A stretch of DNA of 64,000 nucleotides from a virus (Duplodnaviria; Caudoviricetes): IMG/VR virus record IMGVR_UViG_3300011908_000001, positions 1 through 64,000 of that record; one strand, 5' to 3'. The notes beneath the pieces are model-generated. The model made no database searches, was not told the DNA's origin, and saw only the letters and a program-made list of their open reading frames with translations. Position numbers and translations under genes: made by a program. This document shows positions 1-64,000 of this stretch, one piece after another. The number at the start of each line of letters is the position of its first letter. Positions within the stretch are counted from its first letter, which is position 1.

Positions 1-3000
1 GTGCTTGGAGCCTTATTAAAGGTGCTGATGGAAAACAAGGTGTAGCTGGTCAAAAAGGGGAAGACGGACGTACTCCATACTTCCACACGGCTTACATTAA
101 CGACACTGATTTTGGTACTTATGATTACTCAGGGAACCCTAATTTATTTGTAAATACATTAAAATCTAGCGATTTTATCAAGGGTAGCCATGGGTCACTG
201 ACCGATGATGGCGAGATGTTACATTTTACGTCTGACGGTACAGGCGACATTAGCATGTTCACACGTGTTAACACGTCCGCTGTTACTAGTGGTAAAACAT
301 ATACTCTGAGTGCAAAATTACGATTTGACGAAGGAACAACTGGAGATATTAATAAATTAAGGTTGGTATATCGTAAAACACTTGGAGGAGATGTGTTATT
401 AGAAGCAAACAACACAAGCATGACAATAGATGACGTAGGAAAAGAAATTATAATCAAAGGTACCTCCAAGGTTGCGTATCAAATCACAGCTTTAGAACGT
501 TTTTACATTAGTGTTAGCTTTTCTCAAAATGGTAAAATAAACGGTGGCTTCAAATTGTCTCACATTAAGATTGAAGAAGGTTCAACAGCCACCCCATACC
601 AGCCAAATCTACTTGATGCCCCATATTACTTTAGCACAGTTCCACTTGAGGGGAATATCGCTGATCCATCAGTTAGCTTCCCAATTAAAACGAGCGCATA
701 CCGTTTATATGGTGGGAGCATGCTAGAAGATTTTAAAATTGGTCAAAGGTATACCCTTACAATGAAAGCAACTAAACCAGCTTCTCAAACGTTTTGGGCT
801 TACAATGGTGGGAATATTTCATTAGAAAGAATGACTCCAGTAGAAGGGTTAACTGATGTGTGGAGTTGTTCGTTTACTGTATTAAAAATAGATAGTGGTT
901 CACCAAGATTATTAAACATATATCAAACACAGCAATCAACAGTAGGTGCATGCCAAATTGACTGGCTAAAAATTGAAAAAGGTGACACACGAACACCTAA
1001 TATTAGTGCCTACAAGTATCTGGGAACCTATACTGACTTTGTGCAGGATGATTCACTAAATCCTACCAAGTACTCTTGGAGCCTTATCAAAGGTGCTGAT
1101 GGTGCTGATGGTCAGGATGGGGCGCCTGCACAGCTTTTGACACTCCAATCAGACACGCCGGTTATGAGGTTCGACTCAGCTGATGTGGTAGTGTCCGGTC
1201 AAGTGGTCACGTTTAATGCCTTTAAACAAGGTATCGAAAGTGGCATTATATGGACGGCAACCCCTTATAAAGGTAATACTGCACAGCCTAACATCACGCT
1301 AGGAGGTACGAGTGACACAAGAACTTTGAATGCCTCTCAATGGGATTCTGGCGTTACTACTATCAAGGTCGTAGTTAACGCAGGTGGTTTTACAGATACT
1401 GTTACTATCACCAAGGTTAAGGACGGTGCCAAGGGTGATAAAGGTGATTCCGGAGCTGATGGTATTGCAGGTAAGGATGGTGTGGGGCTTAAGTCTACAA
1501 CCATAACTTATGCGGCTTCTGCTAGCGGAACTGTAGCGCCTTCTTCTGGGTGGCAAGCACAAGTTCCTACAGTAGCACCTAACAACTTCTTATGGACTAA
1601 GACAGAGTGGACTTATACTGACCTTTCAAAAGAGGTTGGCTATTCAGTTGCTAAGATGGGAGCTAACGGTGCCAAAGGTGATGACGGGATTGCTGGTAAA
1701 GATGGAGTAGGTATTGAGGACACTCTAATTGAGTACGCTACTAACGCCAGTGGGACTGTTAAACCTACCTCTGGTTGGGCTACTTCAATTCCGGTAGTGC
1801 CTGCTGGTCAGTTCTTATGGACACGTACTACATGGACTTATACGGACAATACAACGGAGCAAGGATTCACTGTTGCCAAGCAAGGTGATAAGGGTGACAA
1901 AGGAGATACTGGTGCATCAGGTAAGGATGGAATAGCCGGCAAGGATGGCGTTGGGTTATCATCTACAACGATCACATATGCCTCATCGACTAGTGGAACC
2001 ACTGCCCCTACTACAGGGTGGCAGTCGCAGGTTCCCACTGTAGCTCCTAATAACTACTTGTGGACAAAGACCATTTGGAACTATACTGATGGGGATTCTG
2101 AAACAGGTTATTCAGTTGCTAAGATGGGTGCCGATGGAGCTAAGGGAGACGATGGGATAGCCGGTAAAGACGGTGTAGGTATAAAAACTACAGTAATTGA
2201 CTATGTAGTATCTACACAAGGAACAACGCCTCCAGCAAGTGGTTGGAACACCACTATCCCCGTTACTCCAGAAGGTCAATATTTGTGGACTAGAACTAAG
2301 TGGACGTACACTGATAACACCACAGAGACTGGTTACTCAGTTGCCAAGCAAGGTGCAAAAGGTGCTACAGGAGCCTCTGGTAAGGATGGTATTGCGGGTA
2401 AGGACGGCGTAGGTATTAAGACTACTGCAATAAGCTATGCTGGCTCTTCAAGTGGTACTACAGCACCTACTACAGGTTGGCAAGAGCAAGTTCCAACGGT
2501 TGCCCCAAATAACTTTTTATGGACTCGTACCATTTGGACATACACTGACAACACTACTGAGACGGGATACTCAGTTGCTAAGATGGGTGCTAATGGTGCT
2601 AAAGGTGACGATGGCATAGCTGGTAAAGATGGTGTTGGAATAGTTTCTACAACTATTGAATATGCCACTAGCACGGACGGTACAACTAAGCCTTTGACAG
2701 GGTGGACTACAACTGTCCCAACCGTTCCTCAAGGTCAGTTCTTATGGACTAGAACGACTTGGGCATACTCTGACAGTACCTCTGAGCAAGGATTCACAGT
2801 TGCTCGTCAAGGAAGTAATGGTAGCAACGGTAGCAACGGTGTGGATGCCTACAGTCCAATCCTTACTAACGAAGCTGCTACATTTGCAGCCTCCCCATCA
2901 GGTGCTGTAGCAGACTGGAGTGTTGGCAACGGAGTTTTCATGGTTTACAGAGGAACTACCAGATTGACTACAGGCGTTACTTATGCTGTAGAATCGGTCT

Positions 3001-4292
3001 CTTATGCAGAGGGTACTATCAATGCTTCTAGTGGTGCCTATTCTATCACTAGCCTTAGCAGGGATAATGGTACAATAACTTTCAAAGCAACTATAGGTTC
3101 TACGGTTCTTACAAAGACTATGTCACTAAGTAAGTCTCGTCAGGGTGCCACAGGAGCTCAAGGTGTTCAAGGCACCATGGGGATTGCTTTCTACTCTCCA
3201 ACAGAGCCGACTGGTAGCACGGTAACAAATGGCGCTACATGGTTCAAGACAGTTTCTGTGAATGACAATACGGTGGTAGGCATCTACACTCGTAAGAATG
3301 GTGCTTGGGTAGAGACTCCATTAGCTTCTGGAACGCTAGCAGTACAAGAGCTATCTGCAATCTCCGCCAACATAGGGGATATTACAGCAGGTAACTTGAC
3401 AGGTATTGAGATCACAGGTTCTAAATTCACCAACCCATTTGACTTTGTTGCTGCTGATGGCAATCACTTACAAGGTACTACATCTATCTCAGATGCCGAG
3501 CTAGATATCTCAGGTGCGGTAAACGCTGGTACAGCGAGTGAGCGTAAGTTCCACACATCTGTTGAGCCACTTTATTTCCAAGCGGTTTACTCAGATGCTG
3601 CTGACAATATCTTGAGATCGGTTAATGTGTCAAACTCTGGGTACACTATGAATGATACCACGTCTAAAATAACTACAGCCTTTTCATCAGGTCAGTTCCA
3701 AGCTGTTGATAACACAAATGGTAAATCAGTTATTGCAGGGCTAGATTCTGTGGGCATTAGAAACATTGACAATTCAGCCATAATGACTCCTAGGGGTTTC
3801 TTCTTAAATAACCGTAAGAACGTTGATATTTGGACAGGTACAGGGGATCAAACAAATAGCACTCCTAACAATGCACGGTTGAGATTTGGTACTTTTGTAT
3901 CATATGGCTGGGGAACACTTCCAGAAGACAACCCGTTTGAACAGGTTGCCCCATATTTGTGGAGAGTCAATCGAGAAACGAAATTTTCATGGAGGATTAA
4001 TGTCAACGTTCAAGATGCTACCACAGACTATTTGTACTTTAAGATGTACTTCAAAGATGCCCAAGACACTGATGTTAACCCACAAGCTCAGATTCAATCT
4101 GGTCGAATCACTTCGGAGACCAATAATGGTACAGGGATAAACCTACGGATGCAGAACACTGTATTCCTCCAAGGCTATCACAAGGCTCCTGCTGGAACAT
4201 ACTTCTCACTGGTAACTGAATGTAGGGCTGGGCGTAACTGTGGAAACATCAAAATTGAGAACGCCGAGTTTGTTGAAATTTTTGAATACTAG
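1..4292 (+). CDS. Tail fibre / host-specificity (antireceptor-like) protein with collagen-like G-X-Y stretches, 5'-truncated by the window
   Basis: The frame of ORF 216..4292 is open back to position 3 (AWSLIKGADGKQGVAGQKGEDGRTPYFH...). Contains GxxGxD collagen triplets, six TWTYTD-type repeats and two carbohydrate-binding-like modules, and lies just upstream of the lysis genes. Confidence 0.85.
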   Translation, partial: AWSLIKGADGKQGVAGQKGEDGRTPYFHTAYINDTDFGTYDYSGNPNLFVNTLKSSDFIKGSHGSLTDDGEMLHFTSDGTGDISMFTRVNTSAVTSGKTYTLSAKLRFDEGTTGDINKLRLVYRKTLGGDVLLEANNTSMTIDDVGKEIIIKGTSKVAYQITALERFYISVSFSQNGKINGGFKLSHIKIEEGSTATPYQPNLLDAPYYFSTVPLEGNIADPSVSFPIKTSAYRLYGGSMLEDFKIGQRYTLTMKATKPASQTFWAYNGGNISLERMTPVEGLTDVWSCSFTVLKIDSGSPRLLNIYQTQQSTVGACQIDWLKIEKGDTRTPNISAYKYLGTYTDFVQDDSLNPTKYSWSLIKGADGADGQDGAPAQLLTLQSDTPVMRFDSADVVVSGQVVTFNAFKQGIESGIIWTATPYKGNTAQPNITLGGTSDTRTLNASQWDSGVTTIKVVVNAGGFTDTVTITKVKDGAKGDKGDSGADGIAGKDGVGLKSTTITYAASASGTVAPSSGWQAQVPTVAPNNFLWTKTEWTYTDLSKEVGYSVAKMGANGAKGDDGIAGKDGVGIEDTLIEYATNASGTVKPTSGWATSIPVVPAGQFLWTRTTWTYTDNTTEQGFTVAKQGDKGDKGDTGASGKDGIAGKDGVGLSSTTITYASSTSGTTAPTTGWQSQVPTVAPNNYLWTKTIWNYTDGDSETGYSVAKMGADGAKGDDGIAGKDGVGIKTTVIDYVVSTQGTTPPASGWNTTIPVTPEGQYLWTRTKWTYTDNTTETGYSVAKQGAKGATGASGKDGIAGKDGVGIKTTAISYAGSSSGTTAPTTGWQEQVPTVAPNNFLWTRTIWTYTDNTTETGYSVAKMGANGAKGDDGIAGKDGVGIVSTTIEYATSTDGTTKPLTGWTTTVPTVPQGQFLWTRTTWAYSDSTSEQGFTVARQGSNGSNGSNGVDAYSPILTNEAATFAASPSGAVADWSVGNGVFMVYRGTTRLTTGVTYAVESVSYAEGTINASSGAYSITSLSRDNGTITFKATIGSTVLTKTMSLSKSRQGATGAQGVQGTMGIAFYSPTEPTGSTVTNGATWFKTVSVNDNTVVGIYTRKNGAWVETPLASGTLAVQELSAISANIGDITAGNLTGIEITGSKFTNPFDFVAADGNHLQGTTSISDAELDISGAVNAGTASERKFHTSVEPLYFQAVYSDAADNILRSVNVSNSGYTMNDTTSKITTAFSSGQFQAVDNTNGKSVIAGLDSVGIRNIDNSAIMTPRGFFLNNRKNVDIWTGTGDQTNSTPNNARLRFGTFVSYGWGTLPEDNPFEQVAPYLWRVNRETKFSWRINVNVQDATTDYLYFKMYFKDAQDTDVNPQAQIQSGRITSETNNGTGINLRMQNTVFLQGYHKAPAGTYFSLVTECRAGRNCGNIKIENAEFVEIFEY
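1423..2813 (+). repeat. Six ~75-80 aa tandem repeats in the tail fibre, alternating A/B types
   Basis: Each unit reads DGIAGKDGVG..T.I.Y...SGT..P..GW....P......LWT.T.W.Y.D...E.G(Y/F)(S/T)VA(K/R)(M/Q)G. Units 1,3,5 carry QVPTVAPNN and AKMG; units 2,4,6 carry PxGQ(F/Y)LWTRT and A(K/R)QG. Confidence 0.95.
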
Positions 4293-4303
4293 GAGGTAAC
4301 GTA

Positions 4304-4843
4304 GTGCTTAAATATACGGAGAATGAAGTCAAATTAAAGGCACTTAAGTGGCTATTAGATAAATATAGGTCAGGAGGATTTGAGCTAGACCTTTTGCATA
4401 ACCTTTCGCAGGAGGTCTTCAAGCTCTTCCCTGTTGATTCTGAACCAGTGGTTCCAAGTGTGAGTGAAAGGTTGAACCTTATAGAACAGATGATCATTGC
4501 AGAGGGGACAGCACTGCAACCAGAGATTCTAAAGAAATTACAGGCACTTACCACAGAGACCACTAAGATGGAAGCGGCACATGCCGAGTGGGAAAAGGTT
4601 AGTGAAGAGCAAATAGCTTTACAGGAAGAGTATTGTGTAGTTGCTCATGCCACCATTAACAGTGTCTCCCGCAATATCCTCAATGGAGAAATCGAAGTGT
4701 GGCGAAATGACACCAACTATAATGTGGCAGGAGGTTACTTCACCGTAACAGATGCCGAGCTTGGCAATGCCAATCCAACGGAGTTCTGGGACGGCTATAT
4801 CCAAGCAAAGATTACAGAATTAGAAACAGGATTATTTAGGTAG
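4304..4843 (+). CDS. Hypothetical tail-region protein
   Basis: 179 aa ORF with RBS AGGAGG upstream of GTG, between the tail fibre and lysis genes. Confidence 0.7.
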   Translation: MLKYTENEVKLKALKWLLDKYRSGGFELDLLHNLSQEVFKLFPVDSEPVVPSVSERLNLIEQMIIAEGTALQPEILKKLQALTTETTKMEAAHAEWEKVSEEQIALQEEYCVVAHATINSVSRNILNGEIEVWRNDTNYNVAGGYFTVTDAELGNANPTEFWDGYIQAKITELETGLFR

Positions 4844-4852
4844 AAGATAACT

Positions 4853-4986
4853 TGCTACCGCCTAGAGGAGGGTTGAACTTCCCTAAGTTGATCCTTAGTA
4901 AGCAGAGGACATATCTCTTATCTATTGGTGGTTCTAGTTAGAGCGGCTAGCAGGACGTTGATGAAGTATGTAGCAGTACCCATCAA
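4853..4986 (+). ncRNA. Putative multi-branched structured RNA in the tail-lysis intergenic region
   Basis: TGCTACCGC-CTAG (4853-4865) pairs with CTAG..GCGGCTAGCA (4934-4952) and encloses three small hairpins; TTGATG/CATCAA hairpin follows. Confidence 0.4.
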
Positions 4987-5009
4987 AAAGATACTAAAGG
5001 AGCCTGCGC

Positions 5010-5300
5010 ATGAATGAAAAGGATGTATATGGAGAAGTTGGACTCGTTGAGCTTAGGATTCAGTTAGCTCGTATTGAAGCTAAGCTTGACGATATTCCTG
5101 AGATTAAAGAGTCTTTGAAAGACACTTCCATTAGGTTGGAACGGCAGTCTGAGAAGGCTGACAAAGCTTATACAATGGGTTTGAGTAACCGAGAGGCAAT
5201 CAACGACCTCAAATCCAAGTATGATTGGTTGAGTAGGGCAGTGGTAGGGGCGGTTCTAACTTCCATCGCAACAGTATTGATAAAAATATTTGCAGGATAG
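5010..5300 (+). CDS. Holin-accessory / XhlA-like coiled-coil protein with C-terminal transmembrane segment
   Basis: LARIEAKLD coiled coil then WLSRAVVGAVLTSIATVLIKIF; directly upstream of the holin. Confidence 0.65.
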   Translation: MNEKDVYGEVGLVELRIQLARIEAKLDDIPEIKESLKDTSIRLERQSEKADKAYTMGLSNREAINDLKSKYDWLSRAVVGAVLTSIATVLIKIFAG

Positions 5301-5595
5301 GAGATTGGTAGATTTGAAAAATATTAACTGGAGAGTGCGTTTTAGCAAGCAGAACATCACATTCATCTTGCGTTTCGTGGGGGCTTTATTAGTCCCTATT
5401 CTAGCGTACTTTGGATTGAAGTTCGAGGATATCACATCGTTTGATGCGTTGTTGGATGTCCTTGGGAAGGCTGTTAGCAATCCTTACGTATTAGGTTTGA
5501 CGGTAATCAATGCCCTTAACATGATTCCTGACCCGACTACCAAAGGACTAACTGATAGTGACAAAGCTCTTTCTTACACAGAGCCTCGTAAATAG
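5290..5595 (+). CDS. Holin (phi LC3-like); true start probably TTG at 5305 or 5314
   Basis: INWRVRFSK motif, two hydrophobic segments, DPTTKGLTDS tail; precedes the endolysin. Confidence 0.85.
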   Translation: MQDRRLVDLKNINWRVRFSKQNITFILRFVGALLVPILAYFGLKFEDITSFDALLDVLGKAVSNPYVLGLTVINALNMIPDPTTKGLTDSDKALSYTEPRK

Positions 5596-5609
5596 AAAGG
5601 AAGATTTAA

Positions 5610-6590
5610 TTGGCATATAAAGTAGAACGAAGAATTAGAGCAGGTTTACCTCAAGTGGGTGTAGCCCCTTATGGACAAGTGCATGCACACTCCACTGGTA
5701 ACCCTCGCAGTACAGCTCAGAATGAGGCAGATTATTTCCACAACAAGGACATTAACACTGGTTTCTACACCCATATCGTTGGTAATGGAAGAGTTATCCA
5801 ACTAGCAGAGGTTAACCGTGGTGCTTGGGACGTTGGCGGTGGATGGAATCAATGGGGCTATGCTTCCGTTGAGTTGATTGAATCACATAAAAACAAGGAT
5901 GAGTTCATGCGTGACTACAGAATATACTGTGAGTTGCTGTTTGACTTGGCTAAACAAGCAGGCTTACCAACGACCGTTGACCAAGGCAATACAGGTATCA
6001 TCACACACAACTATGCAACCCATAACCAGCCTTACAATAACTCTGACCATGTTGACCCAATCCCTTACCTAGCTAAGTGGGGAATCACTTTGGAACAGTT
6101 CCGTAAAGACATTGCGAACGCCAAAGGAATCAACTCTGGCAAACCTGCACCAACGCCTGCACCAGCTAAGCCAGCATCCCCTAAAGGTCATGACGAAGCT
6201 GTAGCGGCTTCTAAACCTAAGCACCAAGGAAATGCTTGGGGTAAGCTTGATAAGTACCGTGAAGAGCCTGCTGGTAAAATCCGTGTAGCTGGTTGGCTAG
6301 TTCCTGACAAACCTAATGGAGCAATTGGTTCAACAGCTTGGGTATTGTTTATGCAACATGGCACTAACAAAGAGTTGACACGCGTCCAGTCTCAAGGTAT
6401 TAAACGACCTGACGTTAAGAAGCAGTATGGATACCAAGGGGGAGATGCGTTAGGCTTTGACGTAACTGTTGGCAAGAACCAGTTCAAAGGTAAGAAGGTA
6501 GACGTCATCCTACGTCGTGCCAATAACGGTAAGAACGGTGAGTCACCTGTTAATGATGTCCGCATCAACGACATTTATTTAAACCTATAA
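5610..6590 (+). CDS. Endolysin: N-acetylmuramoyl-L-alanine amidase (Amidase_2) with Pro/Ala/Lys linker and C-terminal putative cell-wall-binding domain
   Basis: [23 protein letters not shown] and HVDP motifs; [14 protein letters not shown] linker. Confidence 0.9.
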
Positions 6591-6596
6591 TATAGA

Positions 6597-6625
6597 AGAG
6601 ACTTCCTTCGGGAGGTCTTTTTTAT
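6597..6625 (+). terminator. Rho-independent terminator after the endolysin
   Basis: GACTTCC-TTCG-GGAGGTC followed by a T run. Confidence 0.9.
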
Positions 6626-6666
6626 TTAGAATTATTAAAGTTTGATAAGAATTTAAGTTTTTAAGC

Positions 6667-6695
6667 TTGACTACTTGACCTATCCGTTGTATAAT
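6667..6695 (+). promoter_or_regulatory. SigmaA-type promoter driving a non-coding unit
   Basis: TTGACT-17 bp-TATAAT. Confidence 0.75.
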
Positions 6696-6699
6696 GGTT

Positions 6700-6912
6700 T
6701 TGACCCACCAAATAGAAACGTTTATAAATTGCTATGTAGAAGAAATTAGTGAGCTTTAGCGAACAGCGTTGAGAGGTTTTACGAAACGCTTGTATAGGTT
6801 TTGGTCTTGTGGGTTTAAGCACCTTTATATTCTTTTCAAGAAGCAACTAAAGAGCTAAAACAAAGCTCTCAAAAAGAACTTTCGAGCTACCCTTTTCAAG
6901 GGTTTATTTTTT
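6700..6912 (+). ncRNA. Candidate ~200-nt small RNA
   Basis: Lies between the promoter at 6667-6695 and the hairpin ACCCTT-TTC-AAGGGT plus T-rich tail; no + strand ORF with an RBS seen. Confidence 0.4.
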
Positions 6913-6925
6913 TGTAATAAACTTG

Positions 6926-6955
6926 TTGACAAATACTCCTCCATAATGGTATAGT
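6926..6955 (+). promoter_or_regulatory. SigmaA-type promoter
   Basis: TTGACA-18 bp-TATAGT with TG extension. Confidence 0.75.
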
Positions 6956-6980
6956 AAATATATCGAAAGGGGATGCGACA

Positions 6981-7226
6981 ATGATCTTATTAAGAGCTTT
7001 GTTTGATACATCATTAAAATGCTTATTAATATTGGTGCTATCATTAATATTTATAATTATATGTGTAGGTGGTGTACAGCTTATAATTTTGCTAGGTGAG
7101 TGGTTATTCTCTCCACACTCCGCTATGAAGACTGGAATAATAATGTTGGTACTAGCTTTTTTAACAGCTTTCGGTATGATGACTTACGAAATATATTTAG
7201 AACTTAGCGATAAGGAGGAAGGGTAA
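6981..7226 (+). CDS. Small membrane protein
   Basis: 81 aa with two long hydrophobic segments; RBS AAGGGG. Confidence 0.7.
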   Translation: MILLRALFDTSLKCLLILVLSLIFIIICVGGVQLIILLGEWLFSPHSAMKTGIIMLVLAFLTAFGMMTYEIYLELSDKEEG

Positions 7227-7474
7227 TGAAAATGGCGCTCAAAGAAGTAGAGATGAAAGTGTTTGATATGCAAGGTAAAGGTGTTGAAAAGTTTATCCAC
7301 GAGCTTGAGGGAGAAGTGCTTGACAAGGTGGTTAACTTGTGGTTTAATGGGCATTATGATGAATGTACCTCAGTTATTAAGGAAGAGATTTTAAGTTACT
7401 ATGCCTACGTGGTGGCTAAGACAATGGTTGTGGATAGCCCTATGTTAAAGCTTCCGTTAATGTTGAGAGTTTAG
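7226..7474 (+). CDS. Hypothetical protein
   Basis: ORF with RBS AAGGAGG, coupled to the upstream gene. Confidence 0.65.
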   Translation: MKMALKEVEMKVFDMQGKGVEKFIHELEGEVLDKVVNLWFNGHYDECTSVIKEEILSYYAYVVAKTMVVDSPMLKLPLMLRV

Positions 7475-7489
7475 AAAGGGGAATAAAGT

Positions 7490-7684
7490 ATGTACAACAG
7501 ATATATACCTGTGAGGTCTGATTTAATTGATTTAATAGTTGATAATGGAGAAGTGTTTTTACAGATTAACGGAGTAACTGGAGAAGCGTTTACCTACTTA
7601 ACAATCGAGGATGCTAAAAGAGTAAGGAACTATTTAGAAGAGGCGATTAATTTTGCTACTCTTAGTATTGAGGAGGATAAATAA
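7490..7684 (+). CDS. Hypothetical protein
   Basis: RBS AAAGGGG; tight gene packing. Confidence 0.65.
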   Translation: MYNRYIPVRSDLIDLIVDNGEVFLQINGVTGEAFTYLTIEDAKRVRNYLEEAINFATLSIEEDK

Positions 7685-7867
7685 ATGGAATTAGCTGAAG
7701 GCAACAAATACGAGTGTCTAGTAGGCGGTTCAGACTTCACAGTGGGCAATGTTTATATATCTTATATGAGTGATGATGGTCAAGTTGTGATTCCTTCTGA
7801 TAGCACCGATGAGTTTGATGAGTGGGGATTGGATATGTGGGGCTATTCTTTTAAGGAGGTTCTTTAA
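7685..7867 (+). CDS. Hypothetical protein
   Basis: RBS GAGGAGG; abuts the previous stop codon. Confidence 0.65.
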   Translation: MELAEGNKYECLVGGSDFTVGNVYISYMSDDGQVVIPSDSTDEFDEWGLDMWGYSFKEVL

Positions 7868-7997
7868 TGATTGGTGATTTAATCTTGTGGCTTAAAGATA
7901 GTTGGAGAGAGCAGTTTTGTATCCACGACTACGATTATAGACCTTGGTATAACGAGTGTAAAAAGTGTGGGCGAATTAAATAAGGAGGAACTTTAAA

Positions 7998-8222
7998 ATG
8001 GCAATGGTACAATTTGATAAAGCTTTAATTAAACTTACAGAGGACTTGGCAAAGTCTCGTGCGTTGTTAGCGGACATTCGAAATAGTGGTGATGGGGCTT
8101 ACACAGCTAGTGAGAAGAAGCATGTTACAGATGCTATCAAGCTTAACATTAAGCTTATTGAAAAGGATTTAGAAGAGATTAGTGACGGTTGGTCTATTAA
8201 GACTGGTAAATGGTTTAAATAA
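7998..8222 (+). CDS. Hypothetical protein
   Basis: RBS AAGGAGG. Confidence 0.7.
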   Translation: MAMVQFDKALIKLTEDLAKSRALLADIRNSGDGAYTASEKKHVTDAIKLNIKLIEKDLEEISDGWSIKTGKWFK

Positions 8223-8235
8223 AGGAGGCGTTGGC

Positions 8236-8649
8236 ATGGCTTTCGCAAAGGATTTAAATGGTAAACTATATAAGGATGAGGAAGGTAATAAAGTAGCCAC
8301 TGCAGACTTCGAGAAGCTCCCTAACGAGCTATGGAACAGCTCAACTGTAATGGCTTATATGGACTGGCTTAATGAGCAGAAGTATGGTAAGAGACCTACT
8401 ACCAAGGGGTTCAACATTCAGCAAGCCAGAGCCTTTATCAAACGTGATTTAGATACTTATGGAACGGCGGTTCTAAAGGAGTTCCTACGCCGTGCCGTGC
8501 GTGCTTACAAAGGTAACTTAGCCTACCCAACATTAAGCTATCCACAGGCTATGATGTTGTACAAAGACAAGCTGATGCAAGAGGCAATCGACTACACCTT
8601 AGTTACCAAAGTTGAATCAGAAACAGATTTAGAGGGGTTAGAATGGTAG
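8236..8649 (+). CDS. Hypothetical protein (start reassigned to ATG 8236)
   Basis: RBS AAAGGAGG at 8221-8228 precedes ATGGCTTTC. Confidence 0.7.
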   Translation: MAFAKDLNGKLYKDEEGNKVATADFEKLPNELWNSSTVMAYMDWLNEQKYGKRPTTKGFNIQQARAFIKRDLDTYGTAVLKEFLRRAVRAYKGNLAYPTLSYPQAMMLYKDKLMQEAIDYTLVTKVESETDLEGLEW

Positions 8650-8842
8650 TGAGTTTGAGGAGTGTTTTTTAATGATTCAATATGCCGTGTCAATAACCAA
8701 TTGGAAAGGCAAGCAAGAGACTTTGTACATCTTTGCTGACAACCTTGAGCATGCAGAATCTATAGTCGAGGTTATGCAAGGTGTTGACCAGTGGCATGTA
8801 ATAGAGCCAGTATAAAATTTGCAAAAAAGTCCCATCTAATGC

Positions 8843-8871
8843 TTGACAAAATACCTTTACTATGGTATAGT
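8843..8871 (+). promoter_or_regulatory. SigmaA-type promoter
   Basis: TTGACA-17 bp-TATAGT with TG extension. Confidence 0.8.
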
Positions 8872-8935
8872 ATTAAGAGTAGAGAGACAGGTAACACACA
8901 TCTTTTTAACAACACTTTAACGGAGGTTTTTATTT

Positions 8936-9805
8936 ATGGCAAAAGGACTTGAAGCAATCAAAGCAGCACAGGCTGGAGACGGTAAGAAAGGATCATCTAT
9001 CCGCACTTACATTAAACGTGGCGAGAGCTTGTTGGTACGAATCCCAGAAACAGTTATTGACAATATCAACGTTAAGCAAGTAGTATCAGTTTGGCAACCA
9101 CGTATTTTACCAACGCTGGCTTACAAAGCTAATGGCATTACTGATAAACGTGATTTGTTTGATGAAGCTTTAAAGATTATGAAAGAAGATCATTTCAAAG
9201 CTATTGCCAACGGAGAGATTGCTAAGGGTTCTCCAGAGGACAAAGAGTCTTATCTAAACGCAATGCAATTACAGCCTAAGCCTACTTACTTGTTTAGTGT
9301 AATTCCATTAGAAGACTTTACTCAAGGTAAGGTTACATTCCCTGCTGGAACACCTATCATTCTTGAAACAAACAATGGTAAGAATGGTGCTAACATCAAC
9401 GCATTGGTATCAACTTTACAAAACTTAGAACGCAAGTTTAACACTAAAGCATTCACTATTACAGCTACAGGTTCTAATACCTTCTCAATCACTCCAGAAG
9501 ACTTAGATGATGACCGAGCGGTAAGCAAAGAAGCTTTGAAAGTTTTTGAAGCAACTAAATCTTTAGAAACTTTACCAGAAGAACTTAAGGAGTTTTACAC
9601 TCACGAATATGGTAAGTTAGCCGTTAAACAAGAATTGTTCGACAATGCTCTATTTGAAGCTAACGAAGAAAACCAACTAGAAAAACTTACTGAGTTTGGT
9701 TTTGACGTAACTCGTTTAGAGGGCGTTGACAAAGCTCCAGAAGAAGCTGACTTAGGTGATGCTTTCGGAGATAACGAAGTAGGAGATAATGAATTGCCAT
9801 TCTAA
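8936..9805 (+). CDS. Putative single-stranded DNA-binding protein
   Basis: Acidic C-terminal tail ending DNELPF, typical of SSBs; first gene of the replication block. Confidence 0.6.
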   Translation: MAKGLEAIKAAQAGDGKKGSSIRTYIKRGESLLVRIPETVIDNINVKQVVSVWQPRILPTLAYKANGITDKRDLFDEALKIMKEDHFKAIANGEIAKGSPEDKESYLNAMQLQPKPTYLFSVIPLEDFTQGKVTFPAGTPIILETNNGKNGANINALVSTLQNLERKFNTKAFTITATGSNTFSITPEDLDDDRAVSKEALKVFEATKSLETLPEELKEFYTHEYGKLAVKQELFDNALFEANEENQLEKLTEFGFDVTRLEGVDKAPEEADLGDAFGDNEVGDNELPF

Positions 9806-9837
9806 CGAGTGGCTTTTCTCCCATTAGGAGGTAGCAC

Positions 9838-10365
9838 ATGAACGAAGAAAAACCATTAGAGCTTGAGAAAGCCTATATTGTAATGAATCCAAAGCAGTGG
9901 CTAGACATCGGTAACGCATTGTTGGTAGCCGGTAACCAACTTGACTTCGCCCAAGAGGTTCATCAAGGAGACCCTATTTTACGATCTAATCTAGCGGCTG
10001 AAATTCATTTAGCCATTAAGGTACTTAACAAGGTGCACGCTAGTTCCAAGGATTTCATGGATGACCACGATGTTTCTGCTAACGTCATGTTGGAGAGCAT
10101 CCATGATCAATTAGTTGGACTAGCTAATGAGCTTTACCCACTGCTTAATGAAGAAGATAAGAATGAATTGGTAGAGGAAACTAAAGCCTTCTCCAAAAAA
10201 CTGAACAGTAGTTTTGCTGAACAGGTATTCACCCGCCTCTCAGACGATGAAGAGGTGCTAGAAAAGTTCCCTAACGAGGGTAGCTTGCGCACTATGGTGG
10301 ATGATACTTATGACTCTCATTTAGATGGGATGGTTGACGAGGCGTTCGGGGAGGTTATCAAATGA
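9838..10365 (+). CDS. Hypothetical acidic protein
   Basis: 175 aa; RBS AGGAGG. Confidence 0.7.
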   Translation: MNEEKPLELEKAYIVMNPKQWLDIGNALLVAGNQLDFAQEVHQGDPILRSNLAAEIHLAIKVLNKVHASSKDFMDDHDVSANVMLESIHDQLVGLANELYPLLNEEDKNELVEETKAFSKKLNSSFAEQVFTRLSDDEEVLEKFPNEGSLRTMVDDTYDSHLDGMVDEAFGEVIK

Positions 10366-10757
10366 GTTCTGAACCAATCCGCTCAACTGTAAGAATCTTC
10401 CGAGAATGCTTATATGACCAAAGTTTCAACCTAGAGTTCTTCCGTGAGGACTTAGGGGAGGAAATTGCAAAGCAACCAATTTGGACTCCTATGTCTTTCC
10501 TCGCTGCTGTTGGAGAGTCTTTGCGAATACTATGTGGGGAAGCCATAGAAATCCTCTCAGCTGATCCTCCGGAAGAACCTATCGTACTTCAAGTAGAAAT
10601 TGACTACCATATTGAAGGTCTATTATTAAAAGCACATACAGTATATGCTTCTTCAAGAATTGGAAAAGCCAGTAAAGAAGAAGAGTCCTCACGACTCTGC
10701 GATTTGGTTTTACCCCAGATTACAGAAGGACTTAAACCCATCATCGGAGGTAACTAA
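10362..10757 (+). CDS. Hypothetical protein
   Basis: ATGA overlap with the previous gene; RBS GGGAGG. Confidence 0.65.
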   Translation: MSSEPIRSTVRIFRECLYDQSFNLEFFREDLGEEIAKQPIWTPMSFLAAVGESLRILCGEAIEILSADPPEEPIVLQVEIDYHIEGLLLKAHTVYASSRIGKASKEEESSRLCDLVLPQITEGLKPIIGGN

Positions 10758-10958
10758 ATGGATTACTCACGGTGGCACATAGGCGACAAGGCGTTCTACC
10801 AAGGACAAACTTGTGCCAACACAGTAACTTATGGCGAGGAGTACGAGGTAATCCGTTTAGTAGAAGGAAAGCCTCGGCACGCCTTTATAAAAGATGACTC
10901 AGGGAATGACAAACTTATTCAAATGAGTTCATTATTCGTTAAGACTGGAGGTAAATAA
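10758..10958 (+). CDS. Hypothetical small beta-barrel-like protein
   Basis: RBS GGAGG; WHIGDKAFY...GEEYEV pattern. Confidence 0.65.
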   Translation: MDYSRWHIGDKAFYQGQTCANTVTYGEEYEVIRLVEGKPRHAFIKDDSGNDKLIQMSSLFVKTGGK

Positions 10959-10960
10959 CC

Positions 10961-11230
10961 ATGAGCAAGTATACATTAAGTATTGCACCCGACGACAAAA
11001 CACCTATTGAGACAGGTTTCGCTGATTTTTATAAACTGCCAGAGATTTTAGAAGAGTTCATCAAAGGATTTACAGGTGGCGAAAGCCCCTACCACAAAGT
11101 ATCTTTCATGTTAGAAGAAGTTGGCACTGGAAGGTCCCAACTAGTAGAAGCTTCTTATGAAGCATTGGAGAACATCCCTACCATTGGTGGAGAGGTAGTT
11201 CGACAATTAGTTAAAGGATTTACAAATTAG
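10961..11230 (+). CDS. Hypothetical protein
   Basis: RBS GGAGG. Confidence 0.65.
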   Translation: MSKYTLSIAPDDKTPIETGFADFYKLPEILEEFIKGFTGGESPYHKVSFMLEEVGTGRSQLVEASYEALENIPTIGGEVVRQLVKGFTN

Positions 11231-11243
11231 TTTTAAATACCAC

Positions 11244-11272
11244 TTGACAAATATCCACTAATGTGGTAATAT
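11244..11272 (+). promoter_or_regulatory. SigmaA-type promoter for the RNA cluster
   Basis: TTGACA-17 bp-TAATAT with TG extension; no CDS follows for ~760 nt. Confidence 0.8.
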
Positions 11273-11378
11273 AGTTTTATAAGGTACTACAAAGTGCTTT
11301 AAATATTAGCTCAATGTTATCTATGAATTATGTGACCAACAGGTTAGGGGGTGCGGAAACACCTCTTAACCACATTAC

Positions 11379-11477
11379 AGGGGAGTGGCGTGAGGGCATG
11401 CGCACCTGAGAAACCAGGGTCAGGTAATAATCAGCTGATAAAACTGACATATCGTAGGTTCGAATCCTACCTCCATC
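11379..11477 (+). ncRNA. tRNA-like element (non-canonical; anticodon not assignable)
   Basis: Perfect T arm GTAGG-TTCGAAT-CCTAC; D stem GCGT/ATGC; partial acceptor GGAG/CTCC; oversized anticodon-like arm ACCTGA-10 nt-TCAGGT; long variable arm. Confidence 0.55.
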
Positions 11478-11584
11478 TATACTTCCGTTAAGGAAGCTTT
11501 TGTAAAATCACCCCCCCCATGACTTCACAAAAAATAATCAAATATTTTTTCGAGATAAATGGTAGTAAATATATTAAATAAATC

Positions 11585-11985
11585 AGGGAGACTCTTTAAA
11601 CCGTAACGGACATTTCGGTTTAAACTTCTCCTTACATAATTCCTAGCGAAACGGGTGGAAGAGGCGTATTCCCGTTTAGTTGATCTTAGATTTACTAGGA
11701 CTTCAAGTTCGCAAGAAACTTAGGCAGACGTGTCCATCCTCTAAGTACAGGTCAGAGAGGTTTCCTCCTTATAGTTTTTCACATAGCACCGATTGCCCTT
11801 TAAAGGGGCTGACCTAAGCATTATCACCTGAATGCGTTCATAGTGGTAGCAACGTCGTTAAACTGCTCGGCTCTTCGGAGCCTACATAATTGTGAGTGAC
11901 CTGAATGGCTTTAGGTAAGGTCTCTGAAACGGTAGTATGAGCCACATACTTGACCCGAAGAGAGTGTTGACCACTTGGCTCTCTT
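11585..11985 (+). ncRNA. Series of unidentified structured RNA elements
   Basis: Stems TTTAAACCG/CGGTTTAAA, CCTAG/CTAGG, AAACGGG/CCCGTTT, C-GCAA-G tetraloop, GGCTC-TTCG-GAGCC, AGTATG-AGCCA-CATACT, AAGAGAG/CTCTCTT; units separated by TACATAATT at 11633 and 11883. Confidence 0.55.
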
Positions 11986-11994
11986 ACTTTAGAT

Positions 11995-12537
11995 AGGTTG
12001 TTAGTGTAGTAGGTAACATAGGCAGGAGGTTAGTTTTGAAAGAGTTTATGTATGGTTATTTAGTTAATGAAGACGGGGAGGTTTTCTCCACTAAGTATGG
12101 TAAGTTAAGAAAGTTAAAGGGCAGGAAAAATCAAAAAGGGTACCTTATGTATGTTTTGAGTTTCGAAGGTAAAACCCAAGACTTTTCAGCTCACCACTTA
12201 TCGTACTATGTAAATATTAGTCATTTCGACACCTCAGATGGTCTTCAAATAGATCACATAGATGGTAACAAGTTGAATAATAATTATTTAAATCTTAGGA
12301 GAGTAACACCTAAAGAGAATTACAATAACCCATCTACTAAGCCTGATAGTCGAGGAAATAAAAGTCCTAGATACTTAGAAATAGACATGGATGAATTAAA
12401 GGATCTTTTTATTTCAGGAGAGTCTATAAGGAGTATTTCGAAGCATTTCAAATGCTCAAGGCAAGTGGTAAATAGTAGACTTTCGAAGCTAAACCTATAA
12501 AAAAACGCCGACAGGGGTTCGAATCCTCTACGACCTG
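11995..12537 (+). tRNA. Split tRNA-like gene whose anticodon arm is occupied by an HNH gene
   Basis: 5' half: acceptor AGGTTGT (11995-12001), TA, D arm GTGT-AGTAGGTA-ACAT, A, GGC. 3' half: GCC, GAC, T arm AGGGG-TTCGAAT-CCTCT (12513-12529), acceptor ACGACCT (12530-12536), discriminator G. Confidence 0.7.
12036..12500 (+). CDS. HNH homing endonuclease with C-terminal HTH
   Basis: YLVNEDGEV N-terminus; SAHHL...QIDHIDGNKLNNNYLNLR HNH motif; SIRSISKHFKCSRQVV HTH; TTG start with RBS AGGAGG. Confidence 0.85.
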   Translation: MKEFMYGYLVNEDGEVFSTKYGKLRKLKGRKNQKGYLMYVLSFEGKTQDFSAHHLSYYVNISHFDTSDGLQIDHIDGNKLNNNYLNLRRVTPKENYNNPSTKPDSRGNKSPRYLEIDMDELKDLFISGESIRSISKHFKCSRQVVNSRLSKLNL

Positions 12538-12546
12538 TATAAGTTT

Positions 12547-12720
12547 TCGGCTACCGAGTGGTCGAGGCTTAGAGGGAGGGCGGTCTCCCTTAAATGAACA
12601 GCGCACGTAGGCTTCCATGTCGAAGCCCTTTGAACTCCCTGATAAAACGAGAGGTGCCTACCAGATCGTATGCGCACAGGGAGGATTAGTACGAGACTTT
12701 GGGCTCGCAGTCAGATAAGA
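12547..12720 (+). ncRNA. Unidentified pseudoknotted RNA
   Basis: Stems GCGCA/TGCGC, GTAGGC/GCCTAC, CCTTT/AGAGG whose loop CTCCCTG can pair with downstream CAGGGAG; extra hairpins AGGGAG/CTCCCT and CGAG/CTCG. Confidence 0.55.
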
Positions 12721-12735
12721 CAGAAAAATCAGCTG

Positions 12736-12801
12736 TAGGATTTGTAGTAGGTGCAGTCAGGTAAAGGCGCCTGATGGGGAGTTCGAATCTTCTCAGTCCT
12801 A
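12736..12801 (+). ncRNA. Short (66-nt) tRNA-like element
   Basis: 7-bp acceptor TAGGATT/AGTCCTA, mini D arm TGTA-GTAGG-TGCA, TCAGG/CCTGA arm with 8-nt loop, T arm GGGGAG-TTCGAAT-CTTCTC. Confidence 0.55.
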
Positions 12802-12810
12802 TTTTAATTA

Positions 12811-12884
12811 GTGGTAGTACCGAAGCGGTTTAACGGCTCGGATTGCAAACCCGATGTTCAGGGGTTCGAATCCCCTCTACCACT
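12811..12884 (+). tRNA. tRNA-Cys (GCA), CCA not encoded
   Basis: Acceptor GTGGTAG/CTACCAC, D stem CCG/CGG, anticodon loop TT-GCA-AA (A31.C39 mismatch), T arm AGGGG-TTCGAAT-CCCCT, discriminator U. Confidence 0.85.
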
Positions 12885-12947
12885 TAGGGCACACGCCCTT
12901 TCCATATGAGGTTTAAATTCCTCTTTCATATTTTTCCTCCCCTTTTA

Positions 12948-12985
12948 CCCATTACATCGGAAAGTGTAGTGGGGTTTTTTATTTT
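12948..12985 (+). terminator. Terminator closing the RNA cluster
   Basis: CCCATTACAT-CGGAAA-GTGTAGTGGG followed by a T run. Confidence 0.85.
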
Positions 12986-12989
12986 ATTG

Positions 12990-13019
12990 TTGACAAAGTA
13001 ACGGGAGGCATGGTATACT
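12990..13019 (+). promoter_or_regulatory. SigmaA-type promoter
   Basis: TTGACA-18 bp-TATACT with TG extension. Confidence 0.7.
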
Positions 13020-13048
13020 CATCTTATAAATCATTAGGAGGAGATAGT

Positions 13049-13252
13049 ATGGTTCTAGTAAGTGCGCTTGATACCAGCGATGGCACATATAAGGATGCAC
13101 ACATTAACGCATTCCAAGTAATCTTTAGCAAGGAAATAGGCGGAGGATACTTCTGGGTTGACTGCGTAGGGGGTCAAAGAATCCGCTGTGTAGGAAGTTA
13201 CAAGGTTTTCATATCTCGCATGAATGTAGTTTTAAAAGGTGGTAGCAAGTAG
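13049..13252 (+). CDS. Hypothetical protein (start reassigned to 13049)
   Basis: RBS AGGAGG at ~13036-13041. Confidence 0.65.
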   Translation: MVLVSALDTSDGTYKDAHINAFQVIFSKEIGGGYFWVDCVGGQRIRCVGSYKVFISRMNVVLKGGSK

Positions 13253-14215
13253 ATGATAGAGAATATTAACATAGGCAGAGACATTGTCATTCAGATTGAC
13301 ATTGCGGAATACCTTGAGCGTTTTGAATGGGAGCAAGCACGATGGCGTGATGATCGTCTAGTAGCCCGTTCACCATTCCGTGATGACAACTCTCCATCAT
13401 TCTTTGTTAACTTTAACAATGAGTGGTCAGGAAGTTGGGGTGATAGTGGTACTGGTCAGACAGGTAATTTAGTATCTCTTACAGCAGAGCTTTTTGGAAT
13501 AACCTATGAAGAGGCGTGGGAACAGCTTCGTGACGAGTATTTTGTTAAGCCCTATGAAGTGCCAGACATTTCCATCCAGTTGAAGCAACCTCAAGTACCT
13601 ACTACCTTCGATTTACCTAAGTGGTGTCCTTCGCCTTACTTAGGAGGTCGTGGTATCAGCGAGGTAACTCAGCTTGATTATATGGTGAATGAAGCAGATG
13701 GTCAAATAAACCTTCCATACATCGACGGAAGTGGCTTGGTACGGGCGTTGAAACACCGTAGTGTAGAGGCTAAAGACTTCTGGTATCAGGCTGGTACACA
13801 CTCTATTAATGACCTACTGTTCGGTTACCATTTAGTATACGAGAAGAAGCCTACCACAATCTTTATTTGTGAGGCGGAGATAGATGCTATGAGTGCCTAT
13901 GAGATGGGATACGTTGGAGTTTCTACAGGTTCAGCCCACATGTCAGACAAGCAAGTTGAACTGCTTATTAAAACGGGCGTTACCAACGTGGTAATTGCAA
14001 TGGATAATGACATGGCGGGTAATAAGGCTTCTGAGACTATCTTAAATAAGCTTTCCGAAAAGGACACATTTGATATCTACCGTGTAATCCTTCCAGAAGG
14101 CGGAGACCTTAATGACCTATTGCAAAAGATTAAAGGAACACCTAAAAGAGTTAAGATGAAAGAGTTGACAAAGGCGGGTAACCTTCACAAAAAGATTTGG
14201 TTTAGAGGTATTTAA
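13253..14215 (+). CDS. DNA primase (TOPRIM)
   Basis: SPFRDDNSPSF N-terminal domain; ICEAEIDAMS and AMDND TOPRIM motifs; GGDLND. Confidence 0.9.
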   Translation: MIENINIGRDIVIQIDIAEYLERFEWEQARWRDDRLVARSPFRDDNSPSFFVNFNNEWSGSWGDSGTGQTGNLVSLTAELFGITYEEAWEQLRDEYFVKPYEVPDISIQLKQPQVPTTFDLPKWCPSPYLGGRGISEVTQLDYMVNEADGQINLPYIDGSGLVRALKHRSVEAKDFWYQAGTHSINDLLFGYHLVYEKKPTTIFICEAEIDAMSAYEMGYVGVSTGSAHMSDKQVELLIKTGVTNVVIAMDNDMAGNKASETILNKLSEKDTFDIYRVILPEGGDLNDLLQKIKGTPKRVKMKELTKAGNLHKKIWFRGI

Positions 14216-14218
14216 TTG

Positions 14219-14247
14219 TTGACAATAAACCTTTTTCATGCTATACT
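14219..14247 (+). promoter_or_regulatory. SigmaA-type promoter
   Basis: TTGACA-17 bp-TATACT with TG extension. Confidence 0.8.
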
Positions 14248-14279
14248 ATTAAGGTATTATATTAAAGGAGGAAATATCT

Positions 14280-14561
14280 ATGTTTAAGAGTTCGGTAAAG
14301 AGCATTGCTGGTGCTACGTGGAAAACAGTTATTGAGATTGCCTTGGTACTAACTATCATCAACCTTGTACAGGAGTATGGATTCGCATTAAGCATCGCCT
14401 ACTTAGCGCTTGTTGTAGTGGCTGCTTTCTTAACCCTAGTATTGTTTTCATGGTACAATTACCATAAGCTTGTAAAACAGTTTTCTGATGAACTTCATGT
14501 AAGTAAGGAAAAGGCTAAAGAAGTAATCAACAATACCTTTGCGAAAGGTGTGGGAAAATAA
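14280..14561 (+). CDS. Membrane protein
   Basis: Two hydrophobic segments; RBS AAAGGAGG. Confidence 0.7.
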   Translation: MFKSSVKSIAGATWKTVIEIALVLTIINLVQEYGFALSIAYLALVVVAAFLTLVLFSWYNYHKLVKQFSDELHVSKEKAKEVINNTFAKGVGK

Positions 14562-15550
14562 TGGCATACTTTAAATATCCATCATTAACTAACCACTATG
14601 CAATCAACAAGTCACGTCAGATATCAGAGGCTCTTGAGACACTCTGCTATTCAACAGAGAAGATTCATGGAAGCAACGTCCAATTTGCTTTTGAAAGAGA
14701 TGAGCCAATCACTAAATTCAAAGCTTATTCACGTGGAGGTACCCTTATTTCTGGCACAGATTCAGAAGGTAATGTAGTGCAAGATAAACAATTCCCTCTA
14801 GTAGCAGATATGGCAGTAGCCTATAATTTACCAGAGGTGGCAGCAGATATCTTTGCTGACTACCACTCAATTGACAAGATTAACATCTATGGGGAGTACT
14901 TTGGTAGCGGCGTTCAGAAGACCAACTACACCCTCTCAGAACTAGGTGAGAAAGATTTCCAAGTTTTCGATATCCTGTATAGCTTCAAAGGTGAAGATGA
15001 GGATACTCGCCACTCTATGGGTCTAGCTGAGCTGCTTCATTATGTAGGCGCAGAGAAGATGGCTACTATTGAAAGATTTGGCTCTTTGAAAGACTTAATC
15101 GCCACTGATATCCCCACTGATTCAACCTATGGAGGTCAACGTGAGGGTAATGTCTATAAGAGCGTTAACGGAATGGCTATCTCACCTAACATTAAATACT
15201 TGGGTATCAAGCACAAGCGACCTGAGTTTTCAGAGGTAGCCTCAAAACCTAAGCAACCTAAGCAACCTGTCAAACATTCAGATGAACTACTCGAACTAGC
15301 TTCCAGTGTAGAAGACTATGTAACGATTAATCGCATGCGCAATGTACATTCACACGGAGATATCCCGTTCACCTACAATAACATTGGAAAGATTATGTAC
15401 TTGTTTAAACAGGATATTATTAAGGAGTTTACAGAAGATAACTCAGAAGTCAATATTAAAGAGTTAGAGAAAGCACTTAAGATGAGTGATCGTCAAATTG
15501 CAATGCTTGCAAAAGATGTAATCAATGAATTAGGAGAGGTGGAAGATTAA
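14561..15550 (+). CDS. RNA ligase, Rnl2-like nucleotidyltransferase
   Basis: Motif I TEKIHGSN, then GEYFG, FQVFDI, REGNV and GIKHK motifs of the T4 Rnl2 family. Confidence 0.8.
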   Translation: MAYFKYPSLTNHYAINKSRQISEALETLCYSTEKIHGSNVQFAFERDEPITKFKAYSRGGTLISGTDSEGNVVQDKQFPLVADMAVAYNLPEVAADIFADYHSIDKINIYGEYFGSGVQKTNYTLSELGEKDFQVFDILYSFKGEDEDTRHSMGLAELLHYVGAEKMATIERFGSLKDLIATDIPTDSTYGGQREGNVYKSVNGMAISPNIKYLGIKHKRPEFSEVASKPKQPKQPVKHSDELLELASSVEDYVTINRMRNVHSHGDIPFTYNNIGKIMYLFKQDIIKEFTEDNSEVNIKELEKALKMSDRQIAMLAKDVINELGEVED

Positions 15551-15831
15551 TGGTTAAGAAAATTTTATTATCTATTGGGGCTTTTGGATTAGTTGTTGCA
15601 TTAGGAGGATGTGCATCTTTAGAACGTTTTGGTAAGAGCATGGGAAGTGATTTAGGTGGAGGCTTGTACCGTTCAGTAAAAGTTGTAACACAGACTGGTG
15701 AAGTAATCTTTGAGGACGAAGGAAAGTTTGATATTGAAGTCAACGATTACCGCTTGAAATACATTGACGAAAACGGCAAGTTGCGGATCGTTTACATCGG
15801 GGGTTCAACAGCCATCTTAGATGAGAAGTAA
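15550..15831 (+). CDS. Putative lipoprotein
   Basis: Signal peptide with lipobox LGGC. Confidence 0.7.
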   Translation: MVKKILLSIGAFGLVVALGGCASLERFGKSMGSDLGGGLYRSVKVVTQTGEVIFEDEGKFDIEVNDYRLKYIDENGKLRIVYIGGSTAILDEK

Positions 15832-15842
15832 GGAGGTTCACC

Positions 15843-16004
15843 ATGGAACAAGATAACGTAGAGATTACTTATGATGAGTACATGACTTTAAAGCGTAGGG
15901 ATGATTTCCTGACAGCCTTAGAAATGGCTGGTGTTGATAACTGGCAGGGTATTGAAGATGCCTATGATATATATGAAGAGATGATTTTAGATAAGGGGGT
16001 ATAG
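15843..16004 (+). CDS. Small hypothetical protein (53 aa, below the ORF-track cutoff)
   Basis: RBS AAGGAGG; MEQDNVEITYDEYMTLKRRDDFLTALEMAGVDNWQG... Confidence 0.6.
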   Translation: MEQDNVEITYDEYMTLKRRDDFLTALEMAGVDNWQGIEDAYDIYEEMILDKGV

Positions 16005-16006
16005 TC

Positions 16007-16147
16007 GTGGAAGAAGAAATTATTAACGAGGAAGAGAAACAAGAATGCCCTTGTGAAGACTGTGGAGCATGCCACATTGATGGTTGGGAAGCCATGGCGT
16101 GCTGGAGCTTTATCAACGACCCTGATTATGACCCGTGGGAAATTTAA
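16007..16147 (+). CDS. Small Cys-rich protein (46 aa)
   Basis: GTG start after AAGGGGG; CPCEDCGACH motif. Confidence 0.5.
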   Translation: MEEEIINEEEKQECPCEDCGACHIDGWEAMACWSFINDPDYDPWEI

Positions 16148-16162
16148 AAGGAGGAATTTAAA

Positions 16163-16609
16163 TTGACAATTCACGCTGTTTTGTACTCGCAACCAAACTG
16201 TATTAAGTGTAAGATGACTTCCGATCGTTTACAAAAGGTCATGAGAGTTAAGCACGAACACCTTTTCGACGGGGGCAATGACGAGTGGTCTAACAAGAAG
16301 ATTGACAAGTTCCGTGACCAAGGTTACAAGTCATTCCCAATAGTTCGTATTTACGACGACGAGACAGGTGCTAGATTGGACGAATGGTGTGACTTCCAAG
16401 TAGGTCTTATCCAAAAGTATTCTGAGATGGCTAAGGAAAAGGAAGTAAGCACAGACACCCGCAAAGAATACCTAGTTACTTTATCAGTTAGCAAAACTGT
16501 AAATATCCTCTCAGAGTCAGATGACCCAGAAGATATTCGTAAGTCTGCTTTACAGAATATGAAAGGTGATGGTCTGAGCTGGAAAGTACAGGCTATCCAA
16601 ACTAAGTAA
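16163..16609 (+). CDS. NrdH/glutaredoxin-like protein with C-terminal extension
   Basis: YSQPNCIKC CxxC motif and SFPIV cis-Pro motif. Confidence 0.75.
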   Translation: MTIHAVLYSQPNCIKCKMTSDRLQKVMRVKHEHLFDGGNDEWSNKKIDKFRDQGYKSFPIVRIYDDETGARLDEWCDFQVGLIQKYSEMAKEKEVSTDTRKEYLVTLSVSKTVNILSESDDPEDIRKSALQNMKGDGLSWKVQAIQTK

Positions 16610-16622
16610 ATAAACTTTTAAG

Positions 16623-16657
16623 GAGAGCTTGACAAGGCTCTCTTTTTGTGCTATAGT
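16623..16657 (+). promoter_or_regulatory. Overlapping terminator and sigmaA promoter
   Basis: Hairpin GAGAGCTTG..AGGCTCTC plus T run contains TTGACA (16629); TATAGT 17 bp later. Confidence 0.8.
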
Positions 16658-16692
16658 AGTAAAGTAGATTAAAGGAGACAGGGGATGGCTTA

Positions 16693-17460
16693 GTGAAAAA
16701 ATCAGTTCTGAAAGATAAGCTTATGTTAATGACTGGTAAAACGGCAGAAGAAATAGAGCCTATGATTACACATATATACGTACAGCTTTTCGGAGTATCC
16801 GGTAACGGAGGTAAATTCGGAGAGGCACATATTCCACAGGAGTTTTCAGATTACTTTATGGAGAACTCTCCAGTAGCACCTAAGCAAAAAGCTATTTATA
16901 AACAATTGAAAAGTTATGTAGAGACTTTCAAAAGATTTTACAACCCTCAAGAGGGGGATGCACCTATTAGAAATATTTATCTATGGAGTAATGACAAAGG
17001 TAATGGGAAGTCAACTACCGCAGCTGTCCTTTTAAATGAGTTCATGATTATGGGATGGAAAGCATCGGTAGCACTTTCACGCAACTGGGATAAACCACCT
17101 GCATTCTTCTTGGATGTAAATGAGTTACAAGCACTTTATAATAAGTTCTCACGTAACGGGATCGCTCCGGAGATTGCGGAGGAGGCTTCCAGAGAATATT
17201 ATAGATTGATTGACAAAGCTACTCAAGCACCATTAGTAGTGTTCGATGACATCGGTGTTCGTTCGGCTACAGAAGCTTTCCGTGGGGATATCCACACAAT
17301 TATTAACAAACGTTTGGTAGACGGTCTTACAAGCATTTATACCTCCAACTTCCCATTGAAGTATATGGAAGAATTGTTTGATGAGCGTATTTACGACCGC
17401 ATTCGTGCAAACTGTTTTGAAATTAACTTTAAAGGTCAAAGTATGAGAGGTGTGAAATAG
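16693..17460 (+). CDS. DnaC-like helicase loader (AAA+)
   Basis: Walker A GNGKST, Walker B VVFDDIG, TSN and RIYDRI motifs. Confidence 0.85.
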   Translation: MKKSVLKDKLMLMTGKTAEEIEPMITHIYVQLFGVSGNGGKFGEAHIPQEFSDYFMENSPVAPKQKAIYKQLKSYVETFKRFYNPQEGDAPIRNIYLWSNDKGNGKSTTAAVLLNEFMIMGWKASVALSRNWDKPPAFFLDVNELQALYNKFSRNGIAPEIAEEASREYYRLIDKATQAPLVVFDDIGVRSATEAFRGDIHTIINKRLVDGLTSIYTSNFPLKYMEELFDERIYDRIRANCFEINFKGQSMRGVK

Positions 17461-17462
17461 TT

Positions 17463-18836
17463 ATGAGTAAAGCTACTATCACTGGCGAGTTATTCTTGTC
17501 AAAAGTAATTAACGATAATGATGTCACAGCTCTTAATAGACACGGTATAACACGTGACCATTTTCAAACGTCTACTGAGCAAAAGGCATATGATTTTATT
17601 ATGGGATACGCCCGTTCTAACGAGGGTAATGCACCAAGTTTCCAATCCCTTTTAGCGCAGGTTCCAGACTTCGCTTATCAAGCTTCAACAGAGGATTCTT
17701 TCAAGTGGCTTGGAGAGAATATCAAGAAAGCTAAATTAAACTTGGCTTTCACGAGCTTCTTTAATGGGGAAGATTTCAACAAGCTTTGGGCATCCTCTAT
17801 CAAGGAGAACAACCCTCAAGGATTTGCTGACGATGTCATCGCTGCTATCACAGGCATTAAGAACGACAATAGAATCAGCGGTAAAACAGGTCATCTTTTA
17901 ACGGATGCTCCAGAGTGGTATGCACCAGAGTACTACGACCGTAAAGAAGGCAACATCATTAAGTTTTGGAACAGCCACTTCAAAGGGTTAGATGAACTTT
18001 TAGGGGGCGGTTACCAAGGCGGTAATATGTACACATGGTTTGCTCGAAGTGGACGTGGTAAATCTATCGTAACCATGGTAGAAGCCTTGTCAGCGGCTAT
18101 GCAAGGGGCTAACGTCCTTATGTGGGTATTGGAAATGCCTAAGTATGAGTGGGCTTCACGTGCCTTTGCATTCCTTTCTGCACAGGATGAGGTTAAACGC
18201 TCTGTCATTGACGGTGTTGACTACTTAGGAGGCTATAATGTACAAGAGCTTACCAAGGGTCAGTTAGACTACCACGAAGAACAAGACTTCATGAAGTTTA
18301 TTCAATCACTGAATGATCGCATCGCAGGGTCAGTTACAATTAAAGCGGTAGATGATGAAGACTTTGTTAAGCGTGACGTAAGACAGTTGGAACGGGACAT
18401 TGTAGAGACTGATGCAAACGTAGTAATCGTTGACCCATTCTACTACATGAGCTACTCTAAGAACACCTCTCAAACAGCCGGTGGAGATGCCGCTAACACC
18501 TCTAAAGAGTTACGGGGACTTGCAGGTCGTACAAAGGTGGTATTACATGTTATTACACAGGCTGATGAAGACAGTACTGAGAAACAGGGTAATGAACGTG
18601 AGTTGAAATTGCCATCCCGAAGTGAAGTTAAGAAGACTAAGCAAGTGTTAGAAGATGCTTCTTACCTTTTAGCTTTTGATAGTTGTGACGGGCGCTTTGC
18701 ACTAGGTGTTAAGAAAGGTCGTTCAGGTGGTGAAGGAGAAGAGTTGTCCGGCATTTTCCTACCATCTATTGGCTACGTTAAAGAGTCAAATGATGCTATG
18801 GTTAAAGACCTATTCAACGGAGATATCGAATTTTAG
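17463..18836 (+). CDS. DnaB-like replicative helicase
   Basis: ARSGRGKS Walker A, VLEM, IVDPF, VITQA, KKGRSG. Confidence 0.9.
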   Translation: MSKATITGELFLSKVINDNDVTALNRHGITRDHFQTSTEQKAYDFIMGYARSNEGNAPSFQSLLAQVPDFAYQASTEDSFKWLGENIKKAKLNLAFTSFFNGEDFNKLWASSIKENNPQGFADDVIAAITGIKNDNRISGKTGHLLTDAPEWYAPEYYDRKEGNIIKFWNSHFKGLDELLGGGYQGGNMYTWFARSGRGKSIVTMVEALSAAMQGANVLMWVLEMPKYEWASRAFAFLSAQDEVKRSVIDGVDYLGGYNVQELTKGQLDYHEEQDFMKFIQSLNDRIAGSVTIKAVDDEDFVKRDVRQLERDIVETDANVVIVDPFYYMSYSKNTSQTAGGDAANTSKELRGLAGRTKVVLHVITQADEDSTEKQGNERELKLPSRSEVKKTKQVLEDASYLLAFDSCDGRFALGVKKGRSGGEGEELSGIFLPSIGYVKESNDAMVKDLFNGDIEF

Positions 18837-18848
18837 GAGGAGATTGTA

Positions 18849-19172
18849 TTGATGAATTTTAAAGTAGGAGATAAGGTTGTGCGAAAGTCTGGTAGCCCTT
18901 GCGAGTACTTCGGTAAAAATAGCTACTATGCAGTAACGGCAGTAGCCCCAGAAGAGGACAGGATTGAGGTACGTGATGATGATGGCGACACCCTTTTCTG
19001 GGAGTCTTACAATTTCGAGTTGTATAAGCCAGAAGAAAAAGAACCTGTCATTGAAATCAGTCATTTAATAGAAGTCATAGAGTCATTGTTTGATTTATAC
19101 CAGAGCAAAGAGAAGACTCTTGACTGCCTCGGAACATACATTGCAGGGTATGAGCGAGGATATAATAAATAA
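18849..19172 (+). CDS. Hypothetical protein (FKxGD family)
   Basis: NFKVGDKVVRK N-terminus; RBS AGGAGG. Confidence 0.7.
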   Translation: MMNFKVGDKVVRKSGSPCEYFGKNSYYAVTAVAPEEDRIEVRDDDGDTLFWESYNFELYKPEEKEPVIEISHLIEVIESLFDLYQSKEKTLDCLGTYIAGYERGYNK

Positions 19173-19183
19173 TAGGTAGAAAG

Positions 19184-19217
19184 CCCTTGACAAGTTCAGG
19201 GGTTTTTTGGTATACTA
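19184..19217 (+). repeat. 34-bp terminator/promoter module, identical copy at 28154-28187
   Basis: CCCTTGACAAGTTCAGGGGTTTTTTGGTATACTA read at both sites; hairpin plus T run overlaps TTGACA..TATACT. Confidence 0.9.
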
Positions 19218-19255
19218 TGTTTATCAACTAAGAGACATGAAAGAGGGATTATATA

Positions 19256-19810
19256 ATGGCTAAAGAAAAAGCACCCGTATTTAAGAAGATTGCCCAGTAC
19301 AAAAAAATCGTGGCGAATGTCAACCCGTTTATTGCCATCGGAGACCTAATCGAAGACCATAATTGGGAGTATCAAATGGACAGAGTAACTAAGGATATTA
19401 TCAAAGTTCCTACACGTAAAACTTACCTTATGTGTGAGGGGTGTGCCTCTTGCCGAGAGATTACTAAACAGGGTAAATTAATTACAGATTGGAAAGTGGC
19501 TCAAATAGTTACTAAGCCCCTTGAAGAGTGGTCTAAAAAAGAAGTGTTGAGTCTAGTTTCCAAGCGGTACTCTATCAGGGAGTTGGCTAAAGTTTCAGGG
19601 GTTAAGACAGCTAAGGCTTTTATTAGCACTGTTAAACCATTATTCAACGATGATAAAGGGATTCGCTCATTGCTTTTCTACAATATTCCATACAGCGTGA
19701 TTAAGCTGTTAACCGGTATTTCTCCAGAGGAATACGAAACTTATAAAAAGGAGTATGACGAAGAGTTCGAAGAGCTACCATTAGATTTCACAGAAAAGGT
19801 TGGGGTATAA
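19256..19810 (+). CDS. Hypothetical protein (possible DNA-binding)
   Basis: CEGCASC motif; SIRELAKVSGV helix-turn-helix-like segment. Confidence 0.65.
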   Translation: MAKEKAPVFKKIAQYKKIVANVNPFIAIGDLIEDHNWEYQMDRVTKDIIKVPTRKTYLMCEGCASCREITKQGKLITDWKVAQIVTKPLEEWSKKEVLSLVSKRYSIRELAKVSGVKTAKAFISTVKPLFNDDKGIRSLLFYNIPYSVIKLLTGISPEEYETYKKEYDEEFEELPLDFTEKVGV

Positions 19811-19811
19811 T

Positions 19812-21374
19812 ATGTTAAACGTTAACTTATCACTAGGGGAAGACTCAGAGAAAGATGCTCATGAAGCCATTAAAAAGGCTAATAAGGCAAAGGAAATACC
19901 AACACTTGAACAGTCATGGGAACTTATCTTTAGTAGAAAGAACTCTAAGCCTGACTTGAAGCGCCTTGAAATTGTCAAAGGTCTTATGGAAGAAGGTAAG
20001 CTAGGTCGTGAAGAAGATAAGCTACACAAAGCTTTCTCAAAGGCTGAGGCACTACGCCTCTACAAACGCTATCAAGAAACCATGCGAGACCAACGCCTTC
20101 AAGAAATCATGGTGAAGGATAACGAGTTCTTTCCCTTGGTAACAGAGCCAGCTAAAATCACGAAGCTTGTTCATGGAATTTTAAGAGCTGACGGAATGCC
20201 TTTGTTAGAGGCAGAACATATGGTGTCTGTCGATACAGAGACGGTTGGTGAAGCTGGGGGTGTGGACAAATATCAGGAGCGTATCGCAGGATGGTCACTA
20301 ACCTATAAGATAGGTGATGAATACTTTAATGGATACATTCCTATCGAGCATTATAAAGAGGTTTCAGAAGGCGTATGGGAGCCTGATGAACGAAACGTCC
20401 AATATGACATTGCAATGAACGCCTTGTTGTATATTTTCCGTAGCGGTGTTGACACAGTATGGCATAACGCCACGTTTGACTTAGGCTTAATTTACACCTT
20501 AACCAAGGAAGAACCTGTAGGTAACGTCCACGATACGATGATTATCATGCACCTTTTACAAGAGGATCGTACAGAGGCTGGTAAGAACTACCGTTTGAAA
20601 GACCTTGCCACGGAGTTCCTTGGAATCGAGTCCCAGACTTTTGAAGAAATGTTTGGTAAGAATGCCAAGTTCTCACAGGTTCCTTTAGATGCTGCCAGAT
20701 GGTACGGTGCCAAGGATACTTGGGTAGGCTACAAGTTACTGGAATGGCAAGTCAAGATACTTTCTAAACCACAGTTTGCAAAGATTCTAAGAGCATATAA
20801 CCATATTGAGATGCCTTGTATCAGAGAAACTTTCCATACAGAGCGTACAGGATTCAGTATGAATATGACAGAAGTAGAAGCTCAGAAGAAGGAATGTGAA
20901 GAACGTATTGAAGAGTTGAAAGCAAGCCTCTCAGCGAGATTTGGGGAAGTAAACTTTGGGTCACCTGCTCAACTACAACGTATGTTGTACTTTGACAACG
21001 ACTGGAGCCAATATGTGAATAAAGATCATAAGAGTATTTTAGATGGTCATATTAAGTTTGATGAAAATGGCGTAAGTAACAATGGTAAATTTGCCATGAC
21101 TAAGTCTGGATCGATCATTTTAGACCCTAAAGTAGATAAAGGTTCGACAGTAATCTCTAAGACAGGTGCTAAACTTCCTGCCGATTCAGATGCTTTGAAA
21201 TCCATTGCCAAACACGCTCCAGAGGTTAAGGACTTGCTTGAGTTGAAAGATTTAACAAAGCATTTAACTTCCTTTGTAGAGAAGATTCCAAAGATGATTT
21301 CACCTGATGGAAGACTTCACGGAGACTTCAAACAGAGTAGTACCGTGACCTTGCGATATACTGCAAGCAACCCT
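19812..21374 (+). CDS. DNA polymerase family A, exon 1 (3'-5' exonuclease domain and start of the polymerase domain)
   Basis: SVDTET, HNATFD, HDTM and YGAKD Exo motifs; ends ...RYTASNP at the 5' splice site. Confidence 0.9.
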
Positions 21375-22462
21375 AAACTAAATTGGGGTTGTAAAACTGT
21401 GTGAACTGCGGGGAAACATTTAACTTAATAGGTACCAACTCCACTCCGGAAACGGGTAGAGGGCTTAGCTAACTACTAAGGTAGGGTAAAAAGCCTATTA
21501 AGGTGCAATCCGCAACCAAGGTGCTAAAGCGATTAGCCATGCACAAGGTTCAGAGACTAAATCAGACTACACCTTTGTCGAGAGGACATAGGGAAGATAA
21601 GCAGAGTAAAATTTGTGAAGTCTGAAAGAGAGCTAATAAGGAGCTCGTAGCGCACAGGTCTTAGGGTAACGCCTAAGATGTGATATAGTCCTTTAGATAC
21701 CACGCCAAAATAAACCTTAAAGGAGCTATTGATGGAACACTGGAAAGAGCATCATTTGAACTCTACTTATGAGGTCAGCGATTTAGGAAGGTTGAGAAAT
21801 AAAGATACCGGAAGGATACTTAAAACAGAGGTAATAAATTCTGGATACGAGCGGGTGACCCTCCCTAAAGTACCTAGAGGAGGAGACGAATTGGTACACC
21901 GAATAGTTGCCATCGCTTTTTGCGAGGGTTATCAGGAGGGTTTGCAGGTAGACCACATAGACGGTCAGAAGCTCAATAACAAAGCTTCGAACTTGCGATG
22001 GGTAAGTGTCTCTCAGAATATTAGGTATAACATTGATAGAGGTACTTTCAATTCTCATACGGCAAGGGAAGCACTTTTAAGTCTCCAGAAGAAATCAGTA
22101 AAGCAGTATGACAGATTTACAGGAGATTTTATCAGGGAGTACGAATCGCTCAACCAAGCATCCAAGACGGTAGGTATCACTGCAACAGCTATTCATAAAG
22201 CCTTAAAAAGAGATAGCAAGTCTACTAAGTTATATAGGTGGGAATGGAGTAATCCAAATAGCGAACATACTCAGCGAGCCTGTAGAATAAAAGTAGTAGA
22301 CTTTGAAGGGACACCTCATATATTCCCCAGTGTTAGGAAGGCTTCTGATTTCATAGGAGTAGATAATTCAACACTTCATAACCAACTCAAGAAAGGCGAT
22401 ACAATAAGTTATAGGGGATACGATATTACTAAGATATAAACCATTGGCGTGGTAGTCTAAAA
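21375..22462 (+). mobile_element. Group I intron (IA2-like, 1088 nt) carrying an HNH gene in the P9 loop
   Basis: P1 CAACCCU/GGGGUUG with U.G at the splice site; P element AACTGCGGGGAA, Q AATCCGCAACC, R CAGAGACTA (21551-59), S TAGTCC (21686-91); P3 CTGTGT/GCACAG; P8 TCTTAGG/CCTAAGA; P10 TAAATT/AATTTA. Splicing restores NP|NLQQ, the same site as the SPO1 polymerase intron. Confidence 0.93.
21732..22439 (+). CDS. Intron-encoded HNH homing endonuclease (NUMOD4-HNH-NUMOD1, I-HmuI-like)
   Basis: YEVSDLGRLR, VHRIVAIAF, VDHIDGQKLNNKASNLRW, YESLNQASK. Confidence 0.9.
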   Translation: MEHWKEHHLNSTYEVSDLGRLRNKDTGRILKTEVINSGYERVTLPKVPRGGDELVHRIVAIAFCEGYQEGLQVDHIDGQKLNNKASNLRWVSVSQNIRYNIDRGTFNSHTAREALLSLQKKSVKQYDRFTGDFIREYESLNQASKTVGITATAIHKALKRDSKSTKLYRWEWSNPNSEHTQRACRIKVVDFEGTPHIFPSVRKASDFIGVDNSTLHNQLKKGDTISYRGYDITKI

Positions 22463-23491
22463 AATTTACAACAACAGCCTTATAAAGCACGTATGATGTT
22501 CGAGGCACCAGAAGGACAACTTATCCTAAGTGCCGATTTTAGTCAGCAAGAACCCCGATTAGCCGCTCACATGAGCAATTGTAAAGGGCTTATTGAATTG
22601 TATCAGAACGAGCGTGACTTGTACTCTGAGACAGCCGCTTCAATCTTTGACAAACCTTTAGAGGAGTGTGGGGATGGCTCCATTTACCGTAAGCAGACAA
22701 AAGTTGTGGTACTTGCCGTTTTATATGGTATGTCTCACTTCACGTTAGCGGGCATTCTTGGCATTTCGAATGATGAAGGTAAAGAGTTGATTGACAACTT
22801 CTATAAGACTTACCCAGAACTTCATAAGTGGATTCAGAACAATGAGAAAGAAGTTGCTAAGCAGAAGTATGTGGAGACTCCTTGGGGCACTCGTAGACGT
22901 TTCACACGGACTAACTTCAACCTTCCGAAAAAACCTTGGGGAGCGATGACTGAACAAGACCGCAAAGATAGAAGCGCCGTTAACCGAGCTTTACGTCAAG
23001 CTACTAACGCTAAGGTGCAGGGTTCTGCATCTATGCAGACTAAACAAGTTATGGTAGCAGCAGGGAAGCTTCTAGCAAAGCTTAATAAAGCACGTGGTGC
23101 AGAAGTGTTCCAATTCCTCGGGCAAATTCATGATGAGGTCTTGTACCTTGTTCCAGAGGATGCCAAGAAGGATGAGATCGAAGCCATTAGAGACGTGATG
23201 ATTAACACTGTCACACTTGTTGTCCCTTCTAAAACTGACATGGCTTTAGGAAAGTGTTGGGGAACTCTTCAAGAGGTGGATTACATTGACCAAGAAACTT
23301 ACATGGTGGGAAGTGTTAAAGCCAATATGAAGACAGATTTAACAGAGGGTGTCGGGGAGGTTGTTAGTTGGAAGAAACCTTCTTATAAACCCTTAGGAGA
23401 AGTATTTGTAGATGGTGTGGCTACAGGAGTAACAATGTCTGAAAGAGAGTGGTCAGAGGCTACTACAAAATTCTTTGATAAGAAGAAATAA
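22463..23491 (+). CDS. DNA polymerase family A, exon 2
   Basis: NLQQQP, ADFSQQEPR (motif A), KVVVLAVLYG (motif B), QIHDEV (motif C); spliced product ~863 aa. Confidence 0.92.
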   Translation, partial: NLQQQPYKARMMFEAPEGQLILSADFSQQEPRLAAHMSNCKGLIELYQNERDLYSETAASIFDKPLEECGDGSIYRKQTKVVVLAVLYGMSHFTLAGILGISNDEGKELIDNFYKTYPELHKWIQNNEKEVAKQKYVETPWGTRRRFTRTNFNLPKKPWGAMTEQDRKDRSAVNRALRQATNAKVQGSASMQTKQVMVAAGKLLAKLNKARGAEVFQFLGQIHDEVLYLVPEDAKKDEIEAIRDVMINTVTLVVPSKTDMALGKCWGTLQEVDYIDQETYMVGSVKANMKTDLTEGVGEVVSWKKPSYKPLGEVFVDGVATGVTMSEREWSEATTKFFDKKK

Positions 23492-23499
23492 AAAAGGGG

Positions 23500-23531
23500 T
23501 TGACAAAAACCCCTTCCCATGGTATTATAAT
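23500..23531 (+). promoter_or_regulatory. SigmaA promoter with -35 inside an inverted repeat
   Basis: AAGGGGTT-GACAAA-AACCCCTT; TTGACA-17 bp-TATTAT. Confidence 0.75.
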
Positions 23532-23560
23532 AAAGTAGTAAACAACAAGGAGGATTTCAC

Positions 23561-23827
23561 ATGGATCGTGAAGAGTTAGAAGAGCTTATTGAAGAGTTGC
23601 AAGGTGAAATTGAGACCGCTCAAAATGATTTAGAAACGGCGGAAGTGGCTGTCGATGATGCCCATGATGCTATGGTAGAGGCAGAAACAGACCTAGCCGA
23701 AGCCGAAGACGAGTTTGAAGATTTATCCATCTTATTAGCTGATTTGGAAGAACAGTTAGCAGATGCCGAAGGCGAACTGGAAGACCTCGAAGACGAGGAA
23801 GACGAGGAAGACGAGGAAGATGAGTAG
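23561..23827 (+). CDS. Extremely acidic coiled-coil protein (DNA-mimic candidate)
   Basis: 44 of 88 residues are D/E, one Arg, no Lys; RBS AAGGAGG; own promoter. Confidence 0.75.
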   Translation: MDREELEELIEELQGEIETAQNDLETAEVAVDDAHDAMVEAETDLAEAEDEFEDLSILLADLEEQLADAEGELEDLEDEEDEEDEEDE

Positions 23828-23869
23828 GACTAATAACTTTTTACCATAAAACTTTAGGAGGAATTAAAT

Positions 23870-24400
23870 ATGGCAGTAAAGAAATCAGAATTGAAAGAGT
23901 TAGTACAATCAGTGTGGAACGAAAAGGTACGTGCACTTCGTAAGGAACGTGGGGAAAAAGAGCGTGCCCACAAGTTAGAAGCATTGACTCCTTATAAAGA
24001 GATGTTAGAAGACTACTTTGAAAAATCCCAAGCTAAGACGGAAGCCTACAACAAGATTTTAGATGCCTTCGAAGAAGCTGGTCTACGAAACTACCATTTC
24101 AACTACCGTAAAAGTGGTGAGTTCAACGGTACATTGGAGTCTAAACTAGAGTATATTGCTAATGACTTTTATAGTGGTACAGTGAAGGGTACCGAAGCTG
24201 TCATCAAGCCTTACGACGACAAACTTCGAGAAATCAACGCCTCTTATGGCGGTGTAATGACCAACCTTAAAAACCTATCTCCTAAGAAAGGATTTGAATA
24301 CTTATTACAATTGGGATTTGACTTGACAGCACTCTCTAGTAACGAATCATCCGTGCCTATGATTGTAGTTGACCCAGAGTCCCTTGATTTGCCTAAATAA
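23870..24400 (+). CDS. Hypothetical protein
   Basis: RBS AGGAGG. Confidence 0.7.
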   Translation: MAVKKSELKELVQSVWNEKVRALRKERGEKERAHKLEALTPYKEMLEDYFEKSQAKTEAYNKILDAFEEAGLRNYHFNYRKSGEFNGTLESKLEYIANDFYSGTVKGTEAVIKPYDDKLREINASYGGVMTNLKNLSPKKGFEYLLQLGFDLTALSSNESSVPMIVVDPESLDLPK

Positions 24401-24425
24401 TCAGGGGTAATAAGTCTTCAAGAAT

Positions 24426-24465
24426 GCCTCTAATGCTTGACATTAGGGGCTTTTTATGGTATAAT
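24426..24465 (+). promoter_or_regulatory. Overlapping terminator and sigmaA promoter
   Basis: GCCTCTAATG-CTTGA-CATTAGGGGC-TTTTT contains TTGACA; TATAAT 17 bp later. Confidence 0.85.
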
Positions 24466-24496
24466 TGGAGAGTAAATATTAGGAGGTAATTATGAA

Positions 24497-24838
24497 TTGA
24501 TTGAACAGTGGAGATTTTTATATTACCAAGGTGTTTTATCAGACACCTACGAGGTAAGCTCTTTTGGTAACATACGAAACGCTAAAACGAAGAAACTTCT
24601 AAAGCCTCAGTACACAGGGTATGCCCACGTCAGAATCAAGCATGACGGAAAAGTACAAAACATTAGGATTCACCGAGCAGTTGCCTCAACTTTCCTCAGA
24701 AAGCTTGACCATGAGAACAGCGTTAACCACAAGAACGGAGATAAAACCGACAACCGTGTTTGCAACCTTGAGTGGATTTCTCAGGCAATGAACGTGCGTA
24801 ATTCACTACTTATGAGGGGGCTATTGAATGAAGAGTAA
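24497..24838 (+). CDS. Free-standing HNH endonuclease
   Basis: YEVSSFGNIRN, IHRAVASTF, VNHKNGDKTDNRVCNLEW. Confidence 0.88.
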   Translation: MIEQWRFLYYQGVLSDTYEVSSFGNIRNAKTKKLLKPQYTGYAHVRIKHDGKVQNIRIHRAVASTFLRKLDHENSVNHKNGDKTDNRVCNLEWISQAMNVRNSLLMRGLLNEE

Positions 24839-25877
24839 GAAAGGTTTGAAGGCTATTTCCGCAGAGACGGGAGAGACCTACGTAGTTACGCTAGAAGATC
24901 GTATGGCACAGATTTTCATGGAACAGTTTGACAAGTTTTGTGAGAAAGGTTTAGACACTGATGAAGACCTCACCAGATGGCTTTATAATCAGTACTTAGA
25001 CGTTCTAGGAATCAACCCTTTAAAAGATGTGCAAGAAGAAATGGTATTCTTTAGAAGCTCTTCTACTGGGTCATGCTTACGTGAACAGACGATGAAGGTA
25101 ATTGACTTCATGGAGGGCACTAAGAAGTACGACAAGAAAGGTGACAAGCAGCCTCACCAAACTCGATGGACTGCCCTTGGAACGGCTGGTGGAGACGTGA
25201 TGCAATTCTTTGTACTACTAATGGAAAAGCACTACGAACGACTTATCGGAGAGCCCTTCGCATTCCGCTTTGAAAGAGATGAAGTTGGACACCCTATGTT
25301 CGAGCAGTTCACCACCACTTACAAGTATTTCAAGAGTGGTAACATGAAGTGGGCAACGGGCGGTTCCGTAGATGGTCTCATGATTTTCACAGACCCTGAT
25401 ACAGGCAAGGAACACCGTGTGGGGCTTGAGATTAAATCCAAGCAAACCTCATCTGCAAGAACTTCTCTATACTCCATGAAAGAGCCTGACAAGAAGCACG
25501 TGTGGCAAGTTAAGAACTACGCCATGCTACATGACTTAGAAAGTTACTTAGTAGTTTATCTAAACTTTTCTCATAAGACTTGGGAGTATACCTCAGAGGA
25601 TTATGCTAAGACACCTGACGTACGAGTATTTGGCATTCATATTTCAGAGGCAGATAAGAAAGATGTAAGAGACAGGTTCTGGACGGCGGTTGAACACGCC
25701 CACGCAGGGACTTATCCTGAACTCGATTTATCCGCTTGGACATTCAATGATTACAAGACAGCCTGTGCCAGAAGCCTTACTCTCAAGGAGTTAGACCGGC
25801 TGGATAAGATTGCCACAGGTAAGTTCCAAGAACAGGCGCTACAACAAATTTATGATATACGGGAGGCTTTCAAATAA
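24828..25877 (+). CDS. PD-(D/E)xK exonuclease (Cas4/RecB-like)
   Basis: SSSTGSCLR, GSVDG, LEIKS, QVKNY. Confidence 0.75.
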   Translation: MKSKKGLKAISAETGETYVVTLEDRMAQIFMEQFDKFCEKGLDTDEDLTRWLYNQYLDVLGINPLKDVQEEMVFFRSSSTGSCLREQTMKVIDFMEGTKKYDKKGDKQPHQTRWTALGTAGGDVMQFFVLLMEKHYERLIGEPFAFRFERDEVGHPMFEQFTTTYKYFKSGNMKWATGGSVDGLMIFTDPDTGKEHRVGLEIKSKQTSSARTSLYSMKEPDKKHVWQVKNYAMLHDLESYLVVYLNFSHKTWEYTSEDYAKTPDVRVFGIHISEADKKDVRDRFWTAVEHAHAGTYPELDLSAWTFNDYKTACARSLTLKELDRLDKIATGKFQEQALQQIYDIREAFK

Positions 25878-26299
25878 TGGAAAATTTATACTACCGTACA
25901 CTGGTATTACACACCATTAAGAACGAATATGCTAGTGAGTGGACATTATATTTAGAGGATACTTTAGAGGGTTATGAAGACCTCGCTAACGAGATTGTAG
26001 CTTCTATGCACGGCGAAGGAGAAATTGGTAAAGTGGTTTCACTATTTGATCTTACAGGAAGCTTAAAATACATTGATGCCTCTCTCATCACCGACTTTAC
26101 ATTCTCGTCTAACTACTCTAAAGAACTCATGGAGGACATGGTTGCTGAGGCGTTAGGAGAGGATTACCACGAGATTGATACAGCAGACGACTTTTACGTA
26201 GATACCTCATGTGATTGTGAGTATTGTGATGGTTACCCCGACCCTGATTATGACTTAGATTATGACGAAGACGAAGAAGAGGATGAAGACGAATGGTAA
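25877..26299 (+). CDS. Hypothetical protein with CDCEYC motif and acidic tail
   Basis: Translationally coupled ORF. Confidence 0.65.
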   Translation: MENLYYRTLVLHTIKNEYASEWTLYLEDTLEGYEDLANEIVASMHGEGEIGKVVSLFDLTGSLKYIDASLITDFTFSSNYSKELMEDMVAEALGEDYHEIDTADDFYVDTSCDCEYCDGYPDPDYDLDYDEDEEEDEDEW

Positions 26300-26859
26300 G
26301 ATATATTGGACTTGATGTAAGCTCTGTTGCTACAGGGGTGGCAATTGTTGACCGAGCACCTGACGGCTCCTTAACCCTAGTAGCCCATGACGTTATCACC
26401 ACTTCCTCTAAACAGGAAATAGGGAAGCGTTTGATCCTATTCGCAGAAACCCTTCAAGGATTCTTTGATGACTACCAACCTGACTATGTTATCCGTGAGG
26501 AGACGATTAATAATCGTGCCTCTAACGCCATCTTATTTAAGTTCTTAGGAGTGGCTCAATTCTTAGCGGCTAACAATGGTCACCAAAAGACTTATGAATA
26601 CTTCCCAACAACCATTAAGAAAGAAGTAACAGGCGCAGGAAGAGCTTCAAAAGAAACGGTAGCTGAATGTTCTCAGAAGTATTTCAGAGAAGACCTTTCA
26701 ACTCTCACTGATGATGAGACGGATGCTATCGCCTCTATACTAACTCACCTCTCAAAGACTTCACTGATAACTACTGTAGAGGATTTTGATAAACAATTGG
26801 AACATGAGAAGGAACAAGAACAATTAGTAGAGGGGTATGAGAATGGGACTGTCAAATAG
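26293..26859 (+). CDS. RuvC-like Holliday junction resolvase
   Basis: YIGLDVS, VIREE, TIKKEVTGAGRASK, DETDAIA. Confidence 0.85.
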   Translation: MVRYIGLDVSSVATGVAIVDRAPDGSLTLVAHDVITTSSKQEIGKRLILFAETLQGFFDDYQPDYVIREETINNRASNAILFKFLGVAQFLAANNGHQKTYEYFPTTIKKEVTGAGRASKETVAECSQKYFREDLSTLTDDETDAIASILTHLSKTSLITTVEDFDKQLEHEKEQEQLVEGYENGTVK

Positions 26860-27415
26860 AAAACAGATTAAAGTAGCCTTTGCAGGTAAGAGTAGAGCTG
26901 GTAAAGACACCTTAGCTCACGAGTTATCAAAGGCATATCGGGCGGAAGGTAAGGGCGTAGTAACTTACGCCTTTGCCGAGGGTATTAAAGAGGTCTATAA
27001 GAAATATTTTAGTCACATTGCAGATACCGAGAAACCTCGTGATGCTTACATTAAAATTGGAGAAGCTTTCAGAGAAATTGATCCTAGGGTGTGGGTACTC
27101 AACCTTAAAGAGAAAGTTGATAGAAGTTATCAGTGGGACGTTGTAATCGTCACTGACCTCCGACGGGAAGTGGAGCTAGACTACCTCCGAAAAGAAGGCT
27201 TTAGCATCGTAATGTTAGGTGCAGATGATGAGGTTAGAGTTGCTCGTGCAGAGGCTCTAGGAGAGAAACTAGACCTTAACAACGAAGGCGATGAAGAGGT
27301 TGACCTTATTGACTATGACATGTATGTGGACAGTACCAACACCTTTACACCTCTGGACATTCAGAAGGTTAAAGAAGCCCTCGACAAAAAAATTGTTGAA
27401 CGGGCGGTGAATTGA
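26837..27415 (+). CDS. Deoxynucleoside monophosphate kinase
   Basis: AGKSRAGKDT P-loop, YAFAEGIK, VTDLR. Confidence 0.8.
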   Translation: MRMGLSNRKQIKVAFAGKSRAGKDTLAHELSKAYRAEGKGVVTYAFAEGIKEVYKKYFSHIADTEKPRDAYIKIGEAFREIDPRVWVLNLKEKVDRSYQWDVVIVTDLRREVELDYLRKEGFSIVMLGADDEVRVARAEALGEKLDLNNEGDEEVDLIDYDMYVDSTNTFTPLDIQKVKEALDKKIVERAVN

Positions 27416-28143
27416 TGTCAGAGCAGAATCAAATAAACCATTCAAAGGGTAAAGCATTCAACACTAATCGAGTTTTAAAAGACGGTAGCGAAGTACGCTA
27501 CGACTTGCCATTATACCGCCAGATTACAGAAGCAGCTAACTCAAGGCTTTTTTCAAAGGCTGTGCAATACCTCATTGAAAGCAAACTTTATAAAGTGTTC
27601 TTACCTGTAGAAGTTAGAGAGGAATTTATAAACGATATTACAGAGTTGTATTACCGAAAGTTTGGGTACCTGTCAGTTATGGATGATGCTTTATCCCACG
27701 CCTTGGCAGAGTATTATTTACAGACAGATGTCAAGGTCATGCCAGATTATGAGGTAAGACTTCCTAACTGCAACTTCTTGGAATATCCTTTTGAAGGGGC
27801 TCGCATGAGACTACGAAACCACATGTCCCCCTACCGCTACGAGGTACCTGTTGATATGACCACTAGCGAAGAGTTATTCACGAGCAAGCTATTCTCAGGG
27901 AGCCTTCCAGAGGACGAGATGCAACAAGTAAACGAGACTATGGACATTACACAGGCTTTCGAACTAGCCAATTTAACAAAGCTGGAACAAGACATTGTGT
28001 GGCTTAACTCAGTGGTTGGCATGAGCCTTAGAGACATCTCTGACCTCAGTGATGAGTTCCCTAGAAAGTCCGCCATTTCATACAAACTTAAAGCTGCTAA
28101 GAAAAAACTTAAAAAAGCAGTTTTAGAAAACAATTTAAAATAG
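27412..28143 (+). CDS. Putative sigma-factor-like transcription regulator
   Basis: C-terminal region-4-like HTH: LTKLEQDIVWL...GMSLRDIS...AISYKLKAAKKKL. Confidence 0.55.
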   Translation: MMSEQNQINHSKGKAFNTNRVLKDGSEVRYDLPLYRQITEAANSRLFSKAVQYLIESKLYKVFLPVEVREEFINDITELYYRKFGYLSVMDDALSHALAEYYLQTDVKVMPDYEVRLPNCNFLEYPFEGARMRLRNHMSPYRYEVPVDMTTSEELFTSKLFSGSLPEDEMQQVNETMDITQAFELANLTKLEQDIVWLNSVVGMSLRDISDLSDEFPRKSAISYKLKAAKKKLKKAVLENNLK

Positions 28144-28216
28144 CCGTTAAATACCCTTGACAAGTTCAGGGGTTTTTTGGTATACTAAAGGAGTAATAAA
28201 GACAGGAGGAACAATT

Positions 28217-28441
28217 ATGAAATTAAACCTTGAGTGGTTATGGATAGCATGGAAACAAGTTAATACCGGAGAGGACTTTGCTACATGGGTTATTCAAAAC
28301 CACCGAGTAAATGAGCAAGTATTCCTCAAGTCAAAGAAGCCAGAAGCCACTGAATATTCCTTGCCAAAAGATATTAAGGCAAAGGTTGAGGTAGATAATT
28401 ATAGATATGACAATACAGAAGAGTATTTAGGAGGTGACTGA
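28217..28441 (+). CDS. Hypothetical protein (start reassigned to 28217)
   Basis: RBS AGGAGG after the promoter at 28157-28186. Confidence 0.65.
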   Translation: MKLNLEWLWIAWKQVNTGEDFATWVIQNHRVNEQVFLKSKKPEATEYSLPKDIKAKVEVDNYRYDNTEEYLGGD

Positions 28442-28607
28442 TTGTGGTACGTAAATATATTTTTAAGTATGGAATGCCAGATGGTTCTACAGGGTGCGAA
28501 GAGGTCAATGTAACCATGGATATGCTAGATACTATGTTAATTAAATATACTGACTGTTACGAAAGAGGCATCATAACATGGTGGGATTATGAGGAGATGG
28601 TAACGTA

Positions 28608-29072
28608 ATGTACAAGTTTAAAGAGGGAGAAATATATAAATGTGTAAGATCACTTGACGAGTATGTTTTCAAGGTTGACAAGCATTACCCAGTACGTATC
28701 AATAGTAGTAACAAACCTTGCTTATACAGTGAAGATGAGGATAGTTTTACAGATTTCTGTTTAAACCGTTTTACAGACTACTGGTTCAAGTTCGAGAAGG
28801 TAGAAAAAGGCTATGGGGAGGGTAAAAAGATGATAAACTTTACAGATGAAGAGTTACTTGTGTTGATTGCACTATTAGGGGCACAAGATAATACTAGTAT
28901 CAATGAGGCTATTGATAACCTTGATGACGAGTTCTTCTACTCTAAAGGAGTCTTCTTTATAAAGCCATTTATGAATGGTATGAAAACGCCTGCTGACAAT
29001 GTATATAATAGGTTACTTCATGAGTCAAACAAACGAGGCATATTAAAATGGGAAGAAGATGAGTGGCTTTAA
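28608..29072 (+). CDS. Hypothetical protein (FKxGD family)
   Basis: MYKFKEGEIYKC N-terminus. Confidence 0.65.
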   Translation: MYKFKEGEIYKCVRSLDEYVFKVDKHYPVRINSSNKPCLYSEDEDSFTDFCLNRFTDYWFKFEKVEKGYGEGKKMINFTDEELLVLIALLGAQDNTSINEAIDNLDDEFFYSKGVFFIKPFMNGMKTPADNVYNRLLHESNKRGILKWEEDEWL

Positions 29073-29150
29073 ACTTTATCATATAAAGGGGCTTGCACAA
29101 AAACCTTTTCTATGGTATCATATACACATAATGATTAGGGAGGAAATGAA

Positions 29151-29921
29151 ATGGCAAAATTTAATATAGGCGATAAGGTACGTTGTAACGATTCCCACTA
29201 TAACAATGATTCAGAAGTCTACTCTTTTGATGCACCATCAAACGTAATGGAAGTAGTAGATATGGAAGTAGCAGATTATTGCAAAAGATTAGTATACTGC
29301 TTATGGGAAGGGGAAAAATGGGGCTACTGGGAAGATGAGTTAGAGCTGGTTGAGGGGGTTCTTAAATTCAAAGAGGGGGATATCCTAGTCGAGAAGGGTG
29401 GCAAGGGAGTTCGAAAGGTACTATCGACTAGCTTACCGGAATTAGAGTACCGCTTAGAGCGTTTAGTTTCTCCTAACGGTGAGATTGCATCAGGTGAAAT
29501 TAGCCTTGACAAAATATACGTGGAGGAGGCTTACAAACTAGCTGACAAGCCTTGGCACGTGGACTCTGCAGAAGAGTTTAAAAAAGGAGACTATTTAATC
29601 TCCACTTCTGATGCTAAGGGGCTAACTGTTGGAAAGACTTACATGGTAGTCAATACTTATGGAGGATTTGTTAGGGTTACTAATGACAGTGGTATTTTAG
29701 ATGGGTACCGAACGAGTTGTTTCGAAAAAATCAGGTTTGTAAAAGTACAATCCACAGGTATTCCTACACCTAAGCCTTCGGTTATGGACTTCACTCCGAA
29801 ACAGCTAGAGCGTATTGCATCCTTAAGGGTAGACATTGAGAAATGTGAGGAATTAGTTAAGCAGAAACGAGATGAATTAGATCAGCTATTAGAGTTAGGA
29901 GGTAAAGCATGTATATTGTAA
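29151..29921 (+). CDS. Hypothetical protein with three FKxGD modules and C-terminal coiled coil
   Basis: KFNIGDKV, KFKEGDIL, EFKKGDYL; own promoter TTGCAC-17-TATCAT at 29093-29121. Confidence 0.7.
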   Translation: MAKFNIGDKVRCNDSHYNNDSEVYSFDAPSNVMEVVDMEVADYCKRLVYCLWEGEKWGYWEDELELVEGVLKFKEGDILVEKGGKGVRKVLSTSLPELEYRLERLVSPNGEIASGEISLDKIYVEEAYKLADKPWHVDSAEEFKKGDYLISTSDAKGLTVGKTYMVVNTYGGFVRVTNDSGILDGYRTSCFEKIRFVKVQSTGIPTPKPSVMDFTPKQLERIASLRVDIEKCEELVKQKRDELDQLLELGGKACIL

Positions 29922-30127
29922 CCTTTAAGTGGGGTTCTACTGGAAAAGAGTACGTACTTGGTGCATATGATTCGAAAGCTAGGGCAAGGGCTTCTGCGGA
30001 AGCCTCTGCTAGATTCAAGAGAAACGCCCTCTATAAAATAGTTAAATACTTCCCAACAGTAAGCCACCTCGAAGACCCTTGGGAGAAGTATAGTGAAGAG
30101 ACTGGTGGTTTGGAGGTTATAAAGTGA
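29909..30127 (+). CDS. Hypothetical protein
   Basis: RBS AGGAGG; overlaps neighbouring genes. Confidence 0.6.
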   Translation: MYIVTFKWGSTGKEYVLGAYDSKARARASAEASARFKRNALYKIVKYFPTVSHLEDPWEKYSEETGGLEVIK

Positions 30128-30345
30128 AACTATTTAAAAGTATTGTTGAAGGCATGTTAATTACTATGATGGTGATCGGAGTAATCGGGTTAAATATAGT
30201 TATTGGATATGGTGTGTTTGAGTCTATCTACCTAACAACTGTTCCACACTATGGGCTAGCTATTTTTCTAGGCTCAATAATCTTTACACTTGATTTGTTT
30301 ATACTTTGGGCATTCCTTGATATACAGGATATTAATAAACGTTAA
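30124..30345 (+). CDS. Small membrane protein
   Basis: Two hydrophobic segments; GTG start with RBS GGAGG. Confidence 0.65.
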   Translation: MKLFKSIVEGMLITMMVIGVIGLNIVIGYGVFESIYLTTVPHYGLAIFLGSIIFTLDLFILWAFLDIQDINKR

Positions 30346-30384
30346 TTATCACACTATGTGCAGAGGTTTTAAAGCAGAAAGGAT

Positions 30385-31137
30385 TTGATTATGATTTTAA
30401 CTTTGGCAGGTGTTATCGGTGTGGGCAAGTCTTCTATGACAGCCCTTTTAGCAGAGGTATTAGATACAAAGGCGGTGTACGAGCCTATTGAGAACAACGA
30501 GTTACTAGAGCTTTTCTATCAGGACAAGGAGAAGTATGGATTCGTCTTTCAAATAGACATGTTAAGTCGCCGTTTCGAACTTATTCAAGAGGCTATGAGT
30601 GTTAAGCATGGTATCTTAGACCGTTCCATTTACGAGGATGCAATCTTCCTTGACCAACTCTATGATGAAGGTGCTGTCTCCAAGGTAGAGAAAGAGGCGT
30701 ACCACCGCCTTGCTTCACGTATGCTTAAAGAGTTAGAACCACTTCCTAAGAAGTCTCCTGATATGATGATAGTTTTAAACTGCTCATTTGAGGAAGAGAT
30801 TAAGCGTATCAACGCACGTGCCAGAGAATTTGAAAAGGTGGAAGAAGGCACAGAGCTTTATGAATACTTTAGAAACCACCATGAAAACTACCAGAGATGG
30901 ATTCAGAAAGATTTAGGGTTCCCTAAGCTGGTGCTTGATGTTACTCATATGGACTTTGTCAATAATGTTGACCACGCTGACGAGCTACTGTCAATCATCT
31001 TAAAAGCTCTAATAGACAACGATGTTTTAACTGAGGAAGAGGCTGTAGATGCCGCTGTAAGACATGTTACAAAAACTTCAATAGACATGTCTGACTGCGA
31101 TTTCGTGATTACTCAAGGGACTGTTAAGGAGGATTAA
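30385..31137 (+). CDS. Deoxynucleoside kinase (dCK/dGK family)
   Basis: LAGVIGVGKSS, YEPI, LDRSIYED, PDMMIVL, RINARAREFE. Confidence 0.9.
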   Translation: MIMILTLAGVIGVGKSSMTALLAEVLDTKAVYEPIENNELLELFYQDKEKYGFVFQIDMLSRRFELIQEAMSVKHGILDRSIYEDAIFLDQLYDEGAVSKVEKEAYHRLASRMLKELEPLPKKSPDMMIVLNCSFEEEIKRINARAREFEKVEEGTELYEYFRNHHENYQRWIQKDLGFPKLVLDVTHMDFVNNVDHADELLSIILKALIDNDVLTEEEAVDAAVRHVTKTSIDMSDCDFVITQGTVKED

Positions 31138-31140
31138 TCA

Positions 31141-31377
31141 ATGAGAAAGAAATTGGTAATTAAAAGATGCTCTGAGTACTCATCAGAAGTCATCGAAATG
31201 TATACGACACCTCGTGATACACTCCATGTGGAAGTACTTATTGAGGATTACAATGTGGATGGAGGTTTACCCGAAGAGATTATATACCAAGGTTTCATGG
31301 ATGATTACTTCGAACTAGACAAAGAGACTGCTAAAGAGTTAGTTAGTGCACTGCAAGAATATTTAGGGGGGGCATAA
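31141..31377 (+). CDS. Hypothetical protein
   Basis: RBS AAGGAGG. Confidence 0.65.
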   Translation: MRKKLVIKRCSEYSSEVIEMYTTPRDTLHVEVLIEDYNVDGGLPEEIIYQGFMDDYFELDKETAKELVSALQEYLGGA

Positions 31378-31380
31378 CGC

Positions 31381-31581
31381 ATGTGGCAATTTAAAGTAGG
31401 AGACCAAATAGTTACTCGATACACCACTGATAATAACTTTACCTACCATGTTGTAGGTCTTGACAAGTCTGAAAAGATCGGTGCTAATTTCTATGTCATT
31501 AAGAACGATGTATCCGGTATTGAACTACGCTGTCCGAGAGACAATATTAACAGCACCTGTAAAATATTGGGGGAGGGATAA
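31381..31581 (+). CDS. Hypothetical protein (FKxGD family)
   Basis: MWQFKVGDQIV. Confidence 0.6.
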   Translation: MWQFKVGDQIVTRYTTDNNFTYHVVGLDKSEKIGANFYVIKNDVSGIELRCPRDNINSTCKILGEG

Positions 31582-31746
31582 ACATGATGGACGATTTAGC
31601 AACTTTTGTTATGTATATTTTATTGTACCTTGGTGTAAATATATTTCTATTCGGTTTAGGGTTTCTTATAATCTATTTAATATATACTCTTAATGCAGAG
31701 GCAGTTAATGTACTGGGAAATTTCTTTAAATAAAGGAGGAAAAGGA

Positions 31747-32004
31747 ATGATTACGATCGAATATCCCCACTATCCGAAGTTAAAAGATATCGCACACCTT
31801 TTAAGTATTAATGATGATTTCGATGTATCTTTAGACGATGTAGAGGTGGGAACTTTTAAACACAAAGCCCTAATAGATAACCACGGGGAAGCTTATGTAA
31901 CTTATATTAGCTATGGTGTTGATGATTATGGCGATTATAGTTTCATGGTAATTGATTTAGTAAGTGATAAAAAACTACTTTATAAGGGGGGGAAATTTAA
32001 ATGA
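31747..32004 (+). CDS. Hypothetical protein (start reassigned to 31747)
   Basis: RBS AAAGGAGG upstream of ATGATTACG. Confidence 0.6.
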   Translation: MITIEYPHYPKLKDIAHLLSINDDFDVSLDDVEVGTFKHKALIDNHGEAYVTYISYGVDDYGDYSFMVIDLVSDKKLLYKGGKFK

Positions 32005-32264
32005 GTAAAAAGTCTAAGCCTGTTGGAGAGTTTCCTAAACTTGCGGATATCAAAGCGATCTTAAATCCTTATGACGTCTTTGAGGTTACCGTTGATTGCG
32101 TTCTGGAAGTTGATTACCAAGACTTAATTGAGTTGGATGAACTTGTTGAGCGCTTCGGGGGATGCTATGTGCAGGAGATTTCGTATGACATCTTAGCGAG
32201 TGACTATGGCTTTGTTACGCTTGAGTTACACACCAGTTACCCGCCAGCGAAAGGGGATGATTAA
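32001..32264 (+). CDS. Hypothetical protein
   Basis: ATGA overlap with the previous gene. Confidence 0.6.
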   Translation: MSKKSKPVGEFPKLADIKAILNPYDVFEVTVDCVLEVDYQDLIELDELVERFGGCYVQEISYDILASDYGFVTLELHTSYPPAKGDD

Positions 32265-32453
32265 ATGTCAGAGTTATTATTAGTCCTTTTATCTGGCTTT
32301 TTGCTAGCTGTGCTAGTGTTCATGCTTGGGGGAGTAATAATCTTCTTCAAACTTTTGGTAGGGCTGTTAGGTTGGTGGGTAATGTGGCTTCCTGCGGCGG
32401 GGTTAATCTTTGTGGTCACCATATTTATCTACTTATGGAAGGAGTCTCATTAG
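32265..32453 (+). CDS. Small membrane protein
   Basis: Almost entirely hydrophobic, 62 aa. Confidence 0.65.
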   Translation: MSELLLVLLSGFLLAVLVFMLGGVIIFFKLLVGLLGWWVMWLPAAGLIFVVTIFIYLWKESH

Positions 32454-32891
32454 ATGAAGGAACCTATTTTTAGAGTATATGTCAACAAGGTTGGTTACCT
32501 AGCTCCTCCACAGTTCGTTATCACACCTCGTGGAGAGGTTTTAATGGAGAATGAAGGGGTTTGGATACACCCTCCACAAGACTTGCTCTATGTGCTTGAG
32601 AGACGACTTAATGAAACATCAGTGAACGGCGCTGAAATTATTTTTGAAGGCGACTTGGTTCAGCTCGTACCAGAGGCTTTCGATAGTGTTGATCCAGTAT
32701 TTGGGTATGCTGGAATCAGAGATGGTCAAGAAGGTGTGGTACTAGAAGGTGATTTAGACTTTATTCCCCTGCATGGAGGAGGTTTCCACCGCCACTTGCA
32801 GAAGCTTGGCAACAACACTACGTGGGGAGAGCCTTATGATTTAGAAAAGATTATTACAGAGTATTTTGACAGGCTGGAGGAAAAGGAATGA
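32454..32891 (+). CDS. YopX-like protein
   Basis: MKEPIFRVY N-terminus, EIIFEGDLV, KLGN. Confidence 0.55.
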   Translation: MKEPIFRVYVNKVGYLAPPQFVITPRGEVLMENEGVWIHPPQDLLYVLERRLNETSVNGAEIIFEGDLVQLVPEAFDSVDPVFGYAGIRDGQEGVVLEGDLDFIPLHGGGFHRHLQKLGNNTTWGEPYDLEKIITEYFDRLEEKE

Positions 32892-33403
32892 CAGAGGAAT
32901 TATGGAAAGTTGTGGAAGGTTTTCCCGATTACAGCGTAAGCAACCTCGGGAGAGTCATATCACGGCGGACTAGTAAAGAGAAGTTTATTGGTTCTCACGT
33001 TGATAAGAAATCAGGTTACAGTATTATAAACCTTAGAAATGATGATTTGGAAGGTGATTATAGAACTTCTGTGCACAGGGAGGTTGCTAGGGCTTTTGTG
33101 GAAGACCCTGACCCTACTAATGGTAAGAGAATTGTCAACCACATTTCAGGAGACCCCACAGACAATCGTGCGGTTAACTTGGAATGGTGTACTTACAGTG
33201 AGAATTTAACTCACCCTAACTGCCACCGCAAACGCTCTAAAGAGGTTGTTAGAATAGATGTTCAAAATGGTTCTATAAAGATATTTCTGAACGCCTCAGT
33301 AGCCGCTAGAAGTGTTGGCGGGAGGGCTTCTACAATTTGGCAGAAGTGTAATAAAGTTCATAACAAGTTAGAATATTTAGGTTATTTTTGGGAGTGGGCT
33401 TAA
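32888..33403 (+). CDS. Free-standing HNH endonuclease (NUMOD4-HNH-NUMOD1)
   Basis: WKVVEGFPDYSVSNLGRV, VHREVARAF, VNHISGDPTDNRAVNLEWCT. Confidence 0.9.
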   Translation: MTEELWKVVEGFPDYSVSNLGRVISRRTSKEKFIGSHVDKKSGYSIINLRNDDLEGDYRTSVHREVARAFVEDPDPTNGKRIVNHISGDPTDNRAVNLEWCTYSENLTHPNCHRKRSKEVVRIDVQNGSIKIFLNASVAARSVGGRASTIWQKCNKVHNKLEYLGYFWEWA

Positions 33404-34310
33404 AACCTACTCTCTTTTTGCGTTTGATAATCTTTTTTTTCAACTTTCAAATTTTGAAAAATTTTGTCTAGCTCTTAACTTTTAAAAAGATTTTTTCAGG
33501 TTTGGATAAAACATCAATAAAAAATGAGAAAATTTTTTCTAACTCTCATAATTATTTAATAAAAAATGAGAAAATTTTTTCCTATATAGCACCTTTCCGC
33601 CGTTTTACGTGTCTCTCACGAGCATTCTAAGCACGTTTCAAATAGCCAAACAGGCAATCACCCATCCAAAATCCTCACACAGCCTCTTAAAATCCTCTAA
33701 AATGTTACGACCACACTAACAAAACGCCGTTTCAATAGTTTAATCGTAACATCCTTACAAAAAGCTTTATTCGATCGTTTGTAAAAGTCATTCAATCACT
33801 AACCAAAAAGCATATGAGCAACCATATAATAGCTTATGAAATGTGGTACATGAACAGCTTATACTAAATACATACCCCACCAAGATTTTTATAAATCTTT
33901 ACATAAAACGTTAAAAAAGCACTCCCCAGAATTTTACACAAACACTCCCCCAGATTTTTTCAAGGCACTACATAAAACGTGGCGTGTAGGCGTGTGTGTA
34001 CCCCGGGATTTTTTTGATTTTTACACTTAAAACATCATGAAAAACACTTACTTGAAAAGCCTCAAAATAACACAAATTTAACGAAAATTGAAGGCTTTTT
34101 AGCAAGACTTTTAACCATTTTAAATAACACCATTACGAAAGATTACACGATTGTCACTAAAAATACTATTTTGCACACTGTAAAAAGTCTTGAAAACCTT
34201 GCTATCAAAGGATCTATACCTTATTTTGGCGGGTGTTCCGAAAAGTTTCCTACTATTAAAGCAATAAAAAGAACGACGTTAAAAACTTTTTAAAAGAATT
34301 TAATTAAAAT
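33404..34310. other. ~900-bp AT-rich non-coding region with A/T tracts and short repeats (possible origin or genome-terminus region)
   Basis: No ORF of 60 aa or more; 24-bp direct repeat at 33516-33539 and 33558-33581; four CCCC..GA(A)TTTT motifs between 33875 and 34015. Confidence 0.5.
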
Positions 34311-34430
34311 GGTTGTAATGTGTTTCATAACATGGTAAGATATAAACAAGTTAAGAGAACAACATGAAAACATTTAATCGGACGAACTCGAAAGAGTATA
34401 AAAGAATTTAAATTAAGGAGGTGAAAAGTC

Positions 34431-34517
34431 TTGGAAAACTTTATAATATTAGTTATGATAGTTGTAACATCGGTAGCGGCTGTTAAATGGTCACTTGGTG
34501 GCTATGAAGAAAAATAA
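34431..34517 (+). CDS. 28-aa hydrophobic peptide
   Basis: TTG start after AAGGAGGTG; own promoter TTGTAA-17-TAAGAT at 34313-34341. Confidence 0.5.
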   Translation: MENFIILVMIVVTSVAAVKWSLGGYEEK

Positions 34518-34581
34518 AAAAAGTTGTTCAAAAGTGTTGACAAAGAAATTCCAAAATGTTAAGATATAGACAAGTTAAAAA
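34517..34581 (+). repeat. 65-bp exact direct repeat containing a strong promoter (second copy 35992-36056)
   Basis: AAAAAAGTTGTTCAAAAGTGTTGACAAAGAAATTCCAAAATGTTAAGATATAGACAAGTTAAAAA; TTGACA-17-TAAGAT. Confidence 0.92.
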
Positions 34582-34585
34582 GGAG

Positions 34586-34702
34586 ATGAAACAAGTGTTT
34601 GCAAATCGATCCCGCAAAGAACAACAAGAAAGAGACTTCTTTTCTAGGTGGTTCATTATTATAGGGGCGGTGGTATTTATCGCCGTAGCTTGGTTTATGT
34701 AA
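34586..34702 (+). CDS. 38-aa peptide with C-terminal transmembrane segment
   Basis: MKQVFANRSRKEQQERDFFSRWFIIIGAVVFIAVAWFM; AAGGAG upstream (alternative GTG start 9 nt later). Confidence 0.55.
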   Translation: MKQVFANRSRKEQQERDFFSRWFIIIGAVVFIAVAWFM

Positions 34703-34757
34703 CATCTATTCGGACGAGCTTCAAACCAAAACTAAAAAATTAAAAGGGGTTTTAAAA

Positions 34758-35180
34758 ATGAATGAAAAACAATTAATCGAAAACATTTTGAACGTGGTAA
34801 GAAATGAAATGAAAGAATACGAACGAAAAGGCTTTTTGTACAATGCAATGAGCGACGTCAACTCTTGGAATGGTGCCTTTGAAGAAAGCTTTCCTTATGA
34901 TATGGAATCCTTCAATGATTTCTTGTGTGGTTTAGAGCCTTTGGAAATAGTCAAACAGGTAAGTCCTTCAAAGTTTAATCCCAACAACGATTATTTTATA
35001 ATGGGTATATACGGTATTGAAAGCATTACAGAAGAGGAGCTTGTCGAAAAACTTGACTACCTCGACGGGGATATTGTGGAAAGCTTTGTTGACGTGCTGG
35101 ACTCGATTTCTTGGGAATGCTACACAACAGGTAAGGTCAGAAGCCTTATCGAAAGATTTTTAGAAAGCGAGGGCGAATAG
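34758..35180 (+). CDS. Putative early protein, acidic
   Basis: Starts in the 21-nt cassette. Confidence 0.75.
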   Translation: MNEKQLIENILNVVRNEMKEYERKGFLYNAMSDVNSWNGAFEESFPYDMESFNDFLCGLEPLEIVKQVSPSKFNPNNDYFIMGIYGIESITEEELVEKLDYLDGDIVESFVDVLDSISWECYTTGKVRSLIERFLESEGE

Positions 35181-35181
35181 T

Positions 35182-35394
35182 ATGAAAAAACTTAACTACG
35201 AATTTTTAACAACTTTTGAAAATATTGCAGTAAACGACCTTTACAGCCACTATTGTAAATTAGTTAAAAATGGTTTGATTACAATCAAGGAAGCTGAATT
35301 TTGTTATGTTAAAAAACTCTTAAAAGAGTATCCAGAAAAAGCCTTCAATATTTACACTAATTGCCCTAACTTTTTAGAAAGTGGGGTAAAATAG
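35182..35394 (+). CDS. Putative early protein
   Basis: RBS GAGGG; tight packing. Confidence 0.6.
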   Translation: MKKLNYEFLTTFENIAVNDLYSHYCKLVKNGLITIKEAEFCYVKKLLKEYPEKAFNIYTNCPNFLESGVK

Positions 35395-35395
35395 A

Positions 35396-35680
35396 ATGGA
35401 CAAAAATACGACTCAATTTCTGCATAAGCAACTTACAAAGTCGTTTTATCCTTTGAACGATATTAAAAGGCTTCAGGTGTTGACCTTACAGGAACTAAAC
35501 AATACCATTTCACGGCTTGAAAAGGGGGCTTCTGGTGACGAGATTGCGGACGGCTTGAGAGAGTTGTCCTCTAATCTTGACCAAGTAGCCAGCAAATCTA
35601 TTTCATTGGAACTTTTCTTAAGGTCAATGAAGCACCCTATTCAAGAATCACTTGGCGAAAGGGTGAATAGACATGATTAA
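35396..35680 (+). CDS. Putative early protein
   Basis: RBS GGGG; tight packing. Confidence 0.6.
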   Translation: MDKNTTQFLHKQLTKSFYPLNDIKRLQVLTLQELNNTISRLEKGASGDEIADGLRELSSNLDQVASKSISLELFLRSMKHPIQESLGERVNRHD

Positions 35681-35993
35681 TATAATTCTGTATTTACTTG
35701 CCTTTATAGGGCTCGCTACGGTATATTATGGACTATTTAAATTAGTGAATTATCTCATGGACACCGCAAACGATCTAAAATACAAATTTGAAAGAGAGCT
35801 TCAAAAACGGCACGAAAAAATAGCCGTCAAAAAGTTTATCAAAGAGGAAAAAGAAAAGGAAATTGAAAAAGCTATCTTGCGAATGCACGCCGAAAAGTTA
35901 AGAGAAGAAAAAGCATTATCAGAGTTAGTCCAAAATATCGCGGACGATGATGGTGATGATGAGGATGGTGACAACGATTTTGAAGTATTTTAA
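35673..35993 (+). CDS. Membrane-anchored coiled-coil protein with acidic tail
   Basis: N-terminal TM segment; DDDGDDEDGDNDF tail. Confidence 0.65.
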   Translation: MINIILYLLAFIGLATVYYGLFKLVNYLMDTANDLKYKFERELQKRHEKIAVKKFIKEEKEKEIEKAILRMHAEKLREEKALSELVQNIADDDGDDEDGDNDFEVF

Positions 35994-36087
35994 AAAAGTT
36001 GTTCAAAAGTGTTGACAAAGAAATTCCAAAATGTTAAGATATAGACAAGTTAAAAACACAACTAAAAAATAAAAAGGGGTTTTAAAA

Positions 36088-36456
36088 ATGAATAAAAACA
36101 GCAACGAAAAAATCAGAGAACTACTAGTAACCAACAGAGGTTCTGAAGTGGAAGCTTTCACTACGGGCGGGCATATTGTAATGGTACGACGTCAGGGAAA
36201 TGATATCTATGGGAATCCCCTCTATAAGGTTATTCCAAAAAGCTTCATTTTCTTCCCTTTGGAATGTGCTTATAAAAATTTCCACAACAAAGAATACTAT
36301 CTTATCCAATCATATAACCTTGAGAATGATATCATCGAGCTTCTGGACGAGGTAGATAGCAAAAAACCCGTTCCGGAAAGTTGGGTAAAAGATGCTAGTT
36401 ACTACACCGAAAAAGGTTATATATTGAAACATGTTATTATGGTCAACAATCTTTGA
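36088..36456 (+). CDS. Putative early protein
   Basis: Starts in the 21-nt cassette, after the duplicated promoter. Confidence 0.75.
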   Translation: MNKNSNEKIRELLVTNRGSEVEAFTTGGHIVMVRRQGNDIYGNPLYKVIPKSFIFFPLECAYKNFHNKEYYLIQSYNLENDIIELLDEVDSKKPVPESWVKDASYYTEKGYILKHVIMVNNL

Positions 36457-36542
36457 GGAAGCAGGATAAAAAGCTTGCTTTCTCTTTCTAAAAATGGTAA
36501 AGTAAAGAAGTAGAAAAACAAAAATTAAAAGGGGTTTTAAAA

Positions 36543-36794
36543 ATGAATAAAAAAATGCTTATTGAAGTTTATAACACCTATCATAAGGAAACAGAGTTTT
36601 TTGTAGGTTCTATGGAAGAAGCAAAAAAAGAAAAAGAAAATATGCTTTCTATTAAGGCGTGGGAACTCGCAGAAAATGAGTTAGAGGAGGATTGGGAACT
36701 TTACTATAAAAGCTATAAAGAAGCTTTACAGGCTACTTATAAGGATATATTTTACACATTATGTAGTGAATTAGAATATTCAATTGTTAAATAA
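36543..36794 (+). CDS. Putative early protein, acidic
   Basis: Starts in the 21-nt cassette. Confidence 0.75.
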   Translation: MNKKMLIEVYNTYHKETEFFVGSMEEAKKEKENMLSIKAWELAENELEEDWELYYKSYKEALQATYKDIFYTLCSELEYSIVK

Positions 36795-36817
36795 AAAAAT
36801 AAAAAGGGGTTTTAAAA

Positions 36818-37075
36818 ATGAATATGCCAATTAAAAAATTATCATTAAATGATATTGAAGGACTACTTTTAAAAGGTCACACAATCTACACCACTCAAGA
36901 ACTTACAGAAATAGGCGTTGCAAAGATTTATAGTGTGCCAGTCGGAAACGTTACTTATCTAGGATACTATGACGGTAAAGACTTTTTCCAAGACGGTTAT
37001 GAACTTGAAAAAGGCGACATGGTTTACAGTGTTAACCCGTTCGGAAAACTTAAAGGAGGTAATTCTAATGCTTAA
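36818..37075 (+). CDS. Putative early protein
   Basis: Starts in the 21-nt cassette. Confidence 0.75.
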   Translation: MNMPIKKLSLNDIEGLLLKGHTIYTTQELTEIGVAKIYSVPVGNVTYLGYYDGKDFFQDGYELEKGDMVYSVNPFGKLKGGNSNA

Positions 37076-37223
37076 TATTCTAATGTTATTATCAGTTACA
37101 AAAGTTTTATTCATTATCTTTGTTGTCTTATCAGTGGTGGCGGTTGTGGGAATCTATGCAATGAGTAACGTCGCTTTAAAAAGTAAAATTAAAGAGTTTG
37201 AACGCTTTGGAGGTGGCTTCTGA
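37068..37223 (+). CDS. Small membrane protein (start reassigned to 37068)
   Basis: RBS AAAGGAGG; hydrophobic N-terminal half. Confidence 0.65.
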   Translation: MLNILMLLSVTKVLFIIFVVLSVVAVVGIYAMSNVALKSKIKEFERFGGGF

Positions 37224-37390
37224 TGAAAGTATCAACTAAAGAATCTCGCATAAAAGACTTATGGAACACTTACAAAATCCAACCTGAAAAGGTTCGCAAC
37301 GAGCTTTCTTTCATTGAGTGGGTTACTATCGATAGTGATTGGCTAGTGGCAGAACGTGAGCGCCTTGCAATCATGAAGGGGGCTTGTTAA
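37223..37390 (+). CDS. 55-aa hypothetical protein
   Basis: TGATG overlap; RBS GGAGG. Confidence 0.55.
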   Translation: MKVSTKESRIKDLWNTYKIQPEKVRNELSFIEWVTIDSDWLVAERERLAIMKGAC

Positions 37391-37391
37391 G

Positions 37392-37622
37392 ATGGGGAAG
37401 TCAGCGTATGAAGTTATTATGAAACAGATTAAAATGGAACAATTAGAGCTTCATGCACGACGTAAAAATGGTTGGGAACCTCGTGAGTTACGAGACTATT
37501 GTTCTGGCGTACTTAACTCGTTAAGGGGTATCTCAACGAGCTTTTACGAATCTAACTACTTCACTGAACACGAGTATGAAAATATAGACAAAGCTTTGGA
37601 CGAGCTGGAAAATGAATTTTAA
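37392..37622 (+). CDS. Hypothetical protein
   Basis: RBS AAGGGGG. Confidence 0.65.
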   Translation: MGKSAYEVIMKQIKMEQLELHARRKNGWEPRELRDYCSGVLNSLRGISTSFYESNYFTEHEYENIDKALDELENEF

Positions 37623-37715
37623 AAAAGTTTAGGGGTTTGCACTTGCAAGCTCCTTTTTTATATGCTATAGTAAGGGTGTATTAAAAAACTAAACTAATTT
37701 AAAGGGGTTTTAAAA

Positions 37716-38210
37716 ATGAATAAAAACAACCGTGCCAATCAACTTACTAAAAAGGCTCTTGTCCTTAAGCTTCTGGCAAGTCTACTAATAACCATCGCCC
37801 TATTTACTTCATGTGGGCAGGTGGAGGCAAGCGAGGCAGATAGCACCATCAAAGCCACAAACAACGTTTTCGCAAAGACTTACAGCGTTAAGCTCGACGG
37901 CAAAGACTTTATTCTAGCAATAGGCGAGGAAGATTTTTATAGCTTCATTCCTAAAGCAACCGCTAAAGAATTAAAAATCAAAGCTAACGGCATTTATGAA
38001 GTATACTACACCACTAGAGAATTAAGAGTGTTTGCAAGTGTTGACTACTCTTCTCATATATTTAAAAAGGATAAAAAAGTAAAGTCCTTAGAAAGTTTTG
38101 AGCTTAACTTCACAGAAGAAAACATTGAAGACATTATAAAAGCAGAGACTAACAACTCTTTCGCTTGGCTTCTTGGATTAAAGCCTTATGGAAAGATGGA
38201 AACAATATAG
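37716..38210 (+). CDS. Putative lipoprotein / exported protein
   Basis: Basic N-terminus, hydrophobic core, then LFTSC; own terminator-promoter (TTGCAA-17-TATAGT, 37643-37671). Confidence 0.65.
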   Translation: MNKNNRANQLTKKALVLKLLASLLITIALFTSCGQVEASEADSTIKATNNVFAKTYSVKLDGKDFILAIGEEDFYSFIPKATAKELKIKANGIYEVYYTTRELRVFASVDYSSHIFKKDKKVKSLESFELNFTEENIEDIIKAETNNSFAWLLGLKPYGKMETI

Positions 38211-38216
38211 GTATTA

Positions 38217-38244
38217 AGAGGGGCGTTTGATACGCCTCTTTTTT
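38217..38244 (+). terminator. Terminator ending the putative early block
   Basis: GAGGGGCGT-TTGAT-ACGCCTCTT followed by a T run. Confidence 0.8.
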
Positions 38245-39470
38245 GTGCATTCAAAAGGACTTACCAAGTGTGTTAGATATGAGTCGTAAGATGTGAGGCG
38301 TGGCAATGGTGGCAGTGGTGGCGTTGGTTAAATGTGTGGCGTGGCGTGCCTTCTTATCAAGTAAACAAGAGGCGTTCCCAACCCTTCACCATACCCTCAC
38401 AAGAAGCCCCACAACAAGGGGCACAAGGCTTCCCACACGGTCACCATAAGGGGCGTTATACAACACTCATAACAAGAAGATACAACAGACTACACAAGAG
38501 GACTACACAAGAAGCACATTAAAAAGCCTTATATAAAAGATAATGGTGATAAAGCTTTGGAGAAGTCCTATCATAATGGAATGGTAGTGGTGTAGGCTAG
38601 GCTTGTGACAGACCTCTATCCTACCTACTATATTAGATCATATCAAGAAGCCCTTACAGAGGACGAGAAGCCCCTTTAAAGTGATAGGGAAGTATCTTAT
38701 AATAGTATTATAAAGGTGTGAGAGTGTGCCTTTTGTAATACTTAATAGCACCCCTTATTTAAAAGCCTCTTAACATTCTTTGCGAATACATTTTTCAAAG
38801 GGGGTAAACTTTGGCAGGGGCTTTATAATGGTGGGGTATTGATTGGCGGGGGCAAAGTTGTGGGAGATAGCTTTCATGTAGCCTTTTGATATTCTGAAAA
38901 GGTATTGTAGAATCTTAACACACCGTTCCAATCTATTCAGAAGGTATTCAAAATGATAGTGAACCATGGTCAAAGATATGTAAAACACTATAGGGGGTGA
39001 CGGCAGAGGCGCTGGCAATACTTCACACAAGATATCCCACTACCTTTTTAAAGGAAGCTGGACGGCTTTGTGTGTCTGCCTTGTTGATAAGCTACGACAA
39101 GAAGCCTATCATATCCACTTACTTATAGTCAGTTTACATAATGTGTATTATACAAAGTAGATTGATAACATTAAGAAGCCTTGCTACCTAGTTGTCACGG
39201 TGTCAACACACCACACACAAGCCAAGTAACAAGGCAATAACGAACGCTATTCAATGAAGCAGTAGGCACAGCCCTCACACACCGCCACACACCACCGTCA
39301 CAGAGGCATGATGAAAGAGTCGAAGCATAACAGAACGAAGCCGGCGGTAAGGGTGGCTATAACTTATAAAAATCCTAGAAGCCCCCTGCACACCCAGCCT
39401 CCCACAAATTTCGGATTTTCCTAAAAGGGGTCTCGAATTTTATTTTTGGTATTTTTCCCTATTGGCTCAA
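38245..39470. other. ~1.2-kb non-coding convergence region with GTGGCG and CAC-rich motifs
   Basis: Only low-complexity short ORFs; GTGTGGCGTGGCGTG near 38334 and CACACCGCCACACCACC near 39277. Confidence 0.45.
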
Positions 39471-39478
39471 AAAAGGAG

Positions 39479-40445
39479 TCATGAGTATTTTACAATAATA
39501 TCCAACACCTCATCAACGGATTCTTTGTAAGAGTTAGAAATTATGCCATTGTAAGGGATGTGATAAAGAAAAAAACCGTTGTTAACCGCATATTCTATCT
39601 TTCTTAGGTCGTGCCTACGTTGGGTAGCGAATTTATCAACGGCTTTTTCATAGCTCATATGCCCCATTGTAGACGGTCTGTAATGTTGGGAGCCGTTTAT
39701 CTCCACTAAGAAATTTCCTACTTTGAAATCGTAAGAAAGGTTTCCCCCACCAACCCCTAAAAGACCTTTAAAACGAGCGCTAGTTTCCACCGGCAAGCCA
39801 AGTTTTAATGACTCTTCAAGGAAATACTTCTCACCGTACGAAACATGACAACCACAAATACTACAGCCGTGGGATTCCCCCTTTCGGTGTCTTTTTATAG
39901 TCCACCTATTCCCACATTCACATACTAGGTCTAAAGGGTGATTAGCTCCTAAATATATTGAAGCCACCTTGATAGTTCCTCCATGATAAGTATCCAACTC
40001 TTCTTGAATACGCTGCTGGCGTTTAACAGCTGTACATTTATGGCAGTCAGCATATCCTGAGATAGCTACGCTCATGTTGTACTCTTCTAGGTGACCCTCT
40101 TTACAGATGGCGGTGAAGTTTTTTTGAGATACTTGGGGGCATCTCTTTTATACACTTCATCCAATGGTTTTTACAAAGAACCTTCGATATAGCCTCTTTT
40201 AAAGACCTATCTTTTTCATACTCTTTAATTCTTTGCTTTTCAACACCATTAACCCTCTTTTTTTCTAACTTGCACTCAAGGCAGTTAATGTTTTTGTAGC
40301 TCCTTGGCTCTCTCCAATGGGTATGACCTTTTTCACACTGATATTTAGCAGGGAAAGAAGACCCATTAAAATCGCTTACTAAGGTGAACCCTCTATCTTT
40401 AATGTACTCATTGTGTTTTTCTGATGGTTTTATACGCCTAACCAA
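39479..40445 (-). pseudogene. Zn-ribbon repeat plus PD-(D/E)xK (vsr-like) homing endonuclease split by a one-base frameshift
   Basis: ORFs 40101-40496 and 39479-40075 join if the T7 run at 40119-40125 is T6 (...ISKNFTAICKEGH...). C-terminal SYGEK..YDF..EINGSQHY; TTG start at 40445 after AGGAGGAGG. Confidence 0.7.
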
Positions 40446-40641
40446 TGTGTAGAACCTCCTCCTCCTAAGCATCAGAACCGGCGTTAACCACGCCATTTGG
40501 TATCTTCTCTATGCTGCTTGTTTTTACGCCTTAGTTGCCAGCTGATTAAAAGATTACCAAGGATCACCCCACACATGGTGGATAATAATATGGTCAAAGC
40601 TTCCACAACGCCACCTCCGATCACCTTTATTAACATACCTT

Positions 40642-40678
40642 ATTATAGCATAAAAAAGAGGCTTTGTCAAGCCCCTCT
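40642..40678 (-). promoter_or_regulatory. Overlapping terminator and sigmaA promoter (- strand)
   Basis: AGAGGGGC-TTGACAAA-GCCTCT-TTTT; TTGACA-17-TATAAT. Confidence 0.8.
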
Positions 40679-40715
40679 TAAAACTATTTATTACTTATCT
40701 CACACATCATCCTGC

Positions 40716-41228
40716 TTATACCTGTTTCTGAGACCATTTAGAAAATACTTCTAGGACTTGGGCGAACTCTCCCTGAGACAGCTTTTCGTAGGCATTGACC
40801 ATGTCTTGTGTTCTCCCACTTTCTAGATCACCAACGGCTGTCATATTGACGTAAAAGTATAAATTACTTAGAACTGATTTAAAATACGAGTCAATGTGCT
40901 CTTCTTTCAACCACTCCAACACGATTTTCTGGTTGTCGTCTAACTGTGATTGCTGACTGGTCACCTCATACGTTTTCTCGAAAATATCTGGCTTACATGG
41001 ATAAATCTCTCCTTCTACCCCTCTAATAATGTAGTCACCTGTTTTAGCAACCATTATCCCTTCTAAAGTTTTTATTTCACACCATGCATCTTGCGGATAA
41101 TTTTTACCGAAATTATAGGTAATAATTCTGTTTTCTGATACAGCATCCCAAAACCATTCTTCCCCTATAAGCCCTCTTGAATTTAATTTAAAAGCTTCAA
41201 TAACTACTGGTTTCTTTCTGTATTTCAT
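40716..41228 (-). CDS. Conserved phage hypothetical protein (start reassigned to 41228)
   Basis: MKYRKKPVVIEAF...IKTLEG...GDYIIRGVEGEIYPCKPDIFEKTYE. Confidence 0.8.
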   Translation of the reverse strand: MKYRKKPVVIEAFKLNSRGLIGEEWFWDAVSENRIITYNFGKNYPQDAWCEIKTLEGIMVAKTGDYIIRGVEGEIYPCKPDIFEKTYEVTSQQSQLDDNQKIVLEWLKEEHIDSYFKSVLSNLYFYVNMTAVGDLESGRTQDMVNAYEKLSQGEFAQVLEVFSKWSQKQV

Positions 41229-41782
41229 CCTTCCACCACCTCGTCCACCGGCACGGCAAACGCCCACAGGTTATCACCTGCTGATTTTATTTCTTTTTCT
41301 GTTAAAAAGTAACGATACCCAAATACATTATCTGTAGTTGTCAATGTTGTAATAATTTCATCGTCACCATCTCCCTCGTCAATGACCAGATGATACTTAA
41401 TGTTAAGATTAATTGTAACTGTATACAACGGCTCTTTCTCAACCTCGTAGCCATTAACCCATGCCTTCATAAGAGCTGTTGGATTGGCTAATGCCCACGC
41501 TACTCTTGGACTTTCATCACCTTCGCTTGGAAAGCTGTAATACCAGTCGTGATAAGTAACCACTACACTGTGTGCATCAACGCCGAATTTATTCCAGTCA
41601 TCAAGCATGTTGGCAACATCTTTTGGTACGAGCTGCTTGCGAACTTTGGCAGTATCCTGTGGTATTTCATTAAAATCATAAACAAACTGTGTCAAGTCCT
41701 CCACCAGCTCATTATATGATCCAGTAGAATAGTATCTGTCTATAATGCTACGTACCTCTTTTTTAAGTTCTTCTTTATTCAT
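41225..41782 (-). CDS. DUF1642-like phage protein
   Basis: LVPKDVANMLD...LMKAWVNGYEVEKEPLYTV...FTEKEI-like tail. Confidence 0.7.
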   Translation of the reverse strand: MNKEELKKEVRSIIDRYYSTGSYNELVEDLTQFVYDFNEIPQDTAKVRKQLVPKDVANMLDDWNKFGVDAHSVVVTYHDWYYSFPSEGDESPRVAWALANPTALMKAWVNGYEVEKEPLYTVTINLNIKYHLVIDEGDGDDEIITTLTTTDNVFGYRYFLTEKEIKSAGDNLWAFAVPVDEVVEG

Positions 41783-42239
41783 TTACACCATCCTCCATGA
41801 CTTCTTTGATAAACCCCTCAATATCCTTAACCTGCTGGGAAGTCCACTCAAGCGATCTCTTACTCTTCTCAACCCGTTCCTCTGCTTCTTTCAATTCCTT
41901 TTGGTGCTCTTCAACAAGGCTTTTCATACGGTCTAACTCAGATACCAGAGGAGCCACTGCCTTAGCCTTTTCAACAGGGTCAGTAACGGCTTTACGAACG
42001 TCTGCCTCATACTCATTGATAAAGTCCTCTTCATAAGGTACTAAAGCCTCAATCAGCTCTTTAGAGGCGATGAACCCGTCGGAGATGTTGTCTTGCCAAG
42101 CACGCAGTCGAAGAAACTCGATGTCCTCTCCATTGGAAGCACGACCCTCTAACACGTCATATAGGTAGCCTACTTTCAGCCCCTCTATTTCTTCTTTTAC
42201 CATCACACCTTGGGTTTTACTAAGATCGTTAAAATTCAT
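41775..42239 (-). CDS. Hypothetical protein with C-terminal coiled coil
   Basis: RBS AAGGAGG. Confidence 0.7.
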   Translation of the reverse strand: MNFNDLSKTQGVMVKEEIEGLKVGYLYDVLEGRASNGEDIEFLRLRAWQDNISDGFIASKELIEALVPYEEDFINEYEADVRKAVTDPVEKAKAVAPLVSELDRMKSLVEEHQKELKEAEERVEKSKRSLEWTSQQVKDIEGFIKEVMEDGVNE

Positions 42240-42529
42240 TAAAATTCCTCCTTATCTGAGTCCAATAAAACAGCCTTGTCGGCGGTTAACAGTATCCTTT
42301 CGATATAGCCTTCCGCCCTCTCTAAGCTGTCGAAATACTGTAAATAATACCTGCTAGGAAACCCCCTGTGAGGGGTCACCTTAACAATGTATTTAAACCT
42401 CTTCATAATCCCACCACACTACGTCACAGTCGTCCTCATATTTCAGGCAAGTGGCTTCCAAGTCCTCTTCATTTACCAACTCGGTTCCTACAACGCCGTC
42501 ATACAGCTCGTAGCTAAACTTGTACATAG

Positions 42530-42904
42530 TCATAATGTGTTAACCCCTTCCTTAAAGCCTTCTAAATAGGCGATCGTCTCGTTGACAGTCCACCCATAGT
42601 TCTTAATGGCTTCGATAAGCTTGTCTACGTCAATAGAAGTACCCTCATCAGCGGCGTTCTCAAGGGCTTTGCCCCCAGTGCTTGCTACTACCTCCACTTG
42701 GCGAGGCTCCAACCACCATCTCCCAAAATCTGCTGAGTCAATTACTAGGTCTCCATCCTTGTCAATGGACGTGACCTCATAAACTTCCCCTACTTTCACA
42801 ATTCCCCTATCCGAAGGAGTAGCGTGTACAACCTTTACAAGGTCACCTTCATAGAATTTTCTACAATCTTCTACCATCCCTAGTTTATCGCCTTTTTTAA
42901 ACAT
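42530..42904 (-). CDS. Hypothetical protein (FKxGD family; start reassigned to 42904)
   Basis: RBS GGAGG; MFKKGDK..KFYEGDLVKV; promoter at 42934-42963. Confidence 0.7.
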   Translation of the reverse strand: MFKKGDKLGMVEDCRKFYEGDLVKVVHATPSDRGIVKVGEVYEVTSIDKDGDLVIDSADFGRWWLEPRQVEVVASTGGKALENAADEGTSIDVDKLIEAIKNYGWTVNETIAYLEGFKEGVNTL

Positions 42905-42974
42905 ACTAAAACCTCCAATTAATTTATAAACTAAGTATAACCCCTGAACAGGTTTTCTGTCAAGCCTTAAATAC

Positions 42975-43232
42975 AAAAAAGCACTCCCCAGCTAGCTAAA
43001 CTAGAGAATGCTTCGACGGCTGTTTGCAACGCTGTGCACTGCGTTCAAGTGGTGAGGCGCCACCTCTTAGCGCTTTTAAAGGTATCCACTCATTAGGCAC
43101 ATAACCCTTGCCTGATCCCCATTATTTATTTAGCGGATGAGGACACCCCTGCTTTAAGTGCTTCATACTGGCATAATTCACACAACCCTACAGTACCCTG
43201 TTGGCTAGGACATATAGGGTAACCAACTGTAT
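42975..43232 (-). ncRNA. Candidate ~260-nt structured small RNA
   Basis: Promoter TTGACA-17-TATAAT (43239-43267), terminator hairpin plus T6 (42975-43012), extensive stems, no RBS-led ORF. Confidence 0.55.
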
Positions 43233-43263
43233 GAGACTATTATATCATATAATGGAGTTTTTG

Positions 43264-43479
43264 TCAACCATTAGTTACTTTAATAAACTTAATTAAGCCT
43301 CTATCCAAGATATTGAAGTAGGATGCTCCATTAGAGGACGGTATTTCAAGGAAACGTGTGTCTTGCTTGTCTAACTCGTTGCGTACATACTGTTTGGCAG
43401 AATCATATCCTTGGTAAGTAACCGTGTTGACAGTACCATCTGAAAAGTACGTGTCAATATATCCTAAACTCTTATACAT
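43264..43479 (-). CDS. Hypothetical protein
   Basis: RBS AAAGGAGG upstream. Confidence 0.6.
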   Translation of the reverse strand: MYKSLGYIDTYFSDGTVNTVTYQGYDSAKQYVRNELDKQDTRFLEIPSSNGASYFNILDRGLIKFIKVTNG

Positions 43480-43797
43480 AGCTATTCGTCCTCCTTTGTA
43501 AAGGCGTATACAGCGCCCTCCCCATACTTCTCTTTCACCAACTCGTCGATCTGCTGTTCAGCAACTTCTTGGTCATGGCTGCCAAAGGCGCTGAGAACGT
43601 CTAAGTCCCCTGACTCATTGCTGATTAATACAATATACTTACAATCGTTTCTCACTTGCCTTCCTCCTTTAGACTTTCTAACACCTTTTCAATGTCTTCT
43701 ACAAAGACTACTTGGTCGTAAGGATAATAGTTCTCGAAAGCTGTCTTCAATTCTAATCGATTCTCTCTAATAAGCTCTGCTAACTTCTCACTGGGTT

Positions 43798-44181
43798 TTA
43801 GCATATTGCACCCATAACCGTTCTAATGCAATCAGCCCCAGTTATAAGTCGTTCTCTGGTAGCTTCTACCTCTAACTCGACAGTAAAATTATCCCCTGAG
43901 ACAATATTAACAACTGTCCCTTCTTTATGCAGTCTCCCACCAATCGTTTTAATGTCCCTGTCAAGCACACAATAAGACTCTCCTAAATAAGACATCACAC
44001 GTTTGGCTTCTTCAAGGTGTTCAATAAGTGAACAAAGCTCGTGATATTCCATAGTAAGTTCCAAGCACTCTTCCTCACCATATATACCTAATAAAGTAGC
44101 TTCTTTATTGCCGGTTAGCTCGATGTTCCACTCATTCAAAATACCCATCGAATTGACTACAAATGAATTTTTTGATTCCAT
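43798..44181 (-). CDS. Hypothetical protein
   Basis: RBS GGGAGGG. Confidence 0.65.
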   Translation of the reverse strand: MESKNSFVVNSMGILNEWNIELTGNKEATLLGIYGEEECLELTMEYHELCSLIEHLEEAKRVMSYLGESYCVLDRDIKTIGGRLHKEGTVVNIVSGDNFTVELEVEATRERLITGADCIRTVMGAIC

Positions 44182-44192
44182 TATAACCCTCC

Positions 44193-44591
44193 CTAGTTTT
44201 CTGGTTTAATTACCATTGGGTAGCCTAGTAATTGTTGAATAGCCGACCCTTCTGACATGTTAACAAATCCCGTAAATTCGCCATGCTGTGCCTTTTCATA
44301 AAACCAGTTTCTAAATTGGAATAAGAAACTACCCATTTCATACCCTTCGGTAGAGTTGTATTCTTTAAGCATGGAGACGGGTACTTCTACCTCTTCATCC
44401 ATGTACCATTTACCAGATTTCTTAAAATAGCTTACCAATACTTTCAGAGGTTCATCCTCTGGTATTCCGTCTACAAAACTAAGCTTCTCAAAGTCAATCT
44501 CAGCGGACTGCTCATCAGCCTCTTCAAACAAAGCATCCAATACATCATTAAGTTCTTCGGGAGTTCCCTCCATAGTTATGTTGATTTTCAT
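44193..44591 (-). CDS. Hypothetical acidic protein
   Basis: RBS AAGGAGG; promoter TTGACA-18-TATAGT at 44642-44671. Confidence 0.7.
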   Translation of the reverse strand: MKINITMEGTPEELNDVLDALFEEADEQSAEIDFEKLSFVDGIPEDEPLKVLVSYFKKSGKWYMDEEVEVPVSMLKEYNSTEGYEMGSFLFQFRNWFYEKAQHGEFTGFVNMSEGSAIQQLLGYPMVIKPEN

Positions 44592-44683
44592 TCTTCATCC
44601 TCCTTAGCCAGCGGCGTTCCCCACTGCTTTATTATGTATTTACTATACCACCTAAAGGGGGTTTATGTCAATATCTTTTTAAC

Positions 44684-44713
44684 AAAAAAAAGACGTTCTT
44701 TCGAACGCCTCTG
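44684..44713 (-). terminator. Terminator (- strand)
   Basis: AGAGGCGTTC-GAAA-GAACGTCTT followed by a T run on the - strand. Confidence 0.8.
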
Positions 44714-44719
44714 TAAATG

Positions 44720-45553
44720 CTATTGAAATACATGTAGTAAATCTCTCTCTAGCTTATCAACCGTCTGTAAATCTTCCTGATATTGCTGATAGCTATCCTC
44801 TACTAATCCTTTGTACAATTTAAGCTCTTTGCGAGTCTTAACATACTTCTCTAGCTTATCAATGTCAAGTTCCTCTAAAAAGTCTAATGTAGGCTTAATA
44901 TGGAGCTCTTTATGGTCATTGGCGATGAAACACCCTAAGCGTTTACCGTTAATAAATACTTCCAACGGGTTGTTCTCAACCTCAACAGGTCTCATGATCT
45001 TAGGGTGGGCTGGTCGAAAGGCTAATCTAATAGATGATTTACTTACATACTGACCGTCCGAACCGGCACCGTCGATATTAACGCTGTTACCAAGTATATC
45101 AAGCACCTCCGTATAATCACCTTTTTTGTAAAGCTCTTTTGAACCTTTTTTATAAGCATAAGAAGGATTATCGAGTATTTCTACGATGTCGCCTACTTTA
45201 AAATCCTCTTTAGAGTGGTGGTAAACTAAATTTGATTTATGGAAAGGTACCCATAAGATAGTTCCAAATTTATCCATTACCACCCCACATAAAAGATTTT
45301 CTGCGGATAATTGAATTACTGCTACCCTGCCATATCCAAAATCTCCCTCGATGTAGTCGCCTACCTTGATTTCTGCCGGTACGAAGAGGCTTTCTGAATA
45401 CCCACAAATATCATTAACGTTGTTAATCACCTCTAGGTCATCTGAGTACGCATCATGTTTAACCACTTTGTAGTAGCCACCCTTTTTAATATCGTTCCAA
45501 TACAAGGGATCAATACATTTGACAATATCACCTTTTTTAAAATAGCTGTTCAT
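44720..45553 (-). CDS. Hypothetical protein with repeated FKxGD modules and C-terminal coiled coil
   Basis: YFKKGDIVKC, IKVGDYIE, DFKVGDIVEI. Confidence 0.7.
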   Translation of the reverse strand: MNSYFKKGDIVKCIDPLYWNDIKKGGYYKVVKHDAYSDDLEVINNVNDICGYSESLFVPAEIKVGDYIEGDFGYGRVAVIQLSAENLLCGVVMDKFGTILWVPFHKSNLVYHHSKEDFKVGDIVEILDNPSYAYKKGSKELYKKGDYTEVLDILGNSVNIDGAGSDGQYVSKSSIRLAFRPAHPKIMRPVEVENNPLEVFINGKRLGCFIANDHKELHIKPTLDFLEELDIDKLEKYVKTRKELKLYKGLVEDSYQQYQEDLQTVDKLERDLLHVFQ

Positions 45554-45568
45554 CTACTGTTTCCTCCT

Positions 45569-45811
45569 TTAATATAGCCATTCATACCCAAAGTCTAGGA
45601 GAACGTCCTCCTCAAAGGGTTGGGCTCTCCATAACTCCGTGTCAAGGTATGCTAACTCATCATTAATAAACTTCTTCCACTCTTGCTTATCTACTCGCCT
45701 TTGGTAGCGCCGCTGCTCAACCTTTAGCTTAGGGTCAAGCTTCCCTGTATAATATGAATAGTCCCAGTCAATATACTTGTACCTAGCCTTAATGTAATCG
45801 CTGTATCCCAT
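45569..45811 (-). CDS. Hypothetical protein
   Basis: 80-aa ORF in the - strand block. Confidence 0.55.
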   Translation of the reverse strand: MGYSDYIKARYKYIDWDYSYYTGKLDPKLKVEQRRYQRRVDKQEWKKFINDELAYLDTELWRAQPFEEDVLLDFGYEWLY

Positions 45812-45868
45812 GTCTATCAAATCCTTCCGAAAGGTTATAGTTCCTTTGAAGAAGAGTTTACCAGAGGG

Positions 45869-46201
45869 CTATCTTACAAACATTTGGTTAAAGCTTTTGA
45901 TAGCTGCCTCGTCATATACATCTAAAGCATACCCTCTAGGATTTAACAACTCAACTTCACGAAACATTCGATTCTCTTTGCTAGAGGCTACCTCAAGTGA
46001 GGCAACAAGTGTTAGAGGGTTAATATCGTTCTGGTGGTAAAGCAAAATGCTTTCTCCTAGGGCATTTTCATCACTACTTCCTAAGACCATTAGAAAGTCT
46101 TTAACTTCTCCCAAGTCATTCAGAACAAGAAGAGGTTCAACGACCTCTCCCTCCCACTGGAAATCTTGTACACGGCTTACTAACCAGTAATCGTTACCCA
46201 T
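45869..46201 (-). CDS. Hypothetical protein
   Basis: Coupled to the upstream gene (TAATG). Confidence 0.65.
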   Translation of the reverse strand: MGNDYWLVSRVQDFQWEGEVVEPLLVLNDLGEVKDFLMVLGSSDENALGESILLYHQNDINPLTLVASLEVASSKENRMFREVELLNPRGYALDVYDEAAIKSFNQMFVR

Positions 46202-46737
46202 TATAAGGTACCTCCAACAGGCAGAATGAAACGACCTCCAAGAGGCTGCTCAACGTATGAGATAGAGGCATTGGTAAACTCCTCACTACGCTTACTAAAG
46301 TCACTATCAGCTTGAGAACGTAGAATGTAACGTCTCAGGTTAAGGAAGTCTAAGTATTCACTCTGTGTGAACACCTCGCAAACATCTCTAACTGATACTC
46401 CGTCGGCTTTTTCTTCTACCACTTCTTCAAGGGAGTTGGTGTATCCCATAATAAACTGGTACGTATCTGGTTCAATAGATGTTAGAGGACTCTTGATAGC
46501 CTCTACAATGTCCATTTCATTGACTACCAAGTCTGGGATATCCCCTTTGCCAACAGCCTTCAAAAAGGCAATGCGGTCAGAGGGGTTACCATGCGCCATG
46601 TAAACAGCCTCAATTACGGGGGCTGTCTGGTCAGCTTTGTAAAGCTCTAAGTCCACATCTACTTTAAGGTACCGTACAAGTACTTTAGCACCTTTGTCTA
46701 CATTGCTAAAATTAGCTTCCATCTCGTATTCCTCCAA
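46201..46737 (-). CDS. Hypothetical acidic protein
   Basis: Promoter TTGACA-18-TAAGAT at 46753-46782. Confidence 0.65.
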   Translation of the reverse strand: MEEYEMEANFSNVDKGAKVLVRYLKVDVDLELYKADQTAPVIEAVYMAHGNPSDRIAFLKAVGKGDIPDLVVNEMDIVEAIKSPLTSIEPDTYQFIMGYTNSLEEVVEEKADGVSVRDVCEVFTQSEYLDFLNLRRYILRSQADSDFSKRSEEFTNASISYVEQPLGGRFILPVGGTL

Positions 46738-46812
46738 TCATTTGATAAAACCATCTTACCACGCCATCTGTGAAACTGTCAAGCATTTTTTGCTCCGCAA
46801 TTTAAAAGTATT

Positions 46813-47033
46813 AAAAAAGCCCCTACGCCAAAACTGACATAGAGACTCCCTCAGGATCACCATTAGTATTACTTATACAAGGATTTTATCAATCTTTCTT
46901 AACGCCGTTTATCAAAGGCTTCTTATAAGCATCTTGTATCAGAGGTGGTTAAGCATCTGTTAGTAATGGAAAGTCTATGTTAACGAGCGAAGCTCGTAGC
47001 GAACAAAGTTCGCTTAATAAGAACCTTTCCTTA
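46813..47033 (-). ncRNA. Candidate ~220-nt small RNA
   Basis: Promoter TTGCAT-17-TATAAT (47039-47067); terminator GTCTCTATGTCA-GTTT-TGGCGTAGGGGC-T6 (46813-46846); no ORF. Confidence 0.5.
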
Positions 47034-47147
47034 AGTGCATTATAACATCTTTTGGAAAGTCATGCAAGCATTAGAACGGTATATTAGAAAATTCTAATCT
47101 ATTCTTATAACTTTCTTAAACATTAGTAAGCTGGAAGCCCTTTTTAA

Positions 47148-47426
47148 CTAATCCACCCGTTTGAATCTACCATCTTTAATGGCTTGTCCTAGCTCTTCTG
47201 CAAAGATAATCTCTTGGTCAGGGGTGAATAAAGCGAACTTCTCAGCTAGTGGCATAAGTATTTCGTAAACTTTAGGGTAAACTTCTCCTTCCGGAGTGTA
47301 AGGTAAATCTACGAGGATGTAGAAGATGGAAGAAACATAAGTTACCCCCTCCTTAAAAAAGTCAATCTCCTTTACAGCCTTTTCCAAGTCGTTAATAAAT
47401 TGTTCCATTTCAATAGTTGTATTCAT
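47148..47426 (-). CDS. Hypothetical protein
   Basis: RBS AGGAGG. Confidence 0.7.
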   Translation of the reverse strand: MNTTIEMEQFINDLEKAVKEIDFFKEGVTYVSSIFYILVDLPYTPEGEVYPKVYEILMPLAEKFALFTPDQEIIFAEELGQAIKDGRFKRVD

Positions 47427-47442
47427 AGTACCCTCCTAAATT

Positions 47443-47679
47443 TTATCTGCTTAGCATGTACTGAGAAAGGTCGTTAATAGCTTTTGTGGCTTTTACCGAC
47501 TCTCTATCGATTTCTTCATCAAGCCGTTGCATAAGACCCTCTCGAATGCGTTCATGAATGTTACTGTCAATGCTTACATCAGCAAGCTGTTTGCGTAATT
47601 GACCAATATTGGCTACTGCTTTTAAATATTCCGTCTGTGAATCGTATAATTCCTTCATAATTGCCTCCCTAAGCTTCAT
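47443..47679 (-). CDS. Hypothetical coiled-coil protein
   Basis: ORF in the co-oriented block. Confidence 0.55.
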   Translation of the reverse strand: MKLREAIMKELYDSQTEYLKAVANIGQLRKQLADVSIDSNIHERIREGLMQRLDEEIDRESVKATKAINDLSQYMLSR

Positions 47680-47727
47680 TAAATGGTTACTAGCCCATTT
47701 GATTGAGCATACATCTTTCGTAAACGT

Positions 47728-48249
47728 TTAAGCAATGCTTTCACGACCAGTCACCTCCTTAAACTTTTCACGCCATTTCCATACTGGGACAAGGTGGTTG
47801 TTAATCTTGCCCATGACTATACCTCCTAAATCACGTGCAATAACAGAGGCTGATCCAAAAGTACGTCCATGACCTTCTAACTCTTCTATAAGGTCTGGGA
47901 TATTGTCAATGTAGAATAACGCCTTGTTGTCTAAGTAACTGTCAAAGATACAATTTCCAACTACTACAAAAAAGTTGTCTAATACTGGCTCCCATTCATA
48001 CTCAATTTCAAGGGTGGCAACTGAACTCGTAGGGGACTGGCTATCCAAACATAATGGAGAAGCTGTTTTCTTCAAAGTGTAAAAGTTGCTAAGCATTTGG
48101 AGTTCCTCTTCATTTACCCTTCCAAATTTATCGTAGGCAACAATCCCGAACTCCTCTTTAACCATCTCTGCGATATGCTTGTTTTGATGTTTTACCATAC
48201 CACTTAGGTACTTTTCTAAATCATATTCTTCTTCAAACATCCATCTCAC
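47728..48249 (-). CDS. Hypothetical protein
   Basis: RBS AAGGAG; GTG start. Confidence 0.65.
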   Translation of the reverse strand: MRWMFEEEYDLEKYLSGMVKHQNKHIAEMVKEEFGIVAYDKFGRVNEEELQMLSNFYTLKKTASPLCLDSQSPTSSVATLEIEYEWEPVLDNFFVVVGNCIFDSYLDNKALFYIDNIPDLIEELEGHGRTFGSASVIARDLGGIVMGKINNHLVPVWKWREKFKEVTGRESIA

Positions 48250-48445
48250 TCCTTATGATTTCTTCCCAAGTCTTCATAACGTCTTCAAAATCTACGACAT
48301 CAACCTTATCTACAAGTATCTTAACATACTTACCCTCAAGTTGTAAAGCCTTTTTTGAAATTTCTGCACGGCTTTTGTTAAAGTAGCATGAATGGATGCT
48401 GTACGGCTGTTGGTAAGTCTCTTTTACATATATGGCGTAAATCAT
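48233..48445 (-). CDS. Hypothetical protein
   Basis: TGATG overlap; RBS GGGAGGAG. Confidence 0.65.
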   Translation of the reverse strand: MIYAIYVKETYQQPYSIHSCYFNKSRAEISKKALQLEGKYVKILVDKVDVVDFEDVMKTWEEIIRSEMDV

Positions 48446-48927
48446 CAGAACTCCTCCCAGCCTTTAAGCTTGCTACTGGCAGATGCTTCTTCTAAGGCTG
48501 TGTAAGCTCGTTTAAGGAGTTTTGATTCAGGGGTGTCCTCTTGTAACGAAACGTCCTTTCCAAGGCTCAGGGCGCCCTCTAGGAAGTCTCTGGCATCACT
48601 TAACTCCCGCTTCTCCTTTTGGAGTTTCTCGACTTGCTTTTCCAGTGATTTGATACGCCCCATTAACGCCAGCTCCTCCTCCGGTCTAGCAGGGTTGCCC
48701 AGTAGTCCTACTTCGTCTCGATCTTGAAGTAATCCTCTATTGATACCATTGTTATACACCCTTGATATAATAGGTGTCAAATACAATTGAACAGCCTTGG
48801 GGTCTCCCATCTGATACATCGCTTCACCTGAAAGTATCTGAAAGGCTATAACCCCTTTGTCTGAGTCCTCCACAGCAATGTAGCCATCGTGTAGCCTCTT
48901 CTCTACTTTAACCTTAATACGCCCCAT
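48445..48927 (-). CDS. Hypothetical coiled-coil protein (start reassigned; the longer ORF-track start spans a terminator and promoter)
   Basis: RBS AAGGAG; promoter TTGACA-17-TATTAT at 48952-48980; terminator near 48990-49018. Confidence 0.65.
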   Translation of the reverse strand: MGRIKVKVEKRLHDGYIAVEDSDKGVIAFQILSGEAMYQMGDPKAVQLYLTPIISRVYNNGINRGLLQDRDEVGLLGNPARPEEELALMGRIKSLEKQVEKLQKEKRELSDARDFLEGALSLGKDVSLQEDTPESKLLKRAYTALEEASASSKLKGWEEF

Positions 48928-49015
48928 AACGATCATCTCCTTCACACCACTATAATACCACCTTATAGAGTAATTGTCAATAGGTAAAATAAAAAAGACA
49001 CCCTTGCGGATGTCC

Positions 49016-49420
49016 TTAGTATTGCCCACCTATGCTTACCATATCTGAGAAAGCCTCTAATACGCTTTTTCCAGTGATATGGTTATCATATTCTTGCATA
49101 AAGTTGTATTCAAGCTGCCGTAATTCACCATGAATCCACCCAATTCCCTCAGCGTAGCCTGAATCCAATTCAATAAGAATCCCGTAAGGGTTTTGTTGAG
49201 CTGTAAAAAAGGGATCATCGCTCTCATCATACTTAAAAGGTTCCCAATCAGCCCACACCCACCCGTTTGGAATTGCCACGAGGTTTGCAAACTCTTGGTA
49301 TTCACCCAAATCTTTAAATAAAATGGATAGTGGCTCATCCATAGACTTTACTAGTTCTTGCATGATATCTTTGGTACCGAAGGCTGTTACTAATTCTAAC
49401 ACACTTTTTGGATATTTCAA
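49016..49420 (-). CDS. Hypothetical protein
   Basis: TTG start with RBS GAGGGGG. Confidence 0.65.
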   Translation of the reverse strand: MKYPKSVLELVTAFGTKDIMQELVKSMDEPLSILFKDLGEYQEFANLVAIPNGWVWADWEPFKYDESDDPFFTAQQNPYGILIELDSGYAEGIGWIHGELRQLEYNFMQEYDNHITGKSVLEAFSDMVSIGGQY

Positions 49421-49523
49421 TTAAATTCCCCCTCATTGTCTCTGGTAATCTGTTTAAGAGCTTTTAAGGGCTCTCAGGTCTATTTATATTACCTCATACT
49501 AAAACCTCTTAGAGAGCTTCCTG

Positions 49524-49955
49524 TTAAGTATAATGAACTCTTGTGCGACTGACTGTGTAGATGATGCCTTTTTCAATATTGACAAACTTGTTTGGATACT
49601 TGCTCGAGGAAACCTCTGCCCCAAGCTTCTTAATCTTAGCATAAGCATCGGCTTCTGTCAAGTAGACTCCAAATATTTCCGATGCCCCGTTGAAAGTGGC
49701 TTTATGAACCACCCAACCTTCATGATAACCTGTAGGAGTCATAGAAAGCTCTGCATCCTCATCAGAGAAGAACTCGTCTAAGGGGTATCCCAGAGCCTTT
49801 GAAATCTTAATAAGGGTTGTCATAGAGATATTAGCGCCTCTTCTAGCAAAGAAAGAGGAATGCCCAATCTCCTTGCATAAAAAGGACTGTGTAACACCAT
49901 TGATTTCCATTAAGTATTCAATTCTCTCCCAAAGACGGTCTAACTCTTCTTGCAT
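49524..49955 (-). CDS. XRE-family helix-turn-helix protein with C-terminal extension
   Basis: RIEYLMEINGVTQSFLCKEIG...NISMTTLIKISKALGYPLDEFF; RBS AGGAGG. Confidence 0.75.
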   Translation of the reverse strand: MQEELDRLWERIEYLMEINGVTQSFLCKEIGHSSFFARRGANISMTTLIKISKALGYPLDEFFSDEDAELSMTPTGYHEGWVVHKATFNGASEIFGVYLTEADAYAKIKKLGAEVSSSKYPNKFVNIEKGIIYTVSRTRVHYT

Positions 49956-49966
49956 TTCGCTTCCTC

Positions 49967-50785
49967 CTAAATTAGTTTCATTATTTCTTTTACAATACAT
50001 GGATCACTTACTAACTCTAGCTTGTCTTCCAAGTCCTCCAGAGTAATCAAAAAACCTTCTGAATATTTATTTAATTTAACAATGTCCTCGAAGACTTGCC
50101 CGTCTGCTTGGTAAATTGTTAGACTAACCTTTCCAGAGTTATCGTAAGGATTTTCTACTATATAGAAAGCATAGGTGTATTCTTCGTAGTCTGTTGACCA
50201 ACCGCTATGCTTCCATGCGTAAACTTGCCCAACCTCTGGTAAAAGCGTTACTTCAACGCCCTCTTTTTCACCTTCTGGAGTATTGAACTTCTTCATCACC
50301 TCATGAACGTCGTTGGCTAATTCCTCGGCAGTACAGTAAGCTTTTGATAGGTTGCCAGAAGAACCAAAGCCGTTGTCACCTCGGTCTTTTTCTTCCACTT
50401 CATCAACCTCGAACATCTCTGCATAAGGTCGTTCAGAGAATACAATCTGAGCAATCTTAAACCCTCTAGGAATCATAAGAGGCTCTGTGGTAAGGTTTGT
50501 GACAATCACTTTAACTTCTCCTGTGTACTCTTCATCCACGGTGCCGTACCACACCATCATGTTGCCTTGGAGGGAAAGTCCTGAACGGGGGCGTACACTA
50601 CCCTCCATACCCTCTGGAATGTCAAATGCAATACCTGTGGGAAGGGCTTGTGTAGCGGTTGATGACTGGAACTTACCAAGGACTACTGCCTCACTTGTAT
50701 AAAGGTCAAAGCCTGCATCTGTAATGCGCTTTTGGCTAGGCTCAGTAGCGTGCTCTGATAACTTGCTGTATTTGATTGTCTTCAT
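49967..50785 (-). CDS. dut: Trimeric dUTPase with ~125-aa C-terminal extension
   Basis: DAGFDL, PRSG, GTVDEEYTGEV, IAQ, RGDNGFGSSG motifs. Confidence 0.9.
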   Translation of the reverse strand: MKTIKYSKLSEHATEPSQKRITDAGFDLYTSEAVVLGKFQSSTATQALPTGIAFDIPEGMEGSVRPRSGLSLQGNMMVWYGTVDEEYTGEVKVIVTNLTTEPLMIPRGFKIAQIVFSERPYAEMFEVDEVEEKDRGDNGFGSSGNLSKAYCTAEELANDVHEVMKKFNTPEGEKEGVEVTLLPEVGQVYAWKHSGWSTDYEEYTYAFYIVENPYDNSGKVSLTIYQADGQVFEDIVKLNKYSEGFLITLEDLEDKLELVSDPCIVKEIMKLI

Positions 50786-51180
50786 TATTCATAACCTCCG
50801 ATTAAACTAGTTACTTCGTGGACTGTTTTAAGCTTATGCTTAAGCGATTTAATCTCTCTTTCTAAAACCTGTTTATGTCGAACGTATTCCCCTATGAGGC
50901 TCTCTTGGGCTTGGTTATCCTTTTTAACACGCTCTAACTCATCCTTGATGGAAACAAGCTCATTGAACTCCTCCTTGATGGAAACAAGCTCACTGAACTC
51001 CTCCAAACTCATGCGACGAAATTTGGCAGATGATTTCCATCTCAAATCAAAGTCTTCGTCACGTAATTGTACCATGCAACTATCACAGTCTAAAACCTTA
51101 TAAGGCTTTCCCTTTATAAAGCAGGGATCGTCCCACTTGTCAATAGAAACTACGTATTCTCCTCTTTCAAACTTGCTCAT
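50785..51180 (-). CDS. Hypothetical protein (FKxGD-like) with coiled coil and an internal 10-aa duplication
   Basis: MSKFERGEYVV; EFSELVSIKE/EFNELVSIKD (30-bp tandem repeat, 50942-51001). Confidence 0.7.
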   Translation of the reverse strand: MSKFERGEYVVSIDKWDDPCFIKGKPYKVLDCDSCMVQLRDEDFDLRWKSSAKFRRMSLEEFSELVSIKEEFNELVSIKDELERVKKDNQAQESLIGEYVRHKQVLEREIKSLKHKLKTVHEVTSLIGGYE

Positions 51181-51377
51181 TAAATTACCTCCTTAATAAC
51201 TTTAACTTGTATTTATGATAACCTATAAAAGGGATACCTGTCAACCCCTACTCACAAATTTCTACAATATGATTGCATAACTCTTCTGGAATACGGGATC
51301 GATCCTTAGTTCCCCTTAATTCATTGTGTACCTGTTCGTGTTCCGGCGAATAATTCCAATACTTTCATAATGCCCTC

Positions 51378-51551
51378 CTATACATATAATACATAAGCTT
51401 CCATAGTCCGTACAGCATCCCTTCCGTGTCCGTTTACTTCGGTGTAGAAACGCATCTCGGCAATGGCATTCTCTAAGGCATAGCATGCTGAAACGTCTTC
51501 CCAAACTGAATGTTCCTCGTCGTAAATTTGAATGTAATAAACTACTGTCAT
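51378..51551 (-). CDS. Small hypothetical protein
   Basis: RBS AAGGGAG; terminator-promoter at 51572-51610. Confidence 0.6.
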   Translation of the reverse strand: MTVVYYIQIYDEEHSVWEDVSACYALENAIAEMRFYTEVNGHGRDAVRTMEAYVLYV

Positions 51552-51614
51552 AAAAATCTCTCCCTTCACTAATTATGATACAATAAAAAGGGGTCAAGTG
51601 TCAACCCCTTTAAT

Positions 51615-53552
51615 TTAACTTATTGAATTTAGGTAAGCACAAAGTGTCTGAGCAATCTGAGCGTAACCCTCATTAGTTGGATGAACGCCATCTCTAATGT
51701 TATTAGCTACGTCTATTACGGCATTAATGGCTATTAAGTCAATGTCAGTTCCATCAAAAGCTTCAATCATACGTTTTACCACAAGGTTATTGTTCAGGCG
51801 AACTCTCCACTGTGTGTAAGAGGTGTTCGGGTAGTTCTTACCAAACTGGTCTACATTACTGGTAGGAGGTGTTGGAAGGTTATACGCCACCTTTATAGAC
51901 GGGTCTACCGCTTTTATACTGTTCTTAATAAAGGTAAGGTCGCTCTTCATCGACTTAAGTTTATCCTCTACCGTACCGTCAGAAGAGTTATAAAATACAT
52001 CATTGATCCCTAACTGAATAATAACTACATGGGGCTTCTCAATACTATTATGTTCCAAGTAGTAGCTAAAATCAAAGTCCTTAGTAGATGGGTTGTAGAA
52101 TGCGTTGGAGGTAGTACCTTGTGATGCCATACGATAACTAGCGAAAGTCCAACCAGAACGACCCTCATGATTGTAAGGGGAGGTGCCTTGAGTTCCCAAT
52201 AGCACTAGATTATCCCCTAGTTCATTCTTCATAGAACGCCCTAGCACACCATTAACATCATTGGACGAGTTTACAGTGCTATCTCCTATAAGTATCGCTT
52301 TTATCGGAGTAGAGCGAGGTGAGGAAGCCACCACTGAAACCGTTTTGCTCGTCTTCAATTTACCGTCAAGGTCGTATAAATCTACCTTCAAGTTTCCTCC
52401 TGTTGTAAACTTCTCAAAATAAGAGTTAGCTTGCTGTGTACCCCTATTAAAGTTAATGTTTAAATCCTTCATTCCGTACTTCAATAAATTAGAAGAGTAT
52501 AAAGTCATAGTTTTGCCTACTGTAGTATAGACTTTAGAAGGCAAGTTAATACTAGGGATTGTAGTTTCAGAATCTCCTACGGTTACCCCTTTAAGTTTGG
52601 CAGTATACGGAACATAGTCAGTAACAGCTGTTCCATATTCCAACTGGGCGGTATTTAAAGTGTTGTTAAAGGGGGTTACTCTAATAAGAAACTCAGAGGG
52701 CTGGGAAATCGTTTTTGATTGCCCGCTAACTAAAGTTCCTCCACTAATAAACTTCTTGCTAATGTCATACAGTGCGTAGAATCTAATATTGCTTAATGTT
52801 ACAGGAGCCTGTTTGACGTAGAGATAATCACTAGTCCTATATGCCTCGTTTGCAAGTAGCAATCCTAGAGCAGGGTCTACATAACCACTGACGGTATCGT
52901 CCTTGTTGAAAAGGTTTTTACCTACCTCTACAAAATCTAACTTAGTCACGGGGATGCTGTCGTTAAGGATGTTTGTCTTTCCGTTAAGAGGCAACATCTT
53001 AGAGAATCGGTCTTCCATTTCAGACATAGAGTTTCGAGAGCCTTCCATAAAGGAGTCGAAAGTGGCTTTACTACTAATTAGCAGACTCTCAACTGTTTCT
53101 CTCGTAGTGGTCATAAAAGTATCGAAATAAGCGTTGAATTGAGCTAGTAATTTATCCAAAAGGCTTACGTACTTAGTGGCATCTTTAGCAGTCAAGTCAA
53201 CGGCTTTTCTTACTTCTATGCGAATGTTTCCTGTGGCGAATTGTTCGTCGTCTCTTTCGAGGTTAAAATAGGCACGTGAGAAAACTCCTTCTACAGAAGA
53301 TGCCATGTTGTCAAATTGAACCTCTACCAGACCGTTAGAGCTACCTACCACTTTTGCAGGGATAGTTACTACCTCTCCAAGAGGGTTCTGAGCTAAAAGC
53401 GTGACCACTGTTGCGGACAAGTTGAACGGTCGTCTATTTAACCCTAAAATTTGAAATCCGTAAGTCACCAACTTATTGTCCCCTTGTGTAAGCCGTACTC
53501 CCTCTGATGACTGGTATTCTGAACCGTTTAATGAAATCTTAGCATAATACAC
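51615..53552 (-). CDS. BppU-like (upper baseplate) N-terminus fused to an SGNH/GDSL esterase domain
   Basis: N-terminal RLTQGDNK...ATGNIRIEV BppU-like fold; SGNH blocks IGDST, GRSG, QLGIND, DGVHP..GY; own promoter at 53583-53611. Confidence 0.75.
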   Translation of the reverse strand: MYYAKISLNGSEYQSSEGVRLTQGDNKLVTYGFQILGLNRRPFNLSATVVTLLAQNPLGEVVTIPAKVVGSSNGLVEVQFDNMASSVEGVFSRAYFNLERDDEQFATGNIRIEVRKAVDLTAKDATKYVSLLDKLLAQFNAYFDTFMTTTRETVESLLISSKATFDSFMEGSRNSMSEMEDRFSKMLPLNGKTNILNDSIPVTKLDFVEVGKNLFNKDDTVSGYVDPALGLLLANEAYRTSDYLYVKQAPVTLSNIRFYALYDISKKFISGGTLVSGQSKTISQPSEFLIRVTPFNNTLNTAQLEYGTAVTDYVPYTAKLKGVTVGDSETTIPSINLPSKVYTTVGKTMTLYSSNLLKYGMKDLNINFNRGTQQANSYFEKFTTGGNLKVDLYDLDGKLKTSKTVSVVASSPRSTPIKAILIGDSTVNSSNDVNGVLGRSMKNELGDNLVLLGTQGTSPYNHEGRSGWTFASYRMASQGTTSNAFYNPSTKDFDFSYYLEHNSIEKPHVVIIQLGINDVFYNSSDGTVEDKLKSMKSDLTFIKNSIKAVDPSIKVAYNLPTPPTSNVDQFGKNYPNTSYTQWRVRLNNNLVVKRMIEAFDGTDIDLIAINAVIDVANNIRDGVHPTNEGYAQIAQTLCAYLNSIS

Positions 53553-53705
53553 TATATCTCCTCCTTAATAACTTATAAGGCTATAATACCACTTAAAGGT
53601 AAATCTGTCAACCCTCTTTTGGACATTTTTCAAAGTTATAAGAATTGTTTACTGTAGAGGCATTCTTGTAAGAATGATATACCTAATATAGTTAGGAGGA
53701 TTTCA

Positions 53706-54347
53706 ATGGGCAAAATTAAAGTAGGGTCAAGGGAGCTTGATGATAGTCGTCAGAGACAGTACATGACCACTTCTCAAGAACCTACTACATATGATGGAGT
53801 TGACTTAACTACTCTTAAACCTAAAATGAAACGATTCGCAAGGCATTATATGTCTACTGTGAACGTCACCCAGTCTGCGGAAGCTTCTGGATACACTCCA
53901 GCAAGTGGATTCAGGCTACTTAAACGTGAAGATGTCCAAGCTTACTTACAATGGCTTGTTACGGACGAAGCAAACGCTGAGATAGCTTCCCCTACAGAGG
54001 TGCTGGAAGGACTAACGAGAGCTGCCAATGGGGAAATGTATGACCAAGTTGTTCTACAGAGTGGCAAGATAGTTGAGAAACGGATTGATGCGAAAGATCG
54101 TATCTCAGCCTATAACACCCTTGCTAAATTCCATGGATTGCTTCAACCAGAAGTACAAGTCAACCAACAGTTTAACATTAATGTGGACATCGTTGATGCA
54201 GTTGAAGATGAAGCTGAAATTATTGAAGATGAACCAGAGTTACTTGAAGCAGACTTTTCAGAGGTAGATGATAACGTTGAAGAAGAGGATACCTATAACT
54301 CAGCTGATTTTAATTCTGGGTTCTTAGGAGGTATCGGAAAACAATGA
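53706..54347 (+). CDS. terS: Terminase small subunit
   Basis: KRFARHY..NVTQSAEASGY...RLLK, EVLEGLTRAA, KDRISA; precedes the large subunit. Confidence 0.85.
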   Translation: MGKIKVGSRELDDSRQRQYMTTSQEPTTYDGVDLTTLKPKMKRFARHYMSTVNVTQSAEASGYTPASGFRLLKREDVQAYLQWLVTDEANAEIASPTEVLEGLTRAANGEMYDQVVLQSGKIVEKRIDAKDRISAYNTLAKFHGLLQPEVQVNQQFNINVDIVDAVEDEAEIIEDEPELLEADFSEVDDNVEEEDTYNSADFNSGFLGGIGKQ

Positions 54348-55621
54348 CCTTAGACAAGGCTAACGTAAACATCAAAATTACTAAACGCTTCTTTAATGAA
54401 GTGTATATGAAATACATGTATAACCAACCGCTAGGACAGAAGCGGATAATGGTCTTCTATGGAGGGGCTGGTTCTGGTAAATCTAAGTTTGTAGTACAGA
54501 ACGCCCTCTTAAAAGGGCTTAGCGAACGACGTAAGTTCCTAGTCTGCCGTAAAGTGGATAACACAATCCGTGACTCAATCTTTGCCGAGTTTGTACAGGG
54601 GCTGAGAGAGCTTAATATATATGACATCTGTGACGTTAAGAACAGCTACTTGACGATTACACTTCCTAACGGCACTGAATATATCTTCAAAGGTCTTGAA
54701 GACCCAGAGCGTATCAAGTCCATTCAAGGTATCTCAGATATCATCATGGAGGAAGCTACGGAGTTTACGGTAGATGACTACTCACAGCTTAACTTACGTC
54801 TCCGTAACAAAGCTATCAAGAATAACCAAATCACACTTATGTACAACCCAGCTTCTAAAGCCAACTGGGTATATGGCATGTTCCATGATCCTAAGAAACC
54901 CCGACCTAAGAACTGTCAAGTGGTTCATACTACTTATAAAGACAACCGTTTCTTATCCCAAGACTACTTAGAGAACTTGAAAGACATGATGAACACTAAC
55001 CCTGTGTACTATGAAATCTATGCACTGGGCAAGTTCGCAAGCCTTGGTAAAATGGTGTACACGAACTGGACTAGGGGTACAATGGACATTCAGAAAGAGA
55101 TGCGAACAGGTCGTTGGCAACCTAAGTTTGGAATTGACTTTGGCTTTAGTAATGACCCCACCGTGATTATATCAGCTCTTGTCAATAATGACGATAAGAA
55201 GATTTATATCTTTGATGAGTTCTATAAGACAGGCATGTTCAACAGACAGATTTATGAAGTCCTTAAGAGGAAGAAGCTATTAGGCTACCACATGTTCGCT
55301 GACTCAGCTGCTCCTAAAGACATCGAGGAAATTAAACGGCTTGGTGCTAGATATCTGAAACCAGCCAAAAAAGGTAAGGATTCTATTAACCATGGTATTC
55401 AATTCTTACAGGGGTTTAAGATTATTGTAGACCCTCGCTGCAAACATACTATAGAAGAGTTTGAGAACTATGGTTGGAAGAAGATTAAAGGAACTAACGA
55501 GTATGAGAACAAGCCGATTGATACATTTAACCACTGCTTAGATGCCCTTAGATACGCTGTGTCAGACATGATCCCACGAAACACTGTAAGAACAATCAAT
55601 AAGTCCTTGTTGGGCTTATAA
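54344..55621 (+). CDS. terL: Terminase large subunit (PBSX/SPP1-like)
   Basis: YGGAGSGKS, MEEATE, MYNP, GIDFGFSNDP, ADSAAP, NHCLDALRYA. Confidence 0.95.
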   Translation: MTLDKANVNIKITKRFFNEVYMKYMYNQPLGQKRIMVFYGGAGSGKSKFVVQNALLKGLSERRKFLVCRKVDNTIRDSIFAEFVQGLRELNIYDICDVKNSYLTITLPNGTEYIFKGLEDPERIKSIQGISDIIMEEATEFTVDDYSQLNLRLRNKAIKNNQITLMYNPASKANWVYGMFHDPKKPRPKNCQVVHTTYKDNRFLSQDYLENLKDMMNTNPVYYEIYALGKFASLGKMVYTNWTRGTMDIQKEMRTGRWQPKFGIDFGFSNDPTVIISALVNNDDKKIYIFDEFYKTGMFNRQIYEVLKRKKLLGYHMFADSAAPKDIEEIKRLGARYLKPAKKGKDSINHGIQFLQGFKIIVDPRCKHTIEEFENYGWKKIKGTNEYENKPIDTFNHCLDALRYAVSDMIPRNTVRTINKSLLGL

Positions 55622-55633
55622 GGAGGAACTTAA

Positions 55634-57190
55634 ATGGCAATACCTAACGGACAAATTAACCCGGGCGATTTAATCACCACTAACGAAAAGCGGAAGTACC
55701 ACATCCGAAGAGACTTTGAACTTGAGGATTTAATCTCCCTTGCAGATAACCATTTTAATACGTCTGCCAACTATGACCTTTTATATGACTACTATAAAGG
55801 TAATCACATTGCTATTCAGCAACGCCGCTTTGACGATACTAACAAGCCTAACAGTAAGGTGGTTCACAACTTCCCTAAACTAGTAGTGGATACATCTGTG
55901 GCATATCTCGCTGGGGAGCCTATCACTTATTCTGGAGATGAGGAAACTATTAGAGCGATGGAACCTATCTTCCGTGAAAACTTTATTGACGACCTCAACA
56001 CTGAGGAAGCTAAGTTCTCAGCTATCTTTGGACATTGCATTGAGTTAGCGTGGATTGACCGACATGGTAAACTCCGCTTTAAAGTAGTGTCCCCTAAGAA
56101 CTGTTTCATCGCCTATTCAATGGATTTAGATGAGGAGCCGTTGTGTGCCGTTTATTACAATGAGCTACAAAGTATGGATGAGTATACTACCACTCGTGTA
56201 TATGAGGTATTCACTGCTGATAAAAAGCTCTCTTTTAGCACAGAGTCGAAAGCAAACCCTAAGACTATGGCTATAGATACTAAGATTAAAGGATTCAGAG
56301 AAGACCCTAACGTCCTTAAAATCTTCCCTGCTTATGAGTTGTTAGCTAATGAGGAACGTCTTGGGGACTTTGAGGCTCAACTAGGTTTAATTGATGCTTA
56401 TAACTTATCCGTCTCAGACAGTGTTAACGACATTGCTTACTGGAATGATGCTTACTTGTGGCTGCAAGGATTTGACCTATCAGAAGATGGTGAGTCTGTA
56501 GCTAATATGAAGAACGACCGTGTAATTGTTACTGATGAAGCTGGTAACGTTAAGTTTATCACCAAGGACATCAACGACAAGCACGTTGAGAACATTAAGA
56601 ACCGTGCACGGGAGGACATCTTTAGTCTTTCACAAACCCCTGACCTAGCCTCCGAACAGTTTGCTGCTGCTTCTGGTGTGGCTATGAGAGCTAAATCACA
56701 GCCTCTTGAGAATAAGACGGCGATGAAAGAAAGCAAGTTTAAGAAGATGATGCAACACCGATTCATGGTCGTAGCGGAGTATCTTAAAGCTAAGAAAGAG
56801 CCTAATGCTATTAACCTTAAACCATTAGATGTAGAGCCGGTCTTTGTACGTAACTTACCACAGTCTTACGCTGAGCTTGCTGACATGGCTGTTAAGTTGA
56901 AAGACACAATGTCCGATGAAACTATCTTAGCACAATTCCCATTCATCACTAACCCTGCTGACGAAGCCATCAAAGCTTCTGACCAACGAGTTCGGAGAAT
57001 GAAAGAGTCTGGGCAAGCCTTTGATGTTCCTAAGTTAAATGGTGTGGCACAGGCTTCACAGGAGTCTTCATTGAAGCTTAACAATGACAAATCTAAGAAT
57101 ATAGGAATTGAAACAGCTGACCCTATGGCTGCTAAAGAGCAAGAGAAAGCTCGTAACAAAGCACCTATCAAACAACCTAAATTAAAGTAA
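55634..57190 (+). CDS. Portal protein (SPP1 gp6-like)
   Basis: DYYKGNH, VHNFPKLVVD, GDFEAQLGLIDAYN, SQTPDL, ASGVAMR. Confidence 0.93.
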   Translation: MAIPNGQINPGDLITTNEKRKYHIRRDFELEDLISLADNHFNTSANYDLLYDYYKGNHIAIQQRRFDDTNKPNSKVVHNFPKLVVDTSVAYLAGEPITYSGDEETIRAMEPIFRENFIDDLNTEEAKFSAIFGHCIELAWIDRHGKLRFKVVSPKNCFIAYSMDLDEEPLCAVYYNELQSMDEYTTTRVYEVFTADKKLSFSTESKANPKTMAIDTKIKGFREDPNVLKIFPAYELLANEERLGDFEAQLGLIDAYNLSVSDSVNDIAYWNDAYLWLQGFDLSEDGESVANMKNDRVIVTDEAGNVKFITKDINDKHVENIKNRAREDIFSLSQTPDLASEQFAAASGVAMRAKSQPLENKTAMKESKFKKMMQHRFMVVAEYLKAKKEPNAINLKPLDVEPVFVRNLPQSYAELADMAVKLKDTMSDETILAQFPFITNPADEAIKASDQRVRRMKESGQAFDVPKLNGVAQASQESSLKLNNDKSKNIGIETADPMAAKEQEKARNKAPIKQPKLK

Positions 57191-57202
57191 GGAGACTAAA
57201 CC

Positions 57203-57952
57203 ATGGCGATGAAGTTTGATACAGAAATGGAACGAGAGCTTGTACGCCTGATGACTGACTATCATGACGACTTGGGCGGACTAACACTCCGCCTTAAAGT
57301 TGAATTGAATAACTTGTTGTCAGACTACATACTAGAGGTGGCAGACTTGAGAGAAAATGACATCGCAGGATTGAATGTCCTCACTGAACAACTGTATGGA
57401 GACATCTCTGTGGTTTTAGCACCTCTCCTTAATGAGTACCTAAACATGGCAGAAAAAGCTCACAGAGAGGCTGTAAAAGCTATTGTTGGACAAAATTACA
57501 GCGTAGAGGAATTGCTTAGTGTAGGGATGACAGATTCAAAAGGAAGCATTGAGCAAGCAAAGCAAACTACTTATAATATCATTGCAGCTCTTACTTCTGA
57601 GATTTCCTCCATAGTGGCTAGAGGACTTACAAATAAAGACGGATTGACTGCCAAAGACATCAGAGATTTAGCTGATAAAAAAGACAGTCTACTTTATCAA
57701 GTACGTAGACACTTTGAGGCTTTCCTAAGCTTAATGATTAACGAAGCGGTGCTCCAAGCTTCCCCTTTAATAGGAGCCACAATGTGGTACTGGCAAACTC
57801 ACCCTGAACTTACTCGTAGCGGAACGTGCCCGACTTGTAAGATGCACGCTCAAGGTGGTGCCAACGGCGATGGGATGTATACCTCCATTGACCTTCCTAT
57901 GATACCCGTTCATCCACACTGCGTATGTGTACTTATACCAGTAAATCTTTAA
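57203..57952 (+). CDS. Minor head protein (SPP1 gp7/MuF-like)
   Basis: TCPTC...PVHPHCVC C-terminal motif. Confidence 0.8.
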   Translation: MAMKFDTEMERELVRLMTDYHDDLGGLTLRLKVELNNLLSDYILEVADLRENDIAGLNVLTEQLYGDISVVLAPLLNEYLNMAEKAHREAVKAIVGQNYSVEELLSVGMTDSKGSIEQAKQTTYNIIAALTSEISSIVARGLTNKDGLTAKDIRDLADKKDSLLYQVRRHFEAFLSLMINEAVLQASPLIGATMWYWQTHPELTRSGTCPTCKMHAQGGANGDGMYTSIDLPMIPVHPHCVCVLIPVNL

Positions 57953-58047
57953 GAGTTTAAGGCAAGGACACTCTAAGGACTTCCAAAAATAAACCAAGCA
58001 CGCACAGGGCTTAATTGAACTGTGGAGGGCGAAGGAGATAATTTCAA

Positions 58048-58689
58048 ATGACAGATCAATTAAACAACTTAGGTATTGAAGATATTTTAGGAATCGTCGA
58101 GGCAAACGAAGATATTGCCAATCAATTACAAGCTAAATTCGTGAATACTAAAACGGTAGAAACTTTCTTACATACTCCCGAAGGTGAAAAAGTCGTAGCA
58201 CCGATTAAAGATGCTTATGCTTCGAAAGCCATCGAGGGATGGAAGAACAAAAACCTTGACCGAATCATTCAAGAAAAAGTGCAAGAGTTGAACCCACCTG
58301 AAAGTAAAGAGCAACGTGAACTTCAAGCTATGCAACAACGTCTTGCAGCTATTGAAAAAGATAAACAAGCTCTTGAACAACAACAGGTGGCGGCAGAAGA
58401 ATTATCAAAATTAGGTTTGCCGTCTAACTTCGCTTCTTATATTGTTGGAGACTCCACGGAAGTTACTAAGCATAAAGCTAAGAGTCTGGAAGTTGAGATT
58501 TCTAACTTCGTCAAACAAACAACAGATACAGCTTTACAACAATATGGTGCTCAAACAGCTCCAGTAAACGTGGATAGTGCAACTACTCAAAACTATAGCA
58601 ATCAAGACCCTTATGAAATGGGTGTAGAAGAAGCTATTCGTTTACAAAACGAAAACCCTGTATTATACGCTAAACTATTTGGTGAATAA
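58048..58689 (+). CDS. Capsid scaffolding protein
   Basis: Coiled-coil, LSKLGLP motif; position immediately before the major capsid gene. Confidence 0.8.
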   Translation: MTDQLNNLGIEDILGIVEANEDIANQLQAKFVNTKTVETFLHTPEGEKVVAPIKDAYASKAIEGWKNKNLDRIIQEKVQELNPPESKEQRELQAMQQRLAAIEKDKQALEQQQVAAEELSKLGLPSNFASYIVGDSTEVTKHKAKSLEVEISNFVKQTTDTALQQYGAQTAPVNVDSATTQNYSNQDPYEMGVEEAIRLQNENPVLYAKLFGE

Positions 58690-58728
58690 ACAGTAAATTA
58701 AAACATAACTTAAAGGAGTTCACACATT

Positions 58729-59571
58729 ATGGCAAACGGATTCGCACCTAAAACAGGTTTAAAAGGCTCTCAATCAACTGCTACAATTGATCAATTAATC
58801 AACCCTCAGGTAATTGGAAACTTTTTAAACAAGAAATTAGTAAACAAAATCGTATTAGCACCTTTCGCAACGATTGACAATACATTGATGAACAGCGCCG
58901 GAGATACTTTAAGCATTCCACAATGGAACTACATCGGCGAAGCACAGGACGTAGCTGAATATGGAGAAATCCCAATTAAAGAATTGAAAGCTACTATGAC
59001 TTCTGTAACAGTTAAGAAAGTTGTACAAGCTGTAACATTATCTGATGAAGCTATCTTATCAGCTCACATTCGTCCAGTTGACGAAGCTACAAACCAAATC
59101 GCAACATCTATCGCACAAAAAGTTGACAACGACTTCTTAGCTGCTGTTAAAGCATTGCCTGCAACAGAAGTTACTGACTTAGGCGTTAAAGGTTCATACG
59201 CTTGGGTATTAGAAGGACAAGCTGCTTTCGGAGAAGACTTAGATGAAGCTACTGCTTTAATCGTATCTCCTAAAATGCGTGCTAACATCTTACAAGCTCC
59301 TGACTTTGTATATGTTGGACAAGGTGACAAGATTGTTTCAGGACAAATCGGAACTATCTTCGGTGTGGCTGTAATCGTATCTAGCAAATTGGGTGACGAA
59401 GAAGCTATCTTAATCCGTGAAGGCGCCTTGAGCTTATTGCTTAAACGTGGTTTCAACGTAGAACCTATCCGTGAAGGTAAGATTCGTGCAACAACTATCT
59501 CAGCTGACCAACACTATGCAGCTTATGTACGAGATGCTACAAAAGTTGTTTACATGACAAAAAAAGCGTAG
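58729..59571 (+). CDS. Major capsid protein
   Basis: GDTLSIPQW.YIGEA.DVAE, KKV, ITDEA-like LSDEAIL, GQIGTIFGV. Confidence 0.93.
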   Translation: MANGFAPKTGLKGSQSTATIDQLINPQVIGNFLNKKLVNKIVLAPFATIDNTLMNSAGDTLSIPQWNYIGEAQDVAEYGEIPIKELKATMTSVTVKKVVQAVTLSDEAILSAHIRPVDEATNQIATSIAQKVDNDFLAAVKALPATEVTDLGVKGSYAWVLEGQAAFGEDLDEATALIVSPKMRANILQAPDFVYVGQGDKIVSGQIGTIFGVAVIVSSKLGDEEAILIREGALSLLLKRGFNVEPIREGKIRATTISADQHYAAYVRDATKVVYMTKKA

Positions 59572-59584
59572 CCCCATCAGGGGT
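59559..59584 (+). promoter_or_regulatory. Putative -1 programmed frameshift site
   Basis: A AAA AAA (59559-65) at the end of the capsid gene, followed after 5 nt by hairpin GCCCC-ATCA-GGGGT; the -1 frame opens into the Ig domain. Confidence 0.8.
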
Positions 59585-59834
59585 TACGTTGAATAAATCA
59601 GCGTTAACTCTTGTAGAAGGGGCGAGCGAAACACTCTCTGCAACGGTAGTCCCTGAGGATGCCGAAGATAAGACAGTGACATTCACTTCTGATAAACCAG
59701 AAATCGCCACTGTAACACCTAAGCAAGGCACAGTTAAAGCTGTGAAAGCTGGTAGTGCTACAATCACTGCTACTACTGTTAATGGAGTAACAGCTAAGGC
59801 TACCGTTACAGTAACTGAACCACTGGCACCCTAG
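59565..59834 (+). CDS. Ig-like (Big_2) C-terminal extension of the capsid protein, -1 frame
   Basis: SVAPSGVTLNKSALTL.EG.SETLSATV.PEDAEDKTVTFTSDKPEIATV; no RBS before TTG 59589. Confidence 0.85.
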   Translation, partial: SVAPSGVTLNKSALTLVEGASETLSATVVPEDAEDKTVTFTSDKPEIATVTPKQGTVKAVKAGSATITATTVNGVTAKATVTVTEPLAP

Positions 59835-59908
59835 CGAGCCCACTGACGTTGAAGTAACTAACGTTAGCTTTGACAGGGTGACAATAAAAAGTAAATAAAC
59901 TCTCTAAG

Positions 59909-59940
59909 GAGCCTGCCCTCTAAGTGGGTGGGCTCTTTTT
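59909..59940 (+). terminator. Terminator after the capsid unit
   Basis: GAGCCTGCCC-TCTAAGT-GGGTGGGCTC-TTTTT. Confidence 0.85.
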
Positions 59941-59955
59941 GACAGGAGGTATTAC

Positions 59956-60342
59956 ATGGACTTTCCAGTAGATGAAACGCCTCTTCCAGAAAAATACGAA
60001 GATGTTAACATAGATGAATTAAAGATTATCCAAGGATATGGGTCAATCAGCCTTAGGGACAACTTGTTAAAGCTTTTAAAAGGCAGAGCTATGCAACATA
60101 TTTGTATGTACATCAAAAGACCTTTCTCAGTTGCTTCGTTCCCACCCCCTCTTGAATATATTGCTGATGAGTTAGCTGCTAGTCGCTTAAGCTTAATTAA
60201 CTCAGAGGGTATAAAGACAGAGGTTACCGACATCTCTCGTTTTGACTATCAGGACGACATCTATCGAAACTGGTACTCAGTTTTAGACGAGTGGATGGCA
60301 CAAGAAAATGGTGGCAGCAATAAGAGATTCTTCATGATGTAG
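59956..60342 (+). CDS. Head-tail connector (adaptor)
   Basis: Position after capsid; GIKTEV..ISRFDY..D.Y...LDEW pattern. Confidence 0.7.
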   Translation: MDFPVDETPLPEKYEDVNIDELKIIQGYGSISLRDNLLKLLKGRAMQHICMYIKRPFSVASFPPPLEYIADELAASRLSLINSEGIKTEVTDISRFDYQDDIYRNWYSVLDEWMAQENGGSNKRFFMM

Positions 60343-60354
60343 GAGGTGCACTAA

Positions 60355-60720
60355 GTGAGAGCAAACGAATTAATAACTCTAGTCCAGTTTAACGACCCTG
60401 AGTACACTGATACTGGAGGGATTTACAACGGTGATGCTACAGTTATTGCACAGGGTATCCCTGCTACGATAACCTCAATGCCTACAGAAGTTAAACTGCT
60501 TATGAACCAAGATGAGCAACTAGAGGACAGGTACCTGATTCAGCATAAGTTCTTCGAACTAAAAGAGGTTCGGGTGGATGCTATTTATAGACATTCAAAT
60601 GATACATGGTACTACATGTTTAAAAACCACACAATGGGTGCAGGTCAGACTTGTTCATATCTAGTAGAATACCGAGATGTGAGACGTACAGAATGGACTG
60701 ATGACCCATGGCTGGGGTAA
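60355..60720 (+). CDS. Head closure / stopper protein
   Basis: Synteny; GTG start with RBS AGGAGG. Confidence 0.6.
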   Translation: MRANELITLVQFNDPEYTDTGGIYNGDATVIAQGIPATITSMPTEVKLLMNQDEQLEDRYLIQHKFFELKEVRVDAIYRHSNDTWYYMFKNHTMGAGQTCSYLVEYRDVRRTEWTDDPWLG

Positions 60721-61085
60721 GTATTCAAATAATCTCCACACCTGATTGGAATGCTAAAGCAAAAAAGATGACAACTGCCCTTAATGCTATAGCAACGGTT
60801 CGTGGAGAGCAGTTGGTGGATGAAGTTAAAAGGAACATCACCGCCAATGATAACATAGATACAGGTACTCTGATAGACAATCTGAGAGGAACTAAATCCG
60901 TCTCTCCTACACAGGTTGAAATGGAAGTTGAATCGGACGTATCAAGCCATCCGGAAGGTCACTCAGGCTATGCTCCAATACTTGAATACGGTTCTATTAG
61001 AACACGTGCTTACAAGAACTTTGAGCCAGCCCTTGAAACTGTTCAAAAGATGGTTATGCAAGACCTCTCAGAAATAGATTTGTAG
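60708..61085 (+). CDS. HK97 gp10-like neck protein
   Basis: DTGTLIDNL..YAPILEYGS..FEPAL. Confidence 0.8.
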   Translation: MAGVSIQIISTPDWNAKAKKMTTALNAIATVRGEQLVDEVKRNITANDNIDTGTLIDNLRGTKSVSPTQVEMEVESDVSSHPEGHSGYAPILEYGSIRTRAYKNFEPALETVQKMVMQDLSEIDL

Positions 61086-61095
61086 GAGGTTTAAG

Positions 61096-61581
61096 ATGGT
61101 CAAGACAGTCACCAATTTAACCCCTAACGCTTTAAACCCTATCGAGAGACCAACTAGAGCTCCATTCCAATTTAGGTCAGCCTCCGTGGCGTTACAAAAA
61201 GCCATCTATCAGATGTGTAAAGCCCAAGGTATTAAAGTGTGGGATGGTACTAACAGAAAACCTGATTATCCTTTCGTAAAGATTGGAGAAGAATTGACAA
61301 GCGGAGCTGAAATCTCTAAAGACCACTCCGTAAGAAATGTCAACTTAACATTGCACATCTGGTCGGACTTCCCTGACACAGCCGAAGTAAAGGCGTTAGG
61401 AGATTTCCTTATAGACCTTATAGTTTATTCACCTTTCCAACTTGAACAAGGGTACTGCTTAGGAAGTCGAAGACTTGACCATGTCAGGTACACTGAGGCT
61501 TCTAATGGAATGGATAAAGGCTCACGAGGCTACCTGTTCCTAGACGTTCAAGTTATAGACGGTTTAAACTCACCAACATAA
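61096..61581 (+). CDS. Tail terminator (completion) protein
   Basis: LQKAIYQ, YPFVKIGE, LTLHIWS. Confidence 0.75.
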   Translation: MVKTVTNLTPNALNPIERPTRAPFQFRSASVALQKAIYQMCKAQGIKVWDGTNRKPDYPFVKIGEELTSGAEISKDHSVRNVNLTLHIWSDFPDTAEVKALGDFLIDLIVYSPFQLEQGYCLGSRRLDHVRYTEASNGMDKGSRGYLFLDVQVIDGLNSPT

Positions 61582-61603
61582 CATTCAAAGGAGATTACAA
61601 ATT

Positions 61604-62302
61604 ATGGCACAAGCAGAATTATGTCAAAGCAATTACGTCCGTGGGGTTGCGGTACTTATTGAAGTTCAAGACCAAGCCACTGGAGAGTTTAGTAAAGTAG
61701 CAGCTCAACGAGGTGGAACATTAAACCGTTCAGCAGATACCTTGGATGCCTCTTCGAAAGAAGACTATGGATGGGCTAATAACGAGGCTGGTATTAAGTC
61801 TTGGTCACTAGACTGTGACGGTTTGTTTGTAGAAAACAACAACGGTTTTGATGCCCTTAACGTAGCTTGGGTAAACGGAGATTGCGTACGAGTTCGAGTT
61901 CGCTTCCCTTCCGGATTAGTCTTCGTAGGTAACGCTATTATCACAGACTTCCCAATTGAGTTCCCTTATGACGATGCTGTGACATACTCATTGACATTTG
62001 AAGGTAAAGGCGCTTTGGTACAAGCTCAAACAACGCCTACAGTATTACCTAAATCAATGGTATTAAAAGCAGACAAAACTTCTATCACAACTTCTACAAA
62101 AGCTCAGTTAAGTGTTGAGTTCACACCTTCTAACACGACTGACAAATCAGTAGTCTACACTTCTCTAAATCCATTAGTAGCAACGGTGAGTGCTGATGGT
62201 TTGGTTACAGGGCTTAAAGCTGGAACAGCCACTATGAATGCCCGTTCTAACGCTAACTCAGCGGTAACGGCGATCTTAGATATCACTGTAACGGCGCCCT
62301 AA
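61604..62302 (+). CDS. Major tail protein (TP901-1-like) with C-terminal Ig-like domain
   Basis: RGGTLNRSADTLDASSKE, GIKSWSLDCDG, DDAVTYSLTFEGKG; Big_2 domain; ends CCC TAA. Confidence 0.9.
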   Translation: MAQAELCQSNYVRGVAVLIEVQDQATGEFSKVAAQRGGTLNRSADTLDASSKEDYGWANNEAGIKSWSLDCDGLFVENNNGFDALNVAWVNGDCVRVRVRFPSGLVFVGNAIITDFPIEFPYDDAVTYSLTFEGKGALVQAQTTPTVLPKSMVLKADKTSITTSTKAQLSVEFTPSNTTDKSVVYTSLNPLVATVSADGLVTGLKAGTATMNARSNANSAVTAILDITVTAP

Positions 62303-62372
62303 TCCTCCCGTAGAAGTGAGATTTTAGAATGTCACTGACACAGGTGTAACGATTACTACCACATGACGATAA

Positions 62373-62405
62373 AGGTGGGTGAGATATTACTCACTCGCCT
62401 TTTTA
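62373..62405 (+). terminator. Terminator after the major tail gene
   Basis: GGTGGGTGAG-ATATTA-CTCACTCGCC-TTTTT. Confidence 0.8.
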
Positions 62406-62452
62406 TTTTGCAAGGAAGAACCTTACCTCGATTGGCAGGTTTTCTCCTATAC

Positions 62453-62481
62453 TTGACAAATAACCTATTGTATGCTATAAT
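62453..62481 (+). promoter_or_regulatory. SigmaA promoter for the chaperone/tape-measure unit
   Basis: TTGACA-17-TATAAT with TG extension. Confidence 0.85.
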
Positions 62482-62525
62482 AGACTACGGATATCTTTTA
62501 ATTTGCATACATAAAGGAGATAAAA

Positions 62526-62963
62526 ATGATTATACAATTTCAAGGTAAAAACAGGAATTTGAAAATGACATACTACTCCATTCACTTGTTAGAGTTGGCT
62601 TTTCAACAACCTTACGCTAACTTCATTTTAGAGCAAACAAACTTCAACCAGTCATTATACTGTTTCTGGGCGATGATTCAGAACGACAAAGATTTCGAAG
62701 GTTTATCAGTTCCCCAGATAGCTGACCTCTTGGACGACTCGTTGGAAAAAGGTGAGTTCACTTTAGAAGAGTATTTCGACAAGGTTAACAAAAGCTACTC
62801 AGATAGCTTGATCGTGCAACAACTATTTAAGAAGACAGGTTCGGACTCTAATCCCAGAGGACGGGGAGAGCGAAACTCCCCTTCTCCAAGTAAGATACTT
62901 CTTGCAATTATGCGGAGACTTCGAGATTTCTCCAACAGAGTTTTGGCGAAGTACTCCGAATGA
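62526..62963 (+). CDS. Tail assembly chaperone (G-like)
   Basis: Between the major tail and tape measure genes; RBS AAAGGAG. Confidence 0.75.
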   Translation: MIIQFQGKNRNLKMTYYSIHLLELAFQQPYANFILEQTNFNQSLYCFWAMIQNDKDFEGLSVPQIADLLDDSLEKGEFTLEEYFDKVNKSYSDSLIVQQLFKKTGSDSNPRGRGERNSPSPSKILLAIMRRLRDFSNRVLAKYSE

Positions 62964-63219
62964 GTTCAACGGTCTGTTAAGAGGTAGTTTAATTCGTCAG
63001 AAAAGAGAGGCTGCTCTTGTGTTACCTCTTTACCAAACTAAGAAGAAGCTTAAAGTTAAAGATATTCTTGGGTGGGAACTTACTGATGAAGATGAAGGCT
63101 TTGGTACAGAGAAAGCTAAGAAAGCTAACGTGATGGATACCTTCGATTCCCTAGAAGAGAAGATTGCGTACAAGCGTGAGGAAATTAACGACCTGTTTGA
63201 TTCCTTTGACGACTTCTAA
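62857..63219 (+). CDS. Tail assembly chaperone C-terminal (T-like) part, in the +1 frame relative to G
   Basis: ISPTEFWRSTPNEF motif; frame open from 62812; no clear RBS. Confidence 0.65.
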   Translation, partial: EDGESETPLLQVRYFLQLCGDFEISPTEFWRSTPNEFNGLLRGSLIRQKREAALVLPLYQTKKKLKVKDILGWELTDEDEGFGTEKAKKANVMDTFDSLEEKIAYKREEINDLFDSFDDF

Positions 63220-63236
63220 AGGAGGATTTATCCTAC

Positions 63237-64000
63237 ATGGCAGATAATGAAATGCGAATAAAGATTGTTGTTGACCAGTCGCAGTACCAGAGTGCGATGA
63301 AGAATATGGGACAGCAACAAGGGAATTTGATAAAGGGGTTCGGGGCTGCTGGTAAAGCTGGCGGACTCTTTGGTAAACAGGTTGCTGGTGGTATGAATGA
63401 AGCCACTGGTGCCACCAATAAAGGAATTAAAGCATGGTCAAGTTTTAACACTGGTTTCGGTACAGTTACCGCCGCTCTAAGTCCATTCACGTTAGCGATG
63501 CAAGCAGGAGGTAAGGCTATCGGCGCTGCTGGTGGCTTTATCAAAAGCTCACTGTCAGACTATGCCACCTTTGAATCGACTCTGAAACAGGTTCAAATCA
63601 TCGCTGGTGGTACAGATGCCGACATGAAGCTTCTTAGCGACACTGCAATCAAGCTTGGTGCCAACACCTCTATTGGTGCCCAAGAGGTAGCCAATGCGGA
63701 AATGGAGTTTGCTAAGTTAGGATTTACGGCTACTGAAACAGCCCAAGCTATGACAGGTATTGTGTACGCTGCTGAGGCTTCTGGTTCATCTATGGAGGTA
63801 ACCTCAGGTATTGTAGCCTCTGCCTTGAACACTTGGAACTTAGGGGCTACAGAAGCTGAACACGTAGCCGACGTACTATCTATGACTTCCAACAAAACAG
63901 CTGCCGATATGACAGACCTAGGGTATACCTTCCAATACGCTGGTGCCTCTGCAAAACTAGGTGGAGCCTCTATGGAACAGTTAGCAGCTTATACGGGTAT
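63237..64000 (+). CDS. Tape measure protein (TP901 family), 3'-truncated by the window
   Basis: RBS AAAGGAGG; YATFESTLKQVQIIAG..MKLLSDTAIKLGANT..AQEVANA...LAKLGF-type pattern. Confidence 0.9.
   Translation, partial: MADNEMRIKIVVDQSQYQSAMKNMGQQQGNLIKGFGAAGKAGGLFGKQVAGGMNEATGATNKGIKAWSSFNTGFGTVTAALSPFTLAMQAGGKAIGAAGGFIKSSLSDYATFESTLKQVQIIAGGTDADMKLLSDTAIKLGANTSIGAQEVANAEMEFAKLGFTATETAQAMTGIVYAAEASGSSMEVTSGIVASALNTWNLGATEAEHVADVLSMTSNKTAADMTDLGYTFQYAGASAKLGGASMEQLAAYTG

Follow-up and report, generated by a model that had tools for sequence, protein, structure and literature searches.

A probable HNH homing cassette in place of the anticodon arm of phage tRNA genes

To our knowledge, homing endonuclease genes (HEGs) are thought to persist only in self-splicing introns, inteins or intergenic DNA. 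The HNH nicking homing endonucleases I-HmuI, I-HmuII and I-BasI of the Bacillus phages SPO1, SP82 and Bastille are of the first kind: they are encoded in self-splicing group I introns within the gene for DNA polymerase, so that at the RNA level the host gene is made whole again. The locus that we describe here resembles this group in its HNH_3 domain, its C-terminal helix-turn-helix, its phage-borne location and its presence/absence polymorphism, but it contains no intron, its target is a tRNA gene, and the anticodon arm of that gene is lost. HEG-bearing group I introns also occur in the anticodon loops of bacterial tRNA genes, as in cyanobacterial tRNA-fMet with I-Ssp6803I and in tRNA-Leu(UAA), where a mobile endonuclease gene likewise sits at the anticodon position. 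Those introns self-splice and leave the anticodon loop intact, whereas the present module has no ribozyme and the arm is replaced. A parallel of another kind is offered by hidden start sites, such as the ribosome-binding-site hairpins of T4 intron-encoded endonuclease mRNAs and the long-range pairing over the start of the maturation gene of phage MS2. In our module the Shine-Dalgarno sequence and the start codon are similarly predicted to be paired, an arrangement that would hold down the output of a nuclease that may do harm; unlike in T4 and MS2, the pairing partner lies within the ORF itself, in its last six codons, and the helix would stack on a tRNA body where the anticodon stem would otherwise stand.

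Two phage systems come closer in setting. SegB of phage T4 is a free-standing GIY-YIG homing endonuclease encoded between phage tRNA genes (PMC2330249), and homing endonucleases in phage tRNA gene clusters are described in a further source (PMC13096335). As with SegB, which drives preferential inheritance of its region with the tRNA genes as dispensable cargo, we are dealing with a homing endonuclease in a phage tRNA region. Here, however, the gene is of the HNH type and does not lie between tRNA genes: the two halves of a single tRNA gene, with its acceptor, D and T arms, enclose the ORF, together with a conserved closing helix. The nearest published oddity is the set of 'enigmatic' tRNA introns of the Lak megaphages, one of which perhaps itself encodes a tRNA (Devoto et al. 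2019; PMC6784885). Both cases involve phage tRNA genes with non-ribozyme inserts, and one type of the cassettes reported below nests an intact tRNA-Cys in an outer tRNA-like gene; the outer gene in Lak phages, however, is a complete tRNA interrupted in its loop, whereas here it has no anticodon arm. In full-text literature searches we found no description of an HNH gene that replaces a tRNA anticodon arm.

The tRNA body and the HNH gene

The module occupies positions 11995–12537 of the window, by which we mean the whole 64,000-nt stretch of a Caudoviricetes virus that was analysed (IMG/VR record IMGVR_UViG_3300011908_000001). Its parts are as follows.

11995–12001, + strand: 5′ strand of the acceptor stem, AGGTTGT (sequence reading, fold and family pairing count)
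12004–12019, + strand: D arm, with stem GTGT/ACAT (12004–07/12016–19) and loop AGTAGGTA, which includes GG (sequence and fold)
12021–12023, + strand: 5′ strand of the basal stem, GGC, supplied by the cassette at the place of the anticodon stem (fold and covariation)
12024–12029, + strand: Shine-Dalgarno sequence AGGAGG, 6 nt 5′ of the TTG start (sequence)
12036–12500, + strand: HNH homing endonuclease ORF of 154 aa, I-HmuI-like with a C-terminal helix-turn-helix, with its TTG start at 12036 and its stop codon at 12498–12500 (Pfam, profile and dN/dS)
12507–12509, + strand: 3′ strand of the basal stem, GCC (fold)
12510–12529, + strand: variable loop GAC and T arm AGGGG-TTCGAAT-CCTCT (12513–29) (sequence and fold)
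12530–12537, + strand: 3′ strand of the acceptor stem, ACGACCT (12530–12536), and discriminator G73 (12537), with CCA not encoded

The two acceptor strands, AGGTTGT and ACGACCT, form six Watson–Crick pairs and one G·U pair, and U8–A9 are present between the acceptor 5′ strand and the D stem. When a mini-construct of the two halves was folded in silico, the cloverleaf was the minimum-free-energy structure. Acceptor stem, D arm, T arm and discriminator of a tRNA are all in place, and the first-pass annotation, which had read a tRNA cloverleaf around the ORF from its acceptor, D arm, T arm and GGC/GCC, was right on each of these elements, as it was in placing a 154-aa HNH ORF with an AGGAGG ribosome-binding site and a TTG start between the halves. 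Both halves, including the D arm, are homologous to an intact tRNA-Trp of phage EH802P1, and A1–U72 and G73 match tRNA-Trp, for which A1 is typical in bacteria.

What does not exist in the module is an anticodon stem-loop of the kind found in a decoding tRNA: the sequences at the window's two junctions cannot be combined into a 5-bp stem with a 7-nt loop. ARAGORN did not call the module a tRNA with or without the intron option, and in intron mode (introns of 100–1200 nt) it saw only a tRNA-Cys, placed at 12810–12885, and nothing at the module. Rfam at E ≤ 10 over 10900–13300 likewise returned no tRNA, intron or ribozyme match over the module. Both programs miss it as a tRNA because the anticodon arm is missing.

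The ORF matches PF13392 (HNH_3) with 35 bits against a cut-off of 24.8 (E = 1.1e-8), in agreement with the precomputed Pfam assignment of its homologues, and a profile of 18 homologues matches I-HmuI (PDB 1U3E) over residues 2–103 with E = 5.4e-18. The catalytic D-H...N...N columns, D73, H74, N81/N82, N86 and others, are invariant in these 18 homologues, and dN/dS between family members is 0.21. By these measures the ORF is an intact HNH_3 gene under purifying selection, live and not a relic.

A conventional self-splicing group I or group II intron that carries the HNH ORF would accord with the normal residence of I-HmuI-type HNH ORFs in group I introns, and group I introns are known from bacterial tRNA anticodon loops. 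Against it stand the Rfam search just described, which over 10900–13300 gave no intron or ribozyme match at E ≤ 10, and the geometry of the insert. Only 12 nt separate the basal stem from the start codon and 6 nt the stop codon from the basal stem, and because this is all the sequence outside the ORF, there is no room for a catalytic core; moreover, the anticodon itself is absent. We give this explanation next to no credence, in line with the earlier remark that no group I or II intron core was visible.

Alleles with and without the cassette

The first-pass annotation had proposed to look for an uninterrupted allele in related phages, and one was found. Enterococcus phage EH802P1 (L002) carries an intact tRNA-Trp(CCA) at the site where its close relative EH93P1 (L001) has the module, with 490 nt of EH93P1 (2069–2558) standing opposite 21 nt of EH802P1 (2073–2093). 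The surrounding DNA aligns in BLAST up to these very borders, L001 1319–2068 with L002 1325–2072 at 95.6% and L001 2559–2869 with L002 2094–2405 at 94.2%. The first 24 nt of the intact tRNA-Trp equal the EH93P1 half except at position 1 (A versus T), its last 28 nt are identical to the EH93P1 half, and the flanks are the same. The difference at position 1 leaves a T1·T72 mismatch in EH93P1, shared by L196, at the place of A1–U72 in the intact allele, a hint of relaxed constraint. A second pair of states exists at tRNA-Cys sites: in L392 and L454 the tRNA-Cys(GCA) is intact, its acceptor being GCCCCTA/TAGGGGC, and L090 (231-aa HNH) and L096 (152-aa HNH) have a cassette with the same upstream flank and acceptor stem. 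Intact alleles thus exist for both tRNA-Trp and tRNA-Cys, and a refuting condition named by the first-pass annotation, the lack of any intact homologous tRNA, does not hold.

The 21 nt of EH802P1 that are missing in the cassette allele comprise the anticodon stem-loop and most of the variable loop. The comparison indicates that the cassette replaces the whole anticodon arm and does not merely interrupt its loop. With the whole stem-loop replaced, the anticodon too is gone, and a decoding tRNA cannot be rebuilt. Two apparent junctions were considered and rejected: a clean insertion after the anticodon in the Cys type (TTGCAA, then ATG), where the HEG-minus allele shows replacement of the arm, and the 3′ junction in EH93P1, where a loop resembling that of tRNA-Val(UAC) can be read but, being conserved neither in the window nor in L004, was put down to coincidence.

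These alleles bear directly on another idea of the first-pass annotation, a protein-spliced tRNA intron re-ligated by the phage Rnl2; cellular or phage nucleases would cut out the insert, and joining of the halves would restore a working tRNA. An Rnl2-type ligase gene does lie 2 kb downstream of the module, and the tRNA body is intact. However, the HEG-minus allele shows a 21-nt anticodon stem-loop replaced and not interrupted, a 7-nt loop closed by 5 bp cannot be made from the junctions, and at the module ARAGORN is empty in intron mode. Furthermore, EH802P1 and 9181, both HEG-minus, have the ligase gene in the same position, and because these cassette-free relatives have it, the ligase is not tied to the module. 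Re-ligation into a decoding tRNA is therefore a very improbable account, and we abandon it.

Presence/absence polymorphism of this kind, found at both tRNA-Trp and tRNA-Cys sites (EH93P1 versus EH802P1; L090 and L096 versus L392 and L454), is the signature of homing and points to recent mobility; it strongly supports the earlier suggestion that a homing endonuclease invades tRNA genes at the site of the anticodon. The HNH proteins of the window and EH93P1 are 68% identical and the neighbouring primases 69%, and because the two divergences are equal, the cassette may have been resident in this phage lineage for long. We conclude with high confidence that at this locus an HNH homing cassette of about 490 nt has taken the place of the anticodon stem-loop of a phage tRNA-Trp gene. 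The cassette consists of a short basal stem strand, the Shine-Dalgarno sequence, the I-HmuI-like HNH ORF and the complementary stem strand.

More than 100 homologues of the HNH protein were found in metagenomes, and every close relative with readable flanks was located among tRNA genes. A single-protein search of viral contigs found nothing, and an alignment-based search of viral contigs returned mostly distant HNH_3 genes, which were used as negative controls; 16-mer pattern scans of viral contigs gave matches that were nearly all chance, with only L262 and L312 carrying the family. At least 14 distinct elements have a closed tRNA bracket, 12 of them with perfect 7/7 acceptor pairing. Type A (the window, EH93P1, L196, L004 and L197) has the tRNA-Trp features A1–U72, G73 and D arm GTGT-AGTGGTA-ACAC. 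Type B (L005, L006, L007, L086, L088, L090, L091, L096, L312 and L348) has the tRNA-Cys features U73 and, mostly, D arm TA-GCC-AAGTGG-AA-GGC, the D arms of L006, L007 and L088 being different; one type B subgroup also retains the TTGCAA loop of tRNA-Cys. In type B an intact tRNA-Cys lies directly 3′ of the ORF, within the outer bracket, and the stop codon of the ORF falls inside this inner tRNA-Cys, with an overlap of 10–23 nt. A closed bracket is absent from the group of L089, L092 and L093 and from L095, L354 and L200, and is still there around a decayed HNH copy in L094. When the flanks of 12 elements were joined at 15 offset combinations, ARAGORN found no tRNA.

The tRNA bracket around the HNH ORF is far beyond chance, because none of the 152 distant HNH_3 loci is bracketed (a T-arm motif lies downstream in 1/152) and because 165 of the 168 acceptor and T-stem positions in the 14 distinct elements are paired, compared with 114 ± 6 and a maximum of 139 in 2000 trials with permuted 3′ halves. 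Each acceptor position is represented by three to five different pair types among these elements. All pairs were counted by scripts, as a whole-element MAFFT alignment misplaces the D loop and the helix bulges.

A bracket beyond chance could still be a neutral leftover of selfish insertion, in which the cassette killed the tRNA gene, the halves are the flanks of the target and the helices have no function. The halves would then look intact because the cassette keeps homing into fresh alleles. Indeed, acceptor and T-arm pairing could persist through repeated homing into fresh intact alleles and not through selection at the RNA level. HEG-plus and HEG-minus alleles in near-identical phages, a sign of recent mobility, suit this account, as do the T1·T72 mismatch in EH93P1 and L196 and the bracket that still surrounds the decayed copy in L094. 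Set against it are the 165/168 paired positions, kept although the HNH proteins across bracketed lineages are only about 50% identical, and the slow change of the bracket itself. Between L004 and L197, 6 of 53 bracket sites differ, with compensatory changes in the acceptor and T stems, and dS of the ORFs is 0.93, so that change in the bracket is about eight times slower than at synonymous sites.

The basal stem and the start–end helix

Inside the tRNA halves, the ends of the cassette can pair with each other. Beyond the basal stem, the strands concerned are these.

12027–12042, + strand: 5′ strand of the start–end helix, comprising the second half of the Shine-Dalgarno sequence, the spacer, the TTG and the first codon
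12480–12496, + strand: 3′ strand of the start–end helix, comprising the last six codons of the ORF

The predicted helix has about 16 bp, including two G·U pairs, and one bulge. The first-pass annotation had proposed that GTTTT over the start pairs with AAAAC after the stop and extends the anticodon stem; that pairing is possible, but a far better helix is formed by 12027–12042 with 12480–12496. The predicted junction runs from GGC/GCC through an asymmetric 3-nt/10-nt internal loop into the 16-bp helix. An archaeal-type bulge-helix-bulge (BHB) intron was considered for this junction and rejected, as it is without two 3-nt bulges flanking a 4-bp helix.

The start–end duplex of the window has a ΔG of −21.9, compared with −12.8 ± 2.9 for shuffles (6 of 1000 reach it) and −13.8 ± 3.7 for sliding windows (2.8% match it). 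In EH93P1 the duplex reaches −24.7 against −11.1 ± 3.1 for sliding windows, none of which attains this value. Six differences separate the helix of the window from that of EH93P1, three in the leader and three synonymous codon changes, and 15–16 bp form in both; the changes include a double change from G–C to A–T and a compensated 1-nt indel. The basal stem varies in the same manner, with GGC/GCC in the window and ACGC/GCGT in EH93P1, including an exchange of G–C for C–G, and with TCA/TGA in L004 and TTGG/CTGA in L197. Covariation in the start–end helix comes from two or three lineages only, and in the AT-rich L004 and L197 the duplex is no better than shuffles. In the comparison with EH93P1 the basal stem and the start–end helix are both conserved through compensatory changes, and they are features of the cassette and not of its target.

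In type B, helices of 9–16 bp with unrelated sequence occupy the same position. L090 has ATCAAGG/CCTTGAT; L091 has 10 bp, from which the L088 version differs by three changes, all to G·U; L096 has 15/16 bp and L348 has 9 bp. The Shine-Dalgarno sequence is paired inside the helix in the 167-aa group (AGAGG/CCTCT), and in the 231-aa and 152-aa groups it pairs with the 3′ part of the inner tRNA-Cys.

These helices weigh on the neutral leftover reading from both sides. The weak duplex in L004 and L197 is what functionless helices would give. However, the basal stem and the start–end helix belong to the cassette and not to the target, and they covary; and the Cys-type cassettes place 9–16 bp helices of unrelated sequence at the same position. 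Together with the slow change of the bracket, this leads us to regard a neutral leftover as rather unlikely, even though it is the most serious of the competing accounts. The first-pass annotation had also raised an mRNA in a tRNA scaffold, matured by RNase P and RNase Z and translationally controlled; this fits the covarying scaffold and helix, and it is plausible and partly supported at the level of sequence comparison.

Operon context and a proposed tRNA-shaped mRNA

The module lies in a 1.7-kb RNA operon that is almost free of ORFs and has one promoter and one terminator, with the following elements around the module.

11244–11272, + strand: strong promoter-like site at the head of the operon, TTGACA, 17-nt spacer and TAATAT, TG-extended
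11379–11478: tRNA-like element with a long insert (Rfam tRNA, weak at 20 bits)
12737–12800: truncated tRNA-like element
about 12811–12884, + strand: canonical tRNA-Cys(GCA) (ARAGORN and Rfam)
12948–12983, + strand: intrinsic-terminator-like hairpin and T run at the operon end

No promoter comparable to the 11244 site was found directly upstream of the HNH ORF. CCA is encoded in none of the tRNA-like elements, the module and the tRNA-Cys; in Firmicutes, RNase Z naturally acts on precursors that lack CCA.

This setting admits one more explanation, in which the tRNA-shaped module, in a slot that holds ordinary tRNAs in relatives, is a spacer: RNase P and RNase Z would excise it from a larger, ornate non-coding RNA, and the flanks of that RNA would remain paired or be joined by Rnl2. 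Pairing is indeed possible between the flanks of the module (GACCACT at 11969–75 with AGTGGTC at 12558–64), and in 9181 CTTGGG/CCCAAG and GGCGGA/TCCGCC close the corresponding slot. The relatives share conserved long non-coding stretches and all have the Rnl2 ligase, and RNase P and RNase Z leave the 3′-OH and 5′-phosphate ends that Rnl2 joins. On the other hand, the flank pairings are short and the joined flanks make no tRNA. Nor is there a match to any known large-RNA family: at E ≤ 10, neither the window nor the HEG-minus relative 9181 gave a group I or II intron, ribozyme, GOLLD or ROOL hit in Rfam. We consider an excised spacer improbable.

We return to the homing cassette, for which the following course of events can be proposed. 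The HNH enzyme would cut or nick intact tRNA alleles of co-infecting phages, and recombination would copy the cassette in. The phage would simply have lost that tRNA-Trp, which is not restored, and the Cys-type cassettes would supply a spare tRNA-Cys. The module would be transcribed as part of the 1.7-kb RNA operon and, since acceptor stem, T arm and D/T-loop elbow all still form, would be expected to be excised by RNase P and RNase Z like its tRNA neighbours, leaving operon processing undisturbed. After excision the ends of the mRNA would be tucked into the helix, and with the start site locked by pairing with the end of the ORF, little HNH protein would be made, for instance from nascent transcripts whose 3′ strand has yet to be synthesised. 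In type B a second brake may exist: since the stop codon of the ORF sits inside the inner tRNA-Cys, the HNH mRNA would be left without a stop codon once RNase P has matured that tRNA.

This full model, which combines the homing cassette with an RNA-level function of the tRNA scaffold and the helix, is the one that we favour, as probable and with clearly less assurance than the cassette itself. More tentatively, and a little short of calling it probable, we suggest that these loci may represent a new kind of RNA. A widespread family of HNH cassettes would exchange the anticodon arm of tRNA-Trp or tRNA-Cys for a helix-closed mRNA, with the tRNA body kept under selection; RNase P and RNase Z would release a tRNA-shaped mRNA whose start is locked to its stop region; and the Cys-type cassettes would in addition bring a substitute tRNA, the maturation of which would strip the nuclease mRNA of its stop codon.

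For HEGs, the module looks like a third way of persisting, in which a dispensable phage tRNA gene has its anticodon arm overwritten. The cassette keeps the tRNA processing signals and appears to restrain its own translation by start–end pairing, and its tRNA-Cys variants bring a spare copy of the gene they destroy. It also explains why tRNA finders miss such loci and why orphan 'DNA endonuclease' annotations occur in the non-coding gaps of phages. It points to tRNA genes as homing targets common to unrelated phages, and a cultured pair for experiments is at hand in the Enterococcus hirae phages EH93P1, with the cassette, and EH802P1, without it. If the scaffold is functional, the module would be a natural protein-coding RNA that is processed and stabilised as a tRNA.

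The RNA operon and its tRNA-like elements

In the window, positions 11244-12985 form a 1.7-kb RNA operon that is almost without ORFs and is bounded by a strong promoter-like site at one end and a terminator at the other. Long stretches of it are kept in the Enterococcus phages EH93P1, EH802P1 and 9181 at about 73% identity. None of these conserved stretches matched an Rfam family at E <= 10, which excludes GOLLD and ROOL. Besides the cassette-bearing tRNA-Trp gene and an intact tRNA-Cys, the operon carries two further tRNA-like elements and a partial tRNA-Cys copy, listed below.

tRNA-like elements and partial tRNA-Cys copy within the operon
11379-11478, tRNA-like element; Rfam tRNA model, 20.2 bits, E = 0.62
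11843-11872, partial copy of the tRNA-Cys 5' half; GTGGTAG, a D-arm-like segment, then GCTCGG
12737-12800, truncated tRNA-like element of 64 nt; acceptor-like pairing AGGATTT/CAGTCCT and T arm GGGAG-TTCGAAT-CTTCT

The first has a 10-nt loop at the anticodon position, and its perfect T arm is preceded by an additional segment of about 25 nt. The relatives share this element, and EFP01 and phiSHEF13, both large Enterococcus phages, retain part of it. The 64-nt element lies immediately 5' of tRNA-Cys and was also marked by the terminator scan, because a T run follows it. The 5'-half copy precedes the intact tRNA-Cys (12811) by about 970 nt; it resembles the 5'-half duplications that adjoin HNH genes in the related loci L089, L092 and L093.

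The flanks of the slot that holds the cassette-bearing gene can themselves pair, GACCACT (11969-11975) with AGTGGTC (12558-12564). In phage 9181, where the slot contains tRNA-Trp and tRNA-Arg, the flanks at about 1715-1735 and 1935-1950 can likewise pair, as CTTGGG/CCCAAG and GGCGGA/TCCGCC. A larger RNA may enclose the slot, with these pairings as the covarying helix that closes it.

Occupied and intact tRNA genes, and a decayed cassette

A single tRNA-Cys gene is occupied in related phages by two HNH subfamilies, of 231 aa (L090) and 152 aa (L096); the two cassettes share flanks and acceptor, and the gene is still intact in other relatives (L392 and L454). A decayed family member is found at L094 (1855-2514), with a frameshifted HNH ORF and a mismatch in the SD helix; its tRNA bracket remains perfect (7/7 acceptor).

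More phage tRNA genes with inserts at the anticodon position, their D arms Gln- or Cys-like, were found in seven loci (L366, L372, L449, L397, L398, L423 and L431). The inserts start at about 25 nt and exceed 70 nt in the longer cases, some continuing beyond the 110 nt of sequence read, and ARAGORN called no tRNA at any of the seven interrupted genes. Interrupted tRNAs seem common in gut-virome contigs. The phage contig L004 carries a tmRNA gene (214-559) within a tRNA array and, just upstream of its HNH module, an orphan T arm and acceptor 3' strand (2405-2440) with no visible 5' partner.

Overlap of the HNH ORF with the inner tRNA-Cys

In the Cys-type cassettes, whose tRNA-Cys-like outer gene encloses an intact inner tRNA-Cys, the final 10-23 nt of the HNH ORF, stop codon included, lie within the inner tRNA.

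Overlap of the HNH ORF and the inner tRNA-Cys
L005, 2995-3004
L086, 2494-2516
L096, 2437-2459

With the ORF end and stop codon so placed, tRNA maturation and translation of the complete HNH protein would be mutually exclusive on any one transcript.

Follow-up and report, generated by a model that had tools for sequence, protein, structure and literature searches.

Among characterised elements, the intron described here comes closest to the polA introns found in Staphylococcus phage K and in Saphexavirus phages of the TV16 type. The introns of phage K (Kayvirus) and of the Enterococcus Saphexavirus TV16 and Pumpjack occupy the same NP/NLQ site in the polymerase, share the P1 guide and the P10 pairing and likewise encode an endonuclease of the HNH/NUMOD type. 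The first ~35 nt of the present intron show 91–94% identity to the Staphylococcus phage introns. The phage K/TV16-type introns differ, however, in that their ORF is located before the P7 3' strand (a P8-type insertion), in the short P9 hairpins that follow P7 and in their terminal G. Phage polymerase introns with an HNH endonuclease are also represented by the polA introns of SPO1, SP82 and Bastille, which belong to subgroup IA2 and encode the HNH nicking endonucleases I-HmuI, I-HmuII and I-BasI (PMC3428280).

The terminal guanosine of the intron, omega-G, is taught as near-invariant for group I splicing. It is near-universal in group I introns but not strictly defining, as two accepted members lack it. 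The hexacoral ND5-717 intron ends in A and its exons are perfectly ligated in vivo (PMC6545197). Cbu.L1917 of Coxiella burnetii is a self-splicing 23S rRNA intron, one of two such introns of which one "lacks the canonical omega G", as the title of the 2007 paper by Raghavan et al. states (J Bacteriol 189:6572, cited in PMC3428280). A first-pass annotation of the DNA analyzed here had proposed that a phage polA intron ends in A, and had mentioned rare precedents in coral mitochondria; the coral precedent is borne out by ND5-717, but the bacterial one of Coxiella had been missed. Both differ from the phage intron. ND5-717 is a mitochondrial, vertically inherited giant intron of another subgroup, which harbors genes in P8 and is devoid of a homing endonuclease. 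Cbu.L1917, which by that title resembles the present intron in lacking omega-G, interrupts a bacterial rRNA gene and not a phage protein-coding gene. No omega-A phage intron was found in the literature searched.

The intron is located in a viral record of 72,375 bp (IMGVR_UViG_3300011908_000001) that is rated complete (100%) by CheckV. The window, i.e. the whole stretch of DNA that was analyzed, comprises the first 64,000 nt of this record. Among named phages, the closest to it are EH802P1/P2, EH93P1/P2 and 9181, Enterococcus phages of ~72 kb with ~80% identity in the polymerase gene. The ends of the record cut a long, internally repetitive tail-fibre gene (70134–72320 plus 3–4286, the latter being 1–4286 of the window), the homologue of phage 9181 ORF120, which indicates that the "linear" contig is a circular permutation broken in a repeat. 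In the region 11273–12985, a tRNA at 12811–12884 was the only Rfam match, and at E<=0.01 Rfam detected no further group I intron anywhere in the window.

A DNA polymerase of family A (Pfam DNA_pol_A_exo1 and DNA_pol_A) is encoded in two halves by the ORFs 19800–21404 and 22493–23491. PF00476 is matched once in the whole 72-kb record, by a polymerase that is split between profile positions 128 and 131. As the record is complete according to CheckV, this single match indicates that polA is single-copy and needed. The reading frame of exon 1, which is also supported by tblastn with residues 2–534 of phage 9181 polA, meets a stop 10 codons into the intron. The features of the locus are the following:

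19800..21374, plus strand: polA exon 1, 525 codons, ending in AAC CCT (Pro); 3'-5' exonuclease domain and beginning of DNA_pol_A (PF01612; PF00476 profile positions 51–126)
21375..22462, plus strand: group I intron, 1088 nt; exact length from intron-less homologue, Rfam RF00028 match
21368..21391, plus strand: P1 hairpin; the last 7 exon bases (21368–21374) pair with the internal guide 21385–21391, with U21374.G21385 at the 5' splice site (from the sequence)
21375..21691, plus strand: ribozyme core P1–P8, including putative P7.1/P7.2 hairpins (Rfam alignment, MFE fold, family alignment)
21379..21384, plus strand: intron strand of P10; pairs with 22463–22468, the first 6 bases of exon 2 (6 bp)
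21397–21403 with 21651–21657, plus strand: P3
21407–21412 with 21509–21514, plus strand: P4
21553..21559, plus strand: P7 5' strand; G21555-C21690 is the canonical guanosine-binding pair, A21554 a bulge
21658–21665 with 21672–21679, plus strand: P8
21686..21691, plus strand: P7 3' strand (Rfam and family alignments)
21692..21708, plus strand: P9.0/P9 5' strand; begins immediately after P7
21720..21725, plus strand: AAGGAG, ribosome-binding site 6 nt upstream of the endonuclease ATG (from the sequence)
21732..22439, plus strand: HNH homing endonuclease gene in the P9 loop, 235 aa; NUMOD4, HNH_3, NUMOD1 and I-HmuI-like NUMOD (Pfam)
22444..22461, plus strand: P9/P9.0 3' strand; G22455 is bulged; ends one base before the 3' splice site
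22462, plus strand: terminal intron nucleotide (omega), A (from the sequence); the homologous position is A in L115 and lineages A and D, G in lineages B and C
22463..23491, plus strand: polA exon 2, beginning with AAT TTA CAA (Asn first); rest of DNA_pol_A (PF00476 positions 139–380; tblastn)

The borders of the intron were derived from the intron-less polymerase gene of Enterococcus phage EH802P1, in which CCT AAT TTA CAA is continuous. The match with EH802P1 spans 357 nt in this phage versus 1445 nt in the window, so that the insert is exactly 1088 nt long. The insertion point is CCT/AAT, within the conserved polymerase motif NP/NLQ. The first-pass annotation had placed the intron at 21375–22462, with exon 2 starting at 22463 and NP/NLQ restored, and the comparison with EH802P1 proves these coordinates right. 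Position 22462 lies inside a run of six A. The first bases of the intron are AAA and those of exon 2 are AA, which lets the junction slide along this run by −1 to +2, but the last intron base is then always A and never G. The earlier reading of an A in place of omega-G is thus confirmed.

The ribozyme is recognized by the Rfam model Intron_gpI (RF00028), which matches 21365–21696 over model positions 1–253 with an E value of 1.5e-8; the score of 40.3 bits does not reach the curated threshold of 50 bits. The same P1 hairpin as in the window occurs in TV16, in phage K and in all members of the intron family described below, and the core columns are invariant over its six lineages in the family alignment. 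P9.0/P9 consists of 17 bp; the MFE fold recovers this helix, and its 11-bp perfect core was also detected as an inverted repeat. In addition, the MFE fold predicts two hairpins in the P7.1/P7.2 region (21562–21647), which also appears as an inverted repeat. The structure as modelled would fit an IA2-like build with extra, putative P7.1/P7.2 hairpins. The structural elements on which the first-pass annotation had relied, namely the U.G pair of P1 at the 5' splice site, P10, and a P9.0/P9 helix that runs from P7 to one base before the junction, all hold. This also applies to the G-binding pair of P7, which it had called canonical: the G-C pair is retained in the Rfam and family alignments, and a search of the family alignment for a compensating change of the pocket to A-U yielded none. 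By comparison of sequences, the predicted 3' splice site of the polA intron is fixed by the intron-less homologue, by the 6-bp P10, by the flush P9.0/P9 helix and by recurrence in relatives.

Two short motifs were observed around P7 and the splice site. The 3' strand of P9 holds, at 22453–22458, a second copy of the P7 3'-strand motif of 21686–21691 (TAGTC plus one base). This copy could replace the P7 3' strand in pairing with the P7 5' strand 21554–21559; the "bulged" G22455 would then be taken up in the helix, and just 4 nt would separate P7 from the splice site. Such an alternative-P7 switch is an idea at this stage, as a repeat of five bases can arise by chance. The terminal "aG" of the Rfam model was aligned to AG at 21695–21696, right after P7. 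The sequence TTTAG directly 3' of P7 is common to three of the four A-ending lineages (the window, A and D) and to none of the two G-ending ones. It complements the bases before omega, and it could alternatively serve as a cryptic omega-G.

The endonuclease gene in the P9 loop shows significant Pfam matches to HNH_3 (E 3.8e-10), NUMOD4 (E 3.1e-7) and NUMOD1 (E 4.2e-7). Like the SPO1, SP82 and Bastille introns, the window intron thus combines a phage polymerase gene with an HNH endonuclease, and an I-HmuI_NUMOD-like domain is matched with 25.5 bits, just below the cut-off of 27 bits. No maturase-type domain was detected by Pfam. Judging from its domains, the protein is predicted to be an I-HmuI-type HNH homing endonuclease that is encoded within the intron at its own target site. 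A second TAA (22458–22460) follows in the frame of the gene, 7 codons past the stop at 22437–22439 and at a distance of 2 nt from the splice site. In lineages A and D, the endonuclease gene stops at the place that matches this second TAA, and its ORF runs through the P9 3' strand.

Five homologues of the endonuclease (P0115, P0121, P0002, P0110 and P0003) can be aligned end to end, with pairwise identities of 32–59%. The genes of all five occupy the P9 loop of polA introns that are inserted after the same Pro codon in uncultured phages. In these family introns, the helix that brackets the gene begins 0–2 nt past P7, and exactly one base separates its end from the 3' splice site. Outside the core, the introns of the relatives show 45–47% nucleotide identity with the window intron. 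The six lineages and their terminal bases are:

Window, endonuclease P0001: A
L115, endonuclease P0115, the closest relative (47–48% identity): A
Lineage A, 11 assemblies (L010–L012 and L025–L032), endonuclease cluster P0002: A
Lineage D, L117 and L118, endonuclease P0110: A
Lineage B, L016, L033 and L034, endonuclease cluster P0003: G
Lineage C, L116, endonuclease P0121: G

A comparison of the terminal base in homologous phage introns, which the first-pass annotation had proposed as a check, hence gave A in three further lineages and G in two. Overall, A occurs in four of the six lineages (three of the five relatives of the window intron) and G in two of six. A tree of the endonucleases consists of two clades with 100/100 support, one formed by the window, L115 and L116 and the other by lineages A, D and B. 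Each clade mixes A and G, which indicates that omega changed at least twice. Between the introns of lineage A and lineage B, identity is 62% and the P7 strands do not differ, but omega does (A versus G). Omega has hence switched between A and G with no change of the pocket, so A would be tolerated in this family.

The introns of lineage A are 99–100% identical, whereas 300 nt of the flanking exon are 93–100% identical. That the intron is more alike than the exons suggests that it is still homing among viable phages. The lineage A contigs are up to ~150 kb long, and carriers in the family include contigs of ~110–150 kb. The polymerase of lineage A shows 52% identity to that of Lactobacillus phage LfeInf, and the carriers are unrelated to the 72-kb phage of the window. 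The polymerase genes of lineages A and D contain a second group I intron downstream (2331–2525 in L025, 2307–3161 in L028–L031 and 2416–2598 in L117). It harbors a ~190-aa ORF in some cases and none in others, and it ends in G in L117. A profile search of IMG/VR with the endonuclease alignment returned 80 loci, none of which has the architecture of a polA intron with the endonuclease in the P9 loop. The endonuclease homologues P0028, P0007, P0016 and P0054 were not accepted as family members, as they are free-standing or occur in other contexts. L019 shares a 25-mer of the core, but it was rejected as a relative of the polA introns because this ORF-less intron resides in a gene that does not encode a polymerase.

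Across the family, P10 changes in concert with the start of exon 2, and co-variation is seen in P9 as well. Three different exon starts occur, each with a matching guide, and changes are found in lineages B and D. Each lineage thus gives an independent placement of the splice site. The co-variation of P10 also bears on the question of whether a different 3' splice site, following a G, is used. The candidates are the bulged G22455, which would insert 2–4 residues, and G22477, which would delete NLQQQ in frame. Either can keep the reading frame, G22455 with a shifted and G22477 with an unshifted 5' site, but neither has a P10 partner in 21375–21384, and the products break the invariant NPNLQ motif that is continuous in intron-less homologues. 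With G22455, the end of the 5' exon would furthermore have to lie elsewhere than at the U.G pair. The distance to the first downstream G is not the same in lineages A and D, whereas the flush helix and P10 mark the same bond throughout. Splicing after either of these G residues is therefore hardly credible.

The same co-variation argues against an absence of splicing, in which case each exon ORF would yield a separate polypeptide of the polymerase. Gene callers do annotate two polA ORFs in such phages, and the exon 1 frame meets an early stop. However, the first in-frame ATG of exon 2 (22493) is not preceded by a Shine-Dalgarno sequence, and its position is 10 codons downstream of the break, in a region of conserved motifs. 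Moreover, an intact core with P1 and P10 co-varying with the exons over six lineages would have no reason to persist if splicing did not occur, and a permanently divided polymerase is extremely improbable. A ribosomal slip on the A run was considered as well and rejected.

The first-pass annotation had left open whether the A reflects a functional omega-A intron or a base-call error within the A run. In the case of a base-call or assembly error, the true base at 22462 would be G, changed by substitution or lost within the run. The homopolymer leaves room for such an error, and so does the fact that the sequence of the window intron comes from one contig only: its endonuclease cluster has a single member, and the intron is known from a single assembly. 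No other copy of the window intron was detected in three exact-pattern scans of viral contigs, and a scan of viral contigs with the endonuclease peptide yielded no close relative. The sole match of a metagenome scan, L009, proved to be a chance hit in unrelated DNA. However, the homologous position is A in three other lineages, one of which is represented by 11 independent assemblies from several samples, and the same six bases precede the splice site in three of the four A-ending lineages. In addition, tblastn of 152 phage 9181 ORFs against the genome revealed no genuine gene that is frameshifted among ~100 conserved ORFs. An assembly prone to homopolymer errors would show such genes, which indicates that this one is clean, and an error would presumably have had to strike precisely this one base of 72 kb. 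Owing to the recurrence of A in the other lineages and to the clean assembly, a base-call error at 22462 appears very unlikely, and the option of a functional omega-A intron is favored over it.

A search of public sequencing runs gave two that match the region, both aquatic metatranscriptomes in which its share is small. Their contigs cover 21368–21665 only, and the 3' splice site is not reached. The contigs are 100% identical to the ribozyme core including the 7 exon bases at the 5' junction, which is also compatible with DNA carry-over, and fold-back joins occur in them at the hairpins P1 and P8. A joint from 21376 to 22508 with 43 other letters between was not accepted as a spliced form, as it corresponds to an intron-less relative with ~85% identity.

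Taken together, the locus is probably a genuine mobile IA2-like group I intron in the single family-A polymerase gene, with a homing endonuclease gene in the P9 loop and a last nucleotide that is truly A. A functional omega-A intron is the best reading of the sequence data, from which exon ligation at A22462/A22463 is predicted. The first step of splicing would be canonical, in that an exogenous guanosine, bound by P7 in its intact G-C pocket, attacks after U21374. For the second step, geometry and not the identity of omega would place the 3' splice site A22462/A22463. P9.0/P9, which starts at the end of P7 and finishes flush one base before the site, would position the 3' splice site, and the 6-bp P10 would align exon 2 beside P1. 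Held in the active site by P9.0/P9 and P10, the A22462-A22463 bond could tolerate the loss of specific omega-G binding.

In model introns such as that of Tetrahymena, mutation of omega from G to A severely impairs exon ligation when the pocket is a G-C pair. The studies of Michel and colleagues in 1989 and of Been and Perrotta in 1991 reportedly showed that a G-C pocket disfavors omega A and that an A-U pocket is needed to accept it. If this discrimination applies here, splicing of the window intron may be slower than in its G-ending relatives or may depend on protein. It is thus conceivable that the A is real but that the ribozyme alone cannot ligate the exons, and that splicing relies on a protein, be it a host factor or the intron-encoded endonuclease in the role of a maturase, or is inefficient and limits the polymerase. 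The canonical G-C pocket of P7 would fit this possibility, since such a pair discriminates against A at omega in the Tetrahymena ribozyme. So would the hexacoral omega-A intron, which was shown to splice in vivo and not as naked RNA (PMC6545197). On the other hand, Coxiella Cbu.L1917 is, by its title, self-splicing in the absence of omega-G. Within the present family, close relatives differ at omega (A or G) but show no further change that can be seen, which makes it improbable that a dedicated helper evolved each time, and the Pfam search of the endonuclease gave no maturase-type domain. Dependence on a helper or inefficient splicing is therefore unlikely, if less so than a sequencing error.

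For the functional omega-A intron, we tentatively propose that omega-G might be unneeded for the second step despite the G-C pocket, and that omega might drift freely between A and G because P9.0/P9 and P10 set the site; this generalization is possible but doubtful enough to be treated with reserve. A bolder version would be that A is favored, as its presence in four of six lineages might suggest, because it suppresses 3' splice-site hydrolysis and intron circularisation, both of which depend on omega-G. These side reactions would otherwise cut the endonuclease message directly upstream of the splice site.

The window intron does not represent a novel type of ribozyme but joins a known rare kind, the introns with a natural omega-A, and within it stands for a small family that has A more often than G. 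What is new is a polA intron family of one architecture and one insertion site in unrelated uncultured phages, with a mixed A/G omega. Intron finders and gene callers that demand a terminal G would misplace or miss such introns, leaving essential phage genes split in annotation. Lineages A and B form a closely matched natural pair with A and G, respectively, which lets simple in vitro A/G swaps test how a G-C pocket copes with a terminal A. The main value of the family is this matched A/G pair for the study of 3' splice site choice without omega-G.
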